From sequence record OQ031072: a stretch of 64,000 bases of DNA; one strand, 5' to 3'. The notes beneath the pieces are model-generated. The model saw only the letters and a program-made list of their open reading frames with translations, did no database searches and had not been told where the DNA came from. Source of the stretch: Shigella phage SFPB. The translations under genes were made by a program, and so were the position numbers. The number at the start of each line of letters is the position of its first letter. Within the stretch, counting starts at the first letter, position 1. Shown piece by piece: positions 1-64,000 of this stretch.

Positions 1-1104
1 ATGTTGACTAATTCTGAAAAAAGCAGATTTTTCCTTGCTGACTTAACTGGTGAAGTCCAGTCTATTCCAAATACTTACGGATATATCTCTGGTCTGGGAC
101 TGTTCCGTTCTGCTCCACAAACACAGACTACTTTCCTGATGGACTTGACTGATTGGGATATCAGCTTACTGGATGCGGTAGACCGTACCAGCCGTAAAGC
201 TGAGACTAGCGCTCCTGAGCGTGTTCGTCAGATTAGCTTCCCGATGATGTACTTCAAGGAAGTTGAAAGCATCACTCCTGATGAGATTCAGGGTGTTCGT
301 CAGCCAGGCACTGCAAATGAACTGACTACTGAAGCAGTTGTACGTGCTAAGAAGCTGATGAAGATTCGTACCAAGTTTGATATTACTCGTGAGTTCTTGT
401 TTATGCAAGCTCTGAAGGGTAAAGTTATCGACGCTAACGGTGTTCTGTACGCAGACCTGTACAAGCAGTTTGATGTAACTAAGAAGACTATCTACTTCGA
501 CTTGGACAACCCGAACTCTGATATCGATGCACACATCGAAGACCTGCGTATGCACATGGAAGATGAAGCTAAGACGGGTACTGTAATCAACGGTGAAGAA
601 ATTCACATCGTTGTTGACAGAACTTTCTTCAGCAAGCTTATCAAGCATCCTAAGATTCGTGACGCATACCTTGCACAGCAGACTCCACTGGCTTGGCAAC
701 AGATTACTGGTTCTCTGAGAACTGGTGGTACTGACGGTGTTCAGGCTCACATGAACCGTTTCTACTACGGTGGTGTTGTATTCGTACAGTACAACGGTAA
801 GTTCAAAGACAAGCGTGGTAAGACTCATACTCTGGTTAGCATTGACGGTGTATCTGACACTAATATTGGTGTAGGTCACGCATTCCCTAACGTAGCAATG
901 TTGGGTGAAGCTAACAACATCTTCGAAGTTGCTTACGCTCCATGTCCTAAGATGGGTTATGCAAACACTCTGGGTCAGGAACTGTATGTGTTCGAATATG
1001 AGAAAGACCGTGACGAAGGTATTGACTTCGAAGCCCACTCTTACATGCTGCCATACTGCACACGTCCTCAACTGCTTGTTGACGTTCGTTCAGACGCTGA
1101 GTAA
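1..1104 (+). CDS. major capsid protein, lambda gpE-like (Phage_cap_E-type); true 5' end may lie upstream of the window
   Basis: 367-aa ORF; C-terminal half follows the lambda gpE pattern (hydrophobic beta-rich core, conserved G/Y positions); sits directly upstream of head-tail and tail genes. Family call is from memory, not a search. Confidence 0.6.
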   Translation: MLTNSEKSRFFLADLTGEVQSIPNTYGYISGLGLFRSAPQTQTTFLMDLTDWDISLLDAVDRTSRKAETSAPERVRQISFPMMYFKEVESITPDEIQGVRQPGTANELTTEAVVRAKKLMKIRTKFDITREFLFMQALKGKVIDANGVLYADLYKQFDVTKKTIYFDLDNPNSDIDAHIEDLRMHMEDEAKTGTVINGEEIHIVVDRTFFSKLIKHPKIRDAYLAQQTPLAWQQITGSLRTGGTDGVQAHMNRFYYGGVVFVQYNGKFKDKRGKTHTLVSIDGVSDTNIGVGHAFPNVAMLGEANNIFEVAYAPCPKMGYANTLGQELYVFEYEKDRDEGIDFEAHSYMLPYCTRPQLLVDVRSDAE

Positions 1105-1126
1105 TAACTTGAAAGGAGGGTTATAA

Positions 1127-1576
1127 ATGTGTTATACAGGCGACCCCGCTAATAACCCTCTTGATAGAGTTCGAATCCTCTGCACCGATACTGACAACAA
1201 TGAAATCCTCATTGACCAATTGGTGCTAGAGTGGTTCTACCAAGAATCTGGAAAGGATGAAAAGAAAGCAGCCATCAAAGCTCTTAAATATTTACTCTTT
1301 CAAGTAGCCAAGATGGGAGATGAGAAAGTTGGTGGTGTTTATTTACGAAACTCTTCCAGATTCAAATCTCTGAAAGCTGTCTATGACGACCTAGTTAAAA
1401 GCTCTGTTAGTGGCCTCCCTTATGCGGGTGGTATTAGCCAGTGTGATATTGACATGCGTCGTCAAAATCCTTGCTCTGTCAAGAAATATACTGAATATGG
1501 CGATGCTGTTAGATACTACGGTAGAGATTACTGTGAACGTGTCAACGGTGTATTTATTATCGAGCGAGATGAATAA
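1127..1576 (+). CDS. hypothetical head/neck protein (head-tail joining module)
   Basis: ORF with SD AAGGAGGG 8 nt upstream; position between capsid and tail genes. Confidence 0.5.
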   Translation: MCYTGDPANNPLDRVRILCTDTDNNEILIDQLVLEWFYQESGKDEKKAAIKALKYLLFQVAKMGDEKVGGVYLRNSSRFKSLKAVYDDLVKSSVSGLPYAGGISQCDIDMRRQNPCSVKKYTEYGDAVRYYGRDYCERVNGVFIIERDE

Positions 1577-2058
1577 TGGTTAAAAGGGTTATTCACCCCG
1601 CTAGAGCTAAATTAGTCGGGGCTATGAAGAACTTGCATACGGCTAATGCTCAAGTTGGGTATTTTCAGGAACAAGGTCAACATAGCTCTGGTTTTTCTTA
1701 CTCTGCTTTAATGTACTTGCATGAAGTTATTGGTGTACCAGCAGCTTCAGGCAAAGTATATCGTAGGTTGTTTGAAATTACTATGATGTTACACAGACAG
1801 GCCTTGTTAGAGCAGACTAAGAAGAATCTCTATAAGCAATTAAACAGTCTTAATACTGACCCCTCAGATACTTTAGAAGCATTTGCAAAGAGTGCTCAGA
1901 AAGCAATTAAAAGAGGTTTTGGTAATACGGCTATATTGCCTCCTAACGCTCCATCTACAGTTAAAAAGAAAGGTTTCAATGCCCCTCTTGTGGAAACTGG
2001 AGATTTACGAGATAACCTTGCTTATAAAATCTCTACTAAGAAAGGTATTAAAAAATGA
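1576..2058 (+). CDS. hypothetical head-tail connector/completion protein
   Basis: TAATG-coupled to upstream ORF; position. Confidence 0.5.
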   Translation: MVKRVIHPARAKLVGAMKNLHTANAQVGYFQEQGQHSSGFSYSALMYLHEVIGVPAASGKVYRRLFEITMMLHRQALLEQTKKNLYKQLNSLNTDPSDTLEAFAKSAQKAIKRGFGNTAILPPNAPSTVKKKGFNAPLVETGDLRDNLAYKISTKKGIKK

Positions 2059-2456
2059 GACTCTTAAATAGACACAGCTTTGTAGTTAAAAGAAAGGTAT
2101 CTGAAGATGGTTATTACAATGAAGATGGTGATTGGGTAGCTTCACAGGATATTGTATCAATTAACTGCAAAGGTAATATTCAACCTTATATTAAGGGTTC
2201 TGTAAAGAATGGTACACAGATTGTTTTACCTGAAGGTATCAGACTGACAGATACAAGAATCCTTTTCACTGTAGCTGAGTTAAGAACGTCTGATGATGTT
2301 GATTGGACTGAAGCTGATATTGTCATGATTAAGGGACACGAATACGAAGTCTTTATGACAATGGATTGGTCTGAACAATTAGCTCACACATCCCATTATG
2401 AGTATATCATTATTAGAAGGGATAAGATGAATGCAGTTAGAAACAGCAGAACTTGA
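2055..2456 (+). CDS. hypothetical head-tail joining protein
   Basis: ATGA-coupled ORF in structural operon. Confidence 0.5.
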   Translation: MRLLNRHSFVVKRKVSEDGYYNEDGDWVASQDIVSINCKGNIQPYIKGSVKNGTQIVLPEGIRLTDTRILFTVAELRTSDDVDWTEADIVMIKGHEYEVFMTMDWSEQLAHTSHYEYIIIRRDKMNAVRNSRT

Positions 2457-3030
2457 GAAAGGTATTGTCCGAGTTTTGGTTGATGTTATTGGTCACCGTT
2501 TAGCGAGAGACAAGAATAACAGACCAAACGTTATTAGGGCTTACCCTTCAGATAATTCCAATGATAAAGGTCTAAAACCAGACCAGCCTTTTATTACAGT
2601 ATACTGTCAAGATGCTACCACACCTTATGGTTGGGTTCTTGATAAGTTCGTGGAAGATGATGTAGTTTGTTACAGAATTGCTTTCCAGATTCCTGTACTG
2701 ATTACTGTAAATGGTAAAGGTGCTCACAGTATTATGCTTGAGCTAAAACAAAGATTAGAGATGAGTACTACAAGAGATTATCTAGCTGACATGACAGGTG
2801 CTTCAGTACTTGATACAGGGGCTATCCCAAATGATTATACTTATCTCAACACAGATTTTGAAAATTCTGCACCTCTTGTTGTAACCCTTGTAAAAAATTC
2901 AGTATTAAAAGATGAACGTGGAAGTATTATTGAACGTATCATTGTGGATGGTGAATTGGTTTACGAGGAAGGACAGGAGCCACCAGAATATACTATCCAT
3001 CTAGATGTAGACTCCAAAGGGGTAAAATAA
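2431..3030 (+). CDS. hypothetical tail completion/neck protein
   Basis: ORF in structural operon, 199 aa. Confidence 0.5.
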   Translation: MQLETAELEKGIVRVLVDVIGHRLARDKNNRPNVIRAYPSDNSNDKGLKPDQPFITVYCQDATTPYGWVLDKFVEDDVVCYRIAFQIPVLITVNGKGAHSIMLELKQRLEMSTTRDYLADMTGASVLDTGAIPNDYTYLNTDFENSAPLVVTLVKNSVLKDERGSIIERIIVDGELVYEEGQEPPEYTIHLDVDSKGVK

Positions 3031-4382
3031 ATGTGGAATCCAATTGTTAATGTAGATATTACATTGAACACAGCAGGAACTACAAGAGAAGGTTTTGGTT
3101 TACCATTATTCCTTGCTTCAACAGATAACTTTGAAGAAAGAATCCGTGGTTATACTTCATTAACAGAAGTAGCTGAAGACTTTGATGAAAGTACTGCTGC
3201 GTATAAAGCTGCAAAACAGCTATGGAGCCAAACTCAAAAGTAACTCAACTGTATATTGGTAGAAGAACTATGCAATATACTGTTTCTATTCCTGACACAG
3301 TGGCTGAAGGAAGTGAATATTCATTGACAGTTGCTATTGGTGGTGGTGTTTCTCAGCCATTCCAGTACACTGCAAAAGAAAGCGACACAGCACTTATTGT
3401 CTTGAATGAGTTTAAATCACAGATTGAAGCAAGCCCAACAATTAAAGATGGTGTTAATGTTAGTGTAACAGGTACTGGTGCTTCTGCGACGATGATTATT
3501 ACTAAAGCTGGTGATAATGACTTCGTAAAAGTAACGTCTATTACACCTACAACATCTATTGCAGCAACAACTGCTGACACGGCTTCCGCTGCTCTGGCAT
3601 CCATTGAAGCATATTCAACAGATTGGTACTTCATCTCAGCAGAAGACAGAACTCAACAGTTTGTCTTGGCAATGGCTTCAGAGATTCAGGCTCGTAAGAA
3701 GATTTTCTTCACAGCTAATGCTGACGTTAAGGCTCTGCAAGGCACTGATTTGACCTCTGCAACAGATGTTCCGGCACAGTTAGCTAAGAGCAAGTACACT
3801 CGTACAGTTTGCTTGTGGCATCACACAGCCGAGTATGACTACCCAGAAATGGCTTACATCGCATATGGTGCTCCATATGATGCAGGTTCAATTGCTTGGG
3901 GTAACGCTCAATTAACTGGTGTTGCAGCATCTCTACAACCTGCTAACCAGAGACCACTGACAAGCATTCAGAAGTCAGCTTTAGATACCCGTAGCTGTAA
4001 CTTCATTGACCTCGATGGTGGGGTTCCTGTAGTGCGTAGAGGTATCACTTCTGGTGGTGAATGGATTGATATTGTACGTGGTGTTGATTGGCTTGAATCT
4101 GATTTGAAAACATCTCTGAGAGACTTGCTAATTAATCAGAAGGGTGGTAAGATTACTTATGATGATACTGGTATTACCCGTATTCGTCAGGTCATTGAAA
4201 CATCTCTTCAGCGAGCAGTTAACAGAAACTTTTTGTCAACTTACACCGTTACTGTTCCTAAAGCCTCACAAGTTGCATTGGCAGATAAGAAAGCACGTAT
4301 CCTGAAAGACGTTACCTTCCACGGTATTCTTGCAGGGGCTATCTTGGATGTTGACTTGAAAGGCACAGTGGCTTACGAATAA
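3031..4382 (+). CDS. putative tail sheath protein, reading frame changes (-1) between about 3207 and 3243 (70-aa ORF 3031..3243 plus 386-aa ORF 3222..4382)
   Basis: Combined size (~456 aa) and position immediately upstream of the tube gene; the 22-nt out-of-frame overlap is atypical for this genome, where neighbours are TAATG/ATGA-coupled. Adding one A at A-run 3213-3216 or 3236-3239 fuses the ORFs. Confidence 0.4.
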
Positions 4383-4396
4383 AGGAGTAATTAGGA

Positions 4397-4843
4397 ATGG
4401 CTATGTATCAGCAATATTCCCCTAAAGATGTAGTTTGTAGCTGGAATGGCATTGCCATTGAAGGTTTTGCACCAGACTCATTCTTGCGTCTTCAGAGAAC
4501 TTCTCCACTTGTTACGCCAGTTGTAGGTGCAGGTGGTCAAGTAGCTCTGACAAGAAATGCAGACAAGACAGGTACGATTGAGATTGAGCTAATGCAGACT
4601 TCTCTATCTAACCAGATGCTTTCTGCAATTCAAGCTAAACAAGATGACATGGAACTTGAAGAAGACATTTCATCTAACTTCGTAATTTATGACCCATCCG
4701 GTTCAGTACTGGCTACAGGTATCAATGCTTGGTTGCAAGAGCTTCCACAGATTGAACTTGGACGTGACCAGAACTCTAAAACTTGGATTTTCGGTTGTGA
4801 GAAGTTAGACTACGCTTCAACAATCCCTGCGTCAAGCGTTTAA
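4397..4843 (+). CDS. putative tail tube protein
   Basis: 148-aa ORF between putative sheath and chaperone/tape-measure genes; SD AAGGAG. Confidence 0.5.
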   Translation: MAMYQQYSPKDVVCSWNGIAIEGFAPDSFLRLQRTSPLVTPVVGAGGQVALTRNADKTGTIEIELMQTSLSNQMLSAIQAKQDDMELEEDISSNFVIYDPSGSVLATGINAWLQELPQIELGRDQNSKTWIFGCEKLDYASTIPASSV

Positions 4844-4854
4844 CAAATCCTAAT

Positions 4855-4894
4855 AAGGGGAGACTGTAAAAGGTCTTCCCCTTTTGTGTTTTTA
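4855..4894 (+). terminator. rho-independent terminator after tube gene
   Basis: AAGGGGAGAC-tgtaaaag-GTCTTCCCC hairpin followed by TTTTGTGTTTTT. Confidence 0.6.
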
Positions 4895-4918
4895 TACCAG
4901 AACTTTTAAGGAATCACA

Positions 4919-5320
4919 ATGAAAACTGAAACTAAAATGATTAATGGCAAGAAGGTAACTATTATTCTTCTTGGAGCTAGAGATGGTATCCGTATCTCTA
5001 TGAAGCTTGGTAAAGCAGTTGTACCAGCATTTGCACAGATGTTCTCTGGTTTAACCTCTAAAGATGGGGAAGCTAAAATCCCATTTAAAGAACTCGTTGA
5101 AGCTTGCTTTGAAAAGGTTGACGAACTAGATATTGATGCAATGGCAGAGACACTATTTCAGGGGGCAACAGTTAATGACTTCCCACTGAAAATTGATAGT
5201 TACTTCCAAGCGAACTACGGTGAATTTATTGACTTCTTAGCTTTTGCTTTGGAGGCAAACTTCGGAAGTTTTTTCGAGGCAAGCATTTTCAAAAGCCTAA
5301 CTTCTCAGCAGGAAGCTTAA
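4919..5320 (+). CDS. tail assembly chaperone (gpG-like)
   Basis: 133-aa acidic ORF immediately upstream of tape measure gene; conserved synteny. Confidence 0.55.
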   Translation: MKTETKMINGKKVTIILLGARDGIRISMKLGKAVVPAFAQMFSGLTSKDGEAKIPFKELVEACFEKVDELDIDAMAETLFQGATVNDFPLKIDSYFQANYGEFIDFLAFALEANFGSFFEASIFKSLTSQQEA

Positions 5321-5556
5321 GTTATTCTATGCAGACCCCGCTGACTGACGGGGCTGTAAAGGCAACTTATGATGAAGCAGATGAGATGAAATTTGTGCTT
5401 GCTATTTATGGTATGGATGGGTGTAAAGAAACACTCAACCAACTTTTTGATATGACCTTCGTTGATTTATTATCTCTACGTCAATATTTAGAAATCCAGA
5501 AGTCATATAAAGAAGAAATGGCTTACAACGAACTCAGAAAAGCAGGTAAAATTTAA
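5233..5556 (+). CDS. -1 frame extension of tail assembly chaperone (gpGT-like; predicted product 4919..5275 joined at -1 to 5275..5556)
   Basis: -1 frame is open from 5233; canonical slippery heptamer T_TTT_TTC at 5269-5275 in the zero frame; extension ends TAATG-coupled to the tape measure start. Confidence 0.5.
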   Translation, partial: LLSFCFGGKLRKFFRGKHFQKPNFSAGSLSYSMQTPLTDGAVKATYDEADEMKFVLAIYGMDGCKETLNQLFDMTFVDLLSLRQYLEIQKSYKEEMAYNELRKAGKI

Positions 5557-7768
5557 TGGCACAATATACAGTTGATAGTTTTATTGTTGAACTTGGATTC
5601 AGTGAAAAGGTTATTAAGGGTTTGCAAAGAGTTGAGAAAATGGCTATGCAGTCTGCTCAACGTATCGAACGCAATATCAATAAAGCCTTTGATGTGAAGC
5701 CTAATAGAAGTTCACAAGACGCTCTAAACAGACTTGTAAAAAACGCTCAGACTGCTTCAGGCAGAATCAATAAATCCCTAAACAATGCTATGAATTTAGA
5801 TTCACAAGGTGTAAAATCACTTCGTAGATTAGAAACACAGGGTAAGAAAACAGCCAAAGAAATTAATAAGGCTCTAAGACAAGCTATGAATGTTGAAGGT
5901 AAAGTCAATGTTCGTGGTGGAGTTGGTAGAGGCCGTGGTAATACTATCCCTCCGGTTGGAGGTGGTGGTTCACCTAGAGTTAGACCTGATATTGCTCAAA
6001 GACAAATGGAAAGAATGTTTAATAACAACTTCTATTCTGGTTTGACTCGTCGTCTTGAAACAATTGGTGGACAAGGTAACCAAATGGCTACTTCCTTCAG
6101 AGGAAGCTTACAAGGAATCTATAATAAGTACAAAGGTAGTGGTAAAGTTGGTGAGTATGAGATGGAAGTCAAGAAACTCATTGACACTACCAAACGTTGG
6201 GTTATTGCAGAAAATGCTAGACTTAAGGCAGTCAGAGAGTCAGCTTGGTTACAAGACAGAGCAAACTCTTCACTAAGACAGCTTGTAGGTGGTTTTGTTT
6301 CAGCGTATGCTATGCTGGAATTAGCTCAGAAGACTATTGATGCAGGTGTAAAGAGACAGTCTGCACAGTTAGCCTCAACAGCTATCTTTGGAGGGGATAC
6401 ACAGCAAGCTAGAATGTTCGCTGCTACGTTCTCTCACCAGATTGGTCAGAACTACACAGACACTATGAAGCAGTACTCAAACTTTGCTGCTGGTGCTCAG
6501 CCAGAGCTTGGTTTCCAAGGTACTCAGGAGTTCTATAAGAACGCTGCAATGTTCTCACGTATTCGTGGGGCTACTGATGAAGACTTGAAAGGTATCATGA
6601 TTGCTTTCCAGCAGATGGCATCTAAAGGTAAGATTCAGGCTGAAGAACTTCGTGGTCAGTTAGGTGACCGTTTAGCAGGTGCTGTTCAGCTATTTGCTGA
6701 TGCTATTGGGAAGACTCCACAAGAACTCGATAAGATGATGAAAGATGGTAAACTTCTTGCAAAAGATGTTCTACCAAAAGTCTCAGAAAGGATGAGAGAA
6801 CTTGTTGAAGCAGCAGGTGGTATGAATGCAGTTTCTAAGCAGACAGCTACCTCTATGGGTCAAGCCAAAGCTATGTGGGACAACACTCTTGTAGCACTCT
6901 TTAACAACTCTAGTGAAGGTATTTCACAACTTTCTAACTCTATTGCAATGTTCTTGCAAGGTTCACTTGGTACATCTCAGGCACTTGGTACAGGTATTGG
7001 TTACCTTTTGAAAGGTGCTAGTAACTTATTAGACTTCGTGACAGATATTATGTACCGCATTTCTTCATTGTACTACACAGCAATGGGTTATTACAAGGAA
7101 ATGGATGCTGGACAGCAGAAGTTAGTGAAAGAAGCTTCAGAGTTCCTTGCAACGGTTGTTGCTATTGGTGGTGCTGTAGCAACGGTTGCTAAAGTGGCGA
7201 AGCTTATCACTGGATTCTTTGATACAGCAATTGTACGAAAGATTCTTCAGAGATTTGGCATTGAGGTGGCTGAGAAAGTTGCACCAAGAGCAGCTCCATT
7301 TTTAATGCCACCTCAAGTAAAGGTAGCCTTGGCAACAATGGCACTATCTAGGTCTTCTGACCCAAATGCGGGGAAGAGATTTAATGAGGTTAATACACCT
7401 AACCCTTTCAATGAAGCTGTTTCAGGAATCACTAATCCAAAACGTCCTATGTTCTTTGACCAGAATGGACAACTCCAGTTTGCACAATACACTACAGATA
7501 CCTCTGGAAATATTCAGAGAGTTGATAACGGTTTGTCGAATTGGGATATTATCATGAACAACCTGTCTGAGTCTCTAAATAACTTTGCAAATAAGTTTAA
7601 TCAGACACCTATGATGATGACTCCTTCTGGACTCCCATTACAAACTAAGCAGACGCTTAACGTTTCCTTTAATCTGGATGGTAAGCAGATTGCTACTAAG
7701 ATGGTGGATATCACTGACAAGAATCAGGAAGATATTCTTTTAAACTCTAGCTACCCAGAGGATGAATA

Positions 7769-7769
<1 letters not shown>
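5556..7769 (+). CDS. tail tape measure protein
   Basis: 737 aa, Gly/Ala/Gln-rich with predicted helical N-terminus and hydrophobic segments; directly follows chaperone pair. Confidence 0.7.
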
Positions 7770-10530
<2,761 letters not shown>

Positions 10531-10531
<1 letters not shown>

Positions 10532-10947
10532 TGAAAACAGATTTTGCAATTAATCTTGGTGGTGACTACGTAGCTAAATTAGGAAATGATTCTGTATACG
10601 TTGCTCACGGAGATTTAAAAATTACGGGTAATCAGATTAGAATTATCCCAGAAGACGATAAAGCTACTCAGGTAGCTCAAAGATTACATATTAGGTGTCT
10701 TCTAAGGGCTGGAGAGGTATTCTTTAATACATCTGCTGGATTCCCTTATTTACAGCTTGCTAAGTTCAAGCAGAAGACCTCTATTTTTGATAATTATATG
10801 AAAGGTTACCTTGTTGAAACGAGAGATGTAACAAACATCTACAACTACTCTTCAACAATGGATAATGCAATGAGAAAAGTGTCAGTAAGATTTAATGCAA
10901 CGACAACTGCTGACGATGTTGAAATTAATACAGAGGTAAACATTTAA
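10531..10947 (+). CDS. putative baseplate protein (gpW-like position)
   Basis: 138-aa ORF, synteny. Confidence 0.35.
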
Positions 10948-12416
10948 TGGCTGGATTAACAACTACAGGTTTACAAACAAAAAGATATCAAGAAATCTTG
11001 GATGATGTTAAAGCAAGTCTGTATAGAGATATCTCACCAAACCTTGATGTTTCTGAAGATAGCGAACTTGGGTTATTCTTAGCTTCTGTTTGCCGAGGTC
11101 TTGCAGACGTTCATGAAATCTTGTCAGAAATTTATGACGGTGGTACTATTGACAAAGCTGAAGGATTCAGTTTAGATGATGTAACAGCTTTGAATGCTGT
11201 ATACAGATATGTGGCACAGGCTACAAGAGGTCAAGCTGAGTTCACTGGTAATTCTGGTGCTCCTGTACCAGCCACTACAAGACTAAGAAGCACAGCAGGT
11301 AACATCTTTTACCCTGTGTCAACTTTCACGCTGACTCCTTCTTACTGTGTAGAGGCAAACTTAGAAGTTAACTCTTTACGAACAGATGCAAACTATGTTA
11401 TTATCATTGACAACATTGAGTATTCATATCAGCCGACTAGCTCTGACACCATTACAACATTGCTACAGAAACTTGCAGATGCTATCAATGGTGGTATTAT
11501 TGCAAAGGCTGAAGTTATTAATGATGGTTCAGTCCTAAGAATCTATAAAGACACTGGAGATATCATTGCCAGAACTAACCCTATGGTTGTTACTGCAACG
11601 ACATTCTTAACATTTACAAAGATTACTTCAATCAGTGACGTTGTAGCAGATGAAACTGGAGCTATCCAGACTCTGGCAGGAACCTTAATTGAAATTGAAA
11701 CAACTGTAGATGGTCTTGATAGTGTTTTCAACAGATATGACTTGACAACAGGTCGTGATGAGGAAACTGACACAGAACTGAGACAGCGTTACTTAGAATC
11801 TCTGGCTGTTACTGGTGTAGGTACTCTGGATGCTATTGTAGCTGCTGTCAAGAGAGTACAAGGTGTGTCTGATGCTTCTGGTGTAGAAAATGATACTGAG
11901 ACAACAAACGCTGATGGTCTTCCTCCGAAGTCTTTTAAGATTGTTGTAGTTGGTGGTCAGAATGATAATATTGCACAGGCAATCTGGGACACGAAACCTG
12001 CTGGTATTCGCCCATATGGTTCAATCTTTGGGACTGCATATGACTTAGGTTCTCTTCCTCACGACGTTTACTTTAGTAGACCAATGCCTAAATACGTTTT
12101 TGTCAAGGTTACTTACTCTCTTTACGATGAAGAAACTCTTAACATCCCTGAACAGGATATTCATGACAGAATTGTTCAAGGTATTAATGCTTACGGTAGA
12201 ACTTTGAAAGTTGGTAATGATGTAATCCCTAACAGAATCTATGGACATATCTATGATGTAATTCAGGGTATCGAGATTAATGAGATTAAGGTTGCACTTT
12301 CAAATAACCAAGCAATTCCACCTGCTGAGGGGCAGTACACAACTTCAAGAATCACTATTGATGGTGACCAGTACACTGTTTGGGAAAGCTCACAGTATAC
12401 AATTACCAAGGAGTAA
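10947..12416 (+). CDS. putative baseplate wedge protein (gpJ-like)
   Basis: 489-aa ORF at gpJ position. Confidence 0.45.
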
Positions 12417-12418
12417 CA

Positions 12419-13276
12419 ATGTTTAAAAAGATTGAAAACTTTTATGAGAAAACATTGGACGAAAGAACTGTAACTCAATTCAAAGATAAGTTTATTTACA
12501 CAAGTCTATTGAAATCTATCACAGATGAGTTACAATTATTAGAGGATATCAGTAATCAGTTATATACTGAAAGAAATATTCGTGTAGGTGTTGGCACACA
12601 ACTTGATAACATCGGGGCTTTGATTAAAGTCCCTAGACCTATTGGTGCTGATGATGACACTTACAGAGCTATCCTCTACATTCAAATTTTCTTAAGACGT
12701 TCTGACACCACACCAAACTTCTTACAAAGGGCTGTTATGACCCTTTACAACGCATCATTCAGTCAGATTTTTGAGCACATTACGCCAATGACTGGTGGAA
12801 TTGTTATCCGTGTAAACACTCGAAATAACGTGTTAGATACAGCATACACACTTTCTAAGATTGCTGCAACAACTATTGGTTCAGCAGTTATCCTTAGAGA
12901 TGTTACCTTAAATGGTACTGCTTGGACTCCTGTAGAGGTTGCTGATTCATCTCTGGCAATTACTGATGAGAATAACAACTGGTTTGTAACAAACACTAAC
13001 AAGGGTCTTATTACGAACAACACAGGTGGCTCTCTAGAAGCAAATAAATTAGGTAGTTTTGCAGATGCAGGTGTAAGAGATGGTTATGTAAGAGTGGATA
13101 AAACTGGTGGAAGTACCAGTAAAGATTATTTAAAAGTCAGCAAAACAAACAATAGCAACGACTATTTCATTGCTGGTAAAGAAACAGTAGCAGGTGGTGA
13201 TTATGGGATTATGGCAGAAGTCGCCCAAATCGTCAAAGGCAGAAAAGATAAATCTCAACAAGAAGGAAGTTCATAA
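12419..13276 (+). CDS. putative baseplate/tail-fibre attachment protein; start trimmed to SD-preceded ATG
   Basis: AAGGAG SD then ATG at 12419; in frame with track ORF 12380..13276. Confidence 0.45.
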
Positions 13277-13590
13277 TGTCTCTTTCATGGTCTACAGACA
13301 CAGTTGATGCTGATGGTAACCAGCTTAAAGTTTTACCACCTCCAGAAATTCAAGCCACTGGCCTATTAAGAGGTGAACCTATGGGTCGTCAGTGGTTTAA
13401 CTATATTATCAACTATTTGCTTAACAAAGTAAATGGTACGGTTGGAGAGGTTCGTTCATTTGCTACGGAGCAACCTGATTTAGTTTCCAATGGTTGGGAA
13501 TTAATTGACACAGTAACAGGAACTGCACACACCAGCACGACTAACCTTTACACATATGAATATAAAGGAGCTAATAATGGCAGTCGGTGA
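13276..13590 (+). CDS. hypothetical structural protein
   Basis: 104-aa coupled ORF. Confidence 0.4.
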
Positions 13591-14752
13591 AATTCAAATT
13601 AGTGCATTGCCTCAAGCCTCGTTGCCTATTGATTTAAGTGATATCTTTCACCTTAAGCAAGGTATTGAGGATAAACGATGCACACTTGAGCAATTACTTG
13701 CTCCACACGCATCTTTAAGAAATAACCCACACGGCGTTACAAAGGTTCACGTAGAACTTGGTAATGTTATTAACGCGCTCCAATTAGTGGCTGCTAATAA
13801 CTTGTCAGACGTGGTTAGTGTTGAAGAGGCTAGACAGAACCTTAATATTCTATCAAGTGATGAAGTTAATGCCCTTATTCAAAATCACATTAATGACAAG
13901 AATAACCCTCACAACACTAACAAGATTCAAGTAGGTTTGTCTAATATTCAAAACTGGACATATTCAAACTCTTACTCTGAAGATGCTGATAAGTATGCTA
14001 CTGCAAAAGCTGTGAATGCTTTATATAGAGCTATCCAGAATAGCTATCCAATTGGTACTATTCATTTGTCAGTTAACCCTGCAAACCCATCTACATATTT
14101 ACTTTGTGGTGGTACTTGGGAGTTAGTTTCTAAAGGAAGGTCTCTTGTCGGTTATGACACAGATACAAGACCTGTAGAATCAGTATTTGGTTCTGCTACT
14201 GTAACACTTACACAAAATAACATTCCAAGTCACACACACTCTGTGTTGTTAACTGGTGGTGGACACTCCCATAATGCAACAGTAGTAATTTCTAGCTTTG
14301 ACTATGGGACTAAGAGCACATCAAGTTTTGATTATGGTTCTAAGGCCACAAACGACTCTGGAAGCCACGCTCATAATGTTAATGGTTCTGTAAGCAGTGC
14401 TGGTAGTCACAGCCACAGGATTCCATTGAGGGGTTCTGACAGGGGTGGTGTAAACGCTATTACGGCAACGGCTGATGCAGGTGTTGGTAATGCGTCATAT
14501 ACAGACTTTGATGGGGTTCACACACATACCTTCAACGTTAACTCTTCAGTTGGTGGTAACCACTCTCACAGTGTGTATATCGGAGCACATGGACACAGCG
14601 TTGCAATTGGTTCACATGGACACTCAGGTACTGTGACAGTTCAATCTTCTGAGCACACTCACTCAGGTACAACTGGTGCATTTGGTGCTGGACAAGCATT
14701 TAATATTGAGCAACCTTCTTATGTTGTATATGTTTGGAAGAGAACTGCGTAA
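13577..14752 (+). CDS. tail fibre protein with NPH-type fibre repeats, collar-like domain and His-rich (HxH) C-terminal region
   Basis: Repeats ...[16 protein letters not shown]... / ...[16 protein letters not shown]...; collar-like [15 protein letters not shown]...WEL; many H-x-H motifs; C-terminal VWKRTA. Confidence 0.65.
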
Positions 14753-14762
14753 TTATTTATAA

Positions 14763-14778
14763 GGGGCTACACAGCCCC
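14763..14778 (+). other. intergenic GGGGCT-N4-AGCCCC hairpin without U-tract
   Basis: perfect 6-bp stem, ACAC loop, between the two fibre genes. Confidence 0.4.
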
Positions 14779-14796
14779 TAGAAAGAGGATTTATAA

Positions 14797-17175
14797 ATGG
14801 CTGAATATAAGCTAAGTGAGCTAAACAGTATTGATACAGTTCGCTCAGAAGATTTACTTCACCTAAGAATTATCAAAAGGTCTGATATGCTAGGTGATGA
14901 AGACCGTAAAATGACCTATGCAAATTTCCTTGCCTCTTTCAAACTAGAAAGATTCTTACAACTAACTGGTGGGGATATGACAGGGAATCTTGGCATCGTC
15001 AAATTAAGATACGGTGGAAAAGACTTATTAGACCCAACAGGTTCTTCTGAGGTTATTCTCGGTGACACTGCCAAGACCTTTAGAATTAATGCGAGTGCTT
15101 TAAGATTAACTGTAAACGATGCCACAAGGTCTGCAACAGTTTATCACACACTTAATAAACCATCTCCTAATGAATTAGGTATGAGAACTAATACTGAAAA
15201 TGATGCAAGATATGCTATGAAGGAAACTGAAAATACTTTCTTGGCAAGACAAATCATTAATATCAACGGTGTTGGTCTAACACTTAAAAGTGTCTTACCA
15301 GATGGTGGAGCATATATTGAAGCAAGAGATTCAAATAATGCTTTGAGATTCACAGTTGGTAACTTGACTTCTGGTACTGATGTTACATTAGTTAATAGTA
15401 AGGGTGCTACGTTGACTCTTGGCACAAACTCTGTTAGTGTTGATAAGAATTTTGAAATCAATGGGCAGGTCCAGCCTAATAACTGGAATAACCTTGATGC
15501 AAGATTCTTTACACAGACTGCTGCTGACCAGAGATTTGCAAGACTTAATGCAAGTAATCACTTTGTTGGTGTTAATAACTTCAATGGTAAGACTTATGTT
15601 ATTGCAGATAGTAATGCACTTAACTTAAGAGCGACTACAGAGAATGCTGCATTGTTTATGCGTGGTTATAACAGTGCTGGGACAGGAACTTGGTATGTAG
15701 GTCAACCAGATGGTACGCAGTCTGAGATTGTTTTAGCAAACCAGATGACAAATGTTAACTTGAAAATTGCTACAGAGTTTTCATTTAACAAAGCTATCAA
15801 TGTAACTGGTCAGGTGAAACCAAGTGACTTTTCTAACTTTGATACAAGATATGTTCCAAGCTCTTTAACGAACGTTCTTGCAAGAACTAATGCTGCAAAC
15901 GTTTTTACTAACCCACAAACTATTGTTACTACAGATGCGGCTTTCACATTGCAAAGTGGGACAGCTAATTCACCACTGTATATTGTTGGTGCTAATGCAG
16001 ACGGAAACAGACGTTGGTATGTTGGTAACGGTGAAGGTAGTAGACCAAATTCTCTATTTCTATACAACTACTCAAGCGGTGGTGTACAGTTAGAAATTGC
16101 TGATACTTTCATGTTCAATAGAAGCGTATTAGTAACTGGTCAGGTTCAGCCTACAGATTGGACAAACTTTGATACAAGATACTACACACAATCTGCTGCA
16201 AACTCAAGGTATATGCTATCTGGTGTATCTGGAACGGGAACCGAAGTTGGTGATGCAACAGGTATTGCTTGGAATGCAAAAACAGGTTTGTACAGTGTTA
16301 CAAATTCAACTGGTGGGTCTACTCACTTAGTTTACCAAATGTACCTTGGAGTTGGCGCATCTACACCAACTGCACAGTTTAAATTTAACTACAAGAATAC
16401 TGGAATCTATTATAGAACAGCAAGGGATGAGTTTGGTTTTGAAGAGGCTTGGGCTAAAATCTACACCGACAAAGACAAACCTACACCCTCTGAACTTGGT
16501 GCTTACACCAAGGCTGAAGTGGACCAACGTATTGCTTCCGCTGTAACTGATGCTACAGACCTTAAGAAAGTGTATCCGGTTGGTATTGTGACGTTCTTTG
16601 CTTCTAATGTCAACCCAAATACAGCTTTCCCAGGCACTACTTGGACTTACTTAACTGAGGGTGCAAACAGAACTATTAGGATTGGTTCTGAAAATGGTTC
16701 TGATGTGAAGGGTCTTGGTGGTGCTGATACGGTTGCATTAAGTGTTGGTCATATCCCTGCACACACTCACGGCTTCTCTGGAACAACTTCTTGGTTTGAC
16801 TATGGAACTAAGTACACAGATGGTCAGGGTGCTCACGACCATGACAGAGGTAATATGGAAATCTCTGGTAACTTTGGATGGTTTAGAAGTGATAATAACT
16901 CGTTCTACGTTGCAGACGGTGCTTTTGCAATGAGTGGTAGCCAAGGTGGGCATAGCTGGACAGGTTCTAACTTCACTTATGGTGCGCCAGTTAACTTCTA
17001 TGCTTCCAGAACTTGGACAGGTAGAACTAGTTGGGTAGGTGCTCATGCTCACGGTGTAGGTATTGGTGGACACAACCACACATTCAGTGGTAACACTGGG
17101 GCAACTGGTTCTGGTGCAGCATTCAGTGTTCTTAACACTTACATTAAACTAATGGCTTGGGTAAGAACTGCATAA
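14797..17175 (+). CDS. long tail fibre protein with three internal ~150-aa repeats and a collar/His-rich C-terminal domain paralogous to 13577..14752
   Basis: Motif (V/I)xGQVxPxxWxNxDxR(Y/F)xTQ(S/T)AA occurs three times; C-terminal HxH motifs; ends AWVRTA like the upstream fibre. Confidence 0.65.
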   Translation: MAEYKLSELNSIDTVRSEDLLHLRIIKRSDMLGDEDRKMTYANFLASFKLERFLQLTGGDMTGNLGIVKLRYGGKDLLDPTGSSEVILGDTAKTFRINASALRLTVNDATRSATVYHTLNKPSPNELGMRTNTENDARYAMKETENTFLARQIININGVGLTLKSVLPDGGAYIEARDSNNALRFTVGNLTSGTDVTLVNSKGATLTLGTNSVSVDKNFEINGQVQPNNWNNLDARFFTQTAADQRFARLNASNHFVGVNNFNGKTYVIADSNALNLRATTENAALFMRGYNSAGTGTWYVGQPDGTQSEIVLANQMTNVNLKIATEFSFNKAINVTGQVKPSDFSNFDTRYVPSSLTNVLARTNAANVFTNPQTIVTTDAAFTLQSGTANSPLYIVGANADGNRRWYVGNGEGSRPNSLFLYNYSSGGVQLEIADTFMFNRSVLVTGQVQPTDWTNFDTRYYTQSAANSRYMLSGVSGTGTEVGDATGIAWNAKTGLYSVTNSTGGSTHLVYQMYLGVGASTPTAQFKFNYKNTGIYYRTARDEFGFEEAWAKIYTDKDKPTPSELGAYTKAEVDQRIASAVTDATDLKKVYPVGIVTFFASNVNPNTAFPGTTWTYLTEGANRTIRIGSENGSDVKGLGGADTVALSVGHIPAHTHGFSGTTSWFDYGTKYTDGQGAHDHDRGNMEISGNFGWFRSDNNSFYVADGAFAMSGSQGGHSWTGSNFTYGAPVNFYASRTWTGRTSWVGAHAHGVGIGGHNHTFSGNTGATGSGAAFSVLNTYIKLMAWVRTA

Positions 17176-17183
17176 TTACCTTG

Positions 17184-17239
17184 TTGACTAACTGTCAAGA
17201 TGGTGTTAATATTTCTTAGTAGGTATTCTCACCATCTTG
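17184..17239 (+). promoter_or_regulatory. sigma70-like promoter (TTGACT-17-TAATAT) embedded in a 10-bp inverted repeat
   Basis: -35 17184-17189, -10 17207-17212; CAAGATGGTG 17196-17205 and CACCATCTTG 17230-17239. Confidence 0.4.
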
Positions 17240-17261
17240 GCTCAAGAAGTAAGGTGATTAA

Positions 17262-17456
17262 ATGCCAACCATTCTAGCAATCCTCTTGAAAAATCTTGGG
17301 GCATTCTTCTGGAAGCTTCTACTTTCTCTTCTTAGCGAATACATGATTGAAAAAGTGTTCTTCAAGCTTGCAAGATACCTTGCGAGTAAAACAGACACAC
17401 CTATTGATGATGAATTTGTAGATACCTTGGAAAAGGCTTTTAAGGGTGAAAAATAA
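17262..17456 (+). CDS. small hydrophobic protein (possible membrane/lysis-associated)
   Basis: 64 aa, N-terminal hydrophobic segment. Confidence 0.4.
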   Translation: MPTILAILLKNLGAFFWKLLLSLLSEYMIEKVFFKLARYLASKTDTPIDDEFVDTLEKAFKGEK

Positions 17457-17830
17457 TGAAGTGGATTGAAGATGCTTTTAAGAACAATATTGGTGCAATC
17501 GTTGTAGGTATTTTCAGTGTAATTGGTATGTACACTACAATGCAGGTCTCTGATGGTAAACAGGAAGTGTCTATCACAAATAAGTTACAGCAGTTGGATG
17601 GTTACTCAAAAGGTAACTATTCAGCTATTCGTGACTTACAATCTGATATGAAGCTCCTACAATTAGGGATGGAGAACCAGAAAGTTCAGCTAGAGAATGT
17701 TAAGGGAGAAAACGCTAAGTTGACTAAGACCCTTGATAAGTTCTCTGACAGTGTTAACAACTTAGCACAATCTGTATCAGCTTTGCAAGCAATTACAGAA
17801 CAAAATACCCAAAGCACTAAAAAGAAATAA
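17456..17830 (+). CDS. N-terminal transmembrane plus coiled-coil protein (holin/antiholin- or spanin-like topology)
   Basis: TM segment IGAIVVGIFSVIGMYTTM followed by heptad-rich region; located after the tail fibre genes. Confidence 0.4.
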   Translation: MKWIEDAFKNNIGAIVVGIFSVIGMYTTMQVSDGKQEVSITNKLQQLDGYSKGNYSAIRDLQSDMKLLQLGMENQKVQLENVKGENAKLTKTLDKFSDSVNNLAQSVSALQAITEQNTQSTKKK

Positions 17831-17834
17831 TTCT

Positions 17835-17862
17835 AAGGCTCCTTTTTACGGGAGCCTTTTTT
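17835..17862. terminator. bidirectional rho-independent terminator between convergent gene blocks
   Basis: AAGGCTCC-N8-GGAGCCTT stem flanked by T-run; plus and minus operons converge here. Confidence 0.6.
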
Positions 17863-17866
17863 GTTT

Positions 17867-18765
17867 CTACTTACCTACTGATAAAGGTGCTTCAATCTTA
17901 CCAGCATGTTTATACCCTTTCAACCCACCTAGAAAGTCATCTGCTGTCATATGTCTCAAGTCTTCAAGAGACTTCAAATCTTGATGAATTTCAAACTTAG
18001 GTGCTGGAAACTCTTCATTACCAAGAAGTTGAAAAACCTGCGACATATGGTTCTGGTATATTTGAGTATCACCATAAGTCCCTATCAGATATCGCGGTGT
18101 ATATCCCGTCAGTTTACACAACACTTCCAAGATAAAGGCATAGGAAGCGATGTTAAACGGTAACCCTAAGAACGTATCACAAGAACGCTGATACCATTTT
18201 AAATCCACCTCATTAGTGTTCGAGATATAAATCTGAAAAAGTACATGACAAGGTGCTAATGCCATAGAGTTACTTGAGATATCTGCTGCATTCCATGCGT
18301 TAACGAGCATGTAACGGTCTGTAGGGGACTTTCTCATCTTCTCTACAAGATTACTCAACTGGTCTACAACAACACCACCATGACCTTCGTAGGCTCTCCA
18401 TTGGACTCCGTAGATTCTTCCTCCAGCGTCCTCCAGCCAATCATTCTCTGTAGCATAGGTTGTTTTCAACCAACGTTTAAAATCATCTGTCCAGATAGTC
18501 CAACGCTCTCCGTCGTTCTCCCCCAAGTTCTGTAACGCAAATGGCCTAGTTGGTTTTCACCGTTCATAAACCATAATGCTTCACCGAGGACTTGACGCAT
18601 AAATGTTTGTTTTGAGGTGATTAATGGGAATCCACTACGCATATCAAAACGGAACTCAGGTGGAGCAAAGGTCGAAATCACTGAGCCAGTTCGGGTTTTA
18701 CGCAACTCACCAACTGATAAAACATGGTTTAAAATAGCTTTGTAGCTTACATCTGCTTGTGACAT
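17867..18765 (-). CDS. thyA: thymidylate synthase, frame interrupted (N-terminal ORF 18466..18765, C-terminal ORF 17867..18526); apparent 1-nt deficit at the G5/C5 run 18520-18524
   Basis: N-terminal part has RTGxG...FPLITSK...LWF; C-terminal part has ...WNAADISSNSMALAPCH...FQ..Y and LGLPFNIASYA; the two ORFs are in different frames. Confidence 0.85.
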
Positions 18766-18780
18766 ATTAGAAACGTCCTC

Positions 18781-19311
18781 TTACTTGTGGAACATAGGTA
18801 TCAAACACCACAGACTTATCTTCTGAGGTTTGGACTGTACTTTAGCAAATAACTCTGTGTCATACAAGTACTGGAAGAAACCCTCATAAGGTAGCTTGAC
18901 AGTAGCCTCTTCAGTAACTTCCTTAATAACACTGTGGAAAACTACGTCAGCATACGGCAAAGCTGAGATTAAGATATTGGCTCCACCGATTACTAAAACA
19001 TCTTCCTCAATAGAACTATCAATATACTTTAGGAAAGCCCCAAAAGCTTCAGACTTAACTCTTGCTTTGCAATGAGAGTCATCTTTAAAGTCCAGACCAT
19101 AAAAGTCAAGAGAGTTTGTTAAGACAAGGTTCTCACGGTTTGGCAAAGGTTTGCTCCCAAGAGTCTTCCAAGTTTCGCTACCCATCAAGACTAACTGGTT
19201 AACAGTCTGCTTCTTAAACTCTGCCATATCTTGTTTATTACGAGGCCAAGGCATTCCAGTAGCTGTGCCAAACTCCCCGTTAATACCACTTGCAAAAATT
19301 AACTTAATCAT
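18781..19311 (-). CDS. frd: dihydrofolate reductase
   Basis: MIKLIFASGINGEFG..MPW N-terminus typical of DHFR; adjacent to thyA as in T4-type phages. Confidence 0.75.
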   Translation of the reverse strand: MIKLIFASGINGEFGTATGMPWPRNKQDMAEFKKQTVNQLVLMGSETWKTLGSKPLPNRENLVLTNSLDFYGLDFKDDSHCKARVKSEAFGAFLKYIDSSIEEDVLVIGGANILISALPYADVVFHSVIKEVTEEATVKLPYEGFFQYLYDTELFAKVQSKPQKISLWCLIPMFHK

Positions 19312-19580
19312 TTTGTAAATCCTTTGATAATGAACCAGTTTAGAACACGCTTCACAATCCTGTTCGGATGGTAAATAAGGTGAGGCTGTGGTTCATAACT
19401 TCCATAAGCCCAAAAAGATAAAATCTTTCCACATCCACAGCAACGGGTGTACCCTTCAGCGATATTGCCAGAGACAATCTCTGAAACTTCACCTTGGAAG
19501 TTCTCACCTCCACAATGGCAGCATTTAACTGGCTCACCATTATTCATGTAACACTGTGATACTCCGCTTAAGATTTTCAT
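19308..19580 (-). CDS. Cys-rich zinc-binding small protein
   Basis: CCHCGG...CCGCG motifs; ATGA-coupled. Confidence 0.4.
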   Translation of the reverse strand: MKILSGVSQCYMNNGEPVKCCHCGGENFQGEVSEIVSGNIAEGYTRCCGCGKILSFWAYGSYEPQPHLIYHPNRIVKRVLNWFIIKGFTK

Positions 19581-20092
19581 TTTTTGTTTACCTTAAAAGT
19601 GCGTTCAAATTTTAGTATGAAATCAAGGTCATCAACTTCACTTGACAGAAAATCTTCAAAGTGTTTTGGCACAAAGTCTAAGAAACTCATAGAACCAAAG
19701 TCACCTGTCAGTTTGATAGTTCCTTGTTCATACTCAGCAGTTACTACATGACCACCTTCAGTCTGCTTAACAATCTCTACAATATCAGCTATGAAGATGT
19801 TTAGCAATGCTTTAAAACTTCTTGGATACTGTGTATCTGAGTACAGTTCAATACTTGGCTCCAGATTAACTTCAATAGAACGACTATCCCGTAGCTCTGG
19901 AGTAAATAAGTGAGCAGGAAGAACACACAGAGAGTCAGCAGTGTCTTCATCGATGAACTCAATAGTTCCTGCATCATAGTTTGTATCAATCAAGAATGTC
20001 TTCTCAGTATGATATGTAGCTTTCATATGCTCAGACAACATTGATTTCAAGAATTCTGCTTCAGGCTGGCAAAGGGTAATTCCAATTTTCAT
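19577..20092 (-). CDS. hypothetical protein
   Basis: 171-aa coupled ORF. Confidence 0.45.
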   Translation of the reverse strand: MKIGITLCQPEAEFLKSMLSEHMKATYHTEKTFLIDTNYDAGTIEFIDEDTADSLCVLPAHLFTPELRDSRSIEVNLEPSIELYSDTQYPRSFKALLNIFIADIVEIVKQTEGGHVVTAEYEQGTIKLTGDFGSMSFLDFVPKHFEDFLSSEVDDLDFILKFERTFKVNKK

Positions 20093-20093
20093 G

Positions 20094-20597
20094 TTAAACC
20101 TCTACAAAAGTATCCTTGTCATTATCGTACTTGAAGAATTTTATACACTTTTGTGTATTCCAGTCAACCTTTTCATCATAAGCAAGACCTTTTGCTACAC
20201 GCTTTCCAATAGTCTGTATGATGATTTCACGGAGTTTCATATACTCCTTCCAAGCTCTGGAGCCAATAGTTATATTAAATTTATTATAGCTCTCAACAGC
20301 TTGCTCATTCCAACGAATCTCATTTGGTCTTACAGGTTTGTAAAGACGTGGAAGCATTTCATAGCCCATATGACCTTCTTCTTTGGCTAGTTCGAGTTGG
20401 TGAAGATACTCATTCAACCGTCCATCTTCCTCAAGCCACCTGTGAAGTGTCTGCAAGCCTAAGATGTTGTTGTTAAAGTGTGATGCACGTTTCACAGAAC
20501 CTAAATCACAACGATAATCTGACTTTGGTAGTGATAGTATGCTGCCTTGCAATACACTGTACCCAAAGTATAAATCGAGTTTTAAGGGAAGAGACAT
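20094..20597 (-). CDS. hypothetical protein
   Basis: 167-aa ORF. Confidence 0.45.
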   Translation of the reverse strand: MSLPLKLDLYFGYSVLQGSILSLPKSDYRCDLGSVKRASHFNNNILGLQTLHRWLEEDGRLNEYLHQLELAKEEGHMGYEMLPRLYKPVRPNEIRWNEQAVESYNKFNITIGSRAWKEYMKLREIIIQTIGKRVAKGLAYDEKVDWNTQKCIKFFKYDNDKDTFVEV

Positions 20598-20941
20598 TTG
20601 ATATCCTCATTTTTAAACACAAAAGTTGTGTAGTTGTGACCATCAACATCTAACCAGACAGCCTTAACATCAACACCATCTAGATTCTCTGACAACTCTT
20701 TGATGAAGTGGTCTCGTACCTTTTTGGCACTGGTGGTTTCAAGTTTGATGTTAGAGATTGCAGAGCCAATTGCCATATAACCTCTTACACGGTTTGCTTC
20801 AGTATGCTTCATACCACCAGTTGTGTAAACCTCTTTCAAGGTCTCCAGAATTGCATTACCATAAAGCTTCTCTGCTGGAGTTGGTTTACCATAGAAGCCA
20901 ATTGCAAAGTTATCGTTAAAGATTGCATTTTCACGTTTCAT
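20582..20941 (-). CDS. hypothetical protein
   Basis: 119-aa ORF. Confidence 0.45.
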   Translation of the reverse strand: MKRENAIFNDNFAIGFYGKPTPAEKLYGNAILETLKEVYTTGGMKHTEANRVRGYMAIGSAISNIKLETTSAKKVRDHFIKELSENLDGVDVKAVWLDVDGHNYTTFVFKNEDIKCLFP

Positions 20942-20942
20942 A

Positions 20943-21242
20943 TTAATCTGCCAGCCTTAAGTTAAAATTTACACCAAGTTTTGTACAAGCATTAAGCATG
21001 TACTCTAAAGAAATCTTTTGAGGGTCGTTAATGATATTTGATACACGACTCTGTGAGATTTCACAAACAGTTGCTACTTGAGCCTGAGAAAGTTTTAGCT
21101 TCTCAATCTCTTTAGAGAATCTGAAAGATACAAAGTCTTTCATCTCTTCTATATCCATTGGACAGACATAACTCTCCATTTCAGCCTCTCTATCAGCCTC
21201 CCAAGAATCTTGAGGTGCATATGGGTCAAAGACTTCATTCAT
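20943..21242 (-). CDS. XRE/Cro-type helix-turn-helix transcriptional regulator
   Basis: LSQAQVATVCEISQSRVSNIIN...LEYMLNACTKLGVNFNL is a classic Cro/CI HTH. Confidence 0.6.
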   Translation of the reverse strand: MNEVFDPYAPQDSWEADREAEMESYVCPMDIEEMKDFVSFRFSKEIEKLKLSQAQVATVCEISQSRVSNIINDPQKISLEYMLNACTKLGVNFNLRLAD

Positions 21243-21438
21243 CTTTTTTTCTCCGTTTTCGAGAAGTGTCTATTAACGAATCAAGATTAGTTGCTCTGAC
21301 GTTTTCACGAGTCCCATTAATGTAGTTATCTAAAGACTCTACAACGGTTGCAAAATCATTAGCCCAAACTCTGTAAATAACTACTCCGTCATCATCGACC
21401 ACTTCACCATAGTCTGTTCTACAGATGTTCTTCCTCAT
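21235..21438 (-). CDS. hypothetical small protein
   Basis: 67-aa ORF with basic C-terminus. Confidence 0.4.
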   Translation of the reverse strand: MRKNICRTDYGEVVDDDGVVIYRVWANDFATVVESLDNYINGTRENVRATNLDSLIDTSRKRRKKDE

Positions 21439-21440
21439 GA

Positions 21441-21821
21441 TTATAAACCCATGCAGTGACGATTTTCAATAAAGTATTGAACACCTTTGAAAGACTCACG
21501 CATAAAGTTGTCTTTCACATCTTCTACAGTCTCAATACCTTTGCTATCAAGAAGGTCAACGTTCTGAGTGACCATCTCATCTGCTAATCTGTCATAGTAA
21601 TCTCCCATAAAATGGTAGTTGTAGTCAACCATCTTATCAGTCATTTCTTGAACAGTCTGAGCAGACAACGGTTTAGTCAACTCTCCAGCATTTGAAGCGA
21701 TTTTCTGTACAATCTTACAAGATTCTAAAGCGACACCATTAAAGTTTGCTTCAGGCATCTTCATAGCTGCTGCACTAAAACTCATACCAATAGCAATGAC
21801 ACCAACAAGTAACTTTTTCAT
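21441..21821 (-). CDS. secreted/periplasmic protein with signal peptide; start trimmed to ATG after GGAGG
   Basis: MKKLLVGVIAIGMSFSAAAM signal peptide; SD GGAGG 7 nt upstream. Confidence 0.5.
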   Translation of the reverse strand: MKKLLVGVIAIGMSFSAAAMKMPEANFNGVALESCKIVQKIASNAGELTKPLSAQTVQEMTDKMVDYNYHFMGDYYDRLADEMVTQNVDLLDSKGIETVEDVKDNFMRESFKGVQYFIENRHCMGL

Positions 21822-21838
21822 AAACACCTCCGAGGTTT

Positions 21839-21899
21839 CTGACGGGTTCCTATATAATTTTCTATATAGGTAGTATACCCGTCAGGTTACTCATGTCAA
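21839..21899 (-). promoter_or_regulatory. sigma70-like promoter (TTGACA-16-TATACT, minus strand) overlapping a nested palindrome
   Basis: -35 rc at 21894-21899, -10 rc at 21872-21877; palindrome CTGACGGGT 21839-21847 / ACCCGTCAG 21877-21885 with inner CCTATATA/TATATAGG. Confidence 0.45.
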
Positions 21900-22062
21900 C
21901 AATTTTATACTAAATACATTCTAACTGCTGCATTTACTGCAAATGACAACAGAGTAAGGGCTAAGGCTGCTTTGTATGTTATACTTAAAAGTTTACTTAT
22001 GAAGTAAGATAATGATAAAACAACAAAAACAAACAGGATAATTGTGCTAAACATGCTAACCT

Positions 22063-23163
22063 CTATTCATAGTCTCGAATTACTATCCCAACAGGGAACT
22101 GTAAAGAACCCTTACGAGTCATCTTCTGGAACTGAACCGTTAAAGGCTTCCCGATAAACTCTTCAGGATGTTCAGCAAGATACTTTTTCTTCTCGTGTGT
22201 AGTTTTCCATGAAACATCTACAAAGACGTTAGGAAGAGTCTCTACAACGAACTTACCATGACCACGTTTATCAGTCTTTACACCAGTTACTTTAAATTCC
22301 TGTGTGTGCATCTTCTTGTGCTTAATCAGGAAGTAAGAGCGATGACCACACTCATAGAACGAATCTGGTGAGATTGACCGATACATTGCCCCTTCAAACT
22401 TGAGTTTAACCCAATTGTCATGAGCATTATCAAATTCTTCCCAAGAGTTAACACGGATTGTCTGAACAGGTACAACCCTGCAAGCATCACCGAGTTCAAC
22501 GATTGGTGAATTATCAATAACTTCACGACGCTCAGGCCAAGATTTAGTCTTGTCACAGATATCATACCAGTAGAATTTAAGAAGGTGACGGTCTGGATTG
22601 TCAGCATTCTTAATCATAGATACAATATCTTCCAAGTCCCAACCATGAGCATAAATCTCCCCGTCGAAATCCTCAACATCTTTGTGCAGTTTCAGCATAA
22701 GAAGAACATCAGGAATCAACTCTACAGGAATGTTGTATACCGTGTTCTCACGAGAATATGCCGTAAAACTTTCTGAGTCAGCATCTCTTGAAATCCTGCA
22801 ACGAACACCATCAAGTTTAGGTTGAGCATCGGCAGGGAATACCAGATACTTCTTGTGACTTATCTTGGAAGCATCCTGAGCAAGCTGTACACCAACCTTC
22901 TCAACATTCTCTGCTTCAGATTTTGTGTAAGCATATCCTTTACGGTCAACCTGCTTCTTGTACTTAGCAGCAACTTCAAAGAGAGCTTGCTGTTCAGCAT
23001 TACGCTCATTCTTTTTACCGATGTTCTTAGGTTCTGCTGTGTACTCTTCAAACATCATCTTGCCATTCTCTTTACCATAAGTTGTGACGACTTTATCACC
23101 TACAGCAACACATGACCAGACGTTGAAAGAACCATCTTTGTTTTGTTTGTACAGAATTGTCAT
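22063..23163 (-). CDS. ATP-dependent DNA ligase
   Basis: Adenylation motif PKLDGVRC (KxDG); ~366 aa as for T7-type ligases. Confidence 0.75.
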   Translation of the reverse strand: MTILYKQNKDGSFNVWSCVAVGDKVVTTYGKENGKMMFEEYTAEPKNIGKKNERNAEQQALFEVAAKYKKQVDRKGYAYTKSEAENVEKVGVQLAQDASKISHKKYLVFPADAQPKLDGVRCRISRDADSESFTAYSRENTVYNIPVELIPDVLLMLKLHKDVEDFDGEIYAHGWDLEDIVSMIKNADNPDRHLLKFYWYDICDKTKSWPERREVIDNSPIVELGDACRVVPVQTIRVNSWEEFDNAHDNWVKLKFEGAMYRSISPDSFYECGHRSYFLIKHKKMHTQEFKVTGVKTDKRGHGKFVVETLPNVFVDVSWKTTHEKKKYLAEHPEEFIGKPLTVQFQKMTRKGSLQFPVGIVIRDYE

Positions 23164-23699
23164 TTATTTTTCTTCTCCCACGTCTTTTTTAATTTTTCAA
23201 CAGAAACAATATTCCCAGAGTGCGTCATTGCATTGCTAGATAAGGAAAAGGAGCTATCTGGGTATGGTAGTCTCAATCTAGTATAAAAATCATAGTAGTT
23301 ATCACACAGGTCTTTGTATGCAATTTTTATGTTACCATTAGACATGTATGAGAGCAGAACAAGTGACCCATCTGGGTATTTTAAGCACTCCCCAAACTGT
23401 TTCTCGTATAAGTATCCAGCAAAATCTTTATACAAATCCTTCAAATGTTCAATGATATTATCAACTTGTCTTGCACCAAGACTTTTACAAATACGCGCAT
23501 ATTCCATGTTGTCAAATTGGTATGGCGTAGCTCCAGTTTCATGCCAAAACTCCAGTACAGAGAGTTTTACAGGTTGATATATAAAAGGGTTTGAATACTG
23601 TTTTTTCTTATCTTCATACCAAGGTATTGAGTAGCCTTGATAACCCATCTTCAGATTACTGTAGGACTCTTTGAATAACCTTTTTTCACTCATTGCCAC
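23160..23699 (-). CDS. hypothetical protein
   Basis: 179-aa ATGA-coupled ORF. Confidence 0.45.
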   Translation of the reverse strand: MAMSEKRLFKESYSNLKMGYQGYSIPWYEDKKKQYSNPFIYQPVKLSVLEFWHETGATPYQFDNMEYARICKSLGARQVDNIIEHLKDLYKDFAGYLYEKQFGECLKYPDGSLVLLSYMSNGNIKIAYKDLCDNYYDFYTRLRLPYPDSSFSLSSNAMTHSGNIVSVEKLKKTWEKKNK

Positions 23700-23947
23700 T
23701 TACCTTTTAAATACACATTTACAACTTGGTGGTCATAACCATCTTTAAGTTTATGCTTGACCTCTTCAACTCTGTAGTTCCAATCATTAATCTCAACAGT
23801 CTCCCCTTCTCGTGGAATAACTGGATTGCGTTGAGCTACAGTCATAGTGCTGAAGATGTTTTCATACTTATAGATAAAGTTTACCAGAACCTGCATATTA
23901 ATATCCCCCATCAAAAACTGTGGTGTGTGACTGACTATTCTTCCCAT
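23690..23947 (-). CDS. hypothetical protein
   Basis: 85-aa ORF. Confidence 0.4.
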   Translation of the reverse strand: MGRIVSHTPQFLMGDINMQVLVNFIYKYENIFSTMTVAQRNPVIPREGETVEINDWNYRVEEVKHKLKDGYDHQVVNVYLKGKWQ

Positions 23948-24143
23948 ACTTGTAAGAAGTTGTCGTCTGAGAATTTGGGCAGCGAACTACAATAACATCC
24001 CTGCTAATGGCATCACCATTAAGTTTATAAATCTTGCAGTCTTGCATTTCTGGAGGAAGTCTGTAAGAAGCATCCTTATTCTCATAAGAAGGGTTACATC
24101 CAACCAGTAGGACTACTAAAGCTGGTATCAATAATTTTAACAT
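23898..24143 (-). CDS. small lipoprotein
   Basis: Signal peptide with lipobox LLVGC. Confidence 0.45.
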   Translation of the reverse strand: MLKLLIPALVVLLVGCNPSYENKDASYRLPPEMQDCKIYKLNGDAISRDVIVVRCPNSQTTTSYKYGKNSQSHTTVFDGGY

Positions 24144-24153
24144 TTCAAACCTC

Positions 24154-24405
24154 TCAATAAAATAAATCTGAAGCTTTTGAATTTACAGGATTCAAAGAAC
24201 CTTCGTAATGTTCTTCATAACCCTCTTGGCAGATATTATACAGTTCTTTGAATCGGGTTTCATCAACTGGTTTAACATCTTTCTTAGCGCATAAGAAGAG
24301 ATACCAATCATACCCCAAATCCCTGCACCAAGCCTCTGAGACAAAAGCTATTGATTTGTCTTCGCTCTTGAAGATTGCTAAAGCTTCTTGCTCTTTATTG
24401 CTCAC
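24154..24405 (-). CDS. hypothetical protein
   Basis: 83-aa ORF. Confidence 0.4.
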   Translation of the reverse strand: MSNKEQEALAIFKSEDKSIAFVSEAWCRDLGYDWYLFLCAKKDVKPVDETRFKELYNICQEGYEEHYEGSLNPVNSKASDLFY

Positions 24406-24616
24406 GATACTCTACCTCTCTAAAAGTTTTATGGTAATAGATTTTGTAGTAAGCTATCTCGTTACTTTTAACATTTGTTTTAAGAAGAGTCCAGTCATAA
24501 CCTTCACCAACTCTTCCCCAAATGCTATAAAGTTTCATTAAAGATACTCCATCCAGTTTTCTGCCAAGGTTCCCCCTTGTACCATGCAGCCATTGGGTAA
24601 CCCATTTCACATACAA
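24395..24616 (-). CDS. hypothetical small protein (start uncertain, overlaps upstream ORF)
   Basis: ORF track only. Confidence 0.25.
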   Translation of the reverse strand: MYVKWVTQWLHGTRGNLGRKLDGVSLMKLYSIWGRVGEGYDWTLLKTNVKSNEIAYYKIYYHKTFREVEYREQ

Positions 24617-24731
24617 CCTTTCCGTCTTTTATTTCAAAGAACTCATCAGATGTGAAATTTTCATTTCGAACTTTCTTGCCCTGTTTCATAGCTTCGAGAG
24701 CTTCTTCGTATGTCATTTTTGGTGTCTCCAA
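24525..24731 (-). CDS. hypothetical protein
   Basis: 68-aa ORF. Confidence 0.4.
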   Translation of the reverse strand: METPKMTYEEALEAMKQGKKVRNENFTSDEFFEIKDGKVVCEMGYPMAAWYKGEPWQKTGWSIFNETL

Positions 24732-24922
24732 AATTCAATGTCAATAAGTTCCTGTGCAATACTCTTCAGATTCCCTTTCAAGAAAACCTTTTCAGAGTTA
24801 GGTAGGCTTGCATTATCGATGAGTCTATTCATTCTGTCAAAAAGAGTTTTCTTCCGATTCTTGATAGTCTCTTTTGAAGCACCTTGCATCATGGCGAGAT
24901 GAGTTCTTCCACGATGGCTCAT
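24713..24922 (-). CDS. hypothetical small basic protein
   Basis: 69-aa ORF; ATGA-coupled. Confidence 0.4.
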   Translation of the reverse strand: MSHRGRTHLAMMQGASKETIKNRKKTLFDRMNRLIDNASLPNSEKVFLKGNLKSIAQELIDIEFWRHQK

Positions 24923-25119
24923 AGACGTTCACCTTTAAGGTAGCCTGTCTTATCCTTGATAATCTTACCTCCAGCAATAAAAATATCAACCTTGCGAAGA
25001 TTTTCATTAGAAAGCTTGAGGTGCTTATGGCTACTGCAAATGATGATGCACATAGCCTCAATCTCACTTTGAGAATATCCAGCACATTGCAGTTGAACTT
25101 CAATTTCTGAAATAGTCAT
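24919..25119 (-). CDS. hypothetical small protein
   Basis: 66-aa ORF. Confidence 0.4.
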   Translation of the reverse strand: MTISEIEVQLQCAGYSQSEIEAMCIIICSSHKHLKLSNENLRKVDIFIAGGKIIKDKTGYLKGERL

Positions 25120-25180
25120 ACAAGTCTCCTATACAATATATAGTATAAGGTACTCTTCCATGAGCACCTTGTCAACACTA

Positions 25181-27880
25181 TTAGTGGACTTCAAGCCACG
25201 ATTTACCAACTTTCCCTGCACCTGTGACCAATGTCTCTTTTCTTAGCCCAAGGTTCTTAGATGCTTGACCATAATACCAGTCAGTTACTGCTTTCACATC
25301 TGCTGTCATGCTCTCTGGACATTCCCAGCTTGTTTCATCGTGGTAAGCACAGAGTAAGCGAGCACCAATAGCTGGTTTACGACCATTCAACTTCATCAAA
25401 CCCTCATCAATCATACGACGACATGCAAGGTTGATTGCTTCATTCTGAACTTGTGCTTCTGAACCCATCAGCAAATAGTTCAAGAGTTTGTGTGGAGACT
25501 TACACCACAGCCAAGCCCCAGCAACCTTCACAAAACCACCTTTAGCTATTGCAGCAGTTTTACCAAACACCTCTTCAAGTGCTTTCTTAGTTGCTTTGAA
25601 ATCAGCTTCCAAGTTGTCTAACAGTTTCTTAATCTTCGGTAAACGCACAAAGTAAGTCTGCTTAGTCAATGCACCTTCCTGAGTAGTTGCTGCTTTAATT
25701 GTTTTAGCAAACTTCTCATCACCTGCACCGAACAACAGGGCATAGATACCATTCTTAGCTTTCTTACGCCCCTTGCTAATCTCATGAAGAAGATTCTCAT
25801 CCTGAGTAGCACGACAAGTCAAGATATCTTGCTCATCATTAAGGCTGAAGTAGATACTGTTCAGAGTGTGAGCATCAGTCCCTGAGTAAACTACGTACAA
25901 ATCGTTTTCAGAGTCGTAACGCAGATACTTGTCAATCTCTGGATTCAGATACTGGTCAAAGTGTTTACAGTAGTATCTTCCATCCTCTTGACGGACAAAC
26001 TCAATCTCTTCTTTACCCTCTGTTACCGCTTTGGTGAAGTCTTTATCACCCATGAAGTTACAGAGTAGTACAAGCTGTGCAGAGTTCATATCAACAGATA
26101 CTACGTTGGTTCCCTCTTCACAAATCCACACTGCCCTCATTGGCTCACCGTACACGGCAGCACCAGAAGGTACGTTTACAATACCATACTGAGTCATACG
26201 TCCAGTAGAAGTACCAAACACCATTGCACCTGCACTCAAACGACCATCTGGACGAATCTGGTTCAGCCAACCTTTCTCATCATCCTTTGAGTTCTCAATA
26301 GTCCTGCGTCGGTGCATCAAAGTATAGTACTTCGCAATCTTCTGTCCAAGCTCACCTTCGATTGTATCATAAGAAGACTCTGTAAGCTTTGGTGAAGTCC
26401 TAATCAAGCAAGGCTCAAGCACATCTGTGTACTTCTTAACAGACCAGTTATGCTCAATGTAATAGACACCTTCATGCTCAATGTAATTCAATCCACAACG
26501 TTCAACCATCTCATCCCACTTAGGATGTTTGCGAATCATCTTTTTGTTGTCTTTGAATCTGCAAACCTTGATAGGACGACCATCAGAATCTTTTTTATAG
26601 TTCCAATCATCAGGAATCCAACCAACGGATTTTAAGTAATCCTTCACCACAGCTACCTGAGTCATTCGTGAAACTTCAAACTCAATTGGTGTAAATGGTG
26701 CATCAATCAAACCAGTGTAGCGACTAGACTCTAATTCAAAGTGATTAACAACGTGAACGTTGTAGTACTTCACAGTTTTCACAGTCTTAACTGGCTTCCA
26801 ATCTTTACACTTCTTGCCAATCTTCTCATTCAGTTCATTACAAACTGCACGAGCATCTTTCATTGCTACAAAACCTTCAGGGTACTCTTCTTTTGTGACC
26901 GTGTTAGTTGGAGTGTAGCAGTTGCGCTTCTCAACATTAAAAATCTTTGTAGTTGGCTTACCATACGGCTTGATAGGGTACTGCTTCAACTCACCTTCAC
27001 GCATCTGTTCACGATACTTTGTCTTAGGGTACTTGGTAATCCTTTTCAAACCATCAACGTGACCAAATGTATCTACATACTCGTTCCAAGACTTGGCAAA
27101 TTCTTCACCTGTGACTTTACCTTTTGTCTTAATAGTTGGTGGAAGGTGTGGTTCAACCTCAGCAGCCAACTCGTTAGTTAACTTGTCAAGTTCTTTAACG
27201 TGGAACTGCATAAGTTCTACATCAGCTTTCCAACCGTTGATAGCTTGCTGACTCATCCAGAAGGATGTTTCTTTAGCTCGCATGTAGGTTTCATAAGTGT
27301 CAACACCACACTTCTTAAGTTTGAGGTACTCATTATCAAGAGCACGTTTAGTTTTGGCGTTAATCTTAATATCTTCTACAACACGAGTAAGAATCTCTGC
27401 ATTCCAGACACCCCACTCTTCAATCTCTGGTTTACGGACACCTACACGAGCACCCCATGCAGCTAAACCATGAGCACCTTTGTAACCTTTTGGCGTAGGT
27501 CTATCCATCCACTGTACGCGAGATTGGATAAGTGAATCCTGAAAGAAGTCACCCCAAGGCTTACACTTAGTATTCTCAAAGTTCCACAGGTCAGGTGCAA
27601 TGTGATTAAACACCCACCAGTCATAACCAAGACCATTGTGGATACAAAGACGTTTAGCTTTCAGTGCAAACTCAACACCTTCACGCAGACCACCTTTGAT
27701 GTATTTTGTATACTTGTGACCAAGAATAGGCTCATCAGTGAAAACCCACACAGCAGGTTCATCACTGTCATCTTTATAGTCTGCGAAAGCCATTACGTGT
27801 GCTTTTGTAAACTCAAGGAGCAACCCATCAGTTTCTGTATCACCAACCAAATGTAATTTTTCGAAATCTACATTGTCCAT
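25181..27880 (-). CDS. DNA polymerase, family A, with 3'-5' exonuclease domain; start trimmed to ATG after GAGGAG
   Basis: Exo I motif VGDTETDGL; family-A motifs DMNSAQL (A), KNGIYALLFGAG (B), YHDE (C). Confidence 0.85.
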   Translation of the reverse strand: MDNVDFEKLHLVGDTETDGLLLEFTKAHVMAFADYKDDSDEPAVWVFTDEPILGHKYTKYIKGGLREGVEFALKAKRLCIHNGLGYDWWVFNHIAPDLWNFENTKCKPWGDFFQDSLIQSRVQWMDRPTPKGYKGAHGLAAWGARVGVRKPEIEEWGVWNAEILTRVVEDIKINAKTKRALDNEYLKLKKCGVDTYETYMRAKETSFWMSQQAINGWKADVELMQFHVKELDKLTNELAAEVEPHLPPTIKTKGKVTGEEFAKSWNEYVDTFGHVDGLKRITKYPKTKYREQMREGELKQYPIKPYGKPTTKIFNVEKRNCYTPTNTVTKEEYPEGFVAMKDARAVCNELNEKIGKKCKDWKPVKTVKTVKYYNVHVVNHFELESSRYTGLIDAPFTPIEFEVSRMTQVAVVKDYLKSVGWIPDDWNYKKDSDGRPIKVCRFKDNKKMIRKHPKWDEMVERCGLNYIEHEGVYYIEHNWSVKKYTDVLEPCLIRTSPKLTESSYDTIEGELGQKIAKYYTLMHRRRTIENSKDDEKGWLNQIRPDGRLSAGAMVFGTSTGRMTQYGIVNVPSGAAVYGEPMRAVWICEEGTNVVSVDMNSAQLVLLCNFMGDKDFTKAVTEGKEEIEFVRQEDGRYYCKHFDQYLNPEIDKYLRYDSENDLYVVYSGTDAHTLNSIYFSLNDEQDILTCRATQDENLLHEISKGRKKAKNGIYALLFGAGDEKFAKTIKAATTQEGALTKQTYFVRLPKIKKLLDNLEADFKATKKALEEVFGKTAAIAKGGFVKVAGAWLWCKSPHKLLNYLLMGSEAQVQNEAINLACRRMIDEGLMKLNGRKPAIGARLLCAYHDETSWECPESMTADVKAVTDWYYGQASKNLGLRKETLVTGAGKVGKSWLEVH

Positions 27881-28138
27881 TTTTACTCCTCTCAAATCAT
27901 TCTGGATAATACCCTACAGCAATTTTCTTCAAAAAGCAAGTTGACAAACTACTTGACAAGGTGTTAGTCTTTTCGAAGTGGGTTTTATCTTAATAGACTC
28001 CCTTTATAGATTAACTATACAGTTTCTTTAAAAGTCTTAAAAGATTTTTAATAGCTTTTAAAAAGCTTTAAAGTTATATGTATAACATACATAAAGATAA
28101 GAGATTAAAATCTTTATAGATACTTAACAGAGGCAATC

Positions 28139-28579
28139 ATGCAGAGGATGTACGTTCACCCAGATATCAATAACCTTGTCCAAGCTTTAGAAAAAGTTGA
28201 AGCACTTTACATTGAGGCTCAGAAGGAGTATGCTTATCAACATCGTCGAATGGTTGATGTTCAGCATGAGATAGAACTATCAAGTGGATATGACGAAGGT
28301 TTAAAGTGCTCGGTATTTGAGCACATGAAAGAGATATCTTCAGAAAGACGTAAAGCGAAAGACACAATCTTTTTGATAGATACCTTAAAAAATAAGTTGC
28401 AAAATGGAACGGACTTAGATAGTCTATCCCAACTGCTTCAGGATGCAGAGAATACATGGGACAGAAATTACTTCCCACGGTCTGAAAAAGGGCTTGACTT
28501 CTCTTCACAAGAAAGCTTAAGATTATCACGACTTACTATTAACAAAATGAGAGAGATTAAAGATGAAAACTGTAAATGA
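28139..28579 (+). CDS. hypothetical protein
   Basis: 146-aa ORF, first gene of rightward block. Confidence 0.45.
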   Translation: MQRMYVHPDINNLVQALEKVEALYIEAQKEYAYQHRRMVDVQHEIELSSGYDEGLKCSVFEHMKEISSERRKAKDTIFLIDTLKNKLQNGTDLDSLSQLLQDAENTWDRNYFPRSEKGLDFSSQESLRLSRLTINKMREIKDENCK

Positions 28580-29357
28580 GATTCTGGAAGAAAAAGGTAT
28601 TGACGAAGCATTCATGCTGAACACCGTTGAGACTCTTGCTATCATTATGCGTAGCAACTCACTGTCAGGAAAATTTATCCCTGAATCTCTGCGTGTTGTA
28701 AAAAACGCTGTAGAGAATGACGAAGATTTCCGTAAAGAGGTTGAATACCTGCTGTCTAATAAGACTGATGCTCTGAAGACCATCTTCATTGGTGTTGATG
28801 CCTTTGCAGCATACATCTTTGATGAAATGTATTCAGGTGGATACATCCAGATTACTGAGCAGGGTATTAAAGAACTTGATAACATGAGTGATGAAGACCT
28901 TCTGAAAGGTATTTGTACACCAGTTGCTGCTGTAATGGCATCGCTAGAGAAGCGTATGAATGATAAGTCACCACGTTATGCAAAACTGGATTGGGGCTTT
29001 GATGAAGTCTCTGACAAGGCAATTCAGTACGCTGATGAGACAATGAATAAGCTGTCAGAGATTACTAATGGTCTCTCTTTAGACCCTATTCAGGTTAAGG
29101 TAACTTCACTGTTAAACGCTATCTTTAGTATCATGGGTATCCATGCTTTACTTGAAGTGTCAAAAATGTTAGAGTCTGACCCAAGCTTTGTAGAGAGCAT
29201 TTCACAAGGTGCTCATACAGCAGCACTCGGGGATGTATTTAGCCAAACTGGTGCAGCAGTTCTTAGCACCAAGATTGCAATCAACTTCGGTGAAGAGTTT
29301 GTTCAGCAGTTAGAAGCAATGTCTGAGCGTGAACTCACTGGTTCTCAACTACAATAA
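28563..29357 (+). CDS. hypothetical protein
   Basis: 264-aa ORF. Confidence 0.5.
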   Translation: MKTVNEILEEKGIDEAFMLNTVETLAIIMRSNSLSGKFIPESLRVVKNAVENDEDFRKEVEYLLSNKTDALKTIFIGVDAFAAYIFDEMYSGGYIQITEQGIKELDNMSDEDLLKGICTPVAAVMASLEKRMNDKSPRYAKLDWGFDEVSDKAIQYADETMNKLSEITNGLSLDPIQVKVTSLLNAIFSIMGIHALLEVSKMLESDPSFVESISQGAHTAALGDVFSQTGAAVLSTKIAINFGEEFVQQLEAMSERELTGSQLQ

Positions 29358-29371
29358 TTGTGGCATACCCT

Positions 29372-29399
29372 TAAGCCTCCTTAATTGGGGGCTTTTTAT
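29372..29399 (+). terminator. rho-independent terminator
   Basis: AAGCCTCC-ttaatt-GGGGGCTT then TTTTATT. Confidence 0.55.
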
Positions 29400-29414
29400 T
29401 ATGGAGTGACTTAT

Positions 29415-30155
29415 ATGAAAAGTGTTATTGCATTTACTGGAAAAGCTCGTTCTGGAAAGGATACGTCTTGCAGCATTGTAAAAAATCTATTGAATGAGGC
29501 TGGATACACTGTTAAAGTATTTGCGTTTGCCGATAACTTAAAAGCAACTGCTGGATTTATCTTTGACTTAAACTGGCACGACCTATATGGTGATACGAAA
29601 GAAACACCTAAAAAGTTTAGCTTAGATTTTGACAATCTTAACTCCCGTGTGGCATGGGCTTTCAATATAAACATGAAAAGCAAAGGCATACAAGATGATG
29701 CAAAACTTTGTGGGGAAATCACAGACAGGCTTATCAAAGAGTTAAAGAAAGTTGGTAAACCTACATTGCTTACAAAGCTTGGTTTGAAAAATGAATATAT
29801 GATTTCCTCAAGACAAATACAGCAAGTCTGGGGTAGTGAGGTTATCCGTAAAATTCTTGGAGAGCGTTTCTGGATTACAGATTTGGCAGAACGTATTGAA
29901 AAATTCTATGGTGATTGCGTTAAGAAAAGTCACATAGGTATTGCACTGGTATGTGATTTAAGGTTTGATATTGAAGCTGAGTTCCTTCAAAGCTATGATA
30001 GTCAGATAATTGAGATTACAAGAAAAGATGCTATTCAGGTGGCTTCCCATAGCTCTGAACGTGGTATCTCCACTAACTTCTCTCGTGATATTATCCAGAA
30101 TAATGGAACGATGGAAGAATTAGAGAGCAAACTTAAAACCATTATCAATCTGTAA
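29415..30155 (+). CDS. deoxynucleoside monophosphate kinase (T4 gp1-like); start trimmed
   Basis: P-loop FTGKARSGKDT at N-terminus; SD GGAGTG. Confidence 0.7.
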   Translation: MKSVIAFTGKARSGKDTSCSIVKNLLNEAGYTVKVFAFADNLKATAGFIFDLNWHDLYGDTKETPKKFSLDFDNLNSRVAWAFNINMKSKGIQDDAKLCGEITDRLIKELKKVGKPTLLTKLGLKNEYMISSRQIQQVWGSEVIRKILGERFWITDLAERIEKFYGDCVKKSHIGIALVCDLRFDIEAEFLQSYDSQIIEITRKDAIQVASHSSERGISTNFSRDIIQNNGTMEELESKLKTIINL

Positions 30156-30167
30156 AAGGTGTTGAAG

Positions 30168-30359
30168 ATGAGAGAGAATAACTTTAAAGTAATTGACCAC
30201 CGTACAGTGGAACTCTCATCTCTTTCCAAAGAAGTTATGATGGAGCGACTTGAAAGGGTCGCTTCAAGAAGGAAAGAGATTGCAGAAGAAATCCATGAGC
30301 TTGATAAGATTGAAAACGGTCTTAAGGCAGAACTACAACGAAGAGGTGTGAATGGCTAA
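30168..30359 (+). CDS. hypothetical small protein; start trimmed
   Basis: ORF with SD AAGGTG. Confidence 0.4.
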   Translation: MRENNFKVIDHRTVELSSLSKEVMMERLERVASRRKEIAEEIHELDKIENGLKAELQRRGVNG

Positions 30360-32342
30360 ACAGAGAAAACTGAAAGATGCTGGAACATTTGTAGGTCACT
30401 GTGCATGTCCACGCCCTCAATGTTTATCTTCAGATGCAGGTTCTATATATCGTCATGATGACGGTTCATATTCAATGACATGTTTCAGTTGTGGAAAAGG
30501 TTTTCCAGAGTGGGATTTTGATAAAGGGCAGATTGTGAGTACTCATACTTCAGGTTCAGAGAATAAAAACCGTACATTTCGTGGTATGGATTTAGATGAT
30601 GTGAAAGAAAACCTAGAAGCAATGGATTTAAAAGACAGGAAGATTCCTGCAAAAGTCCTTGAGCGCCTTGGTATTAAAGTTGATATTGACGACAATGGTG
30701 ACATTGATGCGCACTTCTATCCAACATACAAAAAAGATGAAGATGGTAAGTTGCAACATGTAGGTTATCGTGTTCGTCACAAATATCCAGATGATTATCA
30801 CAAAGAGCACTTACGTGGGAAGTTGAAAGACTTTTCTGGTGGTGTCGGAGATATCAAAGGTGAACTGGCTATGTTCGGTTCATGGATTGCTCCAGAAGGT
30901 GGTAACCGTCTTTTCATCTGGGAAGGTGAGATGGAATGTGCTACAGCAATCTACATGACTTCTTTAGCAATTAAAGATAAGTCTAGACGTAAGAATTACT
31001 GCCACGTTTCTGTACCATCCGGTGCTAATGTTAAGTCTATCAAAGAGAACTATCAGTATATTACTTCCTTTGATGAGATTTACCTATGCTTTGATAATGA
31101 TGAAGCAGGGGCTAAAGCAACTAAGGAAGCTGCTGGTATCTTACCTATTGAAAAAGTAAGACTGTTCCAGTATCCTGAAGGTATTAAAGACCTTAGTGAG
31201 TGGTGGACTAAGTTCTTCAAAGACAAAGATACAGTCTTGGAAGGATTTAAACAACGAATCTACAATGCACCTCGTTACTGCCCTGCTGGTATCAAGAACT
31301 TTGCAGATGGTTTCGATGCTATGAAGAATCGTGGTCAGATTCCTTTAATTCCTTTCCCAGATTCTTTCGGGGATTTGAATAAGTTGACTTATGGCGGGTA
31401 TGGTTTAGGTGAGATTACAACCCTTGCTGCACCTTCATCTGTAGGTAAGTCTGCATATACTCGTGAAATGATTTACAAAGCATGGAAAGATACTGAGTAC
31501 AACATCGGTGTAATTCCTGTAGAAGACACTTACGAAGAACTTATGGAAATGCTCTGTGCAATCCATCTTAGTAAGCAGATTTCAGAGATTCCTTACGATG
31601 AGCGTAATTGGGATGAGATTAAGGTTGCACATGCTGAGTTGTCAAAAGGTCGTCGTATTCACATCGTAGACCACCAAGGGGCAATTGACCAAGATAACCT
31701 GCTGGAGTTTGTTGACTATCTGGTTAACAGCCTTGATTGTAAGATTATCATTCTTGACCCTATTACATTGGCGCTGTCACGCTCTGATACAGATGAAGAA
31801 GAAGTTCTGTCTGAGTTACTTCGTCGCTGTAAGCGTTATCAGTATGCTCAGGTAAACGTGTGTCACGTTCGTAAGAGTGCAGGTGGTCAAAAGGCCAACT
31901 CTGAAGGTGGTGATATTTCTGAAGAAGATATCAAGGGTTCTGGTGCATACTTCCAGATTTCCATGAACAACATTTTGCTTATGCGTAACAAGGTTGACCC
32001 AGACCCTGTTAAAAAGAACTTGACAAAATCAAGTTAACGAAATGTCGTCGTCATGGTAAATCAACTGGTATTGCTGGTCACACTTGGTACAATCCAGATA
32101 CAGGCCGTCTTGTAAAGGCTGCTGGATGTGGTGTTGATATTGATGGTGCAGCAGAGAATATTCGTCAGCAGTTTGGTATTGGTGAGGCTGAAGACCATTA
32201 TGATGACTCTATGCCACACTATGAAGATGTTGATTTTGACCGTGAATCTGGAGAGATTTACACACAAGAGCAACGTGAAAGCTCCACCATTCCACCTGTG
32301 ATTAACGAGGATAATGATGACTGTCCGTTCGAAACTGATTGA
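30352..32342 (+). CDS. T7 gp4-like primase-helicase; frame interrupted at A5 run 32011-32015 (frame A ends 32037, C-terminus continues in -1 frame to 32342)
   Basis: N-terminal Cys4 zinc finger; primase acidic motif FIWEGEMECATA; Walker A GLGEITTLAAPSSVGKSAYT; the -1 frame after the A-run encodes KLTKCRRHGKSTGIAGH..., matching the T7 gp4 C-terminus. Confidence 0.85.
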
Positions 32343-32595
32343 TAGTTATCTGAAGGAGGGTTTTGAACCCTTCTATTCAGAAGAAAGTAGAAAAAAATTT
32401 GTAAAAGAGTGCTTGACTAAGATAGAGCAGTTCGGTAAAGTACTCATCAACAAGGGACATGAAGTAAAGTTTGAGCACTTATCAAAAGATAATGTTGAGC
32501 AGTTTGCATTAGCGATTGATGGTTTATCTACAGTTTACATCTTTACCTTGACTAATAAACATTTTGAATATGAAATATATCGGAGAGATTCATGA
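32314..32595 (+). CDS. hypothetical protein
   Basis: 93-aa ORF. Confidence 0.4.
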   Translation: MMTVRSKLIDSYLKEGFEPFYSEESRKKFVKECLTKIEQFGKVLINKGHEVKFEHLSKDNVEQFALAIDGLSTVYIFTLTNKHFEYEIYRRDS

Positions 32596-32729
32596 AACAT
32601 TCTAAAGCATTCGAGAAAGTATTTGGTGATTCCATGAAAGCAACTGCTGGTAAACCTGCTGAATACTATGTACAGAAGCGAGTTCGCATGGGTAAGACGG
32701 CTCGTAAAGCAGCTAAGAAATCTGCTTAA
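32592..32729 (+). CDS. small basic protein (45 aa), not in ORF track
   Basis: ATGA-coupled; SD GGAGAG 5 nt upstream; Lys/Arg-rich. Confidence 0.3.
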   Translation: MKHSKAFEKVFGDSMKATAGKPAEYYVQKRVRMGKTARKAAKKSA

Positions 32730-32734
32730 AGTGT

Positions 32735-32771
32735 TTGACAAGGGAGTACGAAGTCTGTAAGATTGTACTCC
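32735..32771 (+). promoter_or_regulatory. sigma70-like promoter TTGACA-17-TAAGAT with 7-bp inverted repeat GGAGTAC/GTACTCC
   Basis: -35 32735-32740, -10 32758-32763; upstream AAGTGTTTGACA resembles the early cassette -35 context. Confidence 0.45.
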
Positions 32772-32814
32772 TTGATAGTTGAGTTGAAAGTTAATTTGAG
32801 AAAGAGGTATTAAA

Positions 32815-33222
32815 ATGTCTAAAGTTGTTAAAATGAAAGCTCCGGTAGAGAAGTACAATGGTCAAGAACGTGAGACTCTGCGTTACCTACTGAAAGATGT
32901 TTGGTTCTATTACCTGAACACTATTCCACGTCCTCAAAAGGGTAAATCTGTGGATAAGCATTTTCCGGGCAAAGATTGTAACTACAGCGTTTCAATTCTG
33001 GCAAAAGATGGTAACAAGCTCTTTAAAGAGTTCACCAAATCCAAGCGCAATGCTGAAGGTTGGGATAAAGTTACTACAGAGGCTGTTGATGCAGATGACT
33101 TCGAAGAGAAGTTTGGTTGTGAGCCTCCGTTTGAAGCTGACACCTATCACATCCTGAAGGTTAGCCGTTCAGCAGCATATAAAGACGGTGCTGTGTGGTC
33201 AGCAAAACAGAGTTTCCTGTAA
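32815..33222 (+). CDS. hypothetical protein
   Basis: 135-aa ORF with SD. Confidence 0.5.
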   Translation: MSKVVKMKAPVEKYNGQERETLRYLLKDVWFYYLNTIPRPQKGKSVDKHFPGKDCNYSVSILAKDGNKLFKEFTKSKRNAEGWDKVTTEAVDADDFEEKFGCEPPFEADTYHILKVSRSAAYKDGAVWSAKQSFL

Positions 33223-33674
33223 TGCTGGTTGAAGAAATCAACGGTAAGCGTGTTGCAGTTAAGCAGCCTATGAAGAAAATCAAGGCAGCAAAATCTGATA
33301 AGCACGATGATGATAAGACTTACGATGTAATTCATCCAGATATTGCAGTTGGTAACGGCTCATTTGGTAGTGTGATTCTGGCGACTCACTTCTACACATT
33401 TGAAGGTAACGTTCTGACCAAGCCAATTCAGGAACAATTTATCATTGATACTCTGGTTCCTTACACTGGTGGTACTGGTGGTGCTACTGAGACTGAACTG
33501 GATGAAGATGAACTGGCAATGCTTGGTCTTGCAGGTGTTGAAGACAACGGTGAAATCACTGAAGAAGATGCAAAAGATTCTGGTGATGAAGGTAAAGGTG
33601 GTGATGACGATGACGACGACCTACCAAACCCAGATGATGACGACGAAGATGATTTCGAAACTGACGACGAGTAA
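33222..33674 (+). CDS. protein with long acidic C-terminal tail (possible ssDNA-binding or replisome-interacting protein)
   Basis: C-terminus ...DDDDDDLPNPDDDDEDDFETDDE; TAATG-coupled; sits between helicase and flap endonuclease. Confidence 0.35.
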   Translation: MLVEEINGKRVAVKQPMKKIKAAKSDKHDDDKTYDVIHPDIAVGNGSFGSVILATHFYTFEGNVLTKPIQEQFIIDTLVPYTGGTGGATETELDEDELAMLGLAGVEDNGEITEEDAKDSGDEGKGGDDDDDDLPNPDDDDEDDFETDDE

Positions 33675-33691
33675 TAGTCAGTAACTACTAC

Positions 33692-33721
33692 AAAGCCCTG
33701 TACAGACGTATGGGGCTTTTT
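33692..33721 (+). terminator. rho-independent terminator
   Basis: AAAGCCC-N14-GGGCTTT then TTTTT. Confidence 0.55.
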
Positions 33722-33736
33722 CGTATGGAGAGTACA

Positions 33737-34777
33737 ATGGAACAATACACCTTAACAAAGCTCCCAGAGAGCGTTACACACGTCTTTATTGACTCTGATA
33801 GCATTGCTTACAAAGGTGCTTGTGTAGTTGAAAAAGCAAAGTACAAGTATGTGAATAAAATCACTGCTGAAGAATCCGACGCTTTTGATAGTGCAAAACT
33901 GGCAGCACAATGGCTGTCTGACCAAAGAGTTTTAACTGAAGAGTTAGGACTTGACTTTGATGAAGATGAATGGGAAAGACAGACTTGGAAGGAGGCTAAG
34001 AGTGAAGCTGAAGCAATTATGGCTACACAGCAAGTTCTTCAGGAGTGGTTGAAAGTCGTTGGTAAAGAACGCAAATGGATGGGTTACCTTACTGAGAAAG
34101 GTGTTCACAAACACAAGGATATCAAAGGTCTTGAACACCAATATCAAGGTAACAGAAAAGAAGCTGTAACACCTACACACCTAGTTGCTTGTCGTGAGTA
34201 TCTTCTGTCACGACCAGAGTTTAAGCTCTTAAAAGGGGGCTTCGAAGCAGACTCTATCGTTATTGCAAAAGCTGAGAAGATGGGGAAAAAAGCTGCTCTG
34301 ATGAGTATTGATAAAGACCTTCGTCAAGCTGAAGGAACTTACTGTATTGATATGACTTACGAGAAAGCTCCATTAATTTTCATTGCAGATAATAACGTTG
34401 GTGAGATTTGGGATTGCCCTATCAAATCTAAACCGAAAGCTAAGAAGACAGTCGGAGTAGGTTTTAAATTCCTCTGCTATCAAGCTGTAGCAGGTGATAA
34501 TGCAGACAACTACTTCGGTTTAAAAGGTGCTGGTAAGGTTGCGGTGATGAATGCACTGGAAGGTAAAACTACCTACAAAGAGTGCTTAGATGCCATCTAT
34601 GAACTTTATGCTAAGAAAGAGTCATACACTTATGAATCGTGGGATGGTCAGATTGTGACAAGAACTCCACTAGAATTAATGGAGCAACACTTCTGGATTG
34701 CTTATCAAGAACGAAATCCTAAAGATGATTTTACGTTTAAAAAATACAATTGGGAGCCAGTTATGAATGAAGATTAA
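33737..34777 (+). CDS. 5'-3' exonuclease / flap endonuclease (RNase H-like); start trimmed
   Basis: H3TH-like segment LCYQAVAGDNADNYFGLKGAGKVAV; N-terminal acidic nuclease fold residues. Confidence 0.6.
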   Translation: MEQYTLTKLPESVTHVFIDSDSIAYKGACVVEKAKYKYVNKITAEESDAFDSAKLAAQWLSDQRVLTEELGLDFDEDEWERQTWKEAKSEAEAIMATQQVLQEWLKVVGKERKWMGYLTEKGVHKHKDIKGLEHQYQGNRKEAVTPTHLVACREYLLSRPEFKLLKGGFEADSIVIAKAEKMGKKAALMSIDKDLRQAEGTYCIDMTYEKAPLIFIADNNVGEIWDCPIKSKPKAKKTVGVGFKFLCYQAVAGDNADNYFGLKGAGKVAVMNALEGKTTYKECLDAIYELYAKKESYTYESWDGQIVTRTPLELMEQHFWIAYQERNPKDDFTFKKYNWEPVMNED

Positions 34778-35267
34778 AGGATTTGGAAATTGCCCTGTTT
34801 ATGGACATTGGGTTTCACTGTGCGGGGAAATTGACCCCGCTAACTATTTTGGTTTTGTCTATTTAGTATACTGTAAGAAAACTGGACAATATTATATTGG
34901 GAAGAAACAATTTAATAACGTCACTAAGAAAAAGGTTGCTGGAAAGACCAGACGTAAAGTCGTGACAAAAGAAAGTGATTGGATGACTTATCAAACATCT
35001 TCTGAGTACATTAAGAAGGATATTGAATCTTTTGGTGAAAAAGAGTTTGACTTCTACATCATCCAGACTTACTATACGCGAGGTGGCTTAGTTTATGGCG
35101 AAGCTAACCTACAACATAAGTTTGACGTCATGACAAAAAGGATTGACTCTAAGCTTCGACTCTTCTACAATGCGAACATTGCAGCAATCAAGTTTCTTAC
35201 AAAAGAGACTTATGATGAAGCTGAGAAGAGAATCACTAAAATCATGAAACTTAATGAGAGAGTTTAA
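34767..35267 (+). CDS. GIY-YIG homing endonuclease-like protein
   Basis: FGFVYLVYCKKTGQYYIGKK matches GIY-(N10)-YIG. Confidence 0.55.
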   Translation: MKIKGFGNCPVYGHWVSLCGEIDPANYFGFVYLVYCKKTGQYYIGKKQFNNVTKKKVAGKTRRKVVTKESDWMTYQTSSEYIKKDIESFGEKEFDFYIIQTYYTRGGLVYGEANLQHKFDVMTKRIDSKLRLFYNANIAAIKFLTKETYDEAEKRITKIMKLNERV

Positions 35268-35268
35268 A

Positions 35269-35484
35269 ATGTTTAATAAAATCAAAAATGACCATGTTTC
35301 TAAAATCCAGAGTGGCGTAGCAGCACTGAAGGAAACTATCAGTAAAGCTAAGTCAGCTACAGAAGCTGAGATGGATGCTCTGGAATCACAAATTCAACAT
35401 CTGTTAAGCAAACGTGTTGAACTCAAAGAACGAATGGACTATATTGAGTCTCAACAAAAGTTGTTTGAAGATAAGGAGGCTTAA
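35269..35484 (+). CDS. hypothetical coiled-coil protein; start trimmed
   Basis: SD GAGAG; 71 aa. Confidence 0.4.
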   Translation: MFNKIKNDHVSKIQSGVAALKETISKAKSATEAEMDALESQIQHLLSKRVELKERMDYIESQQKLFEDKEA

Positions 35485-36239
35485 TGTTTAATTCCAGAGA
35501 ATCCGTAAGAAATTGGAATCTACGTTGTGGCAATAATCCAAAAGAGCCATACAGTACAGAGTATTGGGAATCACTGAAAAGTCAATCTCTGTGTATGATT
35601 GAAGAAGCTAGAGAGTTAGTCGCAGCAGTAGAAGCCAAAGACCCTGTTGAGACCCTTGATGCTCAAGCTGATTTGCAGTATGTACTTGACGGTTTAATTT
35701 TCCTGACACAACATGACCATGATGGTGCTATTAAGGCTGTTTGTGAAAACAACAACCTCAAATACACAGATGACTATCAAGAAGCTTTACAGCGAATGTT
35801 TGATATTGAGAAACGTACTGGTGATGAATGTTACCTGCGTCAATCAATTATTGAAGGTAAAGAGTGGTTTGCGATTATTCGCAAGTCTGATGGTAAGATT
35901 ATGAAACAGTCTAATCTTCCAAAAGTTCAACTTGAAAGTTTTATTGCAGAAGTTGACGCAAAAGAATTATTTGTGGTAACATCTGACACATGCGTTATCT
36001 GCCAAGGACTGATTGGAAGTCTTGGTAGTCTTGGCATTAAAAACTTTTCTAAAGTTGAACCAATCTCTTCAAAAGCAGATAAAGACTTCTGCCGTGAGAA
36101 TGGATTATGGCTTGCGGATATTGTGTACTATGATGGTGAGAAGTTCCATGTAACCTCATATCCGAAATTGAATTATGATGCAATCAACCTCAAGCAGTGG
36201 TTGAAAGGAGTCGGTTATAATGGATTCACAGAACATTAA
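35484..36239 (+). CDS. MazG-like nucleotide pyrophosphohydrolase domain fused to a CxxC-containing C-terminal domain
   Basis: N-terminal LCMIEEARELVAAVEAKDPVETLDAQADLQYVLDGLIF resembles MazG/HisE helices; C-terminal CVICQG. Confidence 0.45.
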   Translation: MFNSRESVRNWNLRCGNNPKEPYSTEYWESLKSQSLCMIEEARELVAAVEAKDPVETLDAQADLQYVLDGLIFLTQHDHDGAIKAVCENNNLKYTDDYQEALQRMFDIEKRTGDECYLRQSIIEGKEWFAIIRKSDGKIMKQSNLPKVQLESFIAEVDAKELFVVTSDTCVICQGLIGSLGSLGIKNFSKVEPISSKADKDFCRENGLWLADIVYYDGEKFHVTSYPKLNYDAINLKQWLKGVGYNGFTEH

Positions 36240-36546
36240 TAAAGGTGAAGAAGTGGTGGCAAAAAGCCACTTCTCCAACTACAACCTCTCTATGACAGTG
36301 TTTATGAATGATTCACTGTTAGACAAGTACGGAGAGAAGCCAGAAACGATTCTGGATAATGAACAAGTATTAGCAGCAGTGTTGTATAAGTATGGCTTAA
36401 ATATTGATAAACCGTACTCTTACGAGATTTGCCAGCATAGAAATACTTTTGGTAAAGTTGTTGTAGCCCCCCTGTTCATGGGTGTAGAGCGCACAGATGA
36501 CCAGTGGATTTACTTGAAACGAAACTTGGATAGATACCATGTCTAA
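36220..36546 (+). CDS. hypothetical protein
   Basis: 108-aa ORF. Confidence 0.4.
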   Translation: MDSQNINKGEEVVAKSHFSNYNLSMTVFMNDSLLDKYGEKPETILDNEQVLAAVLYKYGLNIDKPYSYEICQHRNTFGKVVVAPLFMGVERTDDQWIYLKRNLDRYHV

Positions 36547-36874
36547 AACGAAAAAGTTAACTAAAGAAGAAATTAAATCTGGCGAAGAATTAGGCACTGA
36601 TAAGTTTGGTGAGACATTACGTCATGGTGACTTTGTAATGTACACTGAAGATTGCAAAGGTCGCAGCGATATCAAATTTGGAAGAGTTGTCTGCAAAGTC
36701 CGTGGTAACTTTTCAATTGCACGACTTGAAGATGATGTTAGTGAAAAACTTGATATGGCATTCGATGATGGTATGCGTTACTGGTACATGAATGCAATGT
36801 CTAAAGGTTCACTGACAAAAGTATCACAGAAGTTCGTTGAACTCTGGGTAAGTAAAAAGATTTTTAGCATTTAA
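36539..36874 (+). CDS. hypothetical protein
   Basis: 111-aa ORF. Confidence 0.4.
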   Translation: MSKTKKLTKEEIKSGEELGTDKFGETLRHGDFVMYTEDCKGRSDIKFGRVVCKVRGNFSIARLEDDVSEKLDMAFDDGMRYWYMNAMSKGSLTKVSQKFVELWVSKKIFSI

Positions 36875-36881
36875 TCTCTAA

Positions 36882-36905
36882 GGGGTCTCTTCGGAGACCC
36901 TTTTT
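36882..36905 (+). terminator. rho-independent terminator (GGTCTC-TTCG-GAGACC type)
   Basis: GGGGTCTC ttcg GAGACCC then TTTTT. Confidence 0.6.
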
Positions 36906-36925
36906 CACCTGTAGGATTTAATATA

Positions 36926-39160
36926 ATGATTACTACTATTCGCAAATCAGACGGTACAATCGTACCATTCGAACCAGAGCGTTTAAATAAATGGGCTTCA
37001 TGGGCTGACAAGAGAGGAATTATCTGGTCAGAGGTTGTCATGGAAGCTATGAAGCGTGTCTATGAAGGTTGTACAACAAAAGAAATGCACCAAGCTATGA
37101 TTGACGTTTGTATTGATAAGCAAACTCAAGAGTACTCTGATATGGCTGGGAGACTACTTCTTGGCATTATCTACAAAGAAGCTTTTGGTGGATTTACAAA
37201 GGTTCCTCAGTTACTTCCATTTGTGATGAAGATGGAGCAGATGGGGCTTTGGGAACATATGGATTACACACCTGAAGAGATTGACTACTTACAAGGTCAC
37301 ATCGTACATTCAAAAGATATCTCTTATGGGTATGCAGTGCTGAAGCAGTTCCGTGATAAGTATGGAATCCGTGACATTAAAAGTGGTAAACTGTTTGAGT
37401 CTCCACAGTTTATGTTCATGGGTATGGCTATGAAAGCCTTTGAAAGACAGCCTAAACAGCGTCGTTTAGATGATGTTATTAAGCTCTACACATATCTATC
37501 TGACCTGAAGATTAATGCTCCTACACCGTACCTGAACGGTCTGAGAGCTACAAAATCTGGCTATGCTTCTTGCTGCCTAATTAAAGCAAATGATACTGCT
37601 GAATCTCTTGGCATTGCTACAAAAGTAGCTTATGACATGACCACTAAGCAAGCAGGTATTGGTATGCTGATGGAGACCAGAACAATTGGTGATGGAATCC
37701 GACAAAACACTATTGAGCATATGGGAAAACTCCCTTATTATAAGCTGGTACGTGCTGCTGTAGAGGCTAATAAGCAGAAGAGTCGTGGTGGTTCAGCGAA
37801 CAACTTCTACACTGCTCTTGACCCTCAGATTGAAGATTTACTTCGTCTGAAGCACCCTACAACGGTTACTTCAAAGCGTATTAATGAGATGGATTACTCA
37901 TTTGGAACAAACGATTACTTCTGGCAATGTGTGCAGTACGATACAGATTGGCTACTATTCTCTTACAAGGACGCTCCAAAATTGTATGATATGTTCTACA
38001 CAGCAAGTGCAGATGAGTTTGCAATGGCTGTTGGACATGCGGTTCACACTGGTGTTAAACATAAGCGAGTAAAAGCTCGTGAGATTGCTAAGTTGTTTAT
38101 CCAGCAACGTTATGCAACTGGTCGTGTTTATCCGTTCTTTACGAACAACGCAAACACACATACGCCGTTCAAAGAACCTTTGAAAATGTCTAACCTGTGC
38201 ATGGAAATTATATTGCCAGTTTATGGATTTGAGAAAGAGACAGACCTTTACAGCTACAATGCTGCTAAAGAAGATGGTGAAGTAGCTCTTTGCTTCCTAG
38301 CTAGTTTGGTTGCAGGGAGAATTTCAGAAGATGAATACGCTGACGTTGCTTATTATGCTCTTGCAATGGTTGACTCCGTTATTGACCTCATGGACTACCC
38401 GTATCCGTCGATGCGTAACCATGTACAGAAACGTCGCTCTGTTGGGATTGGCCTTACAAATGTGGCTCATTACCTTGCAAAGAACTACGTGAACTACTCT
38501 TCAAGGGCTGGTAAAACGAAGCTACATGAACTTGCAGAGATGCACTCATTCTATCTGCATGAGGCTTCACTGAGACTGTCTAAAGAGCGTGGTGTGCCTG
38601 AGTACATGAAGTTTACTAAGTACCCTGATGGTTGGGTTCCAACTAAGACAGCTAACAAGAAGATTGATGAAAAACATGATGCAAAACTAAGATATGATTG
38701 GGATGACTTAGCACAACGTATCAAAGAAAATGGTGGAATCCGAAACTCTGTATTAGAAGCTTACATGCCTAACGAGAGTTCTTCACTGGCAACTAACACG
38801 ACAAACGGGCTGTACCCTATTCGTGACTTCATCTTAACTAAGAAGTCTGCAACTGGTAACGTTCTGTTTATTGTACCTGATTATGAAGAGTTGAAGTATG
38901 TATACGAAATTGCTTGGGATATTGACACCTTTGATATGATTGATTGCTATGCAATTGTTCAAAAATTCACTGGTCAAGCTATCTCTTCAGATTTCTATGT
39001 TGACTACTCGAAGTCTAAGAAGGTATCATTAGAGCAAGCTTTGAAGTACATGATTTATGCAAACTCTGTAGGTATGAAAACCATGTACTACCTAAACAGT
39101 CGTATTGGTGTTGGTAAATCAGCACTTCAAGATGCTTACTGCGAAGGTTGTGGTGTTTAG
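36926..39160 (+). CDS. nrdA: ribonucleotide reductase class Ia large subunit
   Basis: ATP-cone-like N-terminus; catalytic SNLCMEI motif; 744 aa. Confidence 0.9.
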   Translation: MITTIRKSDGTIVPFEPERLNKWASWADKRGIIWSEVVMEAMKRVYEGCTTKEMHQAMIDVCIDKQTQEYSDMAGRLLLGIIYKEAFGGFTKVPQLLPFVMKMEQMGLWEHMDYTPEEIDYLQGHIVHSKDISYGYAVLKQFRDKYGIRDIKSGKLFESPQFMFMGMAMKAFERQPKQRRLDDVIKLYTYLSDLKINAPTPYLNGLRATKSGYASCCLIKANDTAESLGIATKVAYDMTTKQAGIGMLMETRTIGDGIRQNTIEHMGKLPYYKLVRAAVEANKQKSRGGSANNFYTALDPQIEDLLRLKHPTTVTSKRINEMDYSFGTNDYFWQCVQYDTDWLLFSYKDAPKLYDMFYTASADEFAMAVGHAVHTGVKHKRVKAREIAKLFIQQRYATGRVYPFFTNNANTHTPFKEPLKMSNLCMEIILPVYGFEKETDLYSYNAAKEDGEVALCFLASLVAGRISEDEYADVAYYALAMVDSVIDLMDYPYPSMRNHVQKRRSVGIGLTNVAHYLAKNYVNYSSRAGKTKLHELAEMHSFYLHEASLRLSKERGVPEYMKFTKYPDGWVPTKTANKKIDEKHDAKLRYDWDDLAQRIKENGGIRNSVLEAYMPNESSSLATNTTNGLYPIRDFILTKKSATGNVLFIVPDYEELKYVYEIAWDIDTFDMIDCYAIVQKFTGQAISSDFYVDYSKSKKVSLEQALKYMIYANSVGMKTMYYLNSRIGVGKSALQDAYCEGCGV

Positions 39161-39215
39161 TTTCAATAACTATGAGGGTCGTAAAAGACCCTCTAAAATT
39201 AACTTTGGAGAGTCT

Positions 39216-39491
39216 ATGATAGACTTAATAGAATCCGCAAGAAATAAAGCAGAAGGTAAATCTGTTTATCTGATGTATAAGCCAAGAAATACACTTTACT
39301 ATGTTGCCAGTACAGAGGTAATGGTAAAGCAGGATGATGATTCTTGGAAGAAATGTGTGAGATATATTGACTGCTTTAATGGCGGCAAAGAATATGTTAG
39401 AGCACCTGAGTTATTTAATATGGAAAACTGGCTAGTCCTTACAAGACAAGCTGCGAGAGATATGTTCAGAACAGGAAAATTACCAGAATGA
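39216..39491 (+). CDS. hypothetical small protein between nrdA and nrdB; start trimmed
   Basis: SD GGAGAG then ATG 39216; ATGA-coupled to nrdB. Confidence 0.4.
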   Translation: MIDLIESARNKAEGKSVYLMYKPRNTLYYVASTEVMVKQDDDSWKKCVRYIDCFNGGKEYVRAPELFNMENWLVLTRQAARDMFRTGKLPE

Positions 39492-40561
39492 TTAATTCAC
39501 ATCCAATCTTCTTAGGTGAAGAACGTAAGACTTTTGATTCACTTAATAAACACTATCCAAAAATCTTTGAACTGTATAAGCAACAGAAAGCTCAAGACTG
39601 GTCTGAAGAGGAATTTCCATTTGAGCAATCACGCTTAGACTTTGAGAGTGTCCCTCAGTCAATGTCTGGTGTAATGCTTGAGATTCTGAAATGGCAATGG
39701 GAAGCAGATACACAGGTTGCTAAGAGTTTAGCTTTTGCATTTGCACCATTCATCTCTGATGATATCTATGCAACTGCTATCATGAAGCAATCAGAAATTG
39801 AGAACCTTCATGCACTAACTTATTCAGAGATTGTTCGTCAGTGTATCAAGAACCCTGAAACAATCCTTGATGAGATTAACCAGAACGCTGCTGTTCAGGA
39901 CAGATTGAAGACTGTGAACAGAGCACTGGCAGAACTTCTTGACGAAGGTATTAACTATCGTTTAAGCTATGTTCGTCAAGAGCTAATGGAGAAAGACCCT
40001 TTACACTTCCACAAAGTAATCTTAAAAGGTCTCTTTGCAGTAACAGCACTTGAGGGTATTTCCTTCATGGCATCCTTTGCATGTACCTTTGCACTTGATG
40101 CACAAGATAAGTTCCAAGGGATTGCACAAGCAGTACAGAAAATTATGCTTGACGAAATCATTCACACAAAGATTGATATCGAAGCATTAAAAGAAACTTT
40201 GAAAGATGAAGAGTGGCAAGAAGCTTTCCGTCAAGTACTCCCAGAAATTAAAGTAATTCTGGATGAGGTAGTTGAAAGTGAAGAGAAATGGTCTTATTAT
40301 ATTTTCTCTGAAGGACGTGCTGTTGTAGGTTTAAATACAAAACTTCTTCACGAATGGGTTTACTACAACGCTGCTCCATTGTATGATATGTTTGGTATTC
40401 CAAGAGACTTCGTAGCTCCTGAAGAACCACCTTTGAAATATATGATTAAGAAGATGGAAATTGATAAAGAGCAAAACGCTAACCAAGAACAACAAAATGG
40501 TGCGTACCTTTTGAATACCGTTGTTGATGATTTAAATTCAGGATTTTTAGAGGTTCCTTAA
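39488..40561 (+). CDS. nrdB: ribonucleotide reductase class Ia small subunit
   Basis: 357 aa; conserved E/H-containing helices; synteny with nrdA. Confidence 0.85.
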   Translation: MINSHPIFLGEERKTFDSLNKHYPKIFELYKQQKAQDWSEEEFPFEQSRLDFESVPQSMSGVMLEILKWQWEADTQVAKSLAFAFAPFISDDIYATAIMKQSEIENLHALTYSEIVRQCIKNPETILDEINQNAAVQDRLKTVNRALAELLDEGINYRLSYVRQELMEKDPLHFHKVILKGLFAVTALEGISFMASFACTFALDAQDKFQGIAQAVQKIMLDEIIHTKIDIEALKETLKDEEWQEAFRQVLPEIKVILDEVVESEEKWSYYIFSEGRAVVGLNTKLLHEWVYYNAAPLYDMFGIPRDFVAPEEPPLKYMIKKMEIDKEQNANQEQQNGAYLLNTVVDDLNSGFLEVP

Positions 40562-40803
40562 TGACTTATGTAATTTACTCAAAAGATGGATGCCCACAGT
40601 GTGTGACTGCTAAGAACTTTGCTCAGGCTCGTGGCTTAGACCATGTTGTTAGAATGCTTGGGAAAGATTATGAGCTAAGTGACCTGATGGATATTGCAAA
40701 GATACCTGTTCGTCAGATGCCTTTCATTATGAAGGTTGAAGACAATGAAATGAAACCTGTTGGAACACTACAGAACTTTATGGCAGAGGTGAATAATGCT
40801 TAA
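40561..40803 (+). CDS. glutaredoxin/NrdH-like redoxin
   Basis: GCPQC active site near N-terminus; 80 aa; adjacent to nrd genes. Confidence 0.65.
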   Translation: MTYVIYSKDGCPQCVTAKNFAQARGLDHVVRMLGKDYELSDLMDIAKIPVRQMPFIMKVEDNEMKPVGTLQNFMAEVNNA

Positions 40804-40996
40804 ACGTTTATGGGATGGTTTTGTTGAAGATGCTCCGATGATTGCTCTGGCATTCATGGTTACTAGCCTGTTTACTGATTTAAAACAAGGTGCTCTATTT
40901 GGAGCTATGCTAGTATGGGTTATCTTTGAGATATTAGATATCAAACATGATTTGAGTGGAAAGCTTAAAAAGCTTATTGAAAAGTTTTCTAAGTAG
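40796..40996 (+). CDS. small membrane protein
   Basis: 66 aa with two hydrophobic segments. Confidence 0.4.
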   Translation: MLKRLWDGFVEDAPMIALAFMVTSLFTDLKQGALFGAMLVWVIFEILDIKHDLSGKLKKLIEKFSK

Positions 40997-41007
40997 AATT
41001 AATATAA

Positions 41008-41030
41008 GGGTCTCTTCGGAGACCTTTTTT
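41008..41030 (+). terminator. rho-independent terminator (GGTCTC-TTCG-GAGACC type)
   Basis: GGGTCTC ttcg GAGACC then TTTTTT. Confidence 0.6.
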
Positions 41031-41045
41031 GCATTAGGAGTCAGA

Positions 41046-43187
41046 ATGGTTAAAGTACAAATTATTAAGAAAGACGGTTCACTGGAAAAGCCAAACGTAA
41101 ATAAAATCGTCGAAGCAGTTACCAAGTCAGCTAATAGAGTTGGCTACAAAGAGTTACCACTAGAAGTTACCCATGCTCTTGAATCAGCCTTTATGAGACT
41201 GCTTGTCAGAGCAACTAATCAGAATGCTATGCTCATCTCTGTAGATGATGTTCACAGTATTGTAGAAGGGACTCTGGCAGAGGTAAACCATGAAATCTAT
41301 GAGTCATATTCAACCTACAGAAACTATCGTAAAGAGGTTGCACAGAATTGGGATGAACTTTACCAGAAAACTAAAGACACACTCTTCTTAGGTGACCGTG
41401 AGAATGCTAACTTTGACAGTAGCTTAATCTCTACAAAAGGTTCAATCATCCGTGGATATTTGACAAAAGAAATCTTTAAGCAGTATCACTTGACACCAGA
41501 AGAAGCAAGTGCTATTGAAGATGGATTCATTTATATCCATGACTTAAGAGACTTAATCTTCGGTGGTATTAACTGTTGCTTGTTTGACATGGGAAGCGTC
41601 TTGAAAGGTGGTTTTGAAATGTCAGGCATCGAATACTGTGAACCAAAGTCTGTACTTTCAGCTTTACAGGTTATTGGTGACGTTGTACTCTCAGCAACTG
41701 CACAGCAATTTGGTGGGTTTACTATCCCAGAGATTGACAAGGTTCTTGTGCCATATGCTAAGAAGTCTTTTGAGTATCATCTGGAGAAAGCAAAGCAGTA
41801 TAATATCCCAAGTAAAGAAGTATACCACTACGCTAAAGAGCAACTTCAGATTGAGCTAACCCAAGGCTTCCAATCTCTGGAAATGAAACTGAATACAGTT
41901 CCTTGCAGCCGTGGTGATTTTGCATTCACAACTTTAACGTTTGGTTTACTCGAACCAGATATGGCTAGTGAAGATAACCGCTTGCAATTTATGATTGCAA
42001 AGACTATTCTTGATGTGAGAATGAATGGTCAAGGCAAGTCTAAGAAGCCTGTTGTATTCCCTAAACTGGTTTACATTTATGATGAGACAAGGCACATGTT
42101 AGACCCTTGGCAGGGAACTCTTTATGACAAAGCTATTGAGTGCTGTTCTAAAGCTATGTATCCAGACTTCTTAAGTGTTTCTGGTCATGGTTCTGTTGCA
42201 GAAGCTTTTGAGCGTTCAGGTGCAGTCATCTCTCCAATGGGTTGTAGGGCTTTCTTATCACCATATTATGATGAAGATGGTAAAGAGTTCTACACAGGGC
42301 GAGCAAATATCGGTGCAGTATCTCTTAATCTGCCAATGATTTACAAGTATTCTGAAGAGAATGGTTTAGACTTCTGGACAGAACTTGACAAATACCTTGA
42401 AATGATTCGAAGCTTCCATAAGAAGCGTTATGAGATGATTGCTAATATGCCAGCAAGCTCTAACCCTTTAGCTTTCACACAAGGTGGATTGTATAAAGGA
42501 CATAAGAAGCCAACTGATAAGATTGGTTGGGATACTGTTAAGTCTTTTACAGCATCTTTTGGCGTGACCGCATTAGATGAATTAACAGTGCTTGCTCAAG
42601 GTAGAAGATTGCATGAGTCTGATGGTGATATTGCAAGCAAGGTTTTAAGCTATCTGAATAGCAAGCTGGAGCAGTTTAAGCAGGAAGACGGCTTCCTGTA
42701 TGCACTTTATGGTACACCTGCTGAGAGTCTTTGTGGTACGCAATTGAAGCAGTTTAGAAATATGTTCGGAGTTGTTAAAGGTGTTTCTGATAAAGAGTAC
42801 TTTACAAACAGTTTCCACATGAATGTTGGTGCAGACATTACACCGTTTGAAAAGCAAGACTTAGAAGAACCTTTCTTCCACTCTTGTAATGGAGGCCATA
42901 TCATCTACTCAAGGTTAGCCAATCCTGAGAACTTGCAAGCTATCAGGGCTTGTGTAACAAGGGGTATGGGTAAAGGATTCTATCAAGGTATCAACTTTGA
43001 CTTAGCAATCTGTGAAAATTGTGGTCACAGACCTAACAAAGATGTTGAACTATGCCCTAAGTGCAACTCCCATGATATCTCTGTGATTAATCGTGTGTGT
43101 GGTTATCTAGGTTGGACTAAGATTAAAGGTACTTCCAGAATGAACGATGCAAAAATTGCAGAAATCAAGGACAGAGTATGTATGTAA
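41046..43187 (+). CDS. nrdD: anaerobic ribonucleotide reductase, class III; start trimmed to ATG after terminator and AGGAG
   Basis: C-terminal glycyl-radical motif RVCGYLG and Cys4 zinc site CENCGH...CPKCNSHD. Confidence 0.9.
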   Translation: MVKVQIIKKDGSLEKPNVNKIVEAVTKSANRVGYKELPLEVTHALESAFMRLLVRATNQNAMLISVDDVHSIVEGTLAEVNHEIYESYSTYRNYRKEVAQNWDELYQKTKDTLFLGDRENANFDSSLISTKGSIIRGYLTKEIFKQYHLTPEEASAIEDGFIYIHDLRDLIFGGINCCLFDMGSVLKGGFEMSGIEYCEPKSVLSALQVIGDVVLSATAQQFGGFTIPEIDKVLVPYAKKSFEYHLEKAKQYNIPSKEVYHYAKEQLQIELTQGFQSLEMKLNTVPCSRGDFAFTTLTFGLLEPDMASEDNRLQFMIAKTILDVRMNGQGKSKKPVVFPKLVYIYDETRHMLDPWQGTLYDKAIECCSKAMYPDFLSVSGHGSVAEAFERSGAVISPMGCRAFLSPYYDEDGKEFYTGRANIGAVSLNLPMIYKYSEENGLDFWTELDKYLEMIRSFHKKRYEMIANMPASSNPLAFTQGGLYKGHKKPTDKIGWDTVKSFTASFGVTALDELTVLAQGRRLHESDGDIASKVLSYLNSKLEQFKQEDGFLYALYGTPAESLCGTQLKQFRNMFGVVKGVSDKEYFTNSFHMNVGADITPFEKQDLEEPFFHSCNGGHIIYSRLANPENLQAIRACVTRGMGKGFYQGINFDLAICENCGHRPNKDVELCPKCNSHDISVINRVCGYLGWTKIKGTSRMNDAKIAEIKDRVCM

Positions 43188-43633
43188 AGGAGCTTCTTTG
43201 CTACAATCCAGAAAATGGTGAAATAAGATGGAAGAGTGACGGCAGCCTTGCTGGAAGTAAAATTTCAGGAGGCTACATTCTCATAACACTTCCAGATGGT
43301 TCCAAAGAATATGCTCACAGACTGGCATTCTTACTTATGGGTGAAGAGATACCTGAGTTAGTAGACCACATCAATGGTATTAGAGATGATAACCGTTGGA
43401 GCAACTTAAGAAGCTCTAACAAGGTTGATAATGCTTGTAATGCTAAATTAAGAGATGACAATAAAACAGGGTATAAAGGTATTTCTTGGGACTCTTCGAG
43501 AAAGAGGTGGAGAGTTTCAATAACCTATAACAAAAGGACAGTTTCCAAGAGATTCAAAAACTTTGAAGATGCTGTAGAGTACATGCAAGACTTAAGATTG
43601 GAACTTCATTCACAGTACTGTAGGTTCAAATAA
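43178..43633 (+). CDS. HNH homing endonuclease-like protein
   Basis: AHRLAFLLMGEEIPELVDHINGIRDDNRWSNL (HNH_3-like); basic C-terminal domain. Confidence 0.6.
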   Translation: MYVKELLCYNPENGEIRWKSDGSLAGSKISGGYILITLPDGSKEYAHRLAFLLMGEEIPELVDHINGIRDDNRWSNLRSSNKVDNACNAKLRDDNKTGYKGISWDSSRKRWRVSITYNKRTVSKRFKNFEDAVEYMQDLRLELHSQYCRFK

Positions 43634-43791
43634 AGTAGTTGACAAGGTGGTGTAGGTCTTGATAGGCTTACATCACCTTTTTATTAGGAATCACAACATG
43701 ATTAAGACATTCTTGTTAGTCACCTTAGTAGGCTCTGTCTTACTAGGTTTCTTGTTAGGGCTTTTATACAACACATTGAAAGGAAAGAGAA

Positions 43792-44184
43792 ATGACTAAA
43801 TTAAATAAAAATCAAATGAACTGGCTTAAAGACTATGCTTTAGAGTGTGGCTCTTGTGAGAAAACTCACAGAAAATACTCAGAGTTTTACATAGCATGTA
43901 CTCTTTTAATAACTGACTCTGTTATTGATGACGCAAAGGATGATGACATTGAACTCCCTACGGAGTTGAGTGATAAAGTCTTAGTAGTAACTGGAACATG
44001 GTCAGATTCATATGGTACAGAAATTGGTGACATGTCTTTCTACAGTATTCAGCAAACAATGAATCCAAAGTATGTTGCTTTGATGACTCGTGCTCAGGAA
44101 GATGAACTGCTTCAGGAATTTATTAAAGAGCATTGTGAAGAGTACGTCACAAAACATGTAAGTTTTGAAGTTGAGGTGTGCTAA
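43792..44184 (+). CDS. hypothetical protein
   Basis: 130-aa ORF. Confidence 0.45.
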   Translation: MTKLNKNQMNWLKDYALECGSCEKTHRKYSEFYIACTLLITDSVIDDAKDDDIELPTELSDKVLVVTGTWSDSYGTEIGDMSFYSIQQTMNPKYVALMTRAQEDELLQEFIKEHCEEYVTKHVSFEVEVC

Positions 44185-44669
44185 TGAACTACATGGAAAT
44201 ACGAAAATTCGATACAGCGAACGGTGAAGGTGCTCGTGTCAGTCTTTTTGTAGCTGGCTGCAAACATCACTGTGAAGGTTGTTTTAACAAGGAATCTTGG
44301 AAGTTTAATGCTGGTAAAGAGTTTACTTATGCAAACCTTTATGGCATTATGCAGATAATGAATGATGATGGAATCAGTGGTCTATCTATCCTTGGTGGAG
44401 AGCCACTTGATGATAGGAATGTTCAGACAGTAACAAATATCTGTAAGCGGATTAAAACCGTATACCCAGACAAATCTATATGGTTATGGACAGGTTACCA
44501 GCTACATGAAAAAATTAACTTAGAAGTGATGAAATATGTTGACGTGGTAATAGATGGTAAGTATGATGCTTCTAAACCAACACACAAACCATATCGTGGG
44601 TCTGACAATCAAATACTTTGGAGAAAAGAATATGGCTGGCAAGGCGACTGTCAATGGAGAGCAGAATAG
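44184..44669 (+). CDS. nrdG: anaerobic RNR activating enzyme (radical SAM); start trimmed
   Basis: RVSLFVAGCKHHCEGCFN cluster near N-terminus; TAATG-coupled. Confidence 0.8.
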   Translation: MNYMEIRKFDTANGEGARVSLFVAGCKHHCEGCFNKESWKFNAGKEFTYANLYGIMQIMNDDGISGLSILGGEPLDDRNVQTVTNICKRIKTVYPDKSIWLWTGYQLHEKINLEVMKYVDVVIDGKYDASKPTHKPYRGSDNQILWRKEYGWQGDCQWRAE

Positions 44670-44952
44670 AGCGGGTTTTCGAAGAGGTGAGATTATGACC
44701 ATTTCTTGCAATAGCTCACTGTTTGGAGAGTATAAGGTTAACCCTAACACTCTTGAAGATTGGCAGAAGTACACAAAGAGTCTTTTTGATACAACTGGAT
44801 TAGACGCTTTAAAAAAGCTTGCAGAAGTTGAAGTTTTCAGAGTAAAATATAAGTCACACATGTCAAACTTCTACGCAACAAATATTGTTGAAGATGACAA
44901 AGTGGTTTCCGTAACAGAAGAAGAACTGAAGCAGTTCTGTATTAAACTTTAA
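44632..44952 (+). CDS. hypothetical protein; start trimmed
   Basis: SD GGAGAAAAG; 106 aa. Confidence 0.4.
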   Translation: MAGKATVNGEQNRAGFRRGEIMTISCNSSLFGEYKVNPNTLEDWQKYTKSLFDTTGLDALKKLAEVEVFRVKYKSHMSNFYATNIVEDDKVVSVTEEELKQFCIKL

Positions 44953-44967
44953 TAGAGAGATATTAAA

Positions 44968-45225
44968 ATGGGAATTTTTTCAAACATGAAAGCAGGTTTC
45001 TTAGCAGCTCTGGCAAAATCAGCAGCTATCGTTTCAATGACTGGTAAGCAGGTTGGAGTAGACGCTTCAGCAGTTGCACAGGTTCTTGCAAGCCAGATTG
45101 AACAGCAACCTTACATCCATGTTGGACGTGGTAAAGGTGGTAAGAAGCAAGCTCATCGCCAAACTGGTGCAGCAGCAATTAAACGTGCAGCTAAAAAAGC
45201 TCGCAACCGTAAACGTAGCAAGTAA
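44968..45225 (+). CDS. small protein with highly basic C-terminus
   Basis: 85 aa; C-terminal KRAAKKARNRKRSK. Confidence 0.45.
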   Translation: MGIFSNMKAGFLAALAKSAAIVSMTGKQVGVDASAVAQVLASQIEQQPYIHVGRGKGGKKQAHRQTGAAAIKRAAKKARNRKRSK

Positions 45226-45236
45226 GGATTATTAAA

Positions 45237-45548
45237 ATGGAAAAGGTTTATAACACTCGTAAAATTCAGATTTCTATCCTGTGCCAGTTTATGGCTGATA
45301 AACACAACTCCCACTATTGTGGTACAGGTTTCCTTACTCTAGGTGGTGGCTACATTAGCTTCAAAGAAGCTGTGAAGATGTATAATGAGCACCCTGAAGA
45401 TGACAAAGAGTTGAAACAACTGAAGCTTACTTATGACAAGAAGCGTAAGAAAATTATCTGCTTGAACAATTTTATCAAGCCAACTGAGAACGTCTATGAT
45501 GCAATTGGTGAAGAAGGCTTCTTCAAAGTCTTGAAATTAACTCAGTAA
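45237..45548 (+). CDS. hypothetical protein
   Basis: 103-aa ORF with SD. Confidence 0.45.
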   Translation: MEKVYNTRKIQISILCQFMADKHNSHYCGTGFLTLGGGYISFKEAVKMYNEHPEDDKELKQLKLTYDKKRKKIICLNNFIKPTENVYDAIGEEGFFKVLKLTQ

Positions 45549-45561
45549 ATGTATATGATTA

Positions 45562-45590
45562 GGGAACTGTAAAAGGTTCCTTTTTATTTT
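45562..45590 (+). terminator. rho-independent terminator with TGTAAAAG loop
   Basis: GGGAAC tgtaaaag GTTCC then TTTTTATTTT; same loop as terminator at 4855. Confidence 0.55.
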
Positions 45591-45599
45591 GGAGAAATC

Positions 45600-46115
45600 A
45601 TGTACCATTCAAATCTGAAACGTGCTGCTGCAATGTCTGTTCTTCGTCTTGATTTTGATGAGCGTCAAGAGTTTATCGATTCACATCAGTATGACCCTTC
45701 AAATTCTAACCACATGGTACTTTGGAACCGTGGTAAGTTTCGTGATAGTGCCTTGTTCCAGTACTACCCTCACTATACTATTGACAACCTCTATGAATAC
45801 TGTGTTGTCAAGAACACTATTGCAACCCTTAATAAGCTTTGTAGATATTCTGGAAAGAAAGCTTTCACATTAGGCCACCATAAGCCCGTGACAAAAGGTG
45901 GAGAGCACCATTGCTCAAACTGGTTTATCCAGACTCAAGAAGATAACCAGAAGCAGGGAGAGAAGCTTCCAGAGGCTCCTAAGATGACTTGGGAGGAACA
46001 GAAAGCATATCTTAAAAATAATATGCCACCAATGCTTGACAGGGAATATGCAGTTCTGGCAATATCACTCTTGTTGAAGCTTGAGACAGTTTATGAGGCA
46101 ACTTATCATGGCTAG
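45600..46115 (+). CDS. HNH endonuclease-like protein
   Basis: LGHHKPVTKGGEHHCSNWFIQTQEDNQKQGEK (HH...GG...N...N..K). Confidence 0.5.
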   Translation: MYHSNLKRAAAMSVLRLDFDERQEFIDSHQYDPSNSNHMVLWNRGKFRDSALFQYYPHYTIDNLYEYCVVKNTIATLNKLCRYSGKKAFTLGHHKPVTKGGEHHCSNWFIQTQEDNQKQGEKLPEAPKMTWEEQKAYLKNNMPPMLDREYAVLAISLLLKLETVYEATYHG

Positions 46116-46386
46116 AGAACAATGGGATATCAAAGAGCTAATTAGCGAAGCTGGAAATGGTAGTGAGATGTATATGATACGTGGTCACGTCCCAGATGCA
46201 CTTGCTATTGAGATGATAGACCACTACTCCAACGGATTCTATAAAGAGTTTGGAGAGCCAAATATTGAACGTACTTGGACAAAACCAGTACCAGACGGAA
46301 CAGGAAACTGTTCAGTTATCTACCATATTGTAGACCCAAAGAAATGTAAATCAGCTATGGCTGTAACATTTGTAACTTTTGATTGA
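46108..46386 (+). CDS. hypothetical protein; start trimmed
   Basis: SD GAGG; 92 aa. Confidence 0.4.
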   Translation: MAREQWDIKELISEAGNGSEMYMIRGHVPDALAIEMIDHYSNGFYKEFGEPNIERTWTKPVPDGTGNCSVIYHIVDPKKCKSAMAVTFVTFD

Positions 46387-46396
46387 GAGAAATATT

Positions 46397-47278
46397 ATGA
46401 AAACTACTATTCGAGTTCTACTTAATTCAAATTCCAAAGGTTCTCATCAAGAGACCTTCAACATTATCCAGTTCCCTTCTGGGGAGATTGGTGGTAACTT
46501 CTCAGAAGACTTAGTAGACTTTGCTGAACATGCTGCTGGTAAGATTGAAAACGTAATATTCACTGTACAAGGTTATGACAAAGACACACTCTTTGCATTG
46601 GCTATGGCTAAAGAAGCAATTGACCGTTTGATTCCTCAGAAAGCAACCCTGAAAACTGTTGTCTTTGGATTCTTACCAAATGCTCGCTATGACCGTCACA
46701 TGTTTAAAGGTGATGCAGCAGCACTTAAAGTCTTTGCAAATCTTGTAAATGCTATGGAGTTCGATGCAGTATGTGCTCTGGATACTCACAGTAATGTTGC
46801 AGAGAATTTGTTTAAGAGCTTCTACAACCTCCCTCAAAAAGAGGCAGCAGTCCACTTTGCAAGTGACCCACGCATTGATTACTTAGTGGCTCCAGATGCA
46901 GGTGCAGCTAAGAAGACTGAAGAGGCTGCTAAAGAGGTTGAGAAACCTTACATTACAATGGCTAAGGTACGAAACCTGAAAACTGGTGAAATCACTGGTA
47001 TGCGAATCCTTGATGATGTAGACTTGACAGGTAAGACCGTCATGATTCTGGATGATATCTGTGACGGTGGTCGAACATTTATCGAGGCTGCAAAGTATCT
47101 TCGTGAAGCTGGAGCAGAACGTGTAGAACTGTATGTCACTCATGGGATTTTCTCTAAAGGTGTTGAAAATCTCCTTGACAATGGTATCGACCATATCTAC
47201 ACTACAAACTCACTAGGGGATGAAAAAGACCGTGGTCTTTCCCACTTCTCACAAGTGACCGTAGCAAATATTGAATAA
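46397..47278 (+). CDS. ribose-phosphate pyrophosphokinase (Prs)-family enzyme; candidate ADP-ribose pyrophosphokinase (Adps-like); start trimmed
   Basis: Prs architecture: N-domain FPSGEI, DTHS segment, phosphoribosyltransferase loop GKTVMILDDICDGGRTF. Confidence 0.7.
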   Translation: MKTTIRVLLNSNSKGSHQETFNIIQFPSGEIGGNFSEDLVDFAEHAAGKIENVIFTVQGYDKDTLFALAMAKEAIDRLIPQKATLKTVVFGFLPNARYDRHMFKGDAAALKVFANLVNAMEFDAVCALDTHSNVAENLFKSFYNLPQKEAAVHFASDPRIDYLVAPDAGAAKKTEEAAKEVEKPYITMAKVRNLKTGEITGMRILDDVDLTGKTVMILDDICDGGRTFIEAAKYLREAGAERVELYVTHGIFSKGVENLLDNGIDHIYTTNSLGDEKDRGLSHFSQVTVANIE

Positions 47279-47286
47279 AAACTTTA

Positions 47287-47302
47287 GGGGCTGAAAAGCC
47301 CC
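47287..47302 (+). other. intergenic GGGGCT-GAAA-AGCCCC hairpin (no U-tract) between Prs-like and Nampt-like genes
   Basis: perfect 6-bp stem with GAAA loop. Confidence 0.4.
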
Positions 47303-47322
47303 ACTTTGAGAGAGATAAAAAG

Positions 47323-49149
47323 ATGACTAAATCAATCTATGCAGTACCAGCAGGTCTTAATGCAGATGCTTATAAAGCGGGTCATATCTATCAGTATCCA
47401 GATGCTACACAGTATCTTATGTTGAACTTAACACCTCGTGGAGATAAATGGTTTAACTCTCCGTTAGAGATTGATGGTGTTGTAGCTTTTGGTATTCAGC
47501 GTTTTGTAAAAGACTATCTGGTAGACCACTGGAATGCAACGTTCTTTGAACGTGATAAGAAAGAAGCCATTGACGAAATCTTGGAAATCATGAATGGTGT
47601 CCTTGGTGCAGATACTATTGGTCGTCAACATTGGGAAGAACTTCATGACTTGGGTTACCTACCTGTTGAAGTCTACTCTGTAGAGGAAGGTACAATTGTC
47701 CCTATGCGTGTCCCGATGATTGTCTTCAAAAATACTGTAGAGGGATTCCATTGGGTAGCTGGTTACCTTGAAGATGCTTTCTCTGCTGAAATCTGGAAAG
47801 CTTGTACGATTGCAACTATTGCACTGCATTACAAACGTATTTGTAAGCAATGGGCTGATTTAACCTGTGACAACGACTCCCATTTACCTTGGCAGTGTCA
47901 TGACTTTGCAATGCGTGGCATGTCTGGCTTCACAGATGATGCGTTTAACGCAGTAGGACACCTGACAAGCTTTAAAGGCACTGACAGCTTCCCTGCTGTC
48001 TACACTGCTAAACGTTCTTATGGTCAGTTTATGGAAGTAAGTGATATCGGCAACTCTGTACCAGCTACTGAACACTCTGTGATGTGCGCAAACATTTCAT
48101 GGAATATGAAAGACTTGTCAGAGGAAGATATTCATTCACAGTACATCATGCGGTCTGATAGCTTGCTGGATGCAAAACGTTGGCGTGGTGAGGTTAAAAC
48201 CTTTGAGCATTTACTGGTAGACGTATATCCAACTGGTATTGCAAGTGTTGTTTCAGATACTTACAACTTCTGGCGTACTGTTACAGAGATTCTGCCAGAG
48301 CTACGTAATGTAATTCTGAATCGTGATGGTAAGTTGGTAATTCGTCCAGACTCTGGAGACCCTGTTCACATTGTTACAGGTTACAAAGCCGTTGAATGGG
48401 AAACTGCTAAGTCAATGTTCTACAAGCACATGAAAGGTCTTGCACCAGATAATACCCATCTGCATGACACAATCTTGAATTGTGAAATGTCTGATATTGG
48501 TTTTGGGTTCTCTGCTTGGTTAATCTCTGAAGGTTATGAGATGGTTGTTGAAAATGAAGATTTTGATTATATTGATACAATCAACCTGATTACCGCTCAG
48601 AAAACTGGACAGTTTACTGTGAAGCGTATGTTAACAGCAGAAATTGATGGAGCTATCCACACGCTGTATAACATATTTGGTGGCACTGTTAACTCCAAAG
48701 GGTACAAAGTACTGGATGAGCACATTGGGCTAATCTACGGTGATTCTATCACTCTGGAAAGGGCTAATGAGATTCTGTCACGTCTTGCTGATAAAGGTTT
48801 TGCAAGTTCTAACGTGGTGTTTGGTGTAGGCTCATATACCTATCAGTACCTGACCCGTGACACCTTTGCATTTGCTGTTAAAGCAACTCTTGCACAGATG
48901 GATGGTCAAGAAATTATGCTGGCTAAAGACCCTAAAACTGACAGTGGTCTTAAGAAGTCTGCTTTTGGTGGGGTTGTCCCTATGTGGGATGGTGACAAGC
49001 TGGTAGCTGTAGATGGTTTTGGATTTGCAGAGTTTGAAGGTGCAATTGACAATTGCCATAGTGCTTTGAAACTGGTATTTAGCAATTCACAGGCTTGTAA
49101 CCGTGTTAACCTGCGTGATGTTCGAAATACTATTGACAAGCAACTTTAA
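47323..49149 (+). CDS. nicotinamide phosphoribosyltransferase (Nampt/NadV)-family enzyme; candidate Namat-like
   Basis: LNADAYKAGHIYQYP, HDFAMRGMSGF...FKGTDSF and IRPDSGDP segments align with Nampt. Confidence 0.8.
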   Translation: MTKSIYAVPAGLNADAYKAGHIYQYPDATQYLMLNLTPRGDKWFNSPLEIDGVVAFGIQRFVKDYLVDHWNATFFERDKKEAIDEILEIMNGVLGADTIGRQHWEELHDLGYLPVEVYSVEEGTIVPMRVPMIVFKNTVEGFHWVAGYLEDAFSAEIWKACTIATIALHYKRICKQWADLTCDNDSHLPWQCHDFAMRGMSGFTDDAFNAVGHLTSFKGTDSFPAVYTAKRSYGQFMEVSDIGNSVPATEHSVMCANISWNMKDLSEEDIHSQYIMRSDSLLDAKRWRGEVKTFEHLLVDVYPTGIASVVSDTYNFWRTVTEILPELRNVILNRDGKLVIRPDSGDPVHIVTGYKAVEWETAKSMFYKHMKGLAPDNTHLHDTILNCEMSDIGFGFSAWLISEGYEMVVENEDFDYIDTINLITAQKTGQFTVKRMLTAEIDGAIHTLYNIFGGTVNSKGYKVLDEHIGLIYGDSITLERANEILSRLADKGFASSNVVFGVGSYTYQYLTRDTFAFAVKATLAQMDGQEIMLAKDPKTDSGLKKSAFGGVVPMWDGDKLVAVDGFGFAEFEGAIDNCHSALKLVFSNSQACNRVNLRDVRNTIDKQL

Positions 49150-49163
49150 AACAGTATGATAAG

Positions 49164-49187
49164 AGGCTCCTACGGGAGCCTTTTTAA
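49164..49187 (+). terminator. rho-independent terminator
   Basis: AGGCTCC tacg GGAGCCT then TTTTT. Confidence 0.6.
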
Positions 49188-49202
49188 TTTGTGGAGAAGA
49201 AT

Positions 49203-49418
49203 ATGAGATTTAACACGGATTTATTTTATACAGATAGCACTGGATTCTTTGGTGGATATTGTGTAGCATCTTGGCAGTTATGGTTCTCAGAAGAGTACAG
49301 GGGTGATATGCAGGTTTTTGTAGAAGATTATAAGTTCCCTACAAAACCTACTAAACGCCAGATTAGAAAGCTTCGCAGAGAGTTTCGTAAAACTTGCAAA
49401 GGGATTAACAGACTATGA
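49203..49418 (+). CDS. hypothetical small basic protein; start trimmed
   Basis: SD GGAGAAG; 71 aa. Confidence 0.4.
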   Translation: MRFNTDLFYTDSTGFFGGYCVASWQLWFSEEYRGDMQVFVEDYKFPTKPTKRQIRKLRREFRKTCKGINRL

Positions 49419-49750
49419 AAATTAAACAGATGAATGTTAATTTAATCATTGAAGAACGTTGGGAAAACATCAAGCGCCATGAAGATGGTCATAAGTTTAT
49501 CAATGAACTGTTTCAAGCAGCACAATCAGAGTTAGCTTCTGAGATTTATACAACGGTTACTTTGAAGGTTTATATCAAAGGTCTTCCACAGAACCATCAA
49601 GAAGCTCTTGATTTGTTTCAAGAAGAATTTTACAATCCAAACAAAAAGATACTTGAGAATAGTTTTGCAGTATCTTCGAGTATTGTCCATGACAGGAGTT
49701 TTGTCCTATTCAGAACTATAGGAGACAAGGTATGCAAGGTTATTGGTTAG
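49415..49750 (+). CDS. hypothetical protein
   Basis: 111-aa ATGA-coupled ORF. Confidence 0.45.
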   Translation: MKIKQMNVNLIIEERWENIKRHEDGHKFINELFQAAQSELASEIYTTVTLKVYIKGLPQNHQEALDLFQEEFYNPNKKILENSFAVSSSIVHDRSFVLFRTIGDKVCKVIG

Positions 49751-49911
49751 AAATTGTTCTTTCACTCGGTTGTATAGTTGCTATTGCAGTATTACTATGC
49801 AAGTACTTCTCAGAGACTGAACCTTGTGATGAATGTGAAGGTTCTGGGGTAGTTGGTATAGGGCATTGTTGCCCTTACTGTAATGGAACTGGAAAGAAAT
49901 TTAAAAAGTAA
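49732..49911 (+). CDS. small membrane-anchored zinc-ribbon protein (59 aa), not in ORF track
   Basis: SD GGAGACAAGG; N-terminal hydrophobic helix; CDECEGSG...CCPYCNGTG. Confidence 0.35.
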   Translation: MQGYWLEIVLSLGCIVAIAVLLCKYFSETEPCDECEGSGVVGIGHCCPYCNGTGKKFKK

Positions 49912-49973
49912 CTTGACAGTGGCATCTATAAAATTATATAGTTTGCCACATCGACAACTAAGGAGATACTCTT

Positions 49974-52346
49974 ATGCGCATGGTAAATGACCACGCAACG
50001 GTAATTAAAAGCTCAAGTACACTGGAAACCTCTCAGGCTCAGATTAAGATGACACCTGAAATGTTCAGTCTTCTAAGCTCAGGTGTTTACACATATAAAG
50101 AACGTGCTGTAATTCGTGAATTGTCATGTAACGCAGTAGATGCTCACATTGATTCTGGTAACGTTGATAAACCTTTCTTGGTTCACTTACCAACTCGTTT
50201 CGAGCCATTCTTTGAAGTTCGTGACTTTGGTACTGGATTGACTCATGATAAAGTAATGGACCTCTACATGAACTACGGAGAGTCAACAAAGAATGATTCA
50301 AATGACTACATCGGAGCTATGGGTATCGGTTCAAAGTCACCGTTTGCGATTGCTCAATCATTTACTGTATCAAGCTACGTTGATGGTGTTGTTAACAAGT
50401 ACTCTGTATATCTTGAGAATGGTATCCCTCAAGTTACTAAGTTGACTACTAACCCAACTACAGAGCCAAATGGTTTAGCTGTTCGAGTAGCGGTATCTGA
50501 TAACCGTATTAACAAGTTTCATGAAGAAGCGAGCAATGTATACTCGTACTTTAAAGTTAAGCCAGAGTGTAATGTTGAGTACTATGACATTCTTGAAGCA
50601 ATGACTTCCATTTCTCGTGAAGATGGTGTCTATGATGCAATGAAGTACAAAGAGAACTGGCGCTCAAATAGTAACAGTGTCCATTTCAACGTAATCATGG
50701 GAGATATTGCTTATCCTGTTGAAATGGGCGAGTTGCTTGGTTCAGAGTTTACAAGTATTCTGCCTCAGTTCTTCCGTAGTGCTGTAGACCTTGTTAATAT
50801 CTACATGCCAATTGGTTCAGTGGCTATTGCTGCATCTCGTGAAGCATTACAGATGAATGAGACCACTAAGACAAAGATTGTTGAAGCCGTGAAGAAAATC
50901 ACTAAGACAATCGTTGAAGATGTGGTTAAAGAGATTGCTAATAAGCCAACGCTGATTGATGCTGCTCAGGCTTATGATACCATGAGGAAAGAGGCTCGTG
51001 AAATCTTTAATCACGTCCAAGATTCTCTGGAGTGGCAAGGTCAGAACTTGAAAAAGCTTGAACAAAAGCTATTGGGTATTCGTCGTGGTCAGTTAACTGA
51101 AGCAGATGGTTCTCCATCATTCTTGAAAGATGATGCAGGTAACTTAAGGCTTGACAAAGACGGTAATCCAGTCCCTAATATTGGTAATCTGTATGAGCCT
51201 GTAGCATATTACAAGTACAGCAGTCTGGAGAATCGTATTCGAGCAACTTCAGCAACATATTCACAAGATGCTGCCATGTTTAGTATCTTTGGTGCAATGA
51301 GTAAAGATAAGTTGAGCAACTATTTGTTCCTTATCAATGACCGTCGAAACAAGAACGGGTCTGAAAAGACGACTGGTAAAAATCAGATTATCCGTGGAGC
51401 TTGCCGTGACCGTGAACAGGAAGATTCTAACTTCCGTCGCTACAATGGTATTGCTTTCTTGTTCAGCAGTCAGCAGCAATTTGATGAATTTGTAGCTCTG
51501 CATATGCTTGACAAGACTCTGTTAAGTGTGCATACAATGTCATCTAAAGAGCACCACTATGAGAAACGTACCATTGTACGTGGAGTGGTGAAGCTGTACA
51601 AAGCATTTATATGTCCAAATACTTACATGATTCGTTATACAGAGGTTAAAGAGAACTTTGATGAGATTGAAGAACCACAACTGTATATCAAAGCACAGAG
51701 TGATGAAGTGATTGGTGGAATCTTCTCATGTTCACCAGAACGTGCTGCAACGTTGATGACAGAGTTAACTGGACAGTCTGTTTATGTCTTCCGTAAAGCC
51801 AACTGGAAAAAGATTCCTGAAGACTGGACAGAAGTCAATGAACAAGTAATGAAAGATTTTATTGATAACACTCATTGGATTGAGTATCACCGTTACTTGA
51901 CTCACCAATATATGACTAATAATCATGATATCACTGATTGTAATGTGATTTCTCGAAACTTTATGTTTGCTGATAAGCGTAAGTCCAGAGGCCACATTTA
52001 CAGTAAAGACTTTAAGAAGACTATTTTCTTAGAGGGGAATGAAGAGGCTATAGAAGCAATGTTTGGACGCTTGGCATATACTGCTGCACCAGTTGCTTAC
52101 AAAGATATTACCAGCACTCTTGATACCATTCGCAGGAATATGAGAGGCTCTTGTAAGCCAAGAAAGGTTCTGGATAACGCTAAGAAGCGTCTTGAAAGTA
52201 AGTTCAAAGATTACTTTGAGAAACGCCGTAAAGAAAACTTCTTGCTTTCTAATCTGGATTGGAATAAAGTATCACCAGTCGAAGTTGGTAAGTTTTTAGG
52301 TTTTGACACTAAGAGCATTCCAGAAGATACTGTATGCTGGGATTAA
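49974..52346 (+). CDS. rIIA: rIIA-like protein with GHKL-type ATPase domain
   Basis: N-terminal ELSCNAVDA, RDFGTGL and GAMGIGSKS motifs; ~790 aa; followed by rIIB-sized gene. Confidence 0.55.
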   Translation: MRMVNDHATVIKSSSTLETSQAQIKMTPEMFSLLSSGVYTYKERAVIRELSCNAVDAHIDSGNVDKPFLVHLPTRFEPFFEVRDFGTGLTHDKVMDLYMNYGESTKNDSNDYIGAMGIGSKSPFAIAQSFTVSSYVDGVVNKYSVYLENGIPQVTKLTTNPTTEPNGLAVRVAVSDNRINKFHEEASNVYSYFKVKPECNVEYYDILEAMTSISREDGVYDAMKYKENWRSNSNSVHFNVIMGDIAYPVEMGELLGSEFTSILPQFFRSAVDLVNIYMPIGSVAIAASREALQMNETTKTKIVEAVKKITKTIVEDVVKEIANKPTLIDAAQAYDTMRKEAREIFNHVQDSLEWQGQNLKKLEQKLLGIRRGQLTEADGSPSFLKDDAGNLRLDKDGNPVPNIGNLYEPVAYYKYSSLENRIRATSATYSQDAAMFSIFGAMSKDKLSNYLFLINDRRNKNGSEKTTGKNQIIRGACRDREQEDSNFRRYNGIAFLFSSQQQFDEFVALHMLDKTLLSVHTMSSKEHHYEKRTIVRGVVKLYKAFICPNTYMIRYTEVKENFDEIEEPQLYIKAQSDEVIGGIFSCSPERAATLMTELTGQSVYVFRKANWKKIPEDWTEVNEQVMKDFIDNTHWIEYHRYLTHQYMTNNHDITDCNVISRNFMFADKRKSRGHIYSKDFKKTIFLEGNEEAIEAMFGRLAYTAAPVAYKDITSTLDTIRRNMRGSCKPRKVLDNAKKRLESKFKDYFEKRRKENFLLSNLDWNKVSPVEVGKFLGFDTKSIPEDTVCWD

Positions 52347-52353
52347 AAATAGT

Positions 52354-52382
52354 TTGACAGGGGCTGAAAAGCCCCTTAGAAT
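52354..52382 (+). promoter_or_regulatory. sigma70-like promoter TTGACA-17-TAGAAT whose spacer is the GGGGCTGAAAAGCCCC hairpin
   Basis: -35 52354-52359, hairpin 52360-52375, -10 52377-52382. Confidence 0.45.
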
Positions 52383-52425
52383 ACGAACCACTAAGTAATT
52401 TTAAACAACAAAGAGAGATATTGAA

Positions 52426-53538
52426 ATGACTACTAAGACTAAAGCACAAATCGACGCAGAAATCTATGCACTGGTTAAAGAAGGTAAACTGACCAAAACT
52501 GCAATCGCTCTGAAGTATAACACTTCAACCCGTTCGGTAGGTCGTGCTGTAGAGCGTCATGAAGCAACGCTGCTGTCAGGGAAAACCAAAGCAAAACCTG
52601 CAAAGACTCTGAAAGATATTGCTAAGAAAGCTAAAGCAACCAAGAAAGTATCTAAGCAGAAAACTGTTGCAAAAGCTGTTAAAGAAGCAGTCAAAACAGA
52701 ACCTGTGAATGCTCTGCATGAAGCAATGCAGAATAACAGCCAGATTGAATACATGATTACTGGTGATTCTGTTATCATGACTTTCGGTGCAGAGTCTGAG
52801 ATTGTTGAGTCAACTCATCCTAACTACACTGATATTGTAATGGCTGTTGTTTCAGGTGAGTACAAGAAAGCTTTTGAACTGATGAACATTCACAAGTCTA
52901 TTGAGAACTTCACTCAAGGTGCTGTAACCATCAAAGGTGACAACCTGTATTACGGTGCTGTTCAGATGCGCTCAACTCTGGTAGACCGTATTCTGGATAT
53001 GATGAAGAAAGGTGATAATGGTTTTGTTCGACTGATTGCATTCTTCGAAAAACTTATGGAAAACCCATCAAAAGATTCTGTAGAACAACTTTGGGGCTTC
53101 GTATCACACCTTGATGTTGAAATTGATGAAGAAGGTTATATCATCGGCTGGAAGAAAGTCACAACCCGTGGTGGTAAACTGTTTGACTCTCGTACCTGCA
53201 AAGTTCCAAATGATTTGGGTAACATTGTAGAGATGCCACGTTGGATGGTTGATAATAACCGTCATGTAACCTGCTCTCAGGGTCTGCACGTTGGTGCTTG
53301 GGATTATGTAACTAGCTTCTCTGGTGACACTATCCTGAAAGTTCGTGTTCATCCTCGTGATGTTGTTTCAGTACCAACTGACTACAACGACATGAAAATG
53401 CGAGCTTCCCGTTATGAAGTTGCAGCGATTGTAAATAGTCGCCGTGAAGTCATCAAAGAGTGGGATGGTTCAGAAGCACTCCACGTAGTTGTAGGTACTG
53501 CTGGTGAACTGATTTCTCAGCGTAAACGTGAAGTCTAA
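52426..53538 (+). CDS. rIIB: rIIB-like protein (by position and size)
   Basis: 370-aa ORF directly downstream of rIIA-like gene; no motif recognised. Confidence 0.4.
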   Translation: MTTKTKAQIDAEIYALVKEGKLTKTAIALKYNTSTRSVGRAVERHEATLLSGKTKAKPAKTLKDIAKKAKATKKVSKQKTVAKAVKEAVKTEPVNALHEAMQNNSQIEYMITGDSVIMTFGAESEIVESTHPNYTDIVMAVVSGEYKKAFELMNIHKSIENFTQGAVTIKGDNLYYGAVQMRSTLVDRILDMMKKGDNGFVRLIAFFEKLMENPSKDSVEQLWGFVSHLDVEIDEEGYIIGWKKVTTRGGKLFDSRTCKVPNDLGNIVEMPRWMVDNNRHVTCSQGLHVGAWDYVTSFSGDTILKVRVHPRDVVSVPTDYNDMKMRASRYEVAAIVNSRREVIKEWDGSEALHVVVGTAGELISQRKREV

Positions 53539-53554
53539 TAAGTAAATTCCTAAA

Positions 53555-53580
53555 GGGGCTGCTTCGGCAGCCTTTTTTAT
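53555..53580 (+). terminator. rho-independent terminator
   Basis: GGCTGC ttcg GCAGCC then TTTTTT. Confidence 0.6.
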
Positions 53581-53608
53581 TTGAAAAATGTGCAGGTTAG
53601 TGTATAAT
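53581..53608 (+). promoter_or_regulatory. sigma70-like promoter TTGAAA-16-TATAAT
   Basis: -35 53581-53586, -10 53603-53608; spacer contains TGTGCAGGT, the iteron core. Confidence 0.5.
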
Positions 53609-53639
53609 TGTCTGCATGTTTAACAAAATAGGAGTGCAA

Positions 53640-54188
53640 ATGAAGAAATTTGTTTTAGGTTTGTGCTTATTCTTTACAGCACATTTAGCTACAGCGTCTG
53701 ACTGTCCAGAGCTTACAATCAGTCAGAAAGTTAATATGTTAAAAGCATATAACTATGGCGAAGGACAGATGGGAAAAGGTTGGGGAATCCCTTTAGCAGC
53801 TATAGCCTTACAAGAGTCACAATTAGGTGTCATGTTAGAAAATAAAAAGACTCATGATTATGGTGTTTTCCAAAATCACTTGAAGACTGTTGTAAAGCGT
53901 AACAAGGTATCTCCAAAGGTTGCTAAGAAGAAGCTAGTAAGTGACTTCCATTACTCAGCGAAAGAGGCTCATAAGGAGCTATTATTCTGGACTAAGGTTC
54001 ATGGTAACCCAGATGGAAAGTACTCTATGAAGCGTGTCCTAGCTTCTTATAATGCTGGTTACAAATACAAGATTCCAAAGGCTAGACAATACTCTCAAGA
54101 TGTGTACAATAACATGAAACTGCTGGCTCAATGTGAGTTTGCAACAAACATTAAAAAGGTAAAATATGAGCGAATCAAAACAATTTGA
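53640..54188 (+). CDS. secreted lytic transglycosylase-like (SLT domain) protein; candidate endolysin; start trimmed
   Basis: Signal peptide MKKFVLGLCLFFTAHLATA; SLT-like core AIALQESQLG...DYGVFQN. Confidence 0.55.
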   Translation: MKKFVLGLCLFFTAHLATASDCPELTISQKVNMLKAYNYGEGQMGKGWGIPLAAIALQESQLGVMLENKKTHDYGVFQNHLKTVVKRNKVSPKVAKKKLVSDFHYSAKEAHKELLFWTKVHGNPDGKYSMKRVLASYNAGYKYKIPKARQYSQDVYNNMKLLAQCEFATNIKKVKYERIKTI

Positions 54189-54861
54189 CATGGTTCTGTG
54201 TCATGCTTATGATATCAAGCCACTTGATTTAGATATCAGTTCTGCAAGTTGGTCAGATATTGCTAAAGCTGACTTTGCAGATACAGCAAGAAATGTTGTG
54301 TGTAGCTTTGAAGACTTCCACTCAACAAAGACACAGATTCCTTGTCAGGATTTGCTAACAGGTAAAACTGTATATGTTGGTCGTAACAGCCTTATCTTGG
54401 TTGCAAAGAACTTGGAAGAAAAACGTAAAATGGTCTTAGCAGACATTGATGGTGTTCTTACAAGTTTTGACAAGAAACTTAATGCAACTCTGTTAGATGA
54501 TGGTACTTACTCACAGTATACTAACTTGGTAGACTCTCGCAGAGCTAAACCAACATATGTTTTTAACATCCTGTGTGGTATATCAAGAAATGCTGATATA
54601 GGATTCTTAACTGCTCGTGGAGAATCACAAAGAGTTGTCACACATCTTTTCCTGAATGAGAATGTAGACAGTGATTTCCTACTGTTTATGCGTGGATTTG
54701 GTGACAATGAGATTAGTGCAGAAAGTTTGAAAGTTCGTATGCTTCAGTCTTGCATTCTACCTTACTATGATGTAGTATGCTTTATAGAAGATACGGTGAA
54801 GAACGTGGCAAAGGTTGAAAGAATCTTACCACACATCAAAACAATGCTTGTTAAAAACTGA
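54166..54861 (+). CDS. HAD-superfamily phosphatase-like protein
   Basis: Motif I-like ADIDGVLT; later LTARG and FIEDT. Confidence 0.4.
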   Translation: MSESKQFDMVLCHAYDIKPLDLDISSASWSDIAKADFADTARNVVCSFEDFHSTKTQIPCQDLLTGKTVYVGRNSLILVAKNLEEKRKMVLADIDGVLTSFDKKLNATLLDDGTYSQYTNLVDSRRAKPTYVFNILCGISRNADIGFLTARGESQRVVTHLFLNENVDSDFLLFMRGFGDNEISAESLKVRMLQSCILPYYDVVCFIEDTVKNVAKVERILPHIKTMLVKN

Positions 54862-54872
54862 GAGAGTAAACC

Positions 54873-55337
54873 ATGCAAAACATTATTACAGTAGCTATCG
54901 ATGCTTCCGGTAACAAATCACAGGTAGTTCGTGAGATTATCAAAAGTAATTTCGATGGTAAAATCTTTCGTGCAGTAAACGTGAAAGCTGATGGTAACAT
55001 TCGTGAGTATCGTGCAATGTTGAATGTTACAAAACACGTTAAGGGTGTTGGTTCAACTACTGCTCATAAAGAAAATCTGATGACTATCTATGATATGGGT
55101 ATGGCTTCAGAGTTAGGTGCAAAAGGGATTGTACAATCTGGTGCTCCTTACCGTTCTTTCAATCTGGAAACTGCTCTTATGCTTTCCTTTACAAGTGGTT
55201 CTCAAACTACCACTTACCTCTTCACAGATACTGCAACGGTTTCTGCGATTAAGGACAATACCATTAAGGCTGGTGTAGCTGCTGCTTCAAAAGCCTCAAC
55301 AATGGCAGCAAATGTCCTTGCGAAAGTTCTTGGTTAA
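54873..55337 (+). CDS. hypothetical protein
   Basis: 154-aa ORF with SD. Confidence 0.45.
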   Translation: MQNIITVAIDASGNKSQVVREIIKSNFDGKIFRAVNVKADGNIREYRAMLNVTKHVKGVGSTTAHKENLMTIYDMGMASELGAKGIVQSGAPYRSFNLETALMLSFTSGSQTTTYLFTDTATVSAIKDNTIKAGVAAASKASTMAANVLAKVLG

Positions 55338-55348
55338 AGTTATTATAG

Positions 55349-55372
55349 AGGCTCCTTCGGGAGCCTTTTTCA
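55349..55372 (+). terminator. rho-independent terminator
   Basis: AGGCTCC ttcg GGAGCCT then TTTTT. Confidence 0.6.
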
Positions 55373-55389
55373 TTTCTAGGAGAAGTTAA

Positions 55390-55737
55390 ATGACGTTTAA
55401 AGAATTTTGTCAAGCAGCTTTTGTAATCATTTTCTTAACAGGTGTTGGTGCTTGGGGAGGTTACACTTACAAGACCAGCCAAGTTAATGAAAAGGAGCTA
55501 ACTAACCAGAGACTTGTAAGCGTTGCTAAAGATGCTTATCAAGAAGGTTTATCAAATCTTAGCTCCAATTACAAAAATGATTTGAAAGATGTGCTTGCTA
55601 AAAACAAACACACCAAAGAGGTATTGAACTATGAAAAAACTAAGACAGTCTTTATTAATGATTGTGCTACTGAGCCTTATGTCAGGGTGTTCAACGAACA
55701 AAGTGAGCAGTACCTTCAAAAACTCCCAAGTAAGTGA
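55390..55737 (+). CDS. inner-membrane spanin (Rz-like)
   Basis: N-terminal TM AAFVIIFLTGVGAWGG then coiled-coil periplasmic domain; contains overlapping lipoprotein gene. Confidence 0.5.
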   Translation: MTFKEFCQAAFVIIFLTGVGAWGGYTYKTSQVNEKELTNQRLVSVAKDAYQEGLSNLSSNYKNDLKDVLAKNKHTKEVLNYEKTKTVFINDCATEPYVRVFNEQSEQYLQKLPSK

Positions 55738-55897
55738 GAGTGACAAGTATACTCAAGAAGAAGCACGTTATGAGGTTAAAGGCACTAAAGGTGAAGACCT
55801 TGCAAGTGCTCTTGAGTTTTATCGTGATGGTTACTATGAATGTACTATTAAGGCAAACAATTTAATTGATATGATTTTGTTAGGGAATAAGCAGTAA
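55631..55897 (+). CDS. outer-membrane lipoprotein spanin (Rz1-like), overlapping the Rz-like gene in another frame
   Basis: Signal peptide with lipobox-like LMSGC; 88 aa; start lies inside 55390..55737. Confidence 0.5.
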   Translation: MKKLRQSLLMIVLLSLMSGCSTNKVSSTFKNSQVSESDKYTQEEARYEVKGTKGEDLASALEFYRDGYYECTIKANNLIDMILLGNKQ

Positions 55898-56166
55898 TGA
55901 CAGAGAAGAATGAAACATTTTTTGTGGAAGGTTATCTTCTGTTACCAAGACCAAGTAACACTTACATGAGATTTGACATTATGCCAACGGTTATGGATTA
56001 TGTAACTTGTCACATCTTTATGCAGGGTGTTTCTGCACAACTTAAACATGTTGGAAGAGATTGCAAAATACGTGTTGACAACCATCCTGAAATCAACGAG
56101 AATCACTACACATGGTTCGGGGAAGATTCTAAAGAAATCTATGCAGTCCTTAAAACAAGGAAGTGA
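55897..56166 (+). CDS. hypothetical protein
   Basis: TAATG-coupled, 89 aa. Confidence 0.4.
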   Translation: MTEKNETFFVEGYLLLPRPSNTYMRFDIMPTVMDYVTCHIFMQGVSAQLKHVGRDCKIRVDNHPEINENHYTWFGEDSKEIYAVLKTRK

Positions 56167-56175
56167 GGGTTAGTG

Positions 56176-56502
56176 ATGCAACTAGATGGTAAGAATTATG
56201 TAGCCGTCTTCTCAGACGGTGAAAAGGAAATTGGTACAGCACAAGTCTGTCACAGTGGTAAAGAGTTTCTCTATGGGGTTGTTGCATTCATTGGTACTCG
56301 TGGTGATATGAAATCTTTTAAAGATTGTGTTGACAAGCTTGAAGAATCCATAGAGAATCATTGGTGTCTGATATGGCTTAATGCAGAGAATGTTAAAGAA
56401 CGCTATGCAAAAGTTGGTATCCATATTGAAAGCATCGAACATGTTGACCTGTTTGAACTAACTGAAAAGGTGATGTATGAAAGCAATTCTGGTAAGAAGT
56501 AA
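56176..56502 (+). CDS. hypothetical protein; start trimmed
   Basis: 108-aa ORF. Confidence 0.4.
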   Translation: MQLDGKNYVAVFSDGEKEIGTAQVCHSGKEFLYGVVAFIGTRGDMKSFKDCVDKLEESIENHWCLIWLNAENVKERYAKVGIHIESIEHVDLFELTEKVMYESNSGKK

Positions 56503-56737
56503 AGTTACACGTCAAGTGTTAGCAGGGGCTATATTTGTTGGACGGGATGAGGTGATGCCATTTGGTTCACGAATCTATAAAGGTTCTGTACTATCACATA
56601 GCCACTTTAAGGCTGGTGATTTTTGTCACTATATTAACAGGGGCTATCTAAGAGAGGAACTCGGATATTGGAAGACCCGCATTAAGGAAAGATACGGTGA
56701 CAGAGTATTCTTACAAGAGGTAATCTCAAATGGCTGA
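56477..56737 (+). CDS. hypothetical protein
   Basis: 86-aa ORF. Confidence 0.4.
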   Translation: MKAILVRSKVTRQVLAGAIFVGRDEVMPFGSRIYKGSVLSHSHFKAGDFCHYINRGYLREELGYWKTRIKERYGDRVFLQEVISNG

Positions 56738-56930
56738 TTTCTGCACTAAGTGTTCTGTTGAGATGTTTGGAAAAGACACAGGGGACTTAAAAGGCCTCTT
56801 TACAAAAGCAGAGTTTGAAGCTGGTTCAGCAATGCCAGTAATCTGTGAAGGTTGTGGTGCTTTATGGGTAGACCATGAAGGTAACCGAGTTAAACCATCT
56901 GAAGATAACGAACGTTGGGAGCATTACTAA
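56730..56930 (+). CDS. small zinc-ribbon protein
   Basis: CTKCS...CEGCG pair. Confidence 0.4.
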   Translation: MADFCTKCSVEMFGKDTGDLKGLFTKAEFEAGSAMPVICEGCGALWVDHEGNRVKPSEDNERWEHY

Positions 56931-56931
56931 T

Positions 56932-57726
56932 ATGGGTATCGTAAAAATTATTAAAGGTGATATCTTTAAAGACTTTGATGGTAAGAAATTTGATATCATT
57001 GGTCACGGTTGCAACTGCATGAACTTGATGGGTGCAGGTATCGCAGCAACAATTGCCAAACGTTACCCAAAAGCTTATGAAACTGATGCTGAAGTTTATG
57101 CTACAGTAGGTGGTGAAAATCATAACCCTAAGCATCTAATGCTTGGTAACATCTCTGTAGCACGTTTTAAGCAGGGTCGAATTGCTAACCTTTACACTCA
57201 GGTTATCACTGGCAAAGATGCACGATACAACGCCTTAGAAGCAGCTTTACAGCGTCTTAACAACTACTGTAAAGTTAATCAACTTAAGAAAGTTGGACTT
57301 CCTATGATTGGTGCAGGGATTGGTGGTCTTGACAGCATGGCTGTGCTGTCTATCATCAATCAGACCATGAAAGATGTTGACGTTTATATGTATGTCTATG
57401 AAGATAAGATGTACAGTCAGTTGACTAGTCCGGTTACTGGTTGGGAAAACTTTAGTGAACCTCAATACTTTGATGGTGTTGCCGTGGTAGGCAAGGATAA
57501 AGTTACTCTCAAGGTGAAGCGTAATGGTAAGGTACACACCAGTTACCCTCCGGTTGATAAGTACAATCGAAGTAACGCTCAAGTTACCCACCCGTTACAA
57601 GGCCATTGTCACAGAGCCGTAACATTTGGTGATGATGCAAGTGTGTATATCGGTGCTGCTACAGAAGAGTTTGCAGAGGATTATATCACACATGAGAATG
57701 TTAACTATGTTGAAGCACGTAACTAA
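56932..57726 (+). CDS. macro-domain (ADP-ribose binding/processing) protein with C-terminal extension; start trimmed
   Basis: GDIF...FDIIGHGCNCMNLMGAGIAATIAK resembles the macro NAAN...GGGVAGAI signature; second Gly-rich loop LPMIGAGIGGLD. Confidence 0.5.
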   Translation: MGIVKIIKGDIFKDFDGKKFDIIGHGCNCMNLMGAGIAATIAKRYPKAYETDAEVYATVGGENHNPKHLMLGNISVARFKQGRIANLYTQVITGKDARYNALEAALQRLNNYCKVNQLKKVGLPMIGAGIGGLDSMAVLSIINQTMKDVDVYMYVYEDKMYSQLTSPVTGWENFSEPQYFDGVAVVGKDKVTLKVKRNGKVHTSYPPVDKYNRSNAQVTHPLQGHCHRAVTFGDDASVYIGAATEEFAEDYITHENVNYVEARN

Positions 57727-57751
57727 TAAGTTACCTAAATAGACATAGACA

Positions 57752-57799
57752 AGCCCTCCAAAGTTTGAGTTTAAAATCTCAGGTAAGGAGGGCTTTTTC
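57752..57799 (+). terminator. terminator-like hairpin (8-bp stem AGCCCTCC/GGAGGGCT, large loop) with U-tract
   Basis: stem arms 57752-57759 and 57787-57794, TTTTT 57795-57799. Confidence 0.45.
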
Positions 57800-57979
57800 A
57801 TTTCAAATTTGTGCAGGTGCAATTGCATAGAACTCTGGACAGATTTCTTTAGCTGAACTCCAAAGGGAAAATTCATTTTCAATTTGTGCAGGTCTAGACT
57901 CCAAAGAGCTTTTTCATTTTCAATCTGTGCAGATGCAGTTGGACTCCAAAGGGAAAATTCATTTTCAATTTGTGCAGGT
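57795..57979 (+). repeat. tandem direct repeats (iterons), 3 full copies plus 1 partial, unit ~40-45 bp, core TTCATTTTCAAT(T/C)TGTGCAG(G/A)T
   Basis: Copies at 57855-57893, 57896-57934, 57941-57979 (first and third near-identical), partial at 57795-57818. Confidence 0.8.
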
Positions 57980-58152
57980 AGGTAGCTATAGGAAGCCAGC
58001 CCCACCATCCCCTCTTACTCCCCTTCCTCCCAAAAGTCAAGAGAAAAATTTGTAGAGAACTAAAAAATAATTCTTGACTAGTTTTCTGTTTTCTGTTAGT
58101 TGCGTACACGCGTTTCATTCACAACATGCCAAAAATATTTTTAAAAATTTTG

Positions 58153-58238
58153 TTGACTCTATGAATCCAGTTTTGTAGTATTTGCATCAACGGGGCAAGA
58201 TAAAGCCCCAACAATCCTAAACTGGAGAATCTAGAATG
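58153..58238 (+). promoter_or_regulatory. early-promoter cassette, variant B: TTGACT-17-TAGTAT, 5'UTR hairpin GGGGC-N8-GCCCC, CCTAAACTGGAGA RBS
   Basis: -35 58153-58158, -10 58176-58181, hairpin 58191-58208, ATG 58236. Confidence 0.6.
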
Positions 58239-58442
58239 TTATATCAACGGGAATTAATGATTGTAGACAATAACAAAACTAAAAAACGTCGCTTCTTTAT
58301 GTTAATCTGTGACGTGTGGCAAAGAATATCTGAAAAGGATTATGACAAGTATGTTGATACATCAATCAGGTCGGATTGTTATTTGACAAATCACACAAGA
58401 CAGTTTACAAGACATACAGCAGTTTACTACTATGACGTTTAA
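58236..58442 (+). CDS. hypothetical small protein
   Basis: 68 aa; canonical cassette spacing. Confidence 0.5.
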   Translation: MLYQRELMIVDNNKTKKRRFFMLICDVWQRISEKDYDKYVDTSIRSDCYLTNHTRQFTRHTAVYYYDV

Positions 58443-58453
58443 AGGGCTTGACA

Positions 58454-58615
58454 ATGATTAAAGAAGGCAATGTAATAAGCTACAAAGATTTAGACGGATA
58501 CCCAAAAATTGGGAAAGTTTTCTACCTTTACAAGTCAGTGATGGATAATGACTGCATAGCCCTAACAAATGGCGACAAGATAACCATGAAAGATTTTATA
58601 AAAATTATTTCATAA
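58454..58615 (+). CDS. hypothetical small protein (53 aa), not in ORF track
   Basis: SD AAAGGG 8 nt upstream; stop abuts next cassette. Confidence 0.35.
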   Translation: MIKEGNVISYKDLDGYPKIGKVFYLYKSVMDNDCIALTNGDKITMKDFIKIIS

Positions 58616-58707
58616 AGTGCTTTACATGGGGTTTAAAAAGGTAGTATCTTAAGCCCCAGATAAAGAGCTTTACCACTAAACAATCCTAAACTGGAGATTC
58701 TAAAATG
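58616..58707 (+). promoter_or_regulatory. early-promoter cassette, variant A: AAGTGCTTTACA(-35) ... TAGTAT, hairpin GGGGTTTAA-N12-TTAAGCCCC, CCTAAACTGGAGA RBS
   Basis: repeat family member; ATG 58705. Confidence 0.6.
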
Positions 58708-59088
58708 AAAAAATATTATATGCCAAAATTCATCAAGAAAGAAAACTTTCGTGATGCTCTGGAAAAATACATGAATGAGCAGTTCAAAGGTAAATTAATT
58801 GTTGTCCACGCATACAATTTTAAGTATGATGTAAATGGAAACAAGACAAATCACTATACCGCTACGATGCTGGATGGTACACTCTCAGGTGAAAAAGCCA
58901 TTATCAATGCACTGGCTGGACGTGGTAAAACGTTGATACGTTGTGATAAACGCCGATATCAGGGCAGTTCTTATGGTTATGAGGATGCAGTCTATCACCT
59001 TGATAACATGGGTTACAATGTCGAAAAAGCTGGCGTGTCTCAAATGATTGGTAGTGATGGATATGTGACAATTTTTAAAATTAACTAA
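58705..59088 (+). CDS. hypothetical protein
   Basis: 127 aa, cassette-driven. Confidence 0.5.
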   Translation: MKKYYMPKFIKKENFRDALEKYMNEQFKGKLIVVHAYNFKYDVNGNKTNHYTATMLDGTLSGEKAIINALAGRGKTLIRCDKRRYQGSSYGYEDAVYHLDNMGYNVEKAGVSQMIGSDGYVTIFKIN

Positions 59089-59090
59089 TA

Positions 59091-59178
59091 AAGTGCTTTA
59101 CATGGGGTTTATAGTTCAATAAGATAAGCCCCAGATAAAGAACTTTATTACTAACCTAAACTGGAGATTCAAAAAATG
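59091..59178 (+). promoter_or_regulatory. early-promoter cassette, variant A
   Basis: AAGTGCTTTACA-17-TAAGAT, hairpin, CCTAAACTGGAGA; ATG 59176. Confidence 0.6.
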
Positions 59179-59433
59179 GCTACCATTAAAAACATCGTAA
59201 TTACTGCAAAATCCCGTGATGATGCTCGTGCAACTGCTAAAAAATTAAATGGTAAAGTGGTTGACAACGGAAAAGATTCTACTGTAAGATGGGGCGTAAA
59301 GACAGACAAAAAATTAACTCTTAAACATAGCTCTTACAATATGTTTAAAGGTGTAAAAACTATCGGTAACACTAACGTGTTTACAAAACAGGGTTACAAA
59401 ATGCACTTAGCATTAATTGGCAATTTAATCTAA
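59176..59433 (+). CDS. hypothetical small basic protein
   Basis: 85 aa. Confidence 0.5.
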   Translation: MATIKNIVITAKSRDDARATAKKLNGKVVDNGKDSTVRWGVKTDKKLTLKHSSYNMFKGVKTIGNTNVFTKQGYKMHLALIGNLI

Positions 59434-59522
59434 AAGTACTTTACATGGGGTTTATAAGTCGATAGTATAAGCCCCAGATAAAGAGCTTTACCAACAATCC
59501 TAAACTGGAGATTCAAAAAATG
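59434..59522 (+). promoter_or_regulatory. early-promoter cassette, variant A
   Basis: AAGTACTTTACA-17-TAGTAT, hairpin GGGGTTTATA/TATAAGCCCC, RBS; ATG 59520. Confidence 0.6.
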
Positions 59523-60032
59523 AAATCAGTCGAAAGCACCTTTGAAGTTCAAAAAGAAAAATTTACTATCATCTTTGAAGCAATGAATGTTTATGAGCCT
59601 TCCCATTGTGTGGATAACTGGCAATTCACTGATGAGCATAAAGGAGGAGTTACAATCAAAGTTAAAAACTCAGAACGTAACGGCTACAAATATGCAATTC
59701 CTATGCACTATGCGCTTTCACAGCTTGCCAGTGATTACGCAAAACAGGGAAGGGATAACCCATCATTAGCCGCTTACAAGAGCTTACAAGATGAACTAGA
59801 AAGGGATTTAGGGGCTAATAGCTACATTCTATACGCCTCAGTAGTTGACGCTGAAGGCAACACGGTTTTAAATAGTTTTTCCCTTGCGTATGGTTTTGAT
59901 TGGTGCTATCTTGACGGGGAAGATTTAGATTCACGCTTAAAAGAGGAAGTAAGCAATTCAGGTGCTGAAGAGGAAGTTTTAGAGCGCTTGGAAGATTTAA
60001 AAGATAGTGTGATGAATATCTTTAATATCTAA
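59520..60032 (+). CDS. hypothetical protein
   Basis: 170 aa. Confidence 0.5.
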   Translation: MKSVESTFEVQKEKFTIIFEAMNVYEPSHCVDNWQFTDEHKGGVTIKVKNSERNGYKYAIPMHYALSQLASDYAKQGRDNPSLAAYKSLQDELERDLGANSYILYASVVDAEGNTVLNSFSLAYGFDWCYLDGEDLDSRLKEEVSNSGAEEEVLERLEDLKDSVMNIFNI

Positions 60033-60120
60033 AAGTACTTTACATGGGGGTTATCAAGTTGCTAAGATAGCCCCAGATAAAGAGCTTTACCAACAATCCT
60101 AAACTGGAGAATCTAAAATG
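60033..60120 (+). promoter_or_regulatory. early-promoter cassette, variant A
   Basis: AAGTACTTTACA-18-TAAGAT, hairpin, RBS; ATG 60118. Confidence 0.6.
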
Positions 60121-60408
60121 AAAATTCCTGCTAATGTACGCTCAAAGTTAAGCCAATTACTACAAAACATTTCTTTTGTAGAATCTCATAGACGTTCACA
60201 GGATGTTATAGAGTGGTATCATGGGAAGATTAACAAGAAAGAAGTTTTAATCTGTATTTGGAACTTTCAAAAAGAACATGGCAAGCCATTGCTTCAGGTT
60301 GACATTTATGATAATACTAGCAAATCAGCAGTAAAATCAAAAGCTGATATGATTGATTCATATGAAATTAGTCACACTGGTAGATTATCACACGTTGGGA
60401 AGGTTTAA
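60118..60408 (+). CDS. hypothetical protein
   Basis: 96 aa. Confidence 0.5.
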   Translation: MKIPANVRSKLSQLLQNISFVESHRRSQDVIEWYHGKINKKEVLICIWNFQKEHGKPLLQVDIYDNTSKSAVKSKADMIDSYEISHTGRLSHVGKV

Positions 60409-60409
60409 A

Positions 60410-60736
60410 ATGTTACTTTCTGGTATCGCAATTCTGATTTCAATTGTGGCGCTATGTAAAGCTTATCAAGCCTCAGCATATGCAGATAAGGCCATCACAA
60501 GGAAAGTTAAAATAAACCTTGTAAGTAGCTTCTTAGAGCGTTTAAGCGTGGAACAATTACAACGTTTAGAGATGGGCTTCAGGTTTAAGGCAGACACTTA
60601 TCAAATCAGTGATGTTTTATCCGGTAACTTTGAGCTTGTTAATGATTACAATACGTTACTAAATGCTATTCAAGCTACTGATTTAAAAGAATATTATCCG
60701 GCTATTGCACAAGAAATTAATAAACGCAAAAAATAG
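60410..60736 (+). CDS. small membrane protein; start trimmed
   Basis: N-terminal TM LLSGIAILISIVALC; in frame with track ORF 60353..60736. Confidence 0.45.
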   Translation: MLLSGIAILISIVALCKAYQASAYADKAITRKVKINLVSSFLERLSVEQLQRLEMGFRFKADTYQISDVLSGNFELVNDYNTLLNAIQATDLKEYYPAIAQEINKRKK

Positions 60737-60737
60737 C

Positions 60738-60822
60738 TTGCAAAGGCAAATCAAAACAAGTAAAGTACTCATCAACGGGGCAAGCAAGCCCCCAACAATC
60801 CTAAACTGGAGAATCTAAGATG
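60738..60822 (+). promoter_or_regulatory. early-promoter cassette, variant B (TTGCAA-17-TAAAGT, hairpin GGGGCAAGCAAGCCCCC, RBS)
   Basis: -35 60738-60743, -10 60761-60766; ATG 60820. Confidence 0.6.
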
Positions 60823-61092
60823 TATACAACTAATAATGGCAGAACTTTAAATGTAACTTTAAAGCACTATGTAGATGGTGTATTAAACTTTGAAGACTTG
60901 CAAGCAGAACAGCACTTGTTAGCTTGGCAAGTAGCAGGATTACAAAAAACCGCCACCGGATATGGGAAGAAAATCCCTACATCTTGGAAAGTTCGATACC
61001 TTGGAAAGTTACGCAGAATTTATCAAGATGTTTACAGTAATAGTGGTGTAAGTTACATTATTGTTAGTGGTAAAAAGTTACATCTTGCTTAA
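60820..61092 (+). CDS. hypothetical protein
   Basis: 90 aa. Confidence 0.5.
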   Translation: MYTTNNGRTLNVTLKHYVDGVLNFEDLQAEQHLLAWQVAGLQKTATGYGKKIPTSWKVRYLGKLRRIYQDVYSNSGVSYIIVSGKKLHLA

Positions 61093-61094
61093 TA

Positions 61095-61182
61095 AAGTGC
61101 TTTACATGGGGTTTATAAGTCGATAGTATAAGCCCCAGATAAAGAACTTTATCACTAACCTAAACTGGAGATTCAAAAAATG
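61095..61182 (+). promoter_or_regulatory. early-promoter cassette, variant A (near-identical to copy at 59434)
   Basis: AAGTGCTTTACATGGGGTTTATAAGTCGATAGTATAAGCCCCAGATAAAGAAC...; ATG 61180. Confidence 0.6.
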
Positions 61183-61581
61183 GCTACGAACAAAGATATA
61201 GCAGTACTGAAAGCACGTTTGACCGTTAACCGTATTAATGCTATCACATCAACCGCACCAGATGAGGTTTTACATAACATTATCGGTAAAATTCAGGGTG
61301 TAATTTTAGACGTTGAAAACATCAGAAATTCACTTGCAAATGTTGCACAGGGTGTTACACTTGACGGCGCACAATATGAAATGGCTGATATGCTTTCAAA
61401 GTCAAAAGTTCTTAATAAAGAATTAGACTTGAAAATGTTTCGATTTGCTGTTAAAGTGTGGTTATCTGTTGAGTTTGATGCTAACTTTGCAATTGCTGAT
61501 TTCTTTGCAACGTGGTTACAACGTAATTTAGAAAAGCAAGATTTTCAAGATATCTGCGATACAATTTACGCAGAACTTTAA
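61180..61581 (+). CDS. hypothetical protein
   Basis: 133 aa. Confidence 0.5.
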   Translation: MATNKDIAVLKARLTVNRINAITSTAPDEVLHNIIGKIQGVILDVENIRNSLANVAQGVTLDGAQYEMADMLSKSKVLNKELDLKMFRFAVKVWLSVEFDANFAIADFFATWLQRNLEKQDFQDICDTIYAEL

Positions 61582-61588
61582 AAAACGT

Positions 61589-61675
61589 TTGACACTAATT
61601 TTTAGATAGATTAAAGTACTCATCAACGGGGCAAGACAGAAGCCCCAACAATCCTAAACTGGAGATTCAAAAATG
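61589..61675 (+). promoter_or_regulatory. early-promoter cassette, variant B (TTGACA-17-TAAAGT, hairpin, RBS)
   Basis: -35 61589-61594, -10 61612-61617; canonical ATG 61673. Confidence 0.6.
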
Positions 61676-61677
61676 AA

Positions 61678-62229
61678 ATGCTTTCACGGAACTACTCAAG
61701 AAAATTTTGTAAACCTGCTGAGTGGTGGAGAAAACCTTCAGGGGCTTGGAATTGCTCAGACAGTGACGGGTGTTTTTATGTTTACCCTGTTAGTAAGTTC
61801 TATGATGTAGAGGATATGGACGCAGAACAAATCACTGAAGAGGGTATTAGAAACGCTCTGGATAGCGCAAGTATCACAGCGGCTTTCCAGATGAAATCAC
61901 AAAAAATCGTTATCTTGGAACTTGATATTCCAGAAGATGAATTACAAGATGACTGGAGCTGTGAGAACATGAGCGATGTTGCAAGCTTTACAGAATACTT
62001 TGATAGGGCTTGGATTAAAAAGATTTACACAACTGAATTTAATGCTATGTATGCACCGTTTTTTGTACCTAACTTGAACAATAGAAATCTGGGCTATGTA
62101 CCTGATGAATTACATAACATTGCTGTAATGATTCAACGTAGCGATGAGATGAATAACGTGTTTTGTGATTTGTGCGACAACTTGCAATCTAACATAACAG
62201 AAAGCACTGTAAGCGACGTTTTAGCGTAA
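61678..62229 (+). CDS. hypothetical protein; start ambiguous (61678 in-frame ATG, or cassette-canonical ATG 61673 in the +1-offset frame joined at T5 run 61774-61778)
   Basis: 183-aa ORF from 61678; alternative 45-codon ORF from 61673 ends at 61810. Confidence 0.45.
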   Translation: MLSRNYSRKFCKPAEWWRKPSGAWNCSDSDGCFYVYPVSKFYDVEDMDAEQITEEGIRNALDSASITAAFQMKSQKIVILELDIPEDELQDDWSCENMSDVASFTEYFDRAWIKKIYTTEFNAMYAPFFVPNLNNRNLGYVPDELHNIAVMIQRSDEMNNVFCDLCDNLQSNITESTVSDVLA

Positions 62230-62292
62230 ACCATACAATCACACTAACAACATTCAAAAGCCCTGTATAGGGGCTTACAAGGGGTTTAAATC

Positions 62293-62529
62293 ATGTTAAC
62301 GACTATCTATCTCATGCTTGCCGTTTGCTCTGGTGCAAATAATTGTCATTATGGCATTATGGAATCTTTCGAAGGCACTAAACAAAATGCAGTAGAGGCT
62401 TGCAATATTGCTAGACAGGACTACCCGAAATCGTCTATAATGGGCTGTTATGTCTTACAAGGTGAAGACGAAAGCACAGAATACTACGAAAACGTTAATG
62501 AAGATGAGTTTTTAGAGATTTACAAATAA
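62293..62529 (+). CDS. small secreted/lipoprotein-like Cys-containing protein
   Basis: Hydrophobic N-terminus MLTTIYLMLAVCSG; 78 aa. Confidence 0.45.
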   Translation: MLTTIYLMLAVCSGANNCHYGIMESFEGTKQNAVEACNIARQDYPKSSIMGCYVLQGEDESTEYYENVNEDEFLEIYK

Positions 62530-62606
62530 AGTACTTTACATGGGGCTTTAAACCTTGCTACTATAAGCCCCAGATAAAGAGCTTTCCTAAACTGGAGATT
62601 CAAATG
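62529..62606 (+). promoter_or_regulatory. early-promoter cassette, variant A (shortened 3' part)
   Basis: AAGTACTTTACA-18-TACTAT, hairpin, CCTAAACTGGAGA; ATG 62604. Confidence 0.55.
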
Positions 62607-62753
62607 ATGACGCATACTATTGAGACAGTTTTTAACAACCCTGTATTCTCAGAGATGATTTTCTCATTTATCATGATGTTACTAGTAAAAATCATGAAAA
62701 AAGCAGAAAAACTACATTTAAAGAAAAAATCTATTGTAAACCGTATTAAGTAA
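62604..62753 (+). CDS. small membrane protein (49 aa), not in ORF track
   Basis: cassette-driven; hydrophobic core FSFIMMLLV then basic tail. Confidence 0.4.
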   Translation: MMTHTIETVFNNPVFSEMIFSFIMMLLVKIMKKAEKLHLKKKSIVNRIK

Positions 62754-62800
62754 AGTTACAGTATCTATCAAGCCCACTTCCTAAACTGGAGAATCTGAAA

Positions 62801-63142
62801 ATGGCACATGTAACCATAATTACTGATAAAGAAAATTCATCTTGGTCTACAAAAGTAAGTGATAAAGTGTCGCCTTTACAGTGCCTAAAATACTTTGAGC
62901 AATGGAATCGCGGCGAGGATGTTAGCCCGTTTCATGTGATGCGTATAGTTCACACTGACAAAGAAGGGAATAAAACAACCTTAAACAGTGAATACTATGC
63001 AACACGATTTGAAACAAAAGTTAACACAATGAAAATATTACGTGAATCCGGCTATGGTCACATTGCCGCTTTAATCTGGAGTGATTTACTCAAAGACCAA
63101 AAAATGACCTATGTCAAGACAGAAAAAATCTTTATAAGCTAA
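62801..63142 (+). CDS. hypothetical protein
   Basis: 113 aa; preceded by CTTCCTAAACTGGAGAATC RBS module. Confidence 0.5.
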   Translation: MAHVTIITDKENSSWSTKVSDKVSPLQCLKYFEQWNRGEDVSPFHVMRIVHTDKEGNKTTLNSEYYATRFETKVNTMKILRESGYGHIAALIWSDLLKDQKMTYVKTEKIFIS

Positions 63143-63269
63143 TCAATGACTTACAAAATTCTTTGAAAAAACTGTTGACAATACCCCTTGACATTGATAG
63201 ATTTGTTCGAGGGGTTTATCTAAAAGGGATTCACTTAAAAGATTCTTTATAGATAAGCGTAAAAAGTAC

Positions 63270-63340
63270 TTGCAAAGGTCTAATCATATCTATATAGTAT
63301 CTTCAAAAGGCAACTTCCTAAACTGGAGAATCACTAAATG
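63270..63340 (+). promoter_or_regulatory. early promoter TTGCAA-17-TATAGT plus CCTAAACTGGAGA RBS module (no hairpin)
   Basis: -35 63270-63275, -10 63293-63298; ATG 63338. Confidence 0.5.
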
Positions 63341-63478
63341 TTAGATATCATTAAAAACCCTATCCTTTGCGGTATGATTGTCTCTGTTGTGTTGCCATTA
63401 GCAATACTCATCATTGGTGAAATCTCAGATAAACTTTTTGATAAAAAACTACTTGCAATACAGAATCAAAACAAGTAA
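63338..63478 (+). CDS. small membrane protein (46 aa), not in ORF track
   Basis: Hydrophobic segment ILCGMIVSVVLPLAILIIG; 3' end overlaps next cassette promoter. Confidence 0.4.
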   Translation: MLDIIKNPILCGMIVSVVLPLAILIIGEISDKLFDKKLLAIQNQNK

Positions 63479-63545
63479 AGTATTTATCAACGGGGAGGAG
63501 ACTTCCCCACTAAAACAAAATTCCTAAACTGGAGAATCTAGAATG
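63453..63545 (+). promoter_or_regulatory. early-promoter cassette, variant B (TTGCAA-17-TAAAGT, hairpin GGGGAGGAGACTTCCCC, RBS)
   Basis: -35 63453-63458; ATG 63543. Confidence 0.6.
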
Positions 63546-64000
63546 AATAAGTTCCAAGCAATTAATCATATCCGTTCCAATGCAGTAATGAGCAAGCCAG
63601 TAAAAGACACCTTCGAATTTCGCTGTAATGACAAGTTGTTTGCAGTCATTACGAAAGGGGAAGATAAAAAGTATTATGTACATCGCCAAAACGTTAAGGC
63701 GGTAACAGCAGATAACTTTATGCAAGCTGTTGCAAAAATTCTACCGGATTTTATGGAACTGGTAGCAGAACTTTGTGAACACTGCATCAAGTCATCAAAG
63801 GCAGAATTAAACCGCTTTAAAATGGCTTATGAGCGTTCTATCAAGTCTCATAACATGTATATCATGCCATTGGCTTTTGGTACTCAGGCAATGGGAACAG
63901 GTTGTCATCCTTGCCACCTTTACGATGTAGAAAGCATTTACCTTAGTGAGACAAAAGATATTGATTTTAGTTTACAGTTAGGACAAGCATTAAACGATAT
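63543..64000 (+). CDS. hypothetical protein, 3' end beyond window
   Basis: ORF open from cassette-positioned ATG to window end. Confidence 0.5.
   Translation, partial: MNKFQAINHIRSNAVMSKPVKDTFEFRCNDKLFAVITKGEDKKYYVHRQNVKAVTADNFMQAVAKILPDFMELVAELCEHCIKSSKAELNRFKMAYERSIKSHNMYIMPLAFGTQAMGTGCHPCHLYDVESIYLSETKDIDFSLQLGQALND

Follow-up and report, generated by a model that had tools for sequence, protein, structure and literature searches.

The overlapping genes at positions 55390-55737 and 55631-55897 of Shigella phage SFPB (record OQ031072) very probably encode the two-component spanin of a FelixO1-like Mooglevirus, a reading to which we assign a probability of roughly 0.9. The first gene would supply the inner-membrane subunit (i-spanin) and the second the outer-membrane lipoprotein (o-spanin). 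Both the overlapping pair and the scattered lysis genes of this phage group are already known from publications and annotations. We analyzed a stretch of 64,000 nucleotides (hereafter the window), to which all positions refer (Table 1). By sequence identity, the phage is a Mooglevirus (subfamily Ounavirinae), a FelixO1-like myophage. Over the 2.7 kb between positions 53500 and 56200, identity to Shigella phage KPS64 is 99.0%; other Mooglevirus genomes, including those of Shigella phages Sf13-Sf19 and Citrobacter phage Michonne, match this segment at 97-98.9%. In a local BLASTN comparison with Michonne (KT001916), the + strand of the window aligned with the - strand of that genome, in blocks covering Michonne positions 76963-90000 and 1-52423; with Michonne as the reference, ~26 kb of the roughly 90-kb genome falls outside the window.

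Table 1. Features discussed in the text and their positions in the window.
Feature	Position	Strand	Basis
Small protein, 64 aa, hydrophobic N-terminus, upstream of the holin candidate	17262..17456	+	ORF, position of CPT_Michonne58
Putative class III holin, 124 aa, N-terminal TMD at ~residues 10-32, long polar C-terminal domain	17456..17830	+	ORF, TMD, position of Michonne gp57
Match to sigma-70-like promoter consensus, TTGAAA-16-TATAAT, 11/12	53581..53608	+	consensus match only
Sec-signal-bearing protein of predicted GH23/SLT fold, 182 aa, T4 Vs.1 homologue (phrog_600)	53640..54188	+	profile matches, alignment, AlphaFold
Intrinsic-terminator-like hairpin and T-run, directly upstream of the i-spanin RBS	55347..55368	+	sequence; terminator annotated at the same site in Michonne
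i-spanin gene, 115 aa, predicted type II inner-membrane protein	55390..55737	+	ORF, TMD, phrog_1152, annotation in relatives
Dual-coding overlap, 107 nt: C-terminal i-spanin motif (frame 0) and o-spanin signal peptide with lipobox (frame +1)	55631..55737	+	ORFs, recurrence in relatives
o-spanin gene, 88 aa precursor, 69 aa mature, predicted outer-membrane lipoprotein	55631..55897	+	lipobox, annotation in relatives, invariant residues

Architecture and conservation of the overlapping pair

The i-spanin reading frame opens with an ATG preceded by an AGGAG Shine-Dalgarno sequence. Residues 6-27 form an uncharged run of 22 residues (FCQAAFVIIFLTGVGAWGGYTY; maximum KD19 1.62), and hydropathy analysis of the 115-aa protein revealed no second hydrophobic segment beyond it. 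This is consistent with one N-terminal transmembrane domain (TMD) at about residues 6-27, in line with the transmembrane helix that a first-pass annotation, made from the letters of the window, had placed there. We infer an N-in, C-out orientation with a periplasmic domain of ~88 residues. That domain carries the invariant motif EK..F.N.C (Cys92), encoded within or just upstream of the overlap; across the seven phages aligned, the invariant residues were E82, K83, F88, N90, C92, Y97, and N102. The first-pass annotation described this domain as a coiled coil; a heptad count put L/I/V/M at 4 of 8 a/d positions, a weak pattern, and AlphaFold run on the single sequence predicted helices throughout, at low confidence (pLDDT 52.7). 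The protein matches phrog_1152, 'Rz-like spanin' (E 6.8e-38), and was matched by 291 phage records at 75-100% identity (tblastn); it differs from its Michonne counterpart by few substitutions (e.g. T17I and R41K).

The o-spanin frame has its own ATG and its own Shine-Dalgarno sequence (AGAGG). Its N-terminus, MKKLRQSLLMIVLLSLMSG followed by a cysteine, matches a PROSITE-type lipobox (LMSG before C20) with Ser21 at the +2 position. An Asp at +2 leads to inner-membrane retention of lipoproteins. Of the window's 1,418 start/ORF combinations encoding 40 aa or more, 3 join a basic N-terminus to a lipobox, the o-spanin among them, and because so few combinations carry such a signal, its presence at the 3' end of a transmembrane protein gene is not a matter of chance. 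The other two ORFs with a lipobox lie at 24143-23898, where no adjoining partner gene for a transmembrane protein was noticed, and at 19151-19318. Beyond C20, the protein contains one further cysteine (C71) and no proline. The precursor matches phrog_4180 (unnamed, E 2e-48) and, weakly, also a spanin PHROG; its best families, phrog_4180 and phrog_2425, are both labelled 'unknown function'. Phage records matching it by tblastn numbered 266, at about 80-99% identity.

Public records treat this second gene unevenly. In Michonne it is annotated with the same start, that is, with the lipobox-containing ATG; the Sf17 record begins it at an internal GTG and thereby loses the signal peptide; and several records leave it 'hypothetical' or unannotated. 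Such records, together with the position of the frame across another gene, are what one would cite in favor of a chance +1-frame ORF that is not expressed. We find this scarcely credible, as 160 of its 267 nt fall outside the overlap, beyond the i-spanin stop, and the protein keeps 80-98% amino-acid identity across Ounavirinae. Moreover, M1, C20 (the lipid attachment site), G51, G54, C71, N76, and L78 were invariant in the seven phages aligned, down to 29% overall identity, and the frame is preceded by a ribosome-binding sequence of its own. The lipoprotein signal (LMSGC) pointed out in the first-pass annotation is thus borne out by both the pattern match and the invariance of Cys20 in the seven homologues. 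We conclude that the o-spanin start belongs at the ATG at 55631, and that public records which start after the lipobox or omit the gene need to be read accordingly.

The o-spanin ORF is read in the +1 frame with respect to the i-spanin ORF and shares 107 nt with it, so the earlier observation that it begins inside its neighbor in another frame is correct. To place this arrangement among relatives, the pair was compared with those of Michonne, Mushroom (Felixounavirus), Hafnia phage Zyzzx, Erwinia phage FIfi106 (Kolesnikvirus), KBNP1711 (phiEco32-like podophage), and siphophage Sergei. A lipobox scan found a +1-frame lipobox ORF starting 107-137 nt before the i-spanin stop in the first five, which represent three Ounavirinae groups and a phiEco32-like podophage. 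In the Sashavirus Sergei, the annotated homologous pair likewise overlaps and forms the end of a classical holin-endolysin-holin-spanin cassette, a context that supports a lytic role. Each subunit has one conserved periplasmic cysteine (C92 in the i-spanin and C71 in the o-spanin, invariant in 7/7), which fits the near-universal periplasmic cysteine of two-component spanins: it is found in 507 of 528 pairs, and its need has been demonstrated in lambda and T4 (Kongari et al. 2018, PMC6139136).

The pair therefore displays the features by which two-component spanins are recognized (Summer 2007; Kongari 2018), namely an N-terminal TMD, a lipobox without Asp at +2, overlapping genes, and periplasmic cysteines. 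Both subunits are also homologous to the FelixO1/'JH2' spanin family (tblastn, phrog_1152, and phrog_4180). The pair is labelled i-spanin and o-spanin in Michonne (Center for Phage Technology annotation), Sf17, KPS64, and many Felixounavirus records. Felix01, Moogle, and Mushroom have been placed in the 'JH2' families of both i- and o-spanins, PhiEco32 and KBNP1711 in the 'JH2' i-spanin family only, and Felix01 also in a group headed 'Overlapped' (Kongari et al. 2018, BMC Bioinformatics 19:326, PMC6139136). No spanin model of Pfam or NCBIfam matched either subunit: the i-spanin had no Pfam match at E <= 0.1, and the o-spanin had only a non-spanin sub-threshold match and weak matches to lipoprotein models over the signal-peptide region (Pfam/NCBIfam). 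The literature searched yielded no experimental study of the FelixO1/'JH2' spanin family.

Genomic context adds a further consideration. A terminator-like hairpin ends 21 nt before the i-spanin start, no good promoter was found between the hairpin and that start, and the spanin genes share a transcription unit with early/middle-type genes (rII and pnk). A setting among such genes, behind a terminator, could suit a different pair of proteins: a lipoprotein acting in superinfection exclusion or receptor blocking (like T5 Llp), and an unrelated transmembrane protein. It also speaks for this alternative that spanin function is assigned here from topology and annotation, and that the best PHROGs of the o-spanin carry no functional label. 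We nevertheless consider it very improbable. Unrelated phage groups keep a gene for a transmembrane protein paired with a lipoprotein gene in the +1 frame, the Sergei homologues end a holin-endolysin cassette, a periplasmic cysteine is conserved in each subunit, the pair is included in a curated spanin census (Kongari et al. 2018, PMC6139136), and no other spanin candidate appeared within the window.

Comparison with named spanins and proposed action

The spanins of FelixO1 and Moogle-like phages (Michonne gp139/gp138, Mushroom gp124/gp123, and Felix O1 ORF6/ORF7) are direct homologues of the window pair. They share its lengths, the 107-nt +1 overlap, the lipobox, and the conserved cysteines, and they occupy the same genomic position, after rIIB, a Vs.1-like gene, pnk, and a hypothetical ORF. 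We found no substantive difference between them and the pair described here.

The likeness to lambda Rz/Rz1 is one of functional class and organization: in both, a type II protein of the inner membrane is paired with an outer-membrane lipoprotein whose gene uses the +1 frame, and periplasmic cysteines are available for disulfides. Sequence tells otherwise, as the window pair had no Pfam Rz/Rz1 match. The lambda Rz1 gene is fully embedded, whereas the window o-spanin gene is overlapped and reaches 160 nt past the i-spanin stop. Mature lambda Rz1 is a proline-rich protein of 40 aa; the mature window o-spanin, by contrast, has 69 aa and 0 Pro. Rz1 has been described as unstructured, and lambda Rz has two periplasmic cysteines against one in the window i-spanin (Kongari et al. 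2018, PMC6139136).

T4 PseT.3/PseT.2 (117 and 99 aa in the T4 record) are similar in size to the window pair. Both pairs combine a structured, non-proline-rich o-spanin with a location away from holin and endolysin genes and a few genes from a polynucleotide kinase gene. However, the T4 genes share only 4 nt and precede pseT, whereas the window genes share 107 nt and follow pnk. The cysteines are also distributed differently, with none in the T4 i-spanin and two in the T4 o-spanin (Kongari et al. 2018, PMC6139136) against one in each window subunit. Neither subunit had a BLASTP match to PseT.3/PseT.2 at E <= 100. Proximity to pnk was considered as a sign of homology with the T4 pseT cluster and dropped, given the missing BLASTP match and the differing gene order. 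The first-pass description of an 'Rz/Rz1-type spanin pair' is accordingly apt for the functional class and inexact for the rest: the second gene is not embedded, its product lacks proline, and neither the lambda nor the T4 spanins match the pair in sequence. Complementation of lambda Rz/Rz1am has shown that unrelated spanins, those of T4, are functionally equivalent (Kongari et al. 2018, PMC6139136).

That the pair is lipidated, forms a complex, and acts in lysis is predicted from these comparisons. The i-spanin would be anchored in the inner membrane by its N-terminal TMD, with ~88 residues in the periplasm, and the o-spanin would be translated from the +1-frame start inside the i-spanin gene. 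Its signal peptidase II lipobox leads us to expect lipidation at Cys20, and Ser at +2 would direct Lol sorting to the outer membrane. If the pair acts as lambda Rz/Rz1 and T4 PseT.3/PseT.2 do, the two subunits would bind each other through the peptidoglycan mesh by their C-terminal periplasmic portions, and C92 of the i-spanin and C71 of the o-spanin probably form disulfide links. Once the holin has freed the endolysin and the murein has been degraded, the spanin complexes would finish lysis by fusing the inner with the outer membrane.

The predicted Vs.1-like transglycosylase encoded upstream

The protein encoded at 53640-54188, a member of the T4 Vs.1 family, is most likely a soluble lytic transglycosylase of the periplasm, as predicted from its homologues and an intact catalytic Glu-Ser motif. 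An AGGAG sequence precedes its start; an ATG further upstream, at 53616, has no Shine-Dalgarno sequence. The N-terminus (MKKFVLGLCLFFTAHLATA, then SD) resembles a signal peptide, in which an uncharged run of 17 residues (KD19 1.52) leads to A-T-A before S. Small residues occupy -3/-1 in most aligned homologues (A-T-A, A-V-A, A-I-A, A-L-A, and T-F-A). Invariant in an 11-sequence alignment were E59-S60, D73-Y74-G75-x-F77-Q78-N79, S136-Y137-N138-x-G140, and the cysteine pair C22/C165; in the window protein, the corresponding motifs read E59-S60, YGVFQN, and SYNAG. An AlphaFold model built with this alignment reached pLDDT 79.3 and pTM 0.75. The protein thus combines the marks of GH23/SLT family 1, a lysozyme-like alpha-helical fold and the motifs E-S, G-(L/V)-(M/F)-Q, and A-Y-N-x-G. 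The invariant motifs, the 17-residue run, and the small residues at -3/-1 agree with its initial description as SLT-like with a cleavable-looking signal peptide. The only PDB chains matched by the sequence or its 11-sequence profile (an engineered repeat protein, and PRP4 kinase at E 2e-4) do not agree with the modelled fold, and these matches were set aside as chance.

Its family membership is well defined. The protein matches phrog_600 over its full length (E 4.2e-57), as does T4 Vs.1 the same PHROG (E 2.1e-68), and a direct tblastn comparison with T4 Vs.1 gave E 5e-7 at 31.5% identity over 85% of the query. By tblastn it was found in 1,928 phage records, mostly T4-like, and the Felix O1 record annotates the homologue ORF3 as 'protein in vs-regB intergenic region'. 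The two proteins are alike in length (181 aa in T4 and 182 aa here), signal peptide, and motifs (E-S, G(V/M)FQN, and SYN(A/S)G). They differ in that the invariant C22/C165 of the Ounavirinae proteins would suit a periplasmic disulfide, whereas T4 Vs.1 has no Cys. The neighbors differ as well, with rIIB and pnk flanking the gene here and regB and vs flanking T4 vs.1. Literature searches on the function of T4 vs.1 gave only a 2006 comparative-genomics remark on a marginal SLT match.

The first-pass annotation had put this protein forward as the candidate endolysin, possibly of SAR type. In such a scheme, it would serve as endolysin or accessory endolysin, exported by Sec, cleaved or SAR-tethered, and would attack the murein late. 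Its invariant catalytic motifs (E59-S60, YGVFQN, and SYNAG), its N-terminal export signal, and a 'putative lysin' label in some records all fit. Expression timing fits as well, as ORF3, the homologue in Felix O1, reaches its peak at 25 min together with lysin ORF35; in that RT-PCR series, ORF4 (pnk) and ORF6 (i-spanin) peak at 25 min too, and the timing is compatible with endolysin and non-endolysin readings of ORF3 (Vs.1-like) alike.

Other evidence makes an endolysin role quite unlikely. The protein is a homologue of T4 Vs.1, with phrog_600 common to both and the Felix O1 ORF3 annotation in agreement. In textbook T4 genetics, gp e serves as the endolysin, and lysis fails in e mutants although vs.1 is present. 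Every close relative carries a separate soluble GH24 lysozyme that is annotated or published as the endolysin. The gene never adjoins a holin or spanin gene, following rIIB here and regB in T4, and it belongs to an early/middle-type block with a near-consensus sigma-70-type promoter match upstream, located between the rIIB terminator and the gene itself. The SAR proposal fares no better, as a rule-based reading did not find the uncleaved, TMD-length anchor of SAR endolysins: only 17 residues are uncharged, and the small residues kept at -3/-1, typical of a cleaved Sec signal, would be needless for a SAR anchor. We therefore hold that this Vs.1-family transglycosylase is probably not the endolysin of the phage. 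The labels 'endolysin' and 'RegB endoribonuclease' given to it in several records are misplaced, and a Vs.1-family label fits.

A more speculative thought, which we regard as doubtful, is that the Vs.1-like transglycosylase provides a second, holin-independent periplasmic muralytic activity during infection. Imaginable roles include thinning or remodelling of murein for faster lysis by lysozyme and spanin, effects on superinfecting phage, and host envelope signalling; nothing in the window points specifically to such an activity.

Scattered lysis genes and significance

The endolysin is most likely the soluble GH24 lysozyme of the close relatives, encoded outside the window. In Michonne, gp96 (68369-68833) matches PF00959 Phage_lysozyme (E 6e-39), and its counterparts in KPS64 (95.5% identity), Sf13-19, and Moogle are 95-100% identical and annotated as endolysin or lysozyme. 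A tblastn search of the window with gp96 gave no match (best E 1.4), because the lysozyme locus falls in the ~26 kb outside it; for the same reason, the gene was out of sight when the transglycosylase was first proposed as the endolysin. That protein, in turn, showed no homology to the gp35/gp96-type FelixO1 endolysin (PF00959). Its relationship to Vs.1 and phrog_600 and the separate lysozyme of the relatives together lead us to regard the original suggestion as quite unlikely.

The holin candidate lies far from the spanin genes. Two ORFs, at 17262-17456 and 17456-17830, directly follow the tail-fibre gene, and each encodes one hydrophobic N-terminal segment. The second corresponds in position to CPT_Michonne57, 'putative holin', and this single-TMD protein is most likely the holin, a putative assignment; an antiholin role for the 64-aa product of the first would be speculation. 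Their only PHROG matches are phrog_4038 (17456-17830) and phrog_402 (17262-17456), both labelled 'unknown function'; no holin family or other family of known function was matched. Published descriptions of the group, among them the genome papers of Moogle and Michonne, list a 'class III holin, soluble lysozyme, inner and outer spanin', with the genes dispersed over the genome. The first-pass annotation had likewise placed a holin candidate at 17262-17830, in agreement with the published 'putative class III holin', and its view that the lysis genes are dispersed matches these descriptions.

The spanin pair is thus the third lysis component that one would expect in a FelixO1-like phage, already catalogued, and its value beyond correct annotation is little. 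Two biological points stand out. One is whether disulfides formed by the single conserved cysteine of each subunit would be homotypic or heterotypic. The other, and the one of wider interest, is the function of the widely conserved Vs.1 family, noted in 2003-2006 and present in ~1,900 records of T4-like, FelixO1-like, and other phages: if the Vs.1-like transglycosylase did act as a second muralytic activity, a defined role for the family would fill a long-standing gap.

The Vs.1-like SLT protein and its labels

Two cysteines, C22 and C165 (numbered on the product of 53640-54188), are invariant in the Vs.1-like proteins of Ounavirinae, the predicted secreted homologues of T4 Vs.1. C22 lies close to the mature N-terminus and C165 close to the C-terminus, and the pair would suit a periplasmic disulfide. 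By contrast, T4 Vs.1 contains no cysteine. In the records of Mushroom, mistaenkt, Dickeya phage Kamild, Escherichia phage N2 and Klebsiella phage EI, homologues bear the label "endoribonuclease / T4 RegB-like" or "RegB family"; other public records call them "putative lysin". The name RegB seems to be a misannotation, perhaps taken over from regB, the adjoining gene in T4.

Genes around the spanin pair

The conserved 154-aa ORF (see table) is flanked by the polynucleotide kinase gene (pnk) on one side and the spanin genes on the other, with a terminator hairpin (55347-55368) next on its 3' side. A Pfam search with its product returned no match. It corresponds to Felix O1 ORF5, which has been reported to peak at 10 min, earlier than neighbouring genes. 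The Felix O1 counterpart of the macro-domain gene is ORF13, whose annotation reads "protein in tk-vs intergenic region" (T4 tk.4); together with 53640-54861, the block thus carries several T4 gene homologues. In T4 the homologues of the Vs.1-like, pnk and macro-domain genes lie spread between regB-vs.1-vs-tk.4 and the pseT cluster, and their order in the window differs from that in T4.

Features outside the spanin pair
Feature	Position	Strand	Assignment
Conserved ORF, 154 aa	54873-55337	+	phrog_2267 ("unknown function")
Macro-domain protein gene	56875-57726	+	phrog_335 ("phosphatase"), E 3e-106
Lipobox ORF, 81 aa	24143-23898	-	lipoprotein signal MLKLLIPALVVLLVG|C

Spanin calls and host names in public records

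The "o-spanin" of Shigella phage Sf17 (MF327004) is called at 5204-5401, equivalent to about 55703-55900 of the window. This call begins with a GTG inside the gene, the codon for Val25 in the precursor, and therefore loses the signal peptide and lipobox cysteine. The o-spanin call is similarly shortened in the Hafnia phage Zyzzx record, and the gene is left without annotation in FIfi106, KBNP1711 and some RefSeq versions. FelixO1-like sequence also occurs inside four records whose names point to unrelated hosts: GU169904.1 (Staphylococcus phage SA1), OK283618.1 (Listeria phage LPML1) and a pair of "Campylobacter" phage entries. In SA1, for instance, the i-spanin has a match with 75.7% identity. 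All four records are probably mixed or mislabelled assemblies.

A further lipoprotein ORF

Only three lipobox ORFs were found in the whole window, among them the minus-strand ORF listed in the table, whose signal has the textbook form. Its product matches phrog_902 (E 5e-17), likewise labelled "unknown function". The positional counterpart in the related Citrobacter phage Michonne is a "hypothetical protein" encoded in the early region, close to the genes for DNA polymerase and ligase. The product may be a lipoprotein that modifies the envelope or acts in exclusion.

Follow-up and report, generated by a model that had tools for sequence, protein, structure and literature searches.

The macro gene of Shigella phage SFPB (sequence record OQ031072) occupies positions 56932..57726 on the plus strand of the 64-kb stretch of DNA that we analyzed (64,000 nt; here called the window). 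Translation of its ORF gives a two-domain protein of 264 aa followed by a TAA stop. The macro domain comprises residues 1 to 159 (56932..57408), as delimited by Pfam, Foldseek, the homologue alignment, and identity to T4 Tk.4. The C-terminal domain comprises residues 160 to 264 (57409..57723); its predicted elements are a short linker helix and six short beta strands, along with one further helix and an acidic tail. Read from the sequence, a Shine-Dalgarno-like GGGAG (56917..56921, plus strand) lies 10 nt before the ATG at 56932, and a single nucleotide separates this ATG from the stop codon (56928-56930) of an upstream 66-aa ORF. We place the start at 56932 because the homologues all begin with MGIVK or MAIVK and because Shigella phage Sf14 has the same 795-nt CDS; a longer start at 56875 (283 aa) was rejected, since the homologues and the Sf14 annotation begin at MGIVK. 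The two strings that an earlier note on this DNA had quoted from the protein, KGDIFKDFDGKKFDIIGHGCNCMNLMGAGIAATIAK and GLPMIGAGIGGLD, are both present in the 264-aa translation.

Judged by its sequence, SFPB is a Felix-O1-like Mooglevirus (Ounavirinae), about 95% identical to Sf14. The 2.5 kb around the macro gene are 94.8% identical to Sf14 and 90 to 94% identical to other Shigella, Citrobacter, and Escherichia moogleviruses, and one homologue cluster (P0001) has 97% identity to the SFPB macro protein. The same CDS in Sf14, gp040 (YP_009618662.1), is annotated as [quoted passage not shown] and other phage records label the gene "macro domain-containing protein" or "O-acetyl-ADP-ribose deacetylase." Because records of sister phages carry macro labels, the macro finding is already known at the level of annotation. 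The "phosphatase" label goes back to a note in T4, "contains A1pp phosphatase motif," with no assay behind it. Our literature search on the Ounavirinae macro protein found nothing relevant.

The macro gene is the last in a same-strand run that reads Prs, Nampt, two small ORFs, rIIA, rIIB, an SLT-like gene, a HAD-like gene, a 154-aa ORF, spanins, four small ORFs, and the macro gene; no tRNA genes were found in the 64-kb window. The genes for Prs (46379-47278, plus strand; ribose-phosphate pyrophosphokinase-like, Pribosyltran/Pribosyl_synth) and Nampt (47323-49149, plus strand; nicotinamide phosphoribosyltransferase, NAPRTase/NAMPT_N) lie side by side and form the phage NAD+ salvage pair meant by the earlier note, which had placed the macro gene next to an NAD+ module. 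The shared strand agrees with that description, but Prs and Nampt are 7.8 kb upstream, with unrelated genes between, and at this distance adjacency gives no support to a functional link. The RefSeq product of Sf14 gp074 (L007:14440-14943) is "NAD synthetase," while its own note describes a GIY-YIG homing endonuclease; the product name is probably a labeling mistake and might mislead counts of NAD+ genes in phages of this kind.

A distant two-domain homologue (P0010, macro part 51% identical) is encoded on an 86-kb contig (L004) in the same order, rIIA-rIIB-...-HAD/PNKP-like-...-macro. The small ORFs upstream of the SFPB macro gene have no Pfam match and are absent beside the macro gene in this distant relative, and we therefore recognize no conserved partner gene. 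Among them, the 66-aa ORF at 56730-56930 has two CxxC pairs (C5/C8 and C39/C42) and is zinc-ribbon-like; it has no Pfam match and is not beside the macro gene in L004. On that Ounavirinae-like contig, an HNH/AP2 homing-endonuclease-like ORF (L004:7694-8023) is inserted directly upstream of the macro gene and overlaps it. The product of 54166-54861 (231 aa), named "polynucleotide kinase" in Sf14, has no Pfam or NCBIfam match in SFPB, and its homologue in the distant relative (42% identity) has only a weak match to HAD_PNKP (PF25109). It looks HAD phosphatase-like without a kinase domain, and its label may overstate its function.

On the 3′ side, 25 nt past the stop codon, RNA folding and an inverted repeat (I1) mark a terminator-like hairpin, AAGCCCUCC ... 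GGAGGGCUU, followed by a U-run (57751..57803, plus strand; −21.8 kcal/mol, z = −3.0 versus shuffles). A simple terminator scan misses it because its loop is longer than the scan allows. After the hairpin comes an intergenic region of 500 nt, which has a promoter-like TTGACT-17-TAGTAT at 58153-58181, before the next small plus-strand ORFs. It is plausible from the sequence that the hairpin and the promoter-like site mark a transcription-unit boundary, and these features make plausible the earlier placement of the macro gene at the end of a gene block. Positions 57776-57979 hold four direct copies of a repeat of about 43 nt (core TTCATTTTCAATTTGTGCAGGT) that is found nowhere else in the window. 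Sf14 also has four copies at the same place (L001:11254-11436), and its annotation runs a "hypothetical protein" on the minus strand (gp039) over them. In SFPB, the ORFs on the minus strand at 57595-58008 and 57894-58118 are probably not genes, their peptide repeats stemming from the DNA repeat, and the array is possibly a protein-binding site or a regulatory array.

Several independent searches assign the N-terminal part of the protein to the macro domains. Residues 25 to 141 match Pfam Macro (PF01661) at 32.9 bits (E = 7e−8), above the gathering cutoff of 22 bits. When a profile of 32 homologues was compared with PDB sequences, the best match was TARG1/OARD1 (E = 2.3e−17), and Mycobacterium tuberculosis DarG (7e−15), Poa1p (6.4e−14), SCO6735 (PDB 5E3B; 4.6e−13), BT1257, and Taq DarG were also matched. 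The AlphaFold2 model of the full-length protein, built from the alignment of 32 homologues, has a mean pLDDT of 91 and a pTM of 0.88. Foldseek matched this model to Poa1p (E = 8e−11), TARG1 (1.6e−10; target-normalized TM [TMt] 0.87), and DarG (8.5e−10; TMt 0.83), the TMt values for the three lying between 0.77 and 0.87. There were 242 PDB matches at E ≤ 0.001, and the best 50 of the 242 are macro-domain structures or hydrolases designed on a macro scaffold, with TMt up to 0.87; among these 50, the macro domains of viruses and those resembling MacroD place lower than Poa1p, TARG1, and DarG. Each of the PDB matches listed spans only about 155 to 180 columns, which correspond to the N-terminal domain. 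Taken together, the profiles and the predicted structure make it certain that residues 1 to 159 are a macro domain; its fold is of the TARG1/DarG/Poa1p (ALC1-like) class, and its ADP-ribose-binding loops are intact.

The earlier note had recognized a macro domain in the N-terminal ~160 aa, and profile, structure, and homology evidence all bear this out; fold prediction, examined for a non-macro fold, gave a macro fold. The note had named DarG, MacroD, and Af1521 for comparison. DarG was recovered by the homologue profile, Foldseek, NCBIfam, and PADLOC. The likeness to MacroD and Af1521 did not hold: the catalytic loop N-x6-GG[VLI]-D is replaced by N28-CMNLM-GAGIA, in which the Asp is absent, and MacroD-like structures are lower among the listed matches. 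Because the N-x6-GGxD loop is absent, the SFPB macro domain is not of the MacroD type.

The macro motifs of the protein are H25-G-C-N28-C, G34-A-G36-I-A38, N86-L-Y-T89-Q90, and P124-x-I-G127-A-G129-I-G-G. Residues I23, G26, N28, G36, A38, N86, T89, Q90, P124, G127, and G129 are invariant across the 32 aligned sequences, in which the Gly-rich loops GAGIA (34 to 38) and IGAGIGG (126 to 132) are conserved, and H25 is invariant among close homologues. In the profile alignment to TARG1, with high posterior probability, the protein has Q90 opposite K84 and G131 opposite D125, so that in place of the Lys84/Asp125 catalytic dyad there are Gln90 and Gly131. Comparison with PhiKZ gp104 by BLASTP and MAFFT likewise puts N28 opposite N23 and Q90 opposite K78. 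The catalytic Lys of the DarG type (K80 in Taq DarG, K78 in PhiKZ AdfM) is thus Gln90 in SFPB, and because Q90 aligns with TARG1 K84 and PhiKZ K78, we conclude that the SFPB protein and Tk.4 are without the DarG-type lysine.

In DarG, K80 is equivalent to TARG1 K84, and the K80A mutant is inactive (PMC5179494). In SCO6735, the residue equivalent to K84 and K80 is Gln85, and Q85A loses all activity; the enzyme acts on DNA, where it cleaves ADP-ribose linked to thymidine, and it protects cells from DarT, apparently via an activated water (PMC9411070). The SFPB protein has the SCO6735-type Gln at the position of the DarG and TARG1 Lys, an equivalence that is transitive via TARG1 K84. By analogy with the Gln-type SCO6735, the change from Lys to Gln would be no argument against DNA de-ADP-ribosylation. 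The comparison drawn in the earlier note, to DarG reversing DarT, is therefore apt for the macro class, which is the same, but not for the active site, where the DarG catalytic Lys is Gln and the match is to the SCO6735 Gln type.

The closest experimental evidence on function comes from T4. Both the SFPB protein (E = 3.5e−105) and the Tk.4 proteins of T4 and T2 (E = 1.3e−65), which are identical in sequence, match PHROG 335 ("phosphatase"), whose profile also spans the C-terminal domain (profile positions 207 to 312). T4 Tk.4 and the SFPB protein are 40% identical over 136 aa (E = 2e−19). In a genome-wide screen, tk.4 was the single T4 gene that became essential on a DarTG2 host, and a clean tk.4 knockout sensitized T4 to DarTG2; the gene was named adfM (HIDEN-SEQ; preprint 10.1101/2025.11.20.689424). 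The evidence for an anti-DarTG2 role of Tk.4 is a genetic phenotype, from which its enzymology is inferred (preprint 10.1101/2025.11.20.689424). DarG was also the sole match in two model collections: in NCBIfam (NF048014, E = 1.1e−14), the score of 54.5 bits covers the macro part only (profile positions 2 to 153 of 338) and falls below the equivalog cutoff of 250 bits, and in PADLOC the match has E = 4.4e−15. On both DarG models, the SFPB protein outscores Tk.4. A tblastn search found relatives in 2,682 phage records, 240 of which, with at least 80% query coverage, have the two-domain form, while the rest match the macro half only. The two-domain records fall at 95 to 99% identity (30 records) and at 60 to 80% identity (213 records), and correspond to moogleviruses and felixounaviruses.

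The earlier note had also described a C-terminal extension of about 100 aa, and this extension is real: the 105-aa domain is conserved across Ounavirinae-like phages and kept in about 20 homologue clusters. Its pLDDT is about 90 in the full-length model and 79.7 when modeled alone, and the whole-protein pTM of 0.88 suggests that it packs on the macro domain. A Pfam search of the domain found no family, the only match being DUF4767 at E = 0.095, which is far short of a family cutoff and was rejected as its identity. Foldseek searches found only the SUSP2 orthologue in BFVD and no relative in PDB, and no nucleic-acid-binding or protein-binding fold was recognizable. When we compared a profile of the domain with 1.84 billion representative proteins, there were eight matches: four are the same two-domain proteins, two are fragments (P0036 and P0039), and two (P0037 and P0038) were dismissed as spurious, being repetitive retro-element-like concatemers whose scores are summed over repeats. 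Across these 1.84 billion representatives, the domain was found only fused to a Tk.4-family macro domain.

The C-terminal domain evolves much faster than the macro domain. Identities for the macro and C-terminal parts, respectively, are 90% and 63% in homologue cluster P0002, 74% and 47% in P0007, and 51% and 12% in P0010. Only two residues, P177 and G182, are invariant; N173, F180, and Y239 come close to it. Among homologues, the core carries a net charge anywhere between −6 and +4, which rules out a conserved basic surface for DNA binding and leaves a simple DNA-binding role unsupported. Such fast divergence fits relaxed constraint or contact with a variable partner. Its most likely role would be in targeting, with a substrate, a host protein, or a defense protein as the target, rather than in catalysis. 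We can also envisage that it is a second counter-defense module of a new fold. It might then bind a host defense protein directly (for example, DarT), in analogy to ICP1 AdfB or to the C-terminal domain of DarG, to which it is unrelated, or it might retarget the hydrolase off DarT2-modified DNA; Ounavirinae macro proteins would thereby be dual-mode enzymatic and stoichiometric inhibitors. We hold this to be rather improbable.

Which ADP-ribosylated substrate, then, would the macro domain act on? We propose that the SFPB protein works in the manner of an orphan antitoxin, as a de-ADP-ribosylase that counters DNA modification of the DarT2 type, an inference to which we give an about even chance of being correct. 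A DarT2-type toxin of the host would ADP-ribosylate thymidines in single-stranded phage DNA and block replication; the macro domain would bind the ADP-ribose, cleave the base-ribose bond, and restore the DNA. Catalysis would proceed without the Lys nucleophile of DarG and TARG1; instead, Q90 would position both an activated water and the distal ribose, the mechanism put forward for SCO6735, and N28 would take part. A counter-defense role against ADP-ribosylation is the best supported, through the homology to Tk.4 and through SCO6735 as a precedent of the Gln type. Moreover, PhiKZ gp104 (also named AdfM) has been demonstrated biochemically to remove DarT2-made ADP-ribose from DNA (PMC13309987), so that a phage macro domain standing alone is capable of erasing such marks. 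The Sf14 annotation, which includes many hypothetical proteins, lists no ADP-ribosyltransferase, sirtuin, DarT, NADAR, Nudix, RNA ligase, Tpt1/KptA, or 2H phosphoesterase. A phage-made ADP-ribosyltransferase as the counterpart of the macro domain was accordingly discarded, none being annotated in Sf14, and this absence favors a host-made substrate and weakens a reading based on RNA repair. Counted against a de-ADP-ribosylase are the missing catalytic Lys, the DarG score of 54.5 bits, far under 250, and the extra C-terminal domain, which could redirect the enzyme to another substrate. In addition, 40% identity to Tk.4 leaves the substrate specificity unfixed, since the substrates of this macro class range over DNA, RNA, protein, and small molecules.

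The earlier note had suggested that a phage macro domain near NAD+ genes could act against ADP-ribosylating or ADP-ribose-signaling defenses or process O-acetyl-ADPR. Of this interpretation, the DarT-directed part is supported indirectly, via PHROG 335/Tk.4 and the sole DarG matches in NCBIfam and PADLOC, and we found nothing specific for degradation of Thoeris signals or for O-acetyl-ADPR processing. If soluble ADP-ribose derivatives were degraded or sequestered (gcADPR or His-ADPR of Thoeris, ADPr-1″-phosphate, ADPr>P, or O-acetyl-ADPR), the protein would blunt NAD+-based defenses alongside Prs and Nampt, which are encoded on the same strand. Iyer et al. are cited in favor of such a role, and the matches include enzymes of this kind, Poa1p (an ADPr-1″-phosphate phosphatase) and OARD1/TARG1 (an O-acetyl-ADPR deacetylase). 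Yet the NAD+ genes are 7.8 kb off, the sole experimental phenotype in the family, that of Tk.4, is against DarTG2, a modifier of macromolecules, and the phage macro domains in our literature search included none shown to degrade Thoeris signals, "macro" in one paper referring to the host ThsA sensor. We consider this the main alternative, though an unlikely one. The protein might also reverse RNA or protein ADP-ribosylation by other host ADP-ribosyltransferase defenses or toxins, with target specificity given by the C-terminal domain. TARG1 and SCO6735, of the same structural class, act on protein substrates too (PMC5179494, PMC9411070), and an extra, fast-evolving domain that is absent in the single-domain Tk.4 is what one would expect of a specificity module; given, however, that the gene context indicates no such target and that this domain has no recognizable nucleic-acid- or protein-binding fold and no conserved charge, this seems quite unlikely.

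The inherited "phosphatase" label has a sense of its own if the protein is a Poa1p-like ADP-ribose-1″-phosphate phosphatase and disposes of a by-product that RNA (tRNA) repair leaves behind. By sequence and by fold, the top PDB match is Poa1p, the HxCNC motif is kept, with the counterpart of Poa1p His23 in it, a HAD/PNKP-like gene 2 kb upstream is syntenic in the distant relative, and the T4 annotation gives Tk.4 an "A1pp phosphatase motif." That label, however, was carried over from a motif and not from an assay, the equivalents of Poa1p S30 and F152 are Leu32 and Gly131, and the genes annotated in Sf14 include no RNA ligase, Tpt1/KptA, or 2H phosphoesterase to make the substrate; we regard such a phosphatase as very unlikely. 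Finally, the absence of the catalytic Lys and Asp residues of TARG1 and DarG would suit a noncatalytic ADP-ribose binder, either a sponge or a reader, and phages are known to deploy sponges that soak up nucleotide signals. Sponges, though, are usually small oligomeric proteins of other folds, and the invariance of N28, T89, and Q90 (and of H25 in close homologues) matches the active SCO6735 with its essential Gln, which makes a mere binder highly improbable.

If the protein is indeed a de-ADP-ribosylase acting on DarT2-type marks, Felix-O1-like phages would carry a built-in counter to DarTG2-type DNA ADP-ribosylation, which would bear on the prediction of host range. These phages are widely used in typing and biocontrol of Salmonella, Escherichia coli, and Shigella. 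Gln-type, lysine-independent de-ADP-ribosylation would then also reach beyond SCO6735 into a large phage family with T4 Tk.4 among its members. The C-terminal domain, with no detectable relative, is a small and tractable target in the search for a module with a new specificity or an inhibitory function. None of this will surprise a specialist, as GenBank already carries macro annotations and a family-level function was proposed in 2025-2026.

Among known systems, the nearest is T4 Tk.4, with which the SFPB protein shares HGCNC, NLYTQ (with Gln and not Lys), and P-x-IGAGIG. Both are encoded by stand-alone phage genes without a partner toxin, but Tk.4 is a single domain of 155 aa, whereas the SFPB protein adds a C-terminal domain of 105 aa; the protection against DarTG2 is a phenotype known only for T4 tk.4. 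PhiKZ gp104 is only 23% identical to the SFPB protein and is of the Lys type, with K78 in place of Gln90. DarG (PDB 5M3E and 5M3I) belongs to the same macro class (Foldseek E ~1e−9, TMt 0.81 to 0.83), and the Asn of DarG N22 and PhiKZ N23 is kept as N28. The DarT-binding C-terminal domain of DarG is absent from the SFPB protein, the C-terminal part of which is unmatched by the DarG models, and there is no adjacent darT: the flanking ORFs have no Pfam match, and no ADP-ribosyltransferase is annotated in Sf14.

Outside the phages and their toxin-antitoxin counterparts, human TARG1/OARD1 (PDB 4J5S) has the highest target-normalized TM among the listed matches (0.87) and the best profile E value (2.3e−17). 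SCO6735 of Streptomyces coelicolor (PDB 5E3B) is a stand-alone macro domain of the same class, with Gln85 corresponding to Q90; it differs in being a bacterial SOS-type housekeeping protein, in having a longer mobile loop with Lys89 and Lys94, and in having no C-terminal domain. Yeast Poa1p (PDB 6LFQ-6LFU) is the best Foldseek match and the top PDB match in a direct sequence search, at 24% identity. It shares I-x-H-x-C-N-C ... G-G-I-A with the SFPB protein, including the His23 equivalent (H25), and is also without the Lys, with FTS where the SFPB protein has YTQ. Of the Poa1p residues probed by the depositors' mutants, H23 is kept as H25, S30 is Leu32, and F152 is Gly131. Poa1p is, however, a eukaryotic protein of tRNA-splicing by-product metabolism, and it has no C-terminal domain.

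The name AdfM has been used by two groups, for T4 Tk.4 (Gln type, genetic evidence) and for PhiKZ gp104 (Lys type, biochemical evidence). By sequence, the name covers two distinct clades of phage macro proteins, and the SFPB protein belongs with the Gln type of Tk.4. It is, then, a further member of a known phage family, and its sole feature without precedent is the lineage-restricted C-terminal domain.

Follow-up and report, generated by a model that had tools for sequence, protein, structure and literature searches.

A conserved array of asymmetric direct repeats bordering the terminal early segment on its inner side in Felix O1-like phages: candidate sites for a sequence-specific binding protein

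The replication origins lambda ori, P1 oriR/incA and F ori2 each contain several direct, asymmetric repeats of ~18-22 bp gathered at one locus, beside A/T-rich DNA and a promoter; in P1 one site lies in a promoter and the array is found downstream of the gene block. Mycobacteriophage L5, a temperate phage with a known repressor, carries approximately two dozen dispersed 13-bp stoperators, which are asymmetric intergenic sites for gp71 oriented with transcription, one of them in a promoter, and which can block elongating RNA polymerase. MotA boxes of T4, like some other activator or repressor sites, take the place of the -35 region of a promoter. ToxI has a repeat unit of 36 nt, and ToxI and pseudo-ToxI elements form tandem units of ~36-45 nt on the sense strand in phages of Enterobacterales. 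In T5, the stop region for first-step transfer is a non-coding, repeat-containing stretch with large palindromes that forms the inner border of the terminal early segment.

We analyzed a 64,000-nucleotide stretch of Shigella phage SFPB (sequence record OQ031072), referred to here as the window, in which direct repeats form an array that is undescribed so far, though elements of its kind are familiar. Neither the Felix O1 genome paper, which lists only exact direct repeats of at least 24 bp, nor the other literature examined describes it, and the text of the Bas63 PhageMaP paper gives no score for the gap in which it lies. The sites share with the L5 stoperators their asymmetry, their intergenic position, their orientation with transcription and the presence of one copy in a promoter; they differ in that they belong to a virulent phage and form a single cluster, to which some lineages add the promoter copy, and their binder is putative. 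The layout, with a promoter-borne site and an array behind a gene block, likewise recalls P1, and the repeats resemble the T5 stop region in being non-coding repeat DNA that borders a terminal early segment of ~6-8% of the genome.

The locus and its repeat units

BLAST places the window among the Ounavirinae, the relatives of Felix O1, in the genus Mooglevirus. Over 57700-58240 the nearest record is Citrobacter phage vB_CbrM_HP1 (98.5%), and by the same comparison Moogle, Mijalis and phiSUSP1 stand at about 96.5%, other Mooglevirus records at about 90% and Felixounavirus, including Felix O1, at about 76-77% identity. The gene order is that of Felix O1, with rIIA and rIIB followed by an operon that starts with a Vs.1-like gene, includes polynucleotide kinase and the spanins and ends with a macro-domain protein (the ORF3-to-macro operon), and then by an array of small genes; the terms "middle" and "early" for these blocks are labels taken from the first reading of the sequence. 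The repeats occupy the 509-bp non-coding gap (57727-58235) that separates the macro-domain gene from the first small gene, between the terminator of the former and the first early promoter, 95-300 bp upstream of that promoter (Table 1). Genes for the polymerase and the primase-helicase are ~30 kb away, and the sole annotated regulator is an XRE-type HTH protein of 99 aa (20943-21242, minus strand). A Pfam scan of the 20 ORFs around the array returned no DNA-binding or Rep domain, and the PHROGs matches of the same ORFs were all to families of unknown function and gave nothing informative. That these two scans offered no candidate binder among the 20 neighbors counts against the reading of the repeats as protein-binding sites.

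Table 1. Positions of the repeats and of neighboring features in the window
Feature	Position	Strand	Evidence or remark
Degenerate fifth copy TTATTTG-AAAAAT-GTGCAGG	53577..53608	+	directly after rIIB terminator
Terminator-like hairpin of macro-domain gene with T-tract	57751..57803	+	sequence; MFE and centroid folds; inverted-repeat search
Copy 0, TCATTTC-AAATTT-GTGCA	57798..57815	+	mean column identity 0.91, 12 genomes of 4 genera
Copy 1, TCATTTT-CAATTT-GTGCA, preceded by GGGAAAAT	57873..57890	+	motif and repeat searches
Copy 2, TCATTTT-CAATCT-GTGCA, preceded by GCTTTTT	57914..57931	+	motif and repeat searches
Copy 3, TCATTTT-CAATTT-GTGCA	57959..57976	+	mean column identity 0.91
C-rich polypyrimidine tract	57996..58031	+	sequence; 31/36 pyrimidine (86%)
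Block AAAAGTCAAGAGAAAAATTTGTAG...AAAAATAATTCTTGACT-17-TAGTTG	58032..58102	+	near-invariant in Felix, Moogle and Susp genomes
Canonical sigma-70-type early promoter TTGACT-17-TAGTAT	58153..58181	+	promoter scan
Early-gene leader CCTAAACTGGAGA, first copy	58216..58228	+	opens early cassette array

A 22-nt core, TTCATTTTCAATTTGTGCAGGT, occurs at 57797-57818 (two mismatches), 57872-57893 (none), 57913-57934 (two) and 57958-57979 (none), always on the plus strand and nowhere else in the 64 kb, where shuffled sequences lead one to expect 0.00 matches. Repeat searches extend this core to a 43-nt unit whose four copies start at 57776, 57851, 57892 and 57937, with identities of 67%, 100%, 74% and 95%, and whose spacing is 75/41/45 bp; TRF reports 57857-57977 (period 45, 2.9 copies, score 150) as the top tandem repeat of the window. 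Comparison with relatives reduces the unit to an asymmetric bipartite 18-mer, TCATTTY-N6-GTGCA, and in extended form to G-N-(AAA or TTT)-T-TCATTTY-NRAWWY-GTGCA-K-R. The preferences behind the extended form (G at -6, AAA or TTT at -4 to -2, R-A at linker positions 2-3 and K-R after GTGCA) come from 79 distinct instances, which were picked by their core positions, so that the core conservation in that table is partly circular; the N6 linker in these instances is fixed in length and drifts in sequence. The 3' end of the core reads GTGCAGG in enterobacterial phages and GTGCATAG in Erwinia phages, the 5' flanks of the units fall into A-tract and T-tract forms, and units 1-3 start with CTCCAAAG, which is similar to the 5' arm of the terminator. 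With up to one mismatch allowed, a search of the window for the motif returned the four array copies and one chance-level site with one mismatch at 36718, and a search of complete Felix O1 returned four matches, all in the homologous array at 7989-8163; a slightly relaxed motif found four matches in the complete Erwinia phage phiEa21-4, in the array only.

The hairpin ahead of the repeats has its stem at 57751-57759 / 57787-57795 in both MFE and centroid folds (arms AAGCCCTCC / GGAGGGCTT, then TTTTTCATTT), and its T-tract also serves as the TCATTT half of copy 0. It is the only inverted repeat that the repeat search found at the array locus, and the alignment indicates that the layout of terminator plus motif is kept in Felix, Moogle and Susp genomes. 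Beyond the repeats and the C-rich tract, the block at 58032-58102 comprises an A-rich upstream element and a first promoter-like site with a weak -10, and in the early promoter that follows TTGAC and TAnTAT are kept across genera. The leader CCTAAACTGGAGA has 12 copies in the window, every one of them after 58216, and the Mordin record carries an annotated 14-bp repeat_region at the position equivalent to its first copy.

An earlier note on this DNA, made from its letters alone, had described three full repeats and one partial repeat in a ~500-bp non-coding stretch behind a terminator, with a plausible -10 in only some copies and with the core recurring in the spacer of an upstream promoter. 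Each of these observations was borne out, by the four units at 67-100% identity, by the gap and hairpin given above, by weak -10-like hexamers lacking the final T in copy 0 (CATAGA) and copy 3 (TATAGG, 10 nt past GTGCA), and by TGTGCAGGT, which recurs once in the window, at 53589-53597, inside the promoter TTGAAA-16-TATAAT. The unit length of ~43 bp that it gave holds as the average of 41 and 45, but not for the first gap of 75 bp. A promoter scan of 57797-58040 found no sigma-70-type site, and a stack of sigma-70 promoters was rejected as an explanation of the repeats, there being no -10 hexamer at the proper distance in each unit.

Conservation among relatives and the copy in the upstream promoter

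We compared the locus in alignments of 12 genomes from four genera (Mooglevirus, Suspvirus, Felixounavirus and Kolesnikvirus) and of 31 sequences with IMG/VR contigs added, and the order of macro-domain gene, array and early promoter is the same throughout both. The search of relatives that the earlier note had proposed thus found the array, with 3-6 copies, in all four genera and in a divergent 88-kb metagenomic phage, L034. Orthologous copies are kept in Erwinia, Salmonella, Escherichia and Citrobacter phages with TCATTT and GTGCA invariant, and every copy in every genome compared lies on the sense strand of both flanking operons. Invariant columns make up 34/72 of the core positions and 28/242 of the other intergenic positions upstream of the promoters (odds ratio 6.8, Fisher p = 5e-10), a result that is to be taken as a strong trend and not as an exact probability, as the test uses one alignment and counts related sequences as independent. 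Linker, spacers and C-rich tract drift while the cores stay, and the intergenic DNA outside the cores is hard to align across genera.

The spacing of the copies is constant within a genus (75/41/45 in Mooglevirus, 73/39/45 in Felixounavirus and 37/37/39 in Kolesnikvirus), and these distances of 37-45 and 73-75 bp are irregular and out of helical phase. A natural three-copy form (75/45) that does without copy 1 occurs in phiWec177, BPS17L1, Si3 and the metagenomic contig L047, which shows that copy 1 is dispensable, and copy number in the relatives is never below 3. The metagenomic phage L034 has five or six copies behind a shorter macro-domain gene, and there the array is abutted by a TTAACA-repeat region that resembles the terminal-repeat region of Felix O1. 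No obvious terminator precedes the array in this phage, which counts against reading the repeats as a transcription-control or boundary element.

Paired-motif scans led us to reject a counterpart in host chromosomes and a wider distribution of the element. In IMG/VR the scan found only Felix-like genomes and one unrelated tandem repeat (L026), and among the genomes of 185,579 bacterial and archaeal species, one per species, it found nothing in Enterobacterales, the only matches being unrelated tandem repeats in MAGs. On the evidence of these alignments and searches, the array cores are selectively conserved and confined to one locus per genome in the window, Felix O1 and phiEa21-4, and the array is, as judged by the same comparisons, the most conserved non-coding signal found in the region.

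The C-rich tract behaves differently. The earlier note had linked it with the repeats, and it does follow them (31/36 pyrimidine), but the link did not survive comparison, since unrelated sequence of similar length, G-rich on the plus strand, takes its place in 12/20 Felixounavirus-type contigs and in phiWec177. The tract is shorter in Erwinia phages, and in L034 the TTAACA-repeat region stands at its place. Assemblies break at it, KhF1 running into Ns and two metagenomic contigs ending there, one of them in Nextera adapter; we read these breaks as a sequencing effect and not as a DNA end. The alignments thus present the tract as variable and outside the conserved core element.

The fifth copy lies 4.2 kb upstream of the array in the Felix and Moogle lineages, where it fills the -35 and spacer of the promoter TTGAAA-16-TATAAT that serves the ORF3-to-macro operon. 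The site reads TTATTTG-AAAAAT-GTGCAGG-TTAGTG-TATAAT in the window and TTATTTG-TATTTT-GTGCAGA-GTGCTG-TATAAT in Felix O1, and the 17 genomes compared here share TTATTTG, TGTGCAG and TGTATAAT without exception but differ in the linker and in the 5 nt that follow GTGCAG. Fixed blocks around a drifting linker are the conservation pattern that alignment reveals in both this copy and the array, and both the fifth copy and copy 0 abut a terminator T-tract. As judged from its conservation, the fixed TGTGCAG heptamer in the spacer is more than sigma-70 recognition alone explains. The copy is missing from the whole genome of phiEa21-4 (Kolesnikvirus, Erwinia). It sits at about -38 to -21, where a MotA box or a class II regulator site would lie, in a promoter whose -10 is perfect and whose -35 is weak or variable; unlike MotA boxes, it marks one such promoter in the window and not a class, and the array copies lack -10 elements. 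A search of the window for GTGCA-N7-9-TAnnnT found 53.59 kb as the sole intergenic site, and a general promoter class was rejected, no second promoter in the window having the architecture of the fifth copy. Regulators usually have several promoter targets, and the presence here of one cluster and at most one promoter counts against a regulator.

Competing readings of the array

The array is probably a DNA-level array of binding sites for one sequence-specific protein, as the pattern of conservation suggests. Its two fixed blocks, ~12 bp apart, would allow contacts in two successive major grooves, and the irregular, unphased spacing of the copies is easier to reconcile with sites that are occupied independently than with a phased origin complex. 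Protein binding, the phage origin of that protein and an effect on transcription and not on replication are what we infer. The predicted binder, which is probably phage-encoded, would sit immediately behind the terminator that closes the ORF3-to-macro operon, where the terminal early cassette array is entered, and the bound array, with its sites pointing along transcription, may be an oriented roadblock, an insulator or a sink. Binding of this protein to the -35 and spacer at 53.58 kb would, in the Felix and Moogle lineages, also regulate the promoter of the ORF3-to-macro operon. We advance only tentatively, though as the likeliest of the readings of its role, the further proposal that this would be the main effect, namely on transcription at the junction of operon and early array together with the upstream promoter. 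Direct control of the early promoters is unlikely, because the array is 95-300 bp from the first of them and is absent at the others.

Several established binding sites were considered for the role and rejected. The bases required by the familiar patterns of DnaA boxes, IHF, Fis, sigma-54 and T4 MotA box sites are not the conserved ones here, and the same holds for Chi or KOPS in the G-rich strand and for Type I restriction sites of the AAC-N6-GTGC kind.

The earlier note had left a choice between a replication origin and a regulator. Its notion of repeated protein-binding sites stands, with a bipartite core kept at one locus, and the regulator option has gained support from a fifth copy with the same conservation pattern in a sigma-70 promoter 4.2 kb upstream, whereas several features speak against an origin. 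We hold it unlikely that the repeats are origin iterons, the main rival reading, in which case a phage initiator would bind the four direct repeats and open A/T-rich DNA by the early promoters, and the fifth copy could, by analogy with P1 repA, oriR and incA, be the autoregulatory operator of that initiator. Such a role would suit a deeply conserved array of 3-6 asymmetric direct repeats of iteron-like length at a single locus per genome, in a group for which no Felix O1 origin is known and the genome paper names none. It would also suit the A/T-rich block at 58039-58100, which is among the top 0.4-0.6% of least stable 40-60-bp windows and lies beside strong promoters, the local minimum of duplex stability near the array having its start at 58039-58048. 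This block, however, can also be read as promoter upstream element and -35, and the least stable DNA of the window is elsewhere, at 28003-28127 (~5 sd below the mean), in a divergent gap between the polymerase and replication genes that holds an 11-bp tandem repeat and the cumulative GC-skew minimum. In comparison with plasmid and phage iterons the spacing of the array is wide, irregular, unphased and genus-dependent, and the array lies far from the replisome genes; Pfam and PHROGs recognized no initiator-like gene among the 20 flanking ORFs, where one of novel fold might escape such scans. The better A/T-rich candidate for an origin is the one at 28 kb. The GC-skew inflection that the earlier note had suggested looking for at the array did not appear, there being none at 57.8 kb in the window and the cumulative minimum falling at 28.0-28.1 kb, a weak point in that skew tracks gene strand. 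The array is more likely a site of transcription control than of replication start.

A role in DNA entry or at a genome end, either as a T5-like injection-stop boundary or through terminase recognition, is improbable. In favor of such a role, the array stands where the block of early cassettes extending to the right genome end begins, assemblies are often broken or degraded beside it, and in L034 it abuts the TTAACA repeats that resemble the Felix O1 terminal-repeat region. The ends themselves can be placed with some precision. The Felix O1 genome paper inferred short terminal repeats, experiments on UAB_Phi87 established a direct terminal repeat of 608 bp, and PhageTerm gave a 613-bp terminal repeat for Ro111lw. 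The Ro111lw record starts at the equivalent of Felix O1 12773, which is in the 1.6-kb non-coding gap after the early cassette array and 4.6 kb downstream of the repeats. In UAB_Phi87 the two SpeI fragments that are sensitive to Bal31 (2819 and 4322 bp) together measure 7141 bp, and the SpeI sites that flank the gap are 6568 bp apart, which with the 608-bp repeat predicts 7176; the ends of this phage thus lie inside the gap downstream of the early cassette array. The distance from the repeats to the right end is ~6.8 kb (about 8% of the genome) in UAB_Phi87 and ~5 kb in Felix O1. "bp 1" of Fifi318 and of Fifi106 are mutually inconsistent and were left out of this mapping.

A genome end or pac site at the array was therefore rejected, the ends mapping kilobases downstream of it, with a SpeI site of UAB_Phi87 between array and end and with a distance to the end that differs among relatives. 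The KhF1 record that ends inside the region is an overlapping, low-quality assembly end full of Ns and no true terminus, the EAP4 record is a messy partial assembly and not evidence for an end at the array, and the assembly breaks fall at the C-rich tract and not at the repeats. The array is the inner border of the terminal early segment, because the ends lie beyond the early cassette array and 12 leaders follow the repeats. We consider it quite improbable that it would also be a boundary signal for staged delivery or use of the genome, a Felix-O1-type counterpart of T5 first-step transfer with a signal of another kind, in which a protein or the ejection machinery would recognize the oriented sites and pause entry, or in which the terminal 6-8% "host-takeover" early segment would be physically insulated from the remaining chromosome. 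In T5 the stop region has large palindromes, whereas the array has none beyond the inverted repeat of the terminator; the terminal repeat of the present group is 0.6 kb and holds no early genes; and two-step entry is not known for Felix O1-like phages, the literature examined containing no report of two-step transfer.

It is very improbable that the repeats act as RNA, whether as a type III antitoxin or pseudo-ToxI mimic, as a protein sponge or, together with the C-rich tract, as a Rho-loading region. It is true that the sense strand carries every copy, that the units of Erwinia phages recur every 37-38 nt, close to the length of the ToxI repeat, that AAAAU is present in half of the copies, and that the C-rich, G-poor tract resembles a rut site. 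The copies, however, stand behind a terminator and have no convincing promoter, their lengths are unequal inside one genome (41, 45 and 75) and their 5' flanks differ (A-tract against T-tract), and the C-rich tract is missing from many relatives. Neither strand folds better than its shuffles (z = -0.56 and +0.01), Rfam at gathering scores matched nothing in the whole window and at E up to 10 gave only noise and no ToxI at the array locus, and the window contains no tRNA or tmRNA genes. A ToxI-like type III antitoxin RNA was rejected on its unequal units, its lack of an Rfam match and its shuffle-level folding, the flanks, the position behind a terminator and the missing promoter further distinguishing the present units from ToxI. 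Minus-strand coding was likewise rejected: the ORFs at 57595-58008 and 57894-58118, of a kind that several records annotate, are in a frame that is not conserved, because relatives differ by 2- and 4-nt indels and because units of 41 and 45 nt would sit in different frames. The array is thus neither an RNA structure, nor coding, nor a terminus.

It is equally hard to credit that the repeats are functionless, decaying remnants of duplicated terminator and promoter cassette ends that recombination left behind where modules join, for although copy 0 and the fifth copy follow terminators, units 1-3 begin like a terminator 5' arm, the early region is built as a mosaic in which cassette ends are repeated and copy number ranges from 3 to 6, the cores are far better kept than the spacers across genera with otherwise hard-to-align intergenic DNA, orthologous copies retain TCATTT, GTGCA and the linker length in phages of four host genera, and fewer than three copies are never seen.

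Significance for Felix O1-like phages

Classic phages for the typing of Salmonella, Felix O1 and its relatives are also widely isolated for biocontrol and therapy; how they are regulated in time is, according to the Felix O1 genome paper, not understood. The array gives grounds to drop spurious minus-strand ORFs from several GenBank records, and the array is a landmark to respect in the engineering of Felix-O1-like phages. It also provides a ready bait for identifying the protein that is predicted to bind it. Should it turn out that replication starts or DNA entry is controlled at the array, a real gap in the knowledge of the subfamily would be closed.

Surroundings of the repeat array

The C-rich tract lying just 3' of the array (four plus-strand copies of TCATTTY-N6-GTGCA) is C-rich in some relatives, and in others its place is taken by an unrelated sequence with a G-rich plus strand. 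Among the relatives, assemblies frequently end or lose quality exactly at this tract; the record of the related phage KhF1 runs to Ns there, and two contigs (L023 and L030) terminate at the same point, the latter with a Nextera adapter at its end. Genome termini should not be placed from three further records of related phages. The PhageTerm-derived 'bp 1' of PQ051114.1 (Fifi318) and that of OR284297.1 (FIfi106), both Kolesnikvirus, fall at different genome positions and are mutually inconsistent, and OR185440.1 (EAP4) contains stretches of Ns and, at its end, an internal duplication of 400 bp.

Hypothetical proteins are annotated over the array in several GenBank records (Mordin_126, mistaenkt_18, Phi87_49/50 and others). 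The reading frame of the array-spanning ORFs is not kept between relatives, and the annotated ORFs are probably spurious; the Felix O1 RefSeq has no ORF14 between ORF13 and ORF15. The minus strand also carries a promoter-like element, and relatives with the alternative tract have the same minus-strand -35 followed by a better -10 (TAGTCT). Judged from sequence, a leftward non-coding transcript from this predicted promoter is conceivable.

Features considered in the window and in compared sequences
Feature	Position	Strand	Remarks
13-nt leader CCTAAACTGGAGA	first 58216-58228, last 63523-63535		12 copies
99-aa ORF	20943-21242	-	resembles XRE/Cro-type helix-turn-helix in C-terminal half
Least stable, most A/T-rich DNA of the window	28003-28127 (context 27896-28138)
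C-rich tract	57996-58031; homologous positions in L009, L019-L045		two alternative forms
ORFs across the array	57595-58008, 57894-58118	-
Promoter-like TTGACT-17-TAAGAG	58035-58040, on to ~58010	-	directed leftward into G-rich strand and array
Region with TTAACA repeats next to the motif array	L034 (IMGVR_UViG_3300045988_063805) 560-780	-
Tandem units with TCATTTT-N6-GTGCAG	L026 6246-6344; L050 6060-6130		unrelated metagenomic contigs

Related repeats in metagenomic sequences

In the divergent 88-kb metagenomic phage L034, the motif array is directly followed by ~170 bp dense in TTAACA repeats, which resemble the CTTGTTAA/TGTTAAG repeats filling the terminal-repeat region of Felix O1 (12770-13340 in the sequence compared, L002). 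Units containing TCATTTT-N6-GTGCAG were also found in L026 and L050, with 2-3 per contig, and the L026 units precede an operon whose large ORFs measure 151, 543 and 535 aa. Because of the design of the scan, these matches are probably due to chance. The units do match additional bases beyond the motif, which is curious despite their probable chance origin.

Early-gene leader and origin candidate

The leader CCTAAACTGGAGA occurs 12 times against an expectation of 0.09, and every copy lies directly 5' of a small early ORF; within the window, no copy was found upstream of 58216. It contains the Shine-Dalgarno sequence GGAG, and its equivalent is annotated in the Mordin record as a 14-bp repeat_region. 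The leader is possibly a shared signal for translation or mRNA processing, of which a RegB-like nuclease target would be one speculative example.

The sole annotated DNA-binding candidate within the window is the 99-aa ORF, whose C-terminal half looks like an XRE/Cro-type helix-turn-helix. Judging by its location, this ORF is apparently homologous to ORF85 of Felix O1, which carries the annotation 'transcriptional regulator'.

The A/T-rich region at 28 kb (83-85% A+T, stability ~5 sd under the mean of the whole window) falls in the gap that separates the minus-strand DNA polymerase gene from the divergently oriented replication genes on the plus strand. It includes an 11-bp tandem repeat (TTAAAAGCTTT in three copies, 28037-28069) and coincides with the cumulative GC-skew minimum. 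This region is a replication-origin candidate of a more classical kind than the array at 57.8 kb.

What the first reader, a model, noticed from the sequence alone, without database searches (positions are those of the whole stretch)
58153..63545. Reiterated ~85-90 bp promoter + 5'UTR hairpin + RBS cassettes in front of about 11 small genes
Seen: at least 11 copies of a module ending in the invariant CCTAAACTGGAGA(A/T)TC-N3-5-ATG, in two upstream variants. Variant A is AAGTRCTTTACA(-35)-N17/18-TA(G/A)(T/G)AT with a GGGGYTTA...TAAGCCCC hairpin overlapping the -10. Variant B is TTGACA/TTGCAA-17-TAAAGT followed by CATCAACGGGG-N-CCCC. Copies start at 58153, 58616, 59091, 59434, 60033, 60738, 61095, 61589, 62529, 63270 and 63453; those at 59434 and 61095 are near-identical over ~85 nt. 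Established: T4-type phages carry repeated promoter-early stem-loop cassettes thought to drive modular gene shuffling. Inference: this is a host-RNAP early-gene array built by cassette-mediated recombination, and the invariant GGAG context could also be an endoribonuclease site.
Basis: partly seen in the sequence, partly recalled or inferred. Interest (0 to 1): 0.75.

Follow-up and report, generated by a model that had tools for sequence, protein, structure and literature searches.

The report
Repeated promoter–hairpin–RBS cassettes, Felix O1-like phage
A Felix O1-type phage puts nearly the same ~90-base control module (host-type promoter, RNA hairpin, fixed ribosome-binding block) in front of twelve small genes of unknown function, and comparison with relatives shows these modules are the points where genes are gained, lost, moved and overwritten – the same design already known from T4-type phages, here in a different phage subfamily.

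Summary
The window is a Felix O1-like myovirus (Ounavirinae).

Every copy has a σ70-type promoter upstream (−35, 17–18 nt spacer, −10 TAnnnT). Six are variant A, four are variant B and two have no hairpin.

- **Variant A:** it is larger than described, a ~57–65-nt hairpin that encloses the promoter. It is 90.6% paired across 62 distinct copies from 13 genomes and shows compensatory changes.
- **Variant B:** a short hairpin sits just after the predicted start site, with at least six different but always complementary stems.
- **Conservation:** the design persists in an Erwinia phage with ~42% protein identity.

Indel junctions among 12 genomes fall on cassette sequence. One gene occupies three different slots. 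The window's cassette at 61095 is a chimera of two others.

This works like the PeSL cassettes of T4-type phages. The repeats themselves were already published without this interpretation: Felix O1 "direct repeats" (2010) and a Mordin "SAS-like" repeat (2015). Promoter activity, the hairpin's role and the reason for the invariant RBS block remain untested. I found no support for the endoribonuclease idea.

The parts
58153..58238 (+). Cassette 1, variant B. -35 TTGACT 58153-58158; -10 TAGTAT 58176-58181; hairpin GGGGC/GCCCC 58192-58209; RBS block 58216-58231; ATG 58236 (68-aa gene).
58613..58707 (+). Cassette 2, variant A. Stop TAA 58613-58615; -35 TTTACA 58621-58626; -10 TATCTT 58645-58650; extended hairpin 58613-58672; RBS block 58685-58700; ATG 58705 (127-aa gene).
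59086..59178 (+). Cassette 3, variant A. -35 59097-59102; -10 TAAGAT 59120-59125; extended hairpin 59086-59150 (-26.8 kcal/mol, z -5.7); RBS block 59155-59170; ATG 59176 (85-aa gene).
59431..59522 (+). Cassette 4, variant A. -35 59440-59445; -10 TAGTAT 59463-59468; hairpin 59433-59489; RBS block 59499-59514; ATG 59520 (170-aa gene).
60030..60120 (+). Cassette 5, variant A (TTAT-type inner stem, with one extra G). -35 60039-60044; -10 TAAGAT 60063-60068; hairpin 60032-60088; RBS block 60098-60113; ATG 60118 (96-aa gene, followed by a coupled 108-aa gene that has no cassette).
60738..60822 (+). Cassette 6, variant B. -35 TTGCAA 60738-60743; -10 TAAAGT 60761-60766; hairpin 60777-60792; RBS block 60800-60815; ATG 60820 (90-aa gene).
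61090..61182 (+). Cassette 7, variant A and chimeric. The loop is identical to cassette 4; the flanks and first 3 codons match cassette 3. -35 61101-61106; -10 61124-61129; hairpin 61092-61152; RBS block 61159-61174; ATG 61180 (133-aa gene).
61589..61675 (+). Cassette 8, variant B. -35 TTGACA 61589-61594; -10 TAAAGT 61612-61617; hairpin 61628-61646; RBS block 61653-61668; ATG 61673 (gene of 185 aa in relatives, frameshifted here).
62527..62606 (+). Cassette 9, variant A with no linker between hairpin and RBS block. -35 62535-62540; -10 TACTAT 62559-62564; hairpin 62529-62584; RBS block 62586-62601; ATG 62604 (49-aa gene).
62734..62803 (+).
63270..63340 (+). Cassette 11, no hairpin. -35 TTGCAA 63270-63275; -10 TATAGT 63293-63298; RBS block 63317-63332; ATG 63338 (46-aa gene).
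63453..63545 (+). Cassette 12, variant B. -35 TTGCAA 63453-63458 inside the end of the 46-aa ORF; -10 TAAAGT 63476-63481; hairpin GGGGAGG/CTTCCCC 63492-63508; RBS block 63523-63538; ATG 63543 (gene of ~175 aa, cut by the window end).
58236..64000 (+). The array itself: 16 small genes (46-185 aa), all on the + strand, all of unknown function. It corresponds to Felix O1 genes 14-23 and continues past the window end.

Best explanation
The twelve modules are composite regulatory cassettes of the PeSL type, in a Felix O1-like phage.

Each cassette fills the whole gap between two small accessory genes and has three parts:
1. A promoter read by the host sigma70 RNA polymerase. It has an A-rich upstream stretch, a -35 (TTTACA, TTGACA or TTGCAA), a 17-18 nt spacer and a -10 (TAnnnT).
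2. A G/C-clamped stem-loop that acts in the sense RNA.
3. A fixed ribosome-binding block, CCTAAACTGGAGAWTC, followed by an A-rich spacer and the ATG.

In variant A the hairpin encloses the promoter, with the -35 in the 5' arm and the -10 in the loop and 3' arm. It can therefore fold only in RNA that arrives from an upstream promoter. There it most likely attenuates read-through, or marks a processing or 3'-stabilising site. The cassette's own promoter then restarts transcription with a short unstructured leader.

In variant B the hairpin begins about 2-4 nt after the predicted start site. It would form a 5'-terminal stem-loop of the kind known to protect E. coli mRNAs from decay.

Because the cassettes are near-identical, they also serve as sites of homologous recombination. 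Crossovers in the RBS block, the hairpin or the -35 region delete, insert, relocate or overwrite 'one ORF plus one cassette' units. Each rearranged gene keeps a promoter and an RBS.

Shown here: the repeats, conservation of the promoter positions, base-pair conservation with compensatory changes, and cassette-located indel junctions and chimeras.

Inferred: promoter activity and start sites, what the hairpins do, and why the RBS block is invariant.
For: Repeat significance:
- 12 copies against 0.12 expected. The cassettes are confined to the array.

Promoter:
- All 12 copies have -35 / 17-18 nt / TAnnnT.
- In 62 distinct variant A copies from 13 genomes, the only invariant loop columns are T, A and the final T of the -10. 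The other loop positions vary.
- All 60 variant B copies listed show an A-tract, a -35, a 17-nt spacer and a TAnnnT.
- Felix O1 RT-PCR: ORFs 16, 20, 21 and 22 of the orthologous array peak at 5 min; ORFs 14, 17, 19 and 23 peak at 25 min.

Hairpin:
- Variant A, 21 pairs: 90.6% of cells are paired against at most 56.5% when partners are slid.
- The covariation score is 0.084 against 0.042 in shuffles (0 of 500 reach it).
- Compensatory changes: G-C 42 / U-A 13 at one outer pair, and G-C 58 / U-A 4 at an inner pair (the four U-A are in the Erwinia phage).
- U-G is conserved at two pairs, which fits sense-strand RNA rather than DNA.
- Fold energies are -23 to -27 kcal/mol with z -3.2 to -5.7.
- Variant B has at least six different stem sequences, all complementary.

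Deep conservation:
- The same layout occurs in Erwinia phage phiEa21-4, where the linked protein is ~42% identical.

Recombination:
- 70% of 772 alignment-break edges lie in cassette intervals that cover ~20% of the array.
- 61 of 70 pure indels have flanking alignments that overlap, nearly always on cassette sequence: 17-37 bp of RBS block, 74-110 bp of cassette, or the -35 region.
- These represent about 15-18 independent gene-family events.
- Family 18 sits in three different slots.
- Window cassette 61095 is a mosaic of cassettes 59434 and 59091, while KMM4 and ESh22 carry another type at that position.

Layout and gene content:
- The layout matches published PeSLs.
- All array genes are of unknown function.
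Against: - No transcription start, terminator or processing site has been mapped in any Ounavirinae phage in the literature I could search.
- The generic promoter scan is only modestly above shuffles for the region as a whole (38 against 23.3). The promoter case therefore rests on positional conservation.
- Felix O1 RT-PCR timing is mixed. Two variant A-led genes peak at 5 min, but ORF17, also variant A-led, peaks at 25 min.
- Variant A hairpins lack a downstream U-tract and were not called as intrinsic terminators, so 'terminator' in the PeSL sense is doubtful here.
- The copies are related by descent and gene conversion, so the number of independent compensatory events is small. The shuffle control overstates significance (see the caveats).
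- Intergenic DNA in the array is almost entirely cassette. Selection for intact genes alone would therefore enrich breakpoints there; only the homology overlaps and the chimeras argue for recombination between cassettes as such.
Confidence: 0.75

Rival explanations
1. The invariant RBS block is chiefly a recognition site for a trans-acting factor. This could be a phage or host protein or RNA acting as a translational repressor or activator, or an endoribonuclease of the T4 RegB kind that cuts at GGAG. Such a factor would switch the whole array on or off together. This mirrors the role proposed, but never shown, for the start-associated sequences (SAS) of cluster K mycobacteriophages. It could hold alongside the main explanation.
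For: - 13-16 nt are at least 88% conserved over 154 copies in 12 genomes.
- Only GGAG can pair with the 16S rRNA 3' end (my own comparison with the known E. coli anti-SD sequence). The same argument was made for SAS.
- The block is array-specific.
- Each lineage has its own version: CCTAAACTGGAGA, CTTAAACTAGGAGA, or CCTTAnAAAGGAATC in the Erwinia phage.
- A weak 3-bp hairpin, UCC-UAAACU-GGA, that occludes the SD is predicted in most copies.
- The Mordin authors made the SAS comparison themselves.
Against: - No candidate factor was identified.
- The protein that relatives annotate as 'endoribonuclease' (53616-54188) has no RegB Pfam hit and no PDB match, only a sub-threshold lysozyme-like SLT hit.
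- Lineage-specific versions are equally expected from concerted evolution by gene conversion.
- The block is itself the commonest crossover site.
- The mini-hairpin is marginal in energy.
Confidence: 0.25
2. The variant A hairpin is an RNase III processing site, like the sites between the early genes of phage T7. Long read-through transcripts would be cut in the ~22-bp interrupted stem into monocistronic mRNAs. Each upstream message would keep a protective 3' hairpin. This is a specific version of the hairpin's role in the main explanation.
For: - The stem has about 20-22 pairs and a conserved 2x2 internal loop (CA/AG).
- It sits exactly between cistrons and starts at the stop codon.
- It shows RNA-type G-U pairs and compensatory changes.
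- There is no U-tract that would make it an intrinsic terminator.
- T7 early mRNA processing by RNase III at interrupted hairpins is established knowledge.
Against: - Nothing tests cleavage, and there is no sequence similarity to T7 R-sites.
- No Rfam family matched.
- Variant B and the hairpin-less cassettes do without it.
Confidence: 0.3
3. The inverted repeats of variant A are two half-sites for a dimeric DNA-binding regulator that brackets the promoter. This was suggested for the ESAS inverted repeats of cluster K mycobacteriophages. On this view they are not an RNA structure.
For: - The arms AAAGTGCTTTA / TAAAGAGCTTT flank the promoter and are conserved even in the Erwinia phage.
- Conservation of AGATAAAGAGCTTT is stronger than a stem alone would need.
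- The ESAS precedent.
Against: - Compensatory changes occur site by site within one genome. Both AAAGTG...GAGCTTT and AAATTG...GAGATTT occur in KMM4, for example. A single protein specificity would not require this.
- T-G (U-G) is conserved at two pairs; on the other strand this would be a C-A mismatch.
- The inner G/C stem varies in sequence and register but stays paired.
Confidence: 0.08
4. The similarity is only a remnant of recent tandem duplication of one gene-plus-leader unit, with no present function for the repeated parts.
For: The copies are very similar, lie in one orientation and are clustered.
Against: - The genes behind the cassettes are unrelated to one another and fall into different PHROG families.
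- The cassettes are conserved across genera whose proteins are 42-70% identical.
- Within the cassette, functional positions (-35, TAnnnT, paired bases, GGAG block) are conserved while loops and linkers vary.
Confidence: 0.02

Closest known systems
PeSL (promoter-early stem-loop) cassettes of T4-type phages (RB49/phi1, T4/PST, KVP40/nt-1): Arbiol et al. 2010, PMC2839356; Comeau et al. 2014, PMC4122927
   Same: - The conserved module is ~90-100 bp and runs from the upstream stop codon in A/T-rich DNA to the next ATG.
- It has a sigma70-type -35/-10, a G/C-rich stem-loop between -35 and -10 or over the -10 (with G-T pairs), and an SD.
- It is clustered in a variable region in front of small genes of unknown function.
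- Indels and replacements between relatives have junctions inside the modules, including within the loop.
   Different: - The phage subfamily is different (Ounavirinae) and the cassette sequences are unrelated.
- The RBS part is a near-invariant 16-26-nt block and is the commonest crossover point.
- Variant A adds an outer stem, so the whole promoter lies inside the hairpin.
- There is a second class with the hairpin after the start site.
- No U-tract is present.
- Promoter and terminator activity and mini-circles, which were shown experimentally for PeSLs, are untested here.
Start-associated sequences (SAS) and extended SAS (ESAS) of cluster K mycobacteriophages (Pope et al. 2011, PMC3203893). 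The comparison was already made for this very repeat in phage Mordin (PMC4611695).
   Same: - A short asymmetric repeat contains the SD core and lies 3-7 nt before ATG starts.
- It has one orientation and occurs only in the non-structural part of the genome.
- It precedes genes with unusually long upstream gaps.
- Conservation goes beyond what 16S pairing explains.
- About half the copies are preceded by an inverted repeat with a variable spacer.
- Different lineages have different consensus versions.
   Different: - The consensus sequence (GGGATAGGAGCCC) and the host phylum differ.
- ESAS departures do not support RNA pairing, and its authors favoured DNA-binding sites; here compensatory changes support pairing.
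- SAS were not tied to sigma70-type promoters or to recombination junctions.
The Felix O1 'direct repeats' (Whichard et al. 2010, PMC3185647)
   Same: These are the same elements. The 57-bp repeat CTTTACATGGGGCTTAAAAGTCTGTAAAGTAAGCCCCAGATAAAGAGCTTTACCACT is variant A. The 39-bp repeat TTGACACTGGTTTTTAGATAGATTAAATTACACATCAAC is the promoter part of variant B. They lie between genes 15/16, 19/20, 18/19 and 20/21.
   Different: They were reported only as repeats. They were not listed among that paper's promoters or terminators, and no structure, RBS block or recombination role was noted.
Early-gene regions of T7 (RNase III sites between early cistrons) and the host-takeover module of Bacillus phage SPO1 (my recollection of the literature, not checked here)
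   Same: A block of small early genes close to one genome end is served by strong host-type promoters and strong RBSs, with hairpins between cistrons.
   Different: There is no sequence relationship. The T7 sites are not promoters. Neither system is described as a set of near-identical cassettes that act as recombination points.

Membership tests
PeSL-type composite cassette | Sigma70-type early promoter (-35, ~17 nt spacer, -10) with an A/T-rich stretch upstream that holds the stop codon of the preceding gene | tested here: met
   All 12 window copies meet this. The T, A and final T of the -10 are the only invariant loop columns in 62 distinct copies. All 60 variant B copies listed have an A-tract and a 17-nt spacer. 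Stop codons abut the cassette.
PeSL-type composite cassette | Stable stem-loop, rich in G then C, between -35 and -10 or overlapping the -10 | tested here: met
   Variant A: GGGG...CCCC encloses the spacer and -10; 90.6% of cells are paired with compensatory changes; -23 to -27 kcal/mol. Variant B places the stem after the -10. Two cassettes have none.
PeSL-type composite cassette | Shine-Dalgarno sequence and start codon at the 3' end of the module | tested here: met
   GGAG lies 7-10 nt before the ATG in all 12 copies.
PeSL-type composite cassette | Clustered in a hyperplastic region in front of genes without known function | tested here: met
   All array proteins are Pfam-negative and fall in PHROG families of unknown function. 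Gene content differs among 12 genomes.
PeSL-type composite cassette | Insertions, deletions and replacements between related phages have their junctions within the cassettes | tested here: met
   61 of 70 pure indels have flanking alignments that overlap, nearly all on cassette sequence. 70% of edges fall in the ~20% of the array that is cassette. A chimeric cassette is present in the window.
PeSL-type composite cassette | Measured promoter activity and terminator/attenuator activity of the stem-loop | not testable with these tools
   This needs reporter fusions or RNA end mapping. No U-tract follows the stems.
PeSL-type composite cassette | Circular excision products (mini-circles) formed by recombination between neighbouring cassettes | not testable with these tools
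   This needs inverse PCR on infected cells or virion DNA.
PeSL-type composite cassette | Occurs in T4-type myoviruses | tested here: not met
   The window is Ounavirinae, with nearest relatives in Mooglevirus. The claim is therefore 'works like a PeSL' and not membership of the T4-phage set.
SAS / ESAS of cluster K mycobacteriophages | Asymmetric repeat holding the SD core, 3-7 nt before start codons, one orientation, non-structural genome half, long upstream gaps | tested here: met
   definition.
SAS / ESAS of cluster K mycobacteriophages | Consensus 5'-GGGATAGGAGCCC | tested here: not met
   The consensus here is CCTAAACTGGAGAWTC.
SAS / ESAS of cluster K mycobacteriophages | Upstream 17-bp imperfect inverted repeats whose departures do not support RNA pairing | tested here: not met
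   Inverted repeats are present, but their departures are compensatory.
T4 middle promoter (MotA box) | (a/t)(a/t)TGCTT(t/c)A box centred near -30, 11-13 bp upstream of a TAnnnT -10 (from established T4 literature) | tested here: not met
   TGCTTTA occurs in AAAGTGCTTTACA, but it ends 19 nt before the -10. Its G is freely replaced by A, T or C among copies.
T4 RegB-type endoribonuclease target | A RegB-like nuclease encoded by the phage, and cleavage at GGAG in early mRNA leaders | tested here: inconclusive
   The only protein that relatives annotate as 'endoribonuclease' has no RegB Pfam or PDB match. Other window proteins were not screened, and cleavage is not testable here.
Rfam RNA families | Match to any curated covariance model | tested here: not met
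   No match at E <= 1 in 55000-64000.

The most novel reading that the evidence does not exclude
The 'ORF plus cassette' units form a true gene-cassette system for phage accessory genes, a recombination-based counterpart of integron cassettes. The invariant 16-26-nt RBS block would act as the common joint. Units would be excised as circles and re-inserted at any other block, within a genome and between co-infecting Ounavirinae. The same block would also be the operator for one trans-acting factor that controls translation or decay of the whole early array.
Probability: 0.15. Interest if true: 0.7.

Novelty: new member of a known kind. Interest (0 to 1): 0.45.

Why it matters
Felix O1-like phages are widely used for Salmonella typing and biocontrol, and for E. 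coli, Citrobacter and Erwinia control. The Felix O1 genome paper itself states that their transcriptional programme is not understood.

- **Testable map of the array:** reading these repeats as promoter/hairpin/RBS cassettes predicts 12 or more early promoters with start sites, explaining how about 16 small genes are expressed despite having no other signals.
- **Why gene content varies:** it explains why this block differs most between otherwise collinear genomes. This matters when judging the safety and host-takeover functions of therapeutic phages.
- **Generality of the PeSL principle:** regulatory cassettes doubling as recombination joints now appear beyond T4-type phages, and the finding connects to the unexplained SAS/ESAS elements of mycobacteriophages.
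- **Practical use:** the cassettes are ready-made, insulated expression units and natural insertion points for engineering these phages.

Tried and rejected
- **Rfam:** a scan of 55000-64000 at E <= 1 found nothing.
- **Generic terminator scan:** no + strand intrinsic terminators at the hairpins, so I dropped the classical terminator reading.
- **RegB-like endoribonuclease:** the homologue of the gene annotated 'endoribonuclease' in phage mistaenkt (window 53616-54188) has no RegB Pfam domain. It has only a sub-threshold SLT (lysozyme-like) hit and no PDB relative. Other relatives annotate it as lysin or lysozyme-like.
- **MotA box:** TGCTTTA lies inside the variant A -35 region, but the spacing is wrong (19 nt, not 11-13) and the G is variable. 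Rejected.
- **Extended 16S pairing of the RBS block:** only GGAG is complementary to the anti-SD sequence (my own inspection).
- **The AAACTGGAGA hit at 1994:** it lies inside a coding region and has no cassette features.
- **Literature:** I found no paper linking PeSLs to Felix O1-like phages and no transcriptome or start-site data. Two searches with loose term settings returned only irrelevant papers. The phiEa21-4 genome paper (PMC2663227) is not held, so I could not check whether it describes these cassettes. The rV5 paper was irrelevant.
- **First breakpoint metric:** 'both edges inside a fixed cassette interval' was too strict (24 of 70) because my intervals were approximate. I used the junction-overlap sequences instead.
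- **MAFFT alignment A1:** the TTAT-type inner stems are one column out of register beyond the sixth inner pair. Pairs 25-43 and 27-42 are therefore undercounted.

Full report
**What the window is.** The region matches Felix O1-like myoviruses (subfamily Ounavirinae). The best matches are Citrobacter phage BSwM KMM4 (95.5% identity) and Shigella phage ESh22 (92.6%), both Mooglevirus. About 250 further records are from Escherichia, Salmonella, Shigella and Citrobacter phages.

The array follows rIIA/rIIB, a polynucleotide kinase, spanins and a macro-domain 'phosphatase' gene (56875-57726, Pfam Macro), and then a terminator. It corresponds to Felix O1 genes 14-23. In relatives it ends with a terminator facing a convergent minus-strand cluster. 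In phage HP1 it ends about 470 bp before the annotated terminal repeat.

**The observation.** CCTAAACTGGAGAWTC occurs 12 times, all on the + strand, against 0.12 expected; no shuffle reached 12. Each copy lies 2-5 nt before an ATG that opens a small ORF.

The upstream parts are also repeated. CTTTACATGGGG occurs six times and ATCAACGGGG four times, and neither occurs elsewhere in the window apart from chance-level one-mismatch hits. The single other AAACTGGAGA, at 1994, is intragenic.

**Promoters.** Every one of the 12 copies has a -35-like hexamer (TTTACA, TTGACA, TTGCAA, TTGACT or TTGTAA). A 17-18 nt spacer and a TAnnnT hexamer follow, 17-41 nt upstream of the RBS block. A bare consensus scan is not decisive, since the region has 38 promoter-like sites against 23 expected. 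The case rests on comparative evidence.

- I collected 73 variant A copies (62 distinct) from the window and 12 relatives. These span Mooglevirus, Suspvirus, Felixounavirus and the Erwinia phage phiEa21-4.
- In their alignment the hairpin loop is variable except for three invariant columns.
- Those columns are the T, the A and the final T of the -10. They are the positions that matter most for sigma70 (established knowledge).
- The -35 region CTTTACA is nearly invariant.
- In the 60 variant B copies from 12 genomes listed, an A-tract precedes the -35, the spacer is 17 nt, and the -10 is again TAnnnT.
- The only experimental data are semi-quantitative RT-PCR in Felix O1. ORFs 16, 20, 21 and 22 peak at 5 min; ORFs 14, 17, 19 and 23 peak at 25 min. 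This is compatible with early-to-middle host-polymerase transcription but does not map any start site.

**Hairpins.** The inverted repeat extends from the upstream stop codon (TAAAGTGCTTTACATGGGGTTTA...) to ...TAAGCCCCAGATAAAGAGCTTT. The -35 therefore lies in the 5' arm, and the -10 lies in the loop and 3' arm.

- Over the 62 distinct copies, the 21 pairs I specified are 90.6% paired, against 30-57% when the partners are slid by 1-3 columns. The covariation score is 0.084 against 0.042 in shuffles (0 of 500 reach it).
- One outer pair is G-C in 42 copies, U-A in 13 and G-U in 3. One inner pair is G-C in 58 copies and U-A in the four Erwinia-phage copies (GGTG.../...CACC).
- Two pairs are mostly U-G. 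That is acceptable in sense-strand RNA but would be a C-A mismatch on the other strand.
- Both outer-stem versions occur within single genomes. This argues for base pairing rather than a protein half-site.
- The six window copies fold as RNA into the same structure, at -23.2 to -26.8 kcal/mol with z -3.2 to -5.7.
- Because the 5' arm lies upstream of the predicted start, this hairpin can form only in RNA that reads through from an upstream promoter.
- No U-tract follows it, and it was not called as an intrinsic terminator.

Variant B has a 4-8-bp stem that starts about 10 nt after the -10, which is 2-4 nt after the expected start. At least six different stem sequences occur: GGGGC/GCCCC, GGGC/GCCC, GGGGAGGG/CCTTCCCC, GGGA/TCCC, GGGAGG/CCTCCC and GGGGAG/CTCCCC. 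All stay complementary. A 5'-terminal stem-loop with a very short single-stranded leader is a known mRNA stabiliser in E. coli (established knowledge); that function is inferred here. Two window cassettes (62734-62803 and 63270-63340) have a promoter-like site and an RBS block but no hairpin.

Caveat: the copies are related by descent and gene conversion, so independent compensatory events are few and the shuffle control is generous (see the notes).

**The RBS block.** Over 154 copies in 12 genomes, positions -8 to +7 around GGAG are at least 88% conserved, apart from the A/T position. An A-rich spacer follows. Only GGAG is complementary to the 16S rRNA 3' end (my inspection), so the remaining conservation needs another explanation.

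Lineages have their own versions. Mooglevirus and Suspvirus have CCTAAACTGGAGA. Felixounavirus has a mixture with CTTAAACTAGGAGA. The Erwinia phage has CCTTAnAAAGGAATC. RNAfold places a weak 3-bp hairpin (UCC-UAAACU-GGA) over the first Gs of the SD in most copies; I treat this as a lead only.

In IMG/VR, clustered multi-copy matches occur almost only in 84-94 kb contigs, the genome size of this phage group. A 73-kb contig and a 54-kb contig also carry four copies each and may be fragments.

**Recombination.** I compared the arrays of 12 genomes pairwise with chained blastn.

- Of 772 alignment-break edges, 70% fall in cassette intervals that cover about 20% of the array.
- The sequence at the junctions is more telling. 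In 61 of 70 pure indels, the two flanking alignments overlap in the genome that lacks the insert.
- The overlap is nearly always cassette sequence. It is 17-37 bp of RBS block (for example CAATCCTAAACTGGAGATTCAAAAATG), 74-110 bp of cassette, or the -35 region.
- Grouped by inserted gene family, these amount to roughly 15-18 independent events.

The gene map shows four families present in all 12 genomes and at least eight that come and go, each as one ORF plus one cassette. The 65-aa family 18 occupies three different slots in ESh22, EcSzw-2 and Sf13, and each time an A cassette follows it.

The window itself holds a fresh example. The cassette at 61095 has the loop of cassette 59434, and the flanks and first three codons of cassette 59091. 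The orthologous position in KMM4 and ESh22 carries a different cassette type. That is intragenomic gene conversion.

A caveat remains: nearly all intergenic DNA here is cassette, so selection for intact genes also favours such junctions. The homology overlaps and the chimeras are what point to recombination between cassettes.

**Comparison with what is known.** The layout matches the PeSL cassettes of T4-type phages feature by feature. Shared features are:

- a stop codon in A/T-rich DNA;
- a sigma70 promoter;
- a G/C stem-loop between or over the promoter boxes, with G-T pairs;
- an SD and ATG;
- location in a variable region of unknown-function genes;
- crossover points inside the module, including the loop.

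The experimentally shown PeSL properties (promoter and terminator activity, mini-circles) are untested here, and the host phage is not T4-type. The supported claim is therefore 'works like a PeSL'.

The repeats themselves are not new observations. The Felix O1 genome paper lists a 57-bp repeat and a 39-bp repeat that are variant A and the promoter part of variant B. It offers no interpretation and does not count them among its promoters. The Mordin genome announcement reports the 26-bp repeat CCAACAATCCTAAACTGGAGAATCTA before 8 genes as 'reminiscent of SASs', with the role unknown.

SAS/ESAS of cluster K mycobacteriophages share the position, asymmetry, genome distribution and an upstream inverted repeat. 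They differ in sequence, and their ESAS departures do not support RNA pairing.

I found no paper that joins these pieces or links PeSLs to Felix O1-like phages. I could not read the phiEa21-4 genome paper.

**The endoribonuclease idea.** Phage mistaenkt annotates the gene after rIIB as 'endoribonuclease'. Its window homologue (53616-54188) has no RegB Pfam domain, only a sub-threshold SLT hit, belongs to PHROG 600 of unknown function, and has no PDB relative. Other relatives call it lysin or lysozyme-like. I did not screen the rest of the genome, so the idea is unsupported rather than excluded.

**Verdict.**
- The feature is real and far beyond chance.
- Three corrections apply. There are 12 copies, not 11. 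The variant A hairpin encloses the promoter and acts on read-through RNA. The elements had been partly reported before.
- It is a new member of a known kind. A specialist would find it a useful but unsurprising extension of PeSL biology.
- The invariant RBS block is the part that remains truly unexplained.

Noticed in passing
window 57797-57977 (copies at 57797, 57872, 57913, 57958): Four direct repeats of about 20 bp (TTCATTTTCAATTTGTGCAG, within 41-45-bp units) lie between the terminator after the macro-domain gene and the first cassette. Number, order and spacing (~73-77, ~39-41, 45 bp) are kept in all 12 enterobacterial relatives. Three copies (TTCATTTTCAATTTGTGCAT) are present in Erwinia phage phiEa21-4. 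They look like iterons or regulator-binding sites; the function is unknown. Relatives annotate short ORFs across them on either strand.
   Followed up: partly
window 61673-62229 (about 61730): The gene led by cassette 8 is 185 aa in relatives. Here a 1-nt shorter A-run (GGAGAAAAACC in ESh22, GGAGAAAACC here) shifts the frame after about 20 codons, so the ATG frame ends after 45 aa. KMM4 also has a shortened version (132 aa). This is either a homopolymer sequencing error or real inactivation of an accessory gene.
   Followed up: partly
window 57753-57802: A terminator-like hairpin, GCCCTCC...GGAGGGC, is followed by TTTTTCATTT. It is the counterpart of Felix O1 terminator t13 and separates the macro-domain gene from the array.
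   Followed up: partly
window 57998-58032: A pyrimidine-rich tract (CCCCACCATCCCCTCTTACTCCCCTTCCTCCC) lies between the direct repeats and the first promoter. It is unusual for a genome of about 39% G+C.
   Followed up: no
window 53616-54188: This 190-aa protein is annotated 'endoribonuclease' in some relatives and 'lysin' or 'lysozyme-like' in others. It shows only a sub-threshold SLT transglycosylase hit, belongs to PHROG 600 (unknown function) and has no PDB relative. The endoribonuclease label looks unfounded.
   Followed up: partly
window 62254-62292: The 78-aa gene at 62293 has no cassette. Before it lies a small hairpin (AGCCCTGTATAGGGGCT), which the scan calls terminator-like only on the minus strand, and its own SD (AAGGGG). 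In relatives it always travels with the 185-aa gene as a two-gene unit.
   Followed up: no
window 59520-60032: The 170-aa array protein has homologues (38-42% identity over ~70% of its length) in unrelated large Salmonella myoviruses (PVP-SE1 and relatives) and in an Aeromonas phage. At least some array genes are therefore shared across phage groups.
   Followed up: no
window 58613-58631 and the other variant A -35 regions: AAAGTGCTTTACA contains TGCTTTA, the core of the T4 MotA-box consensus. The spacing to the -10 (19 nt) and the variability of the G argue that this is coincidental.
   Followed up: yes
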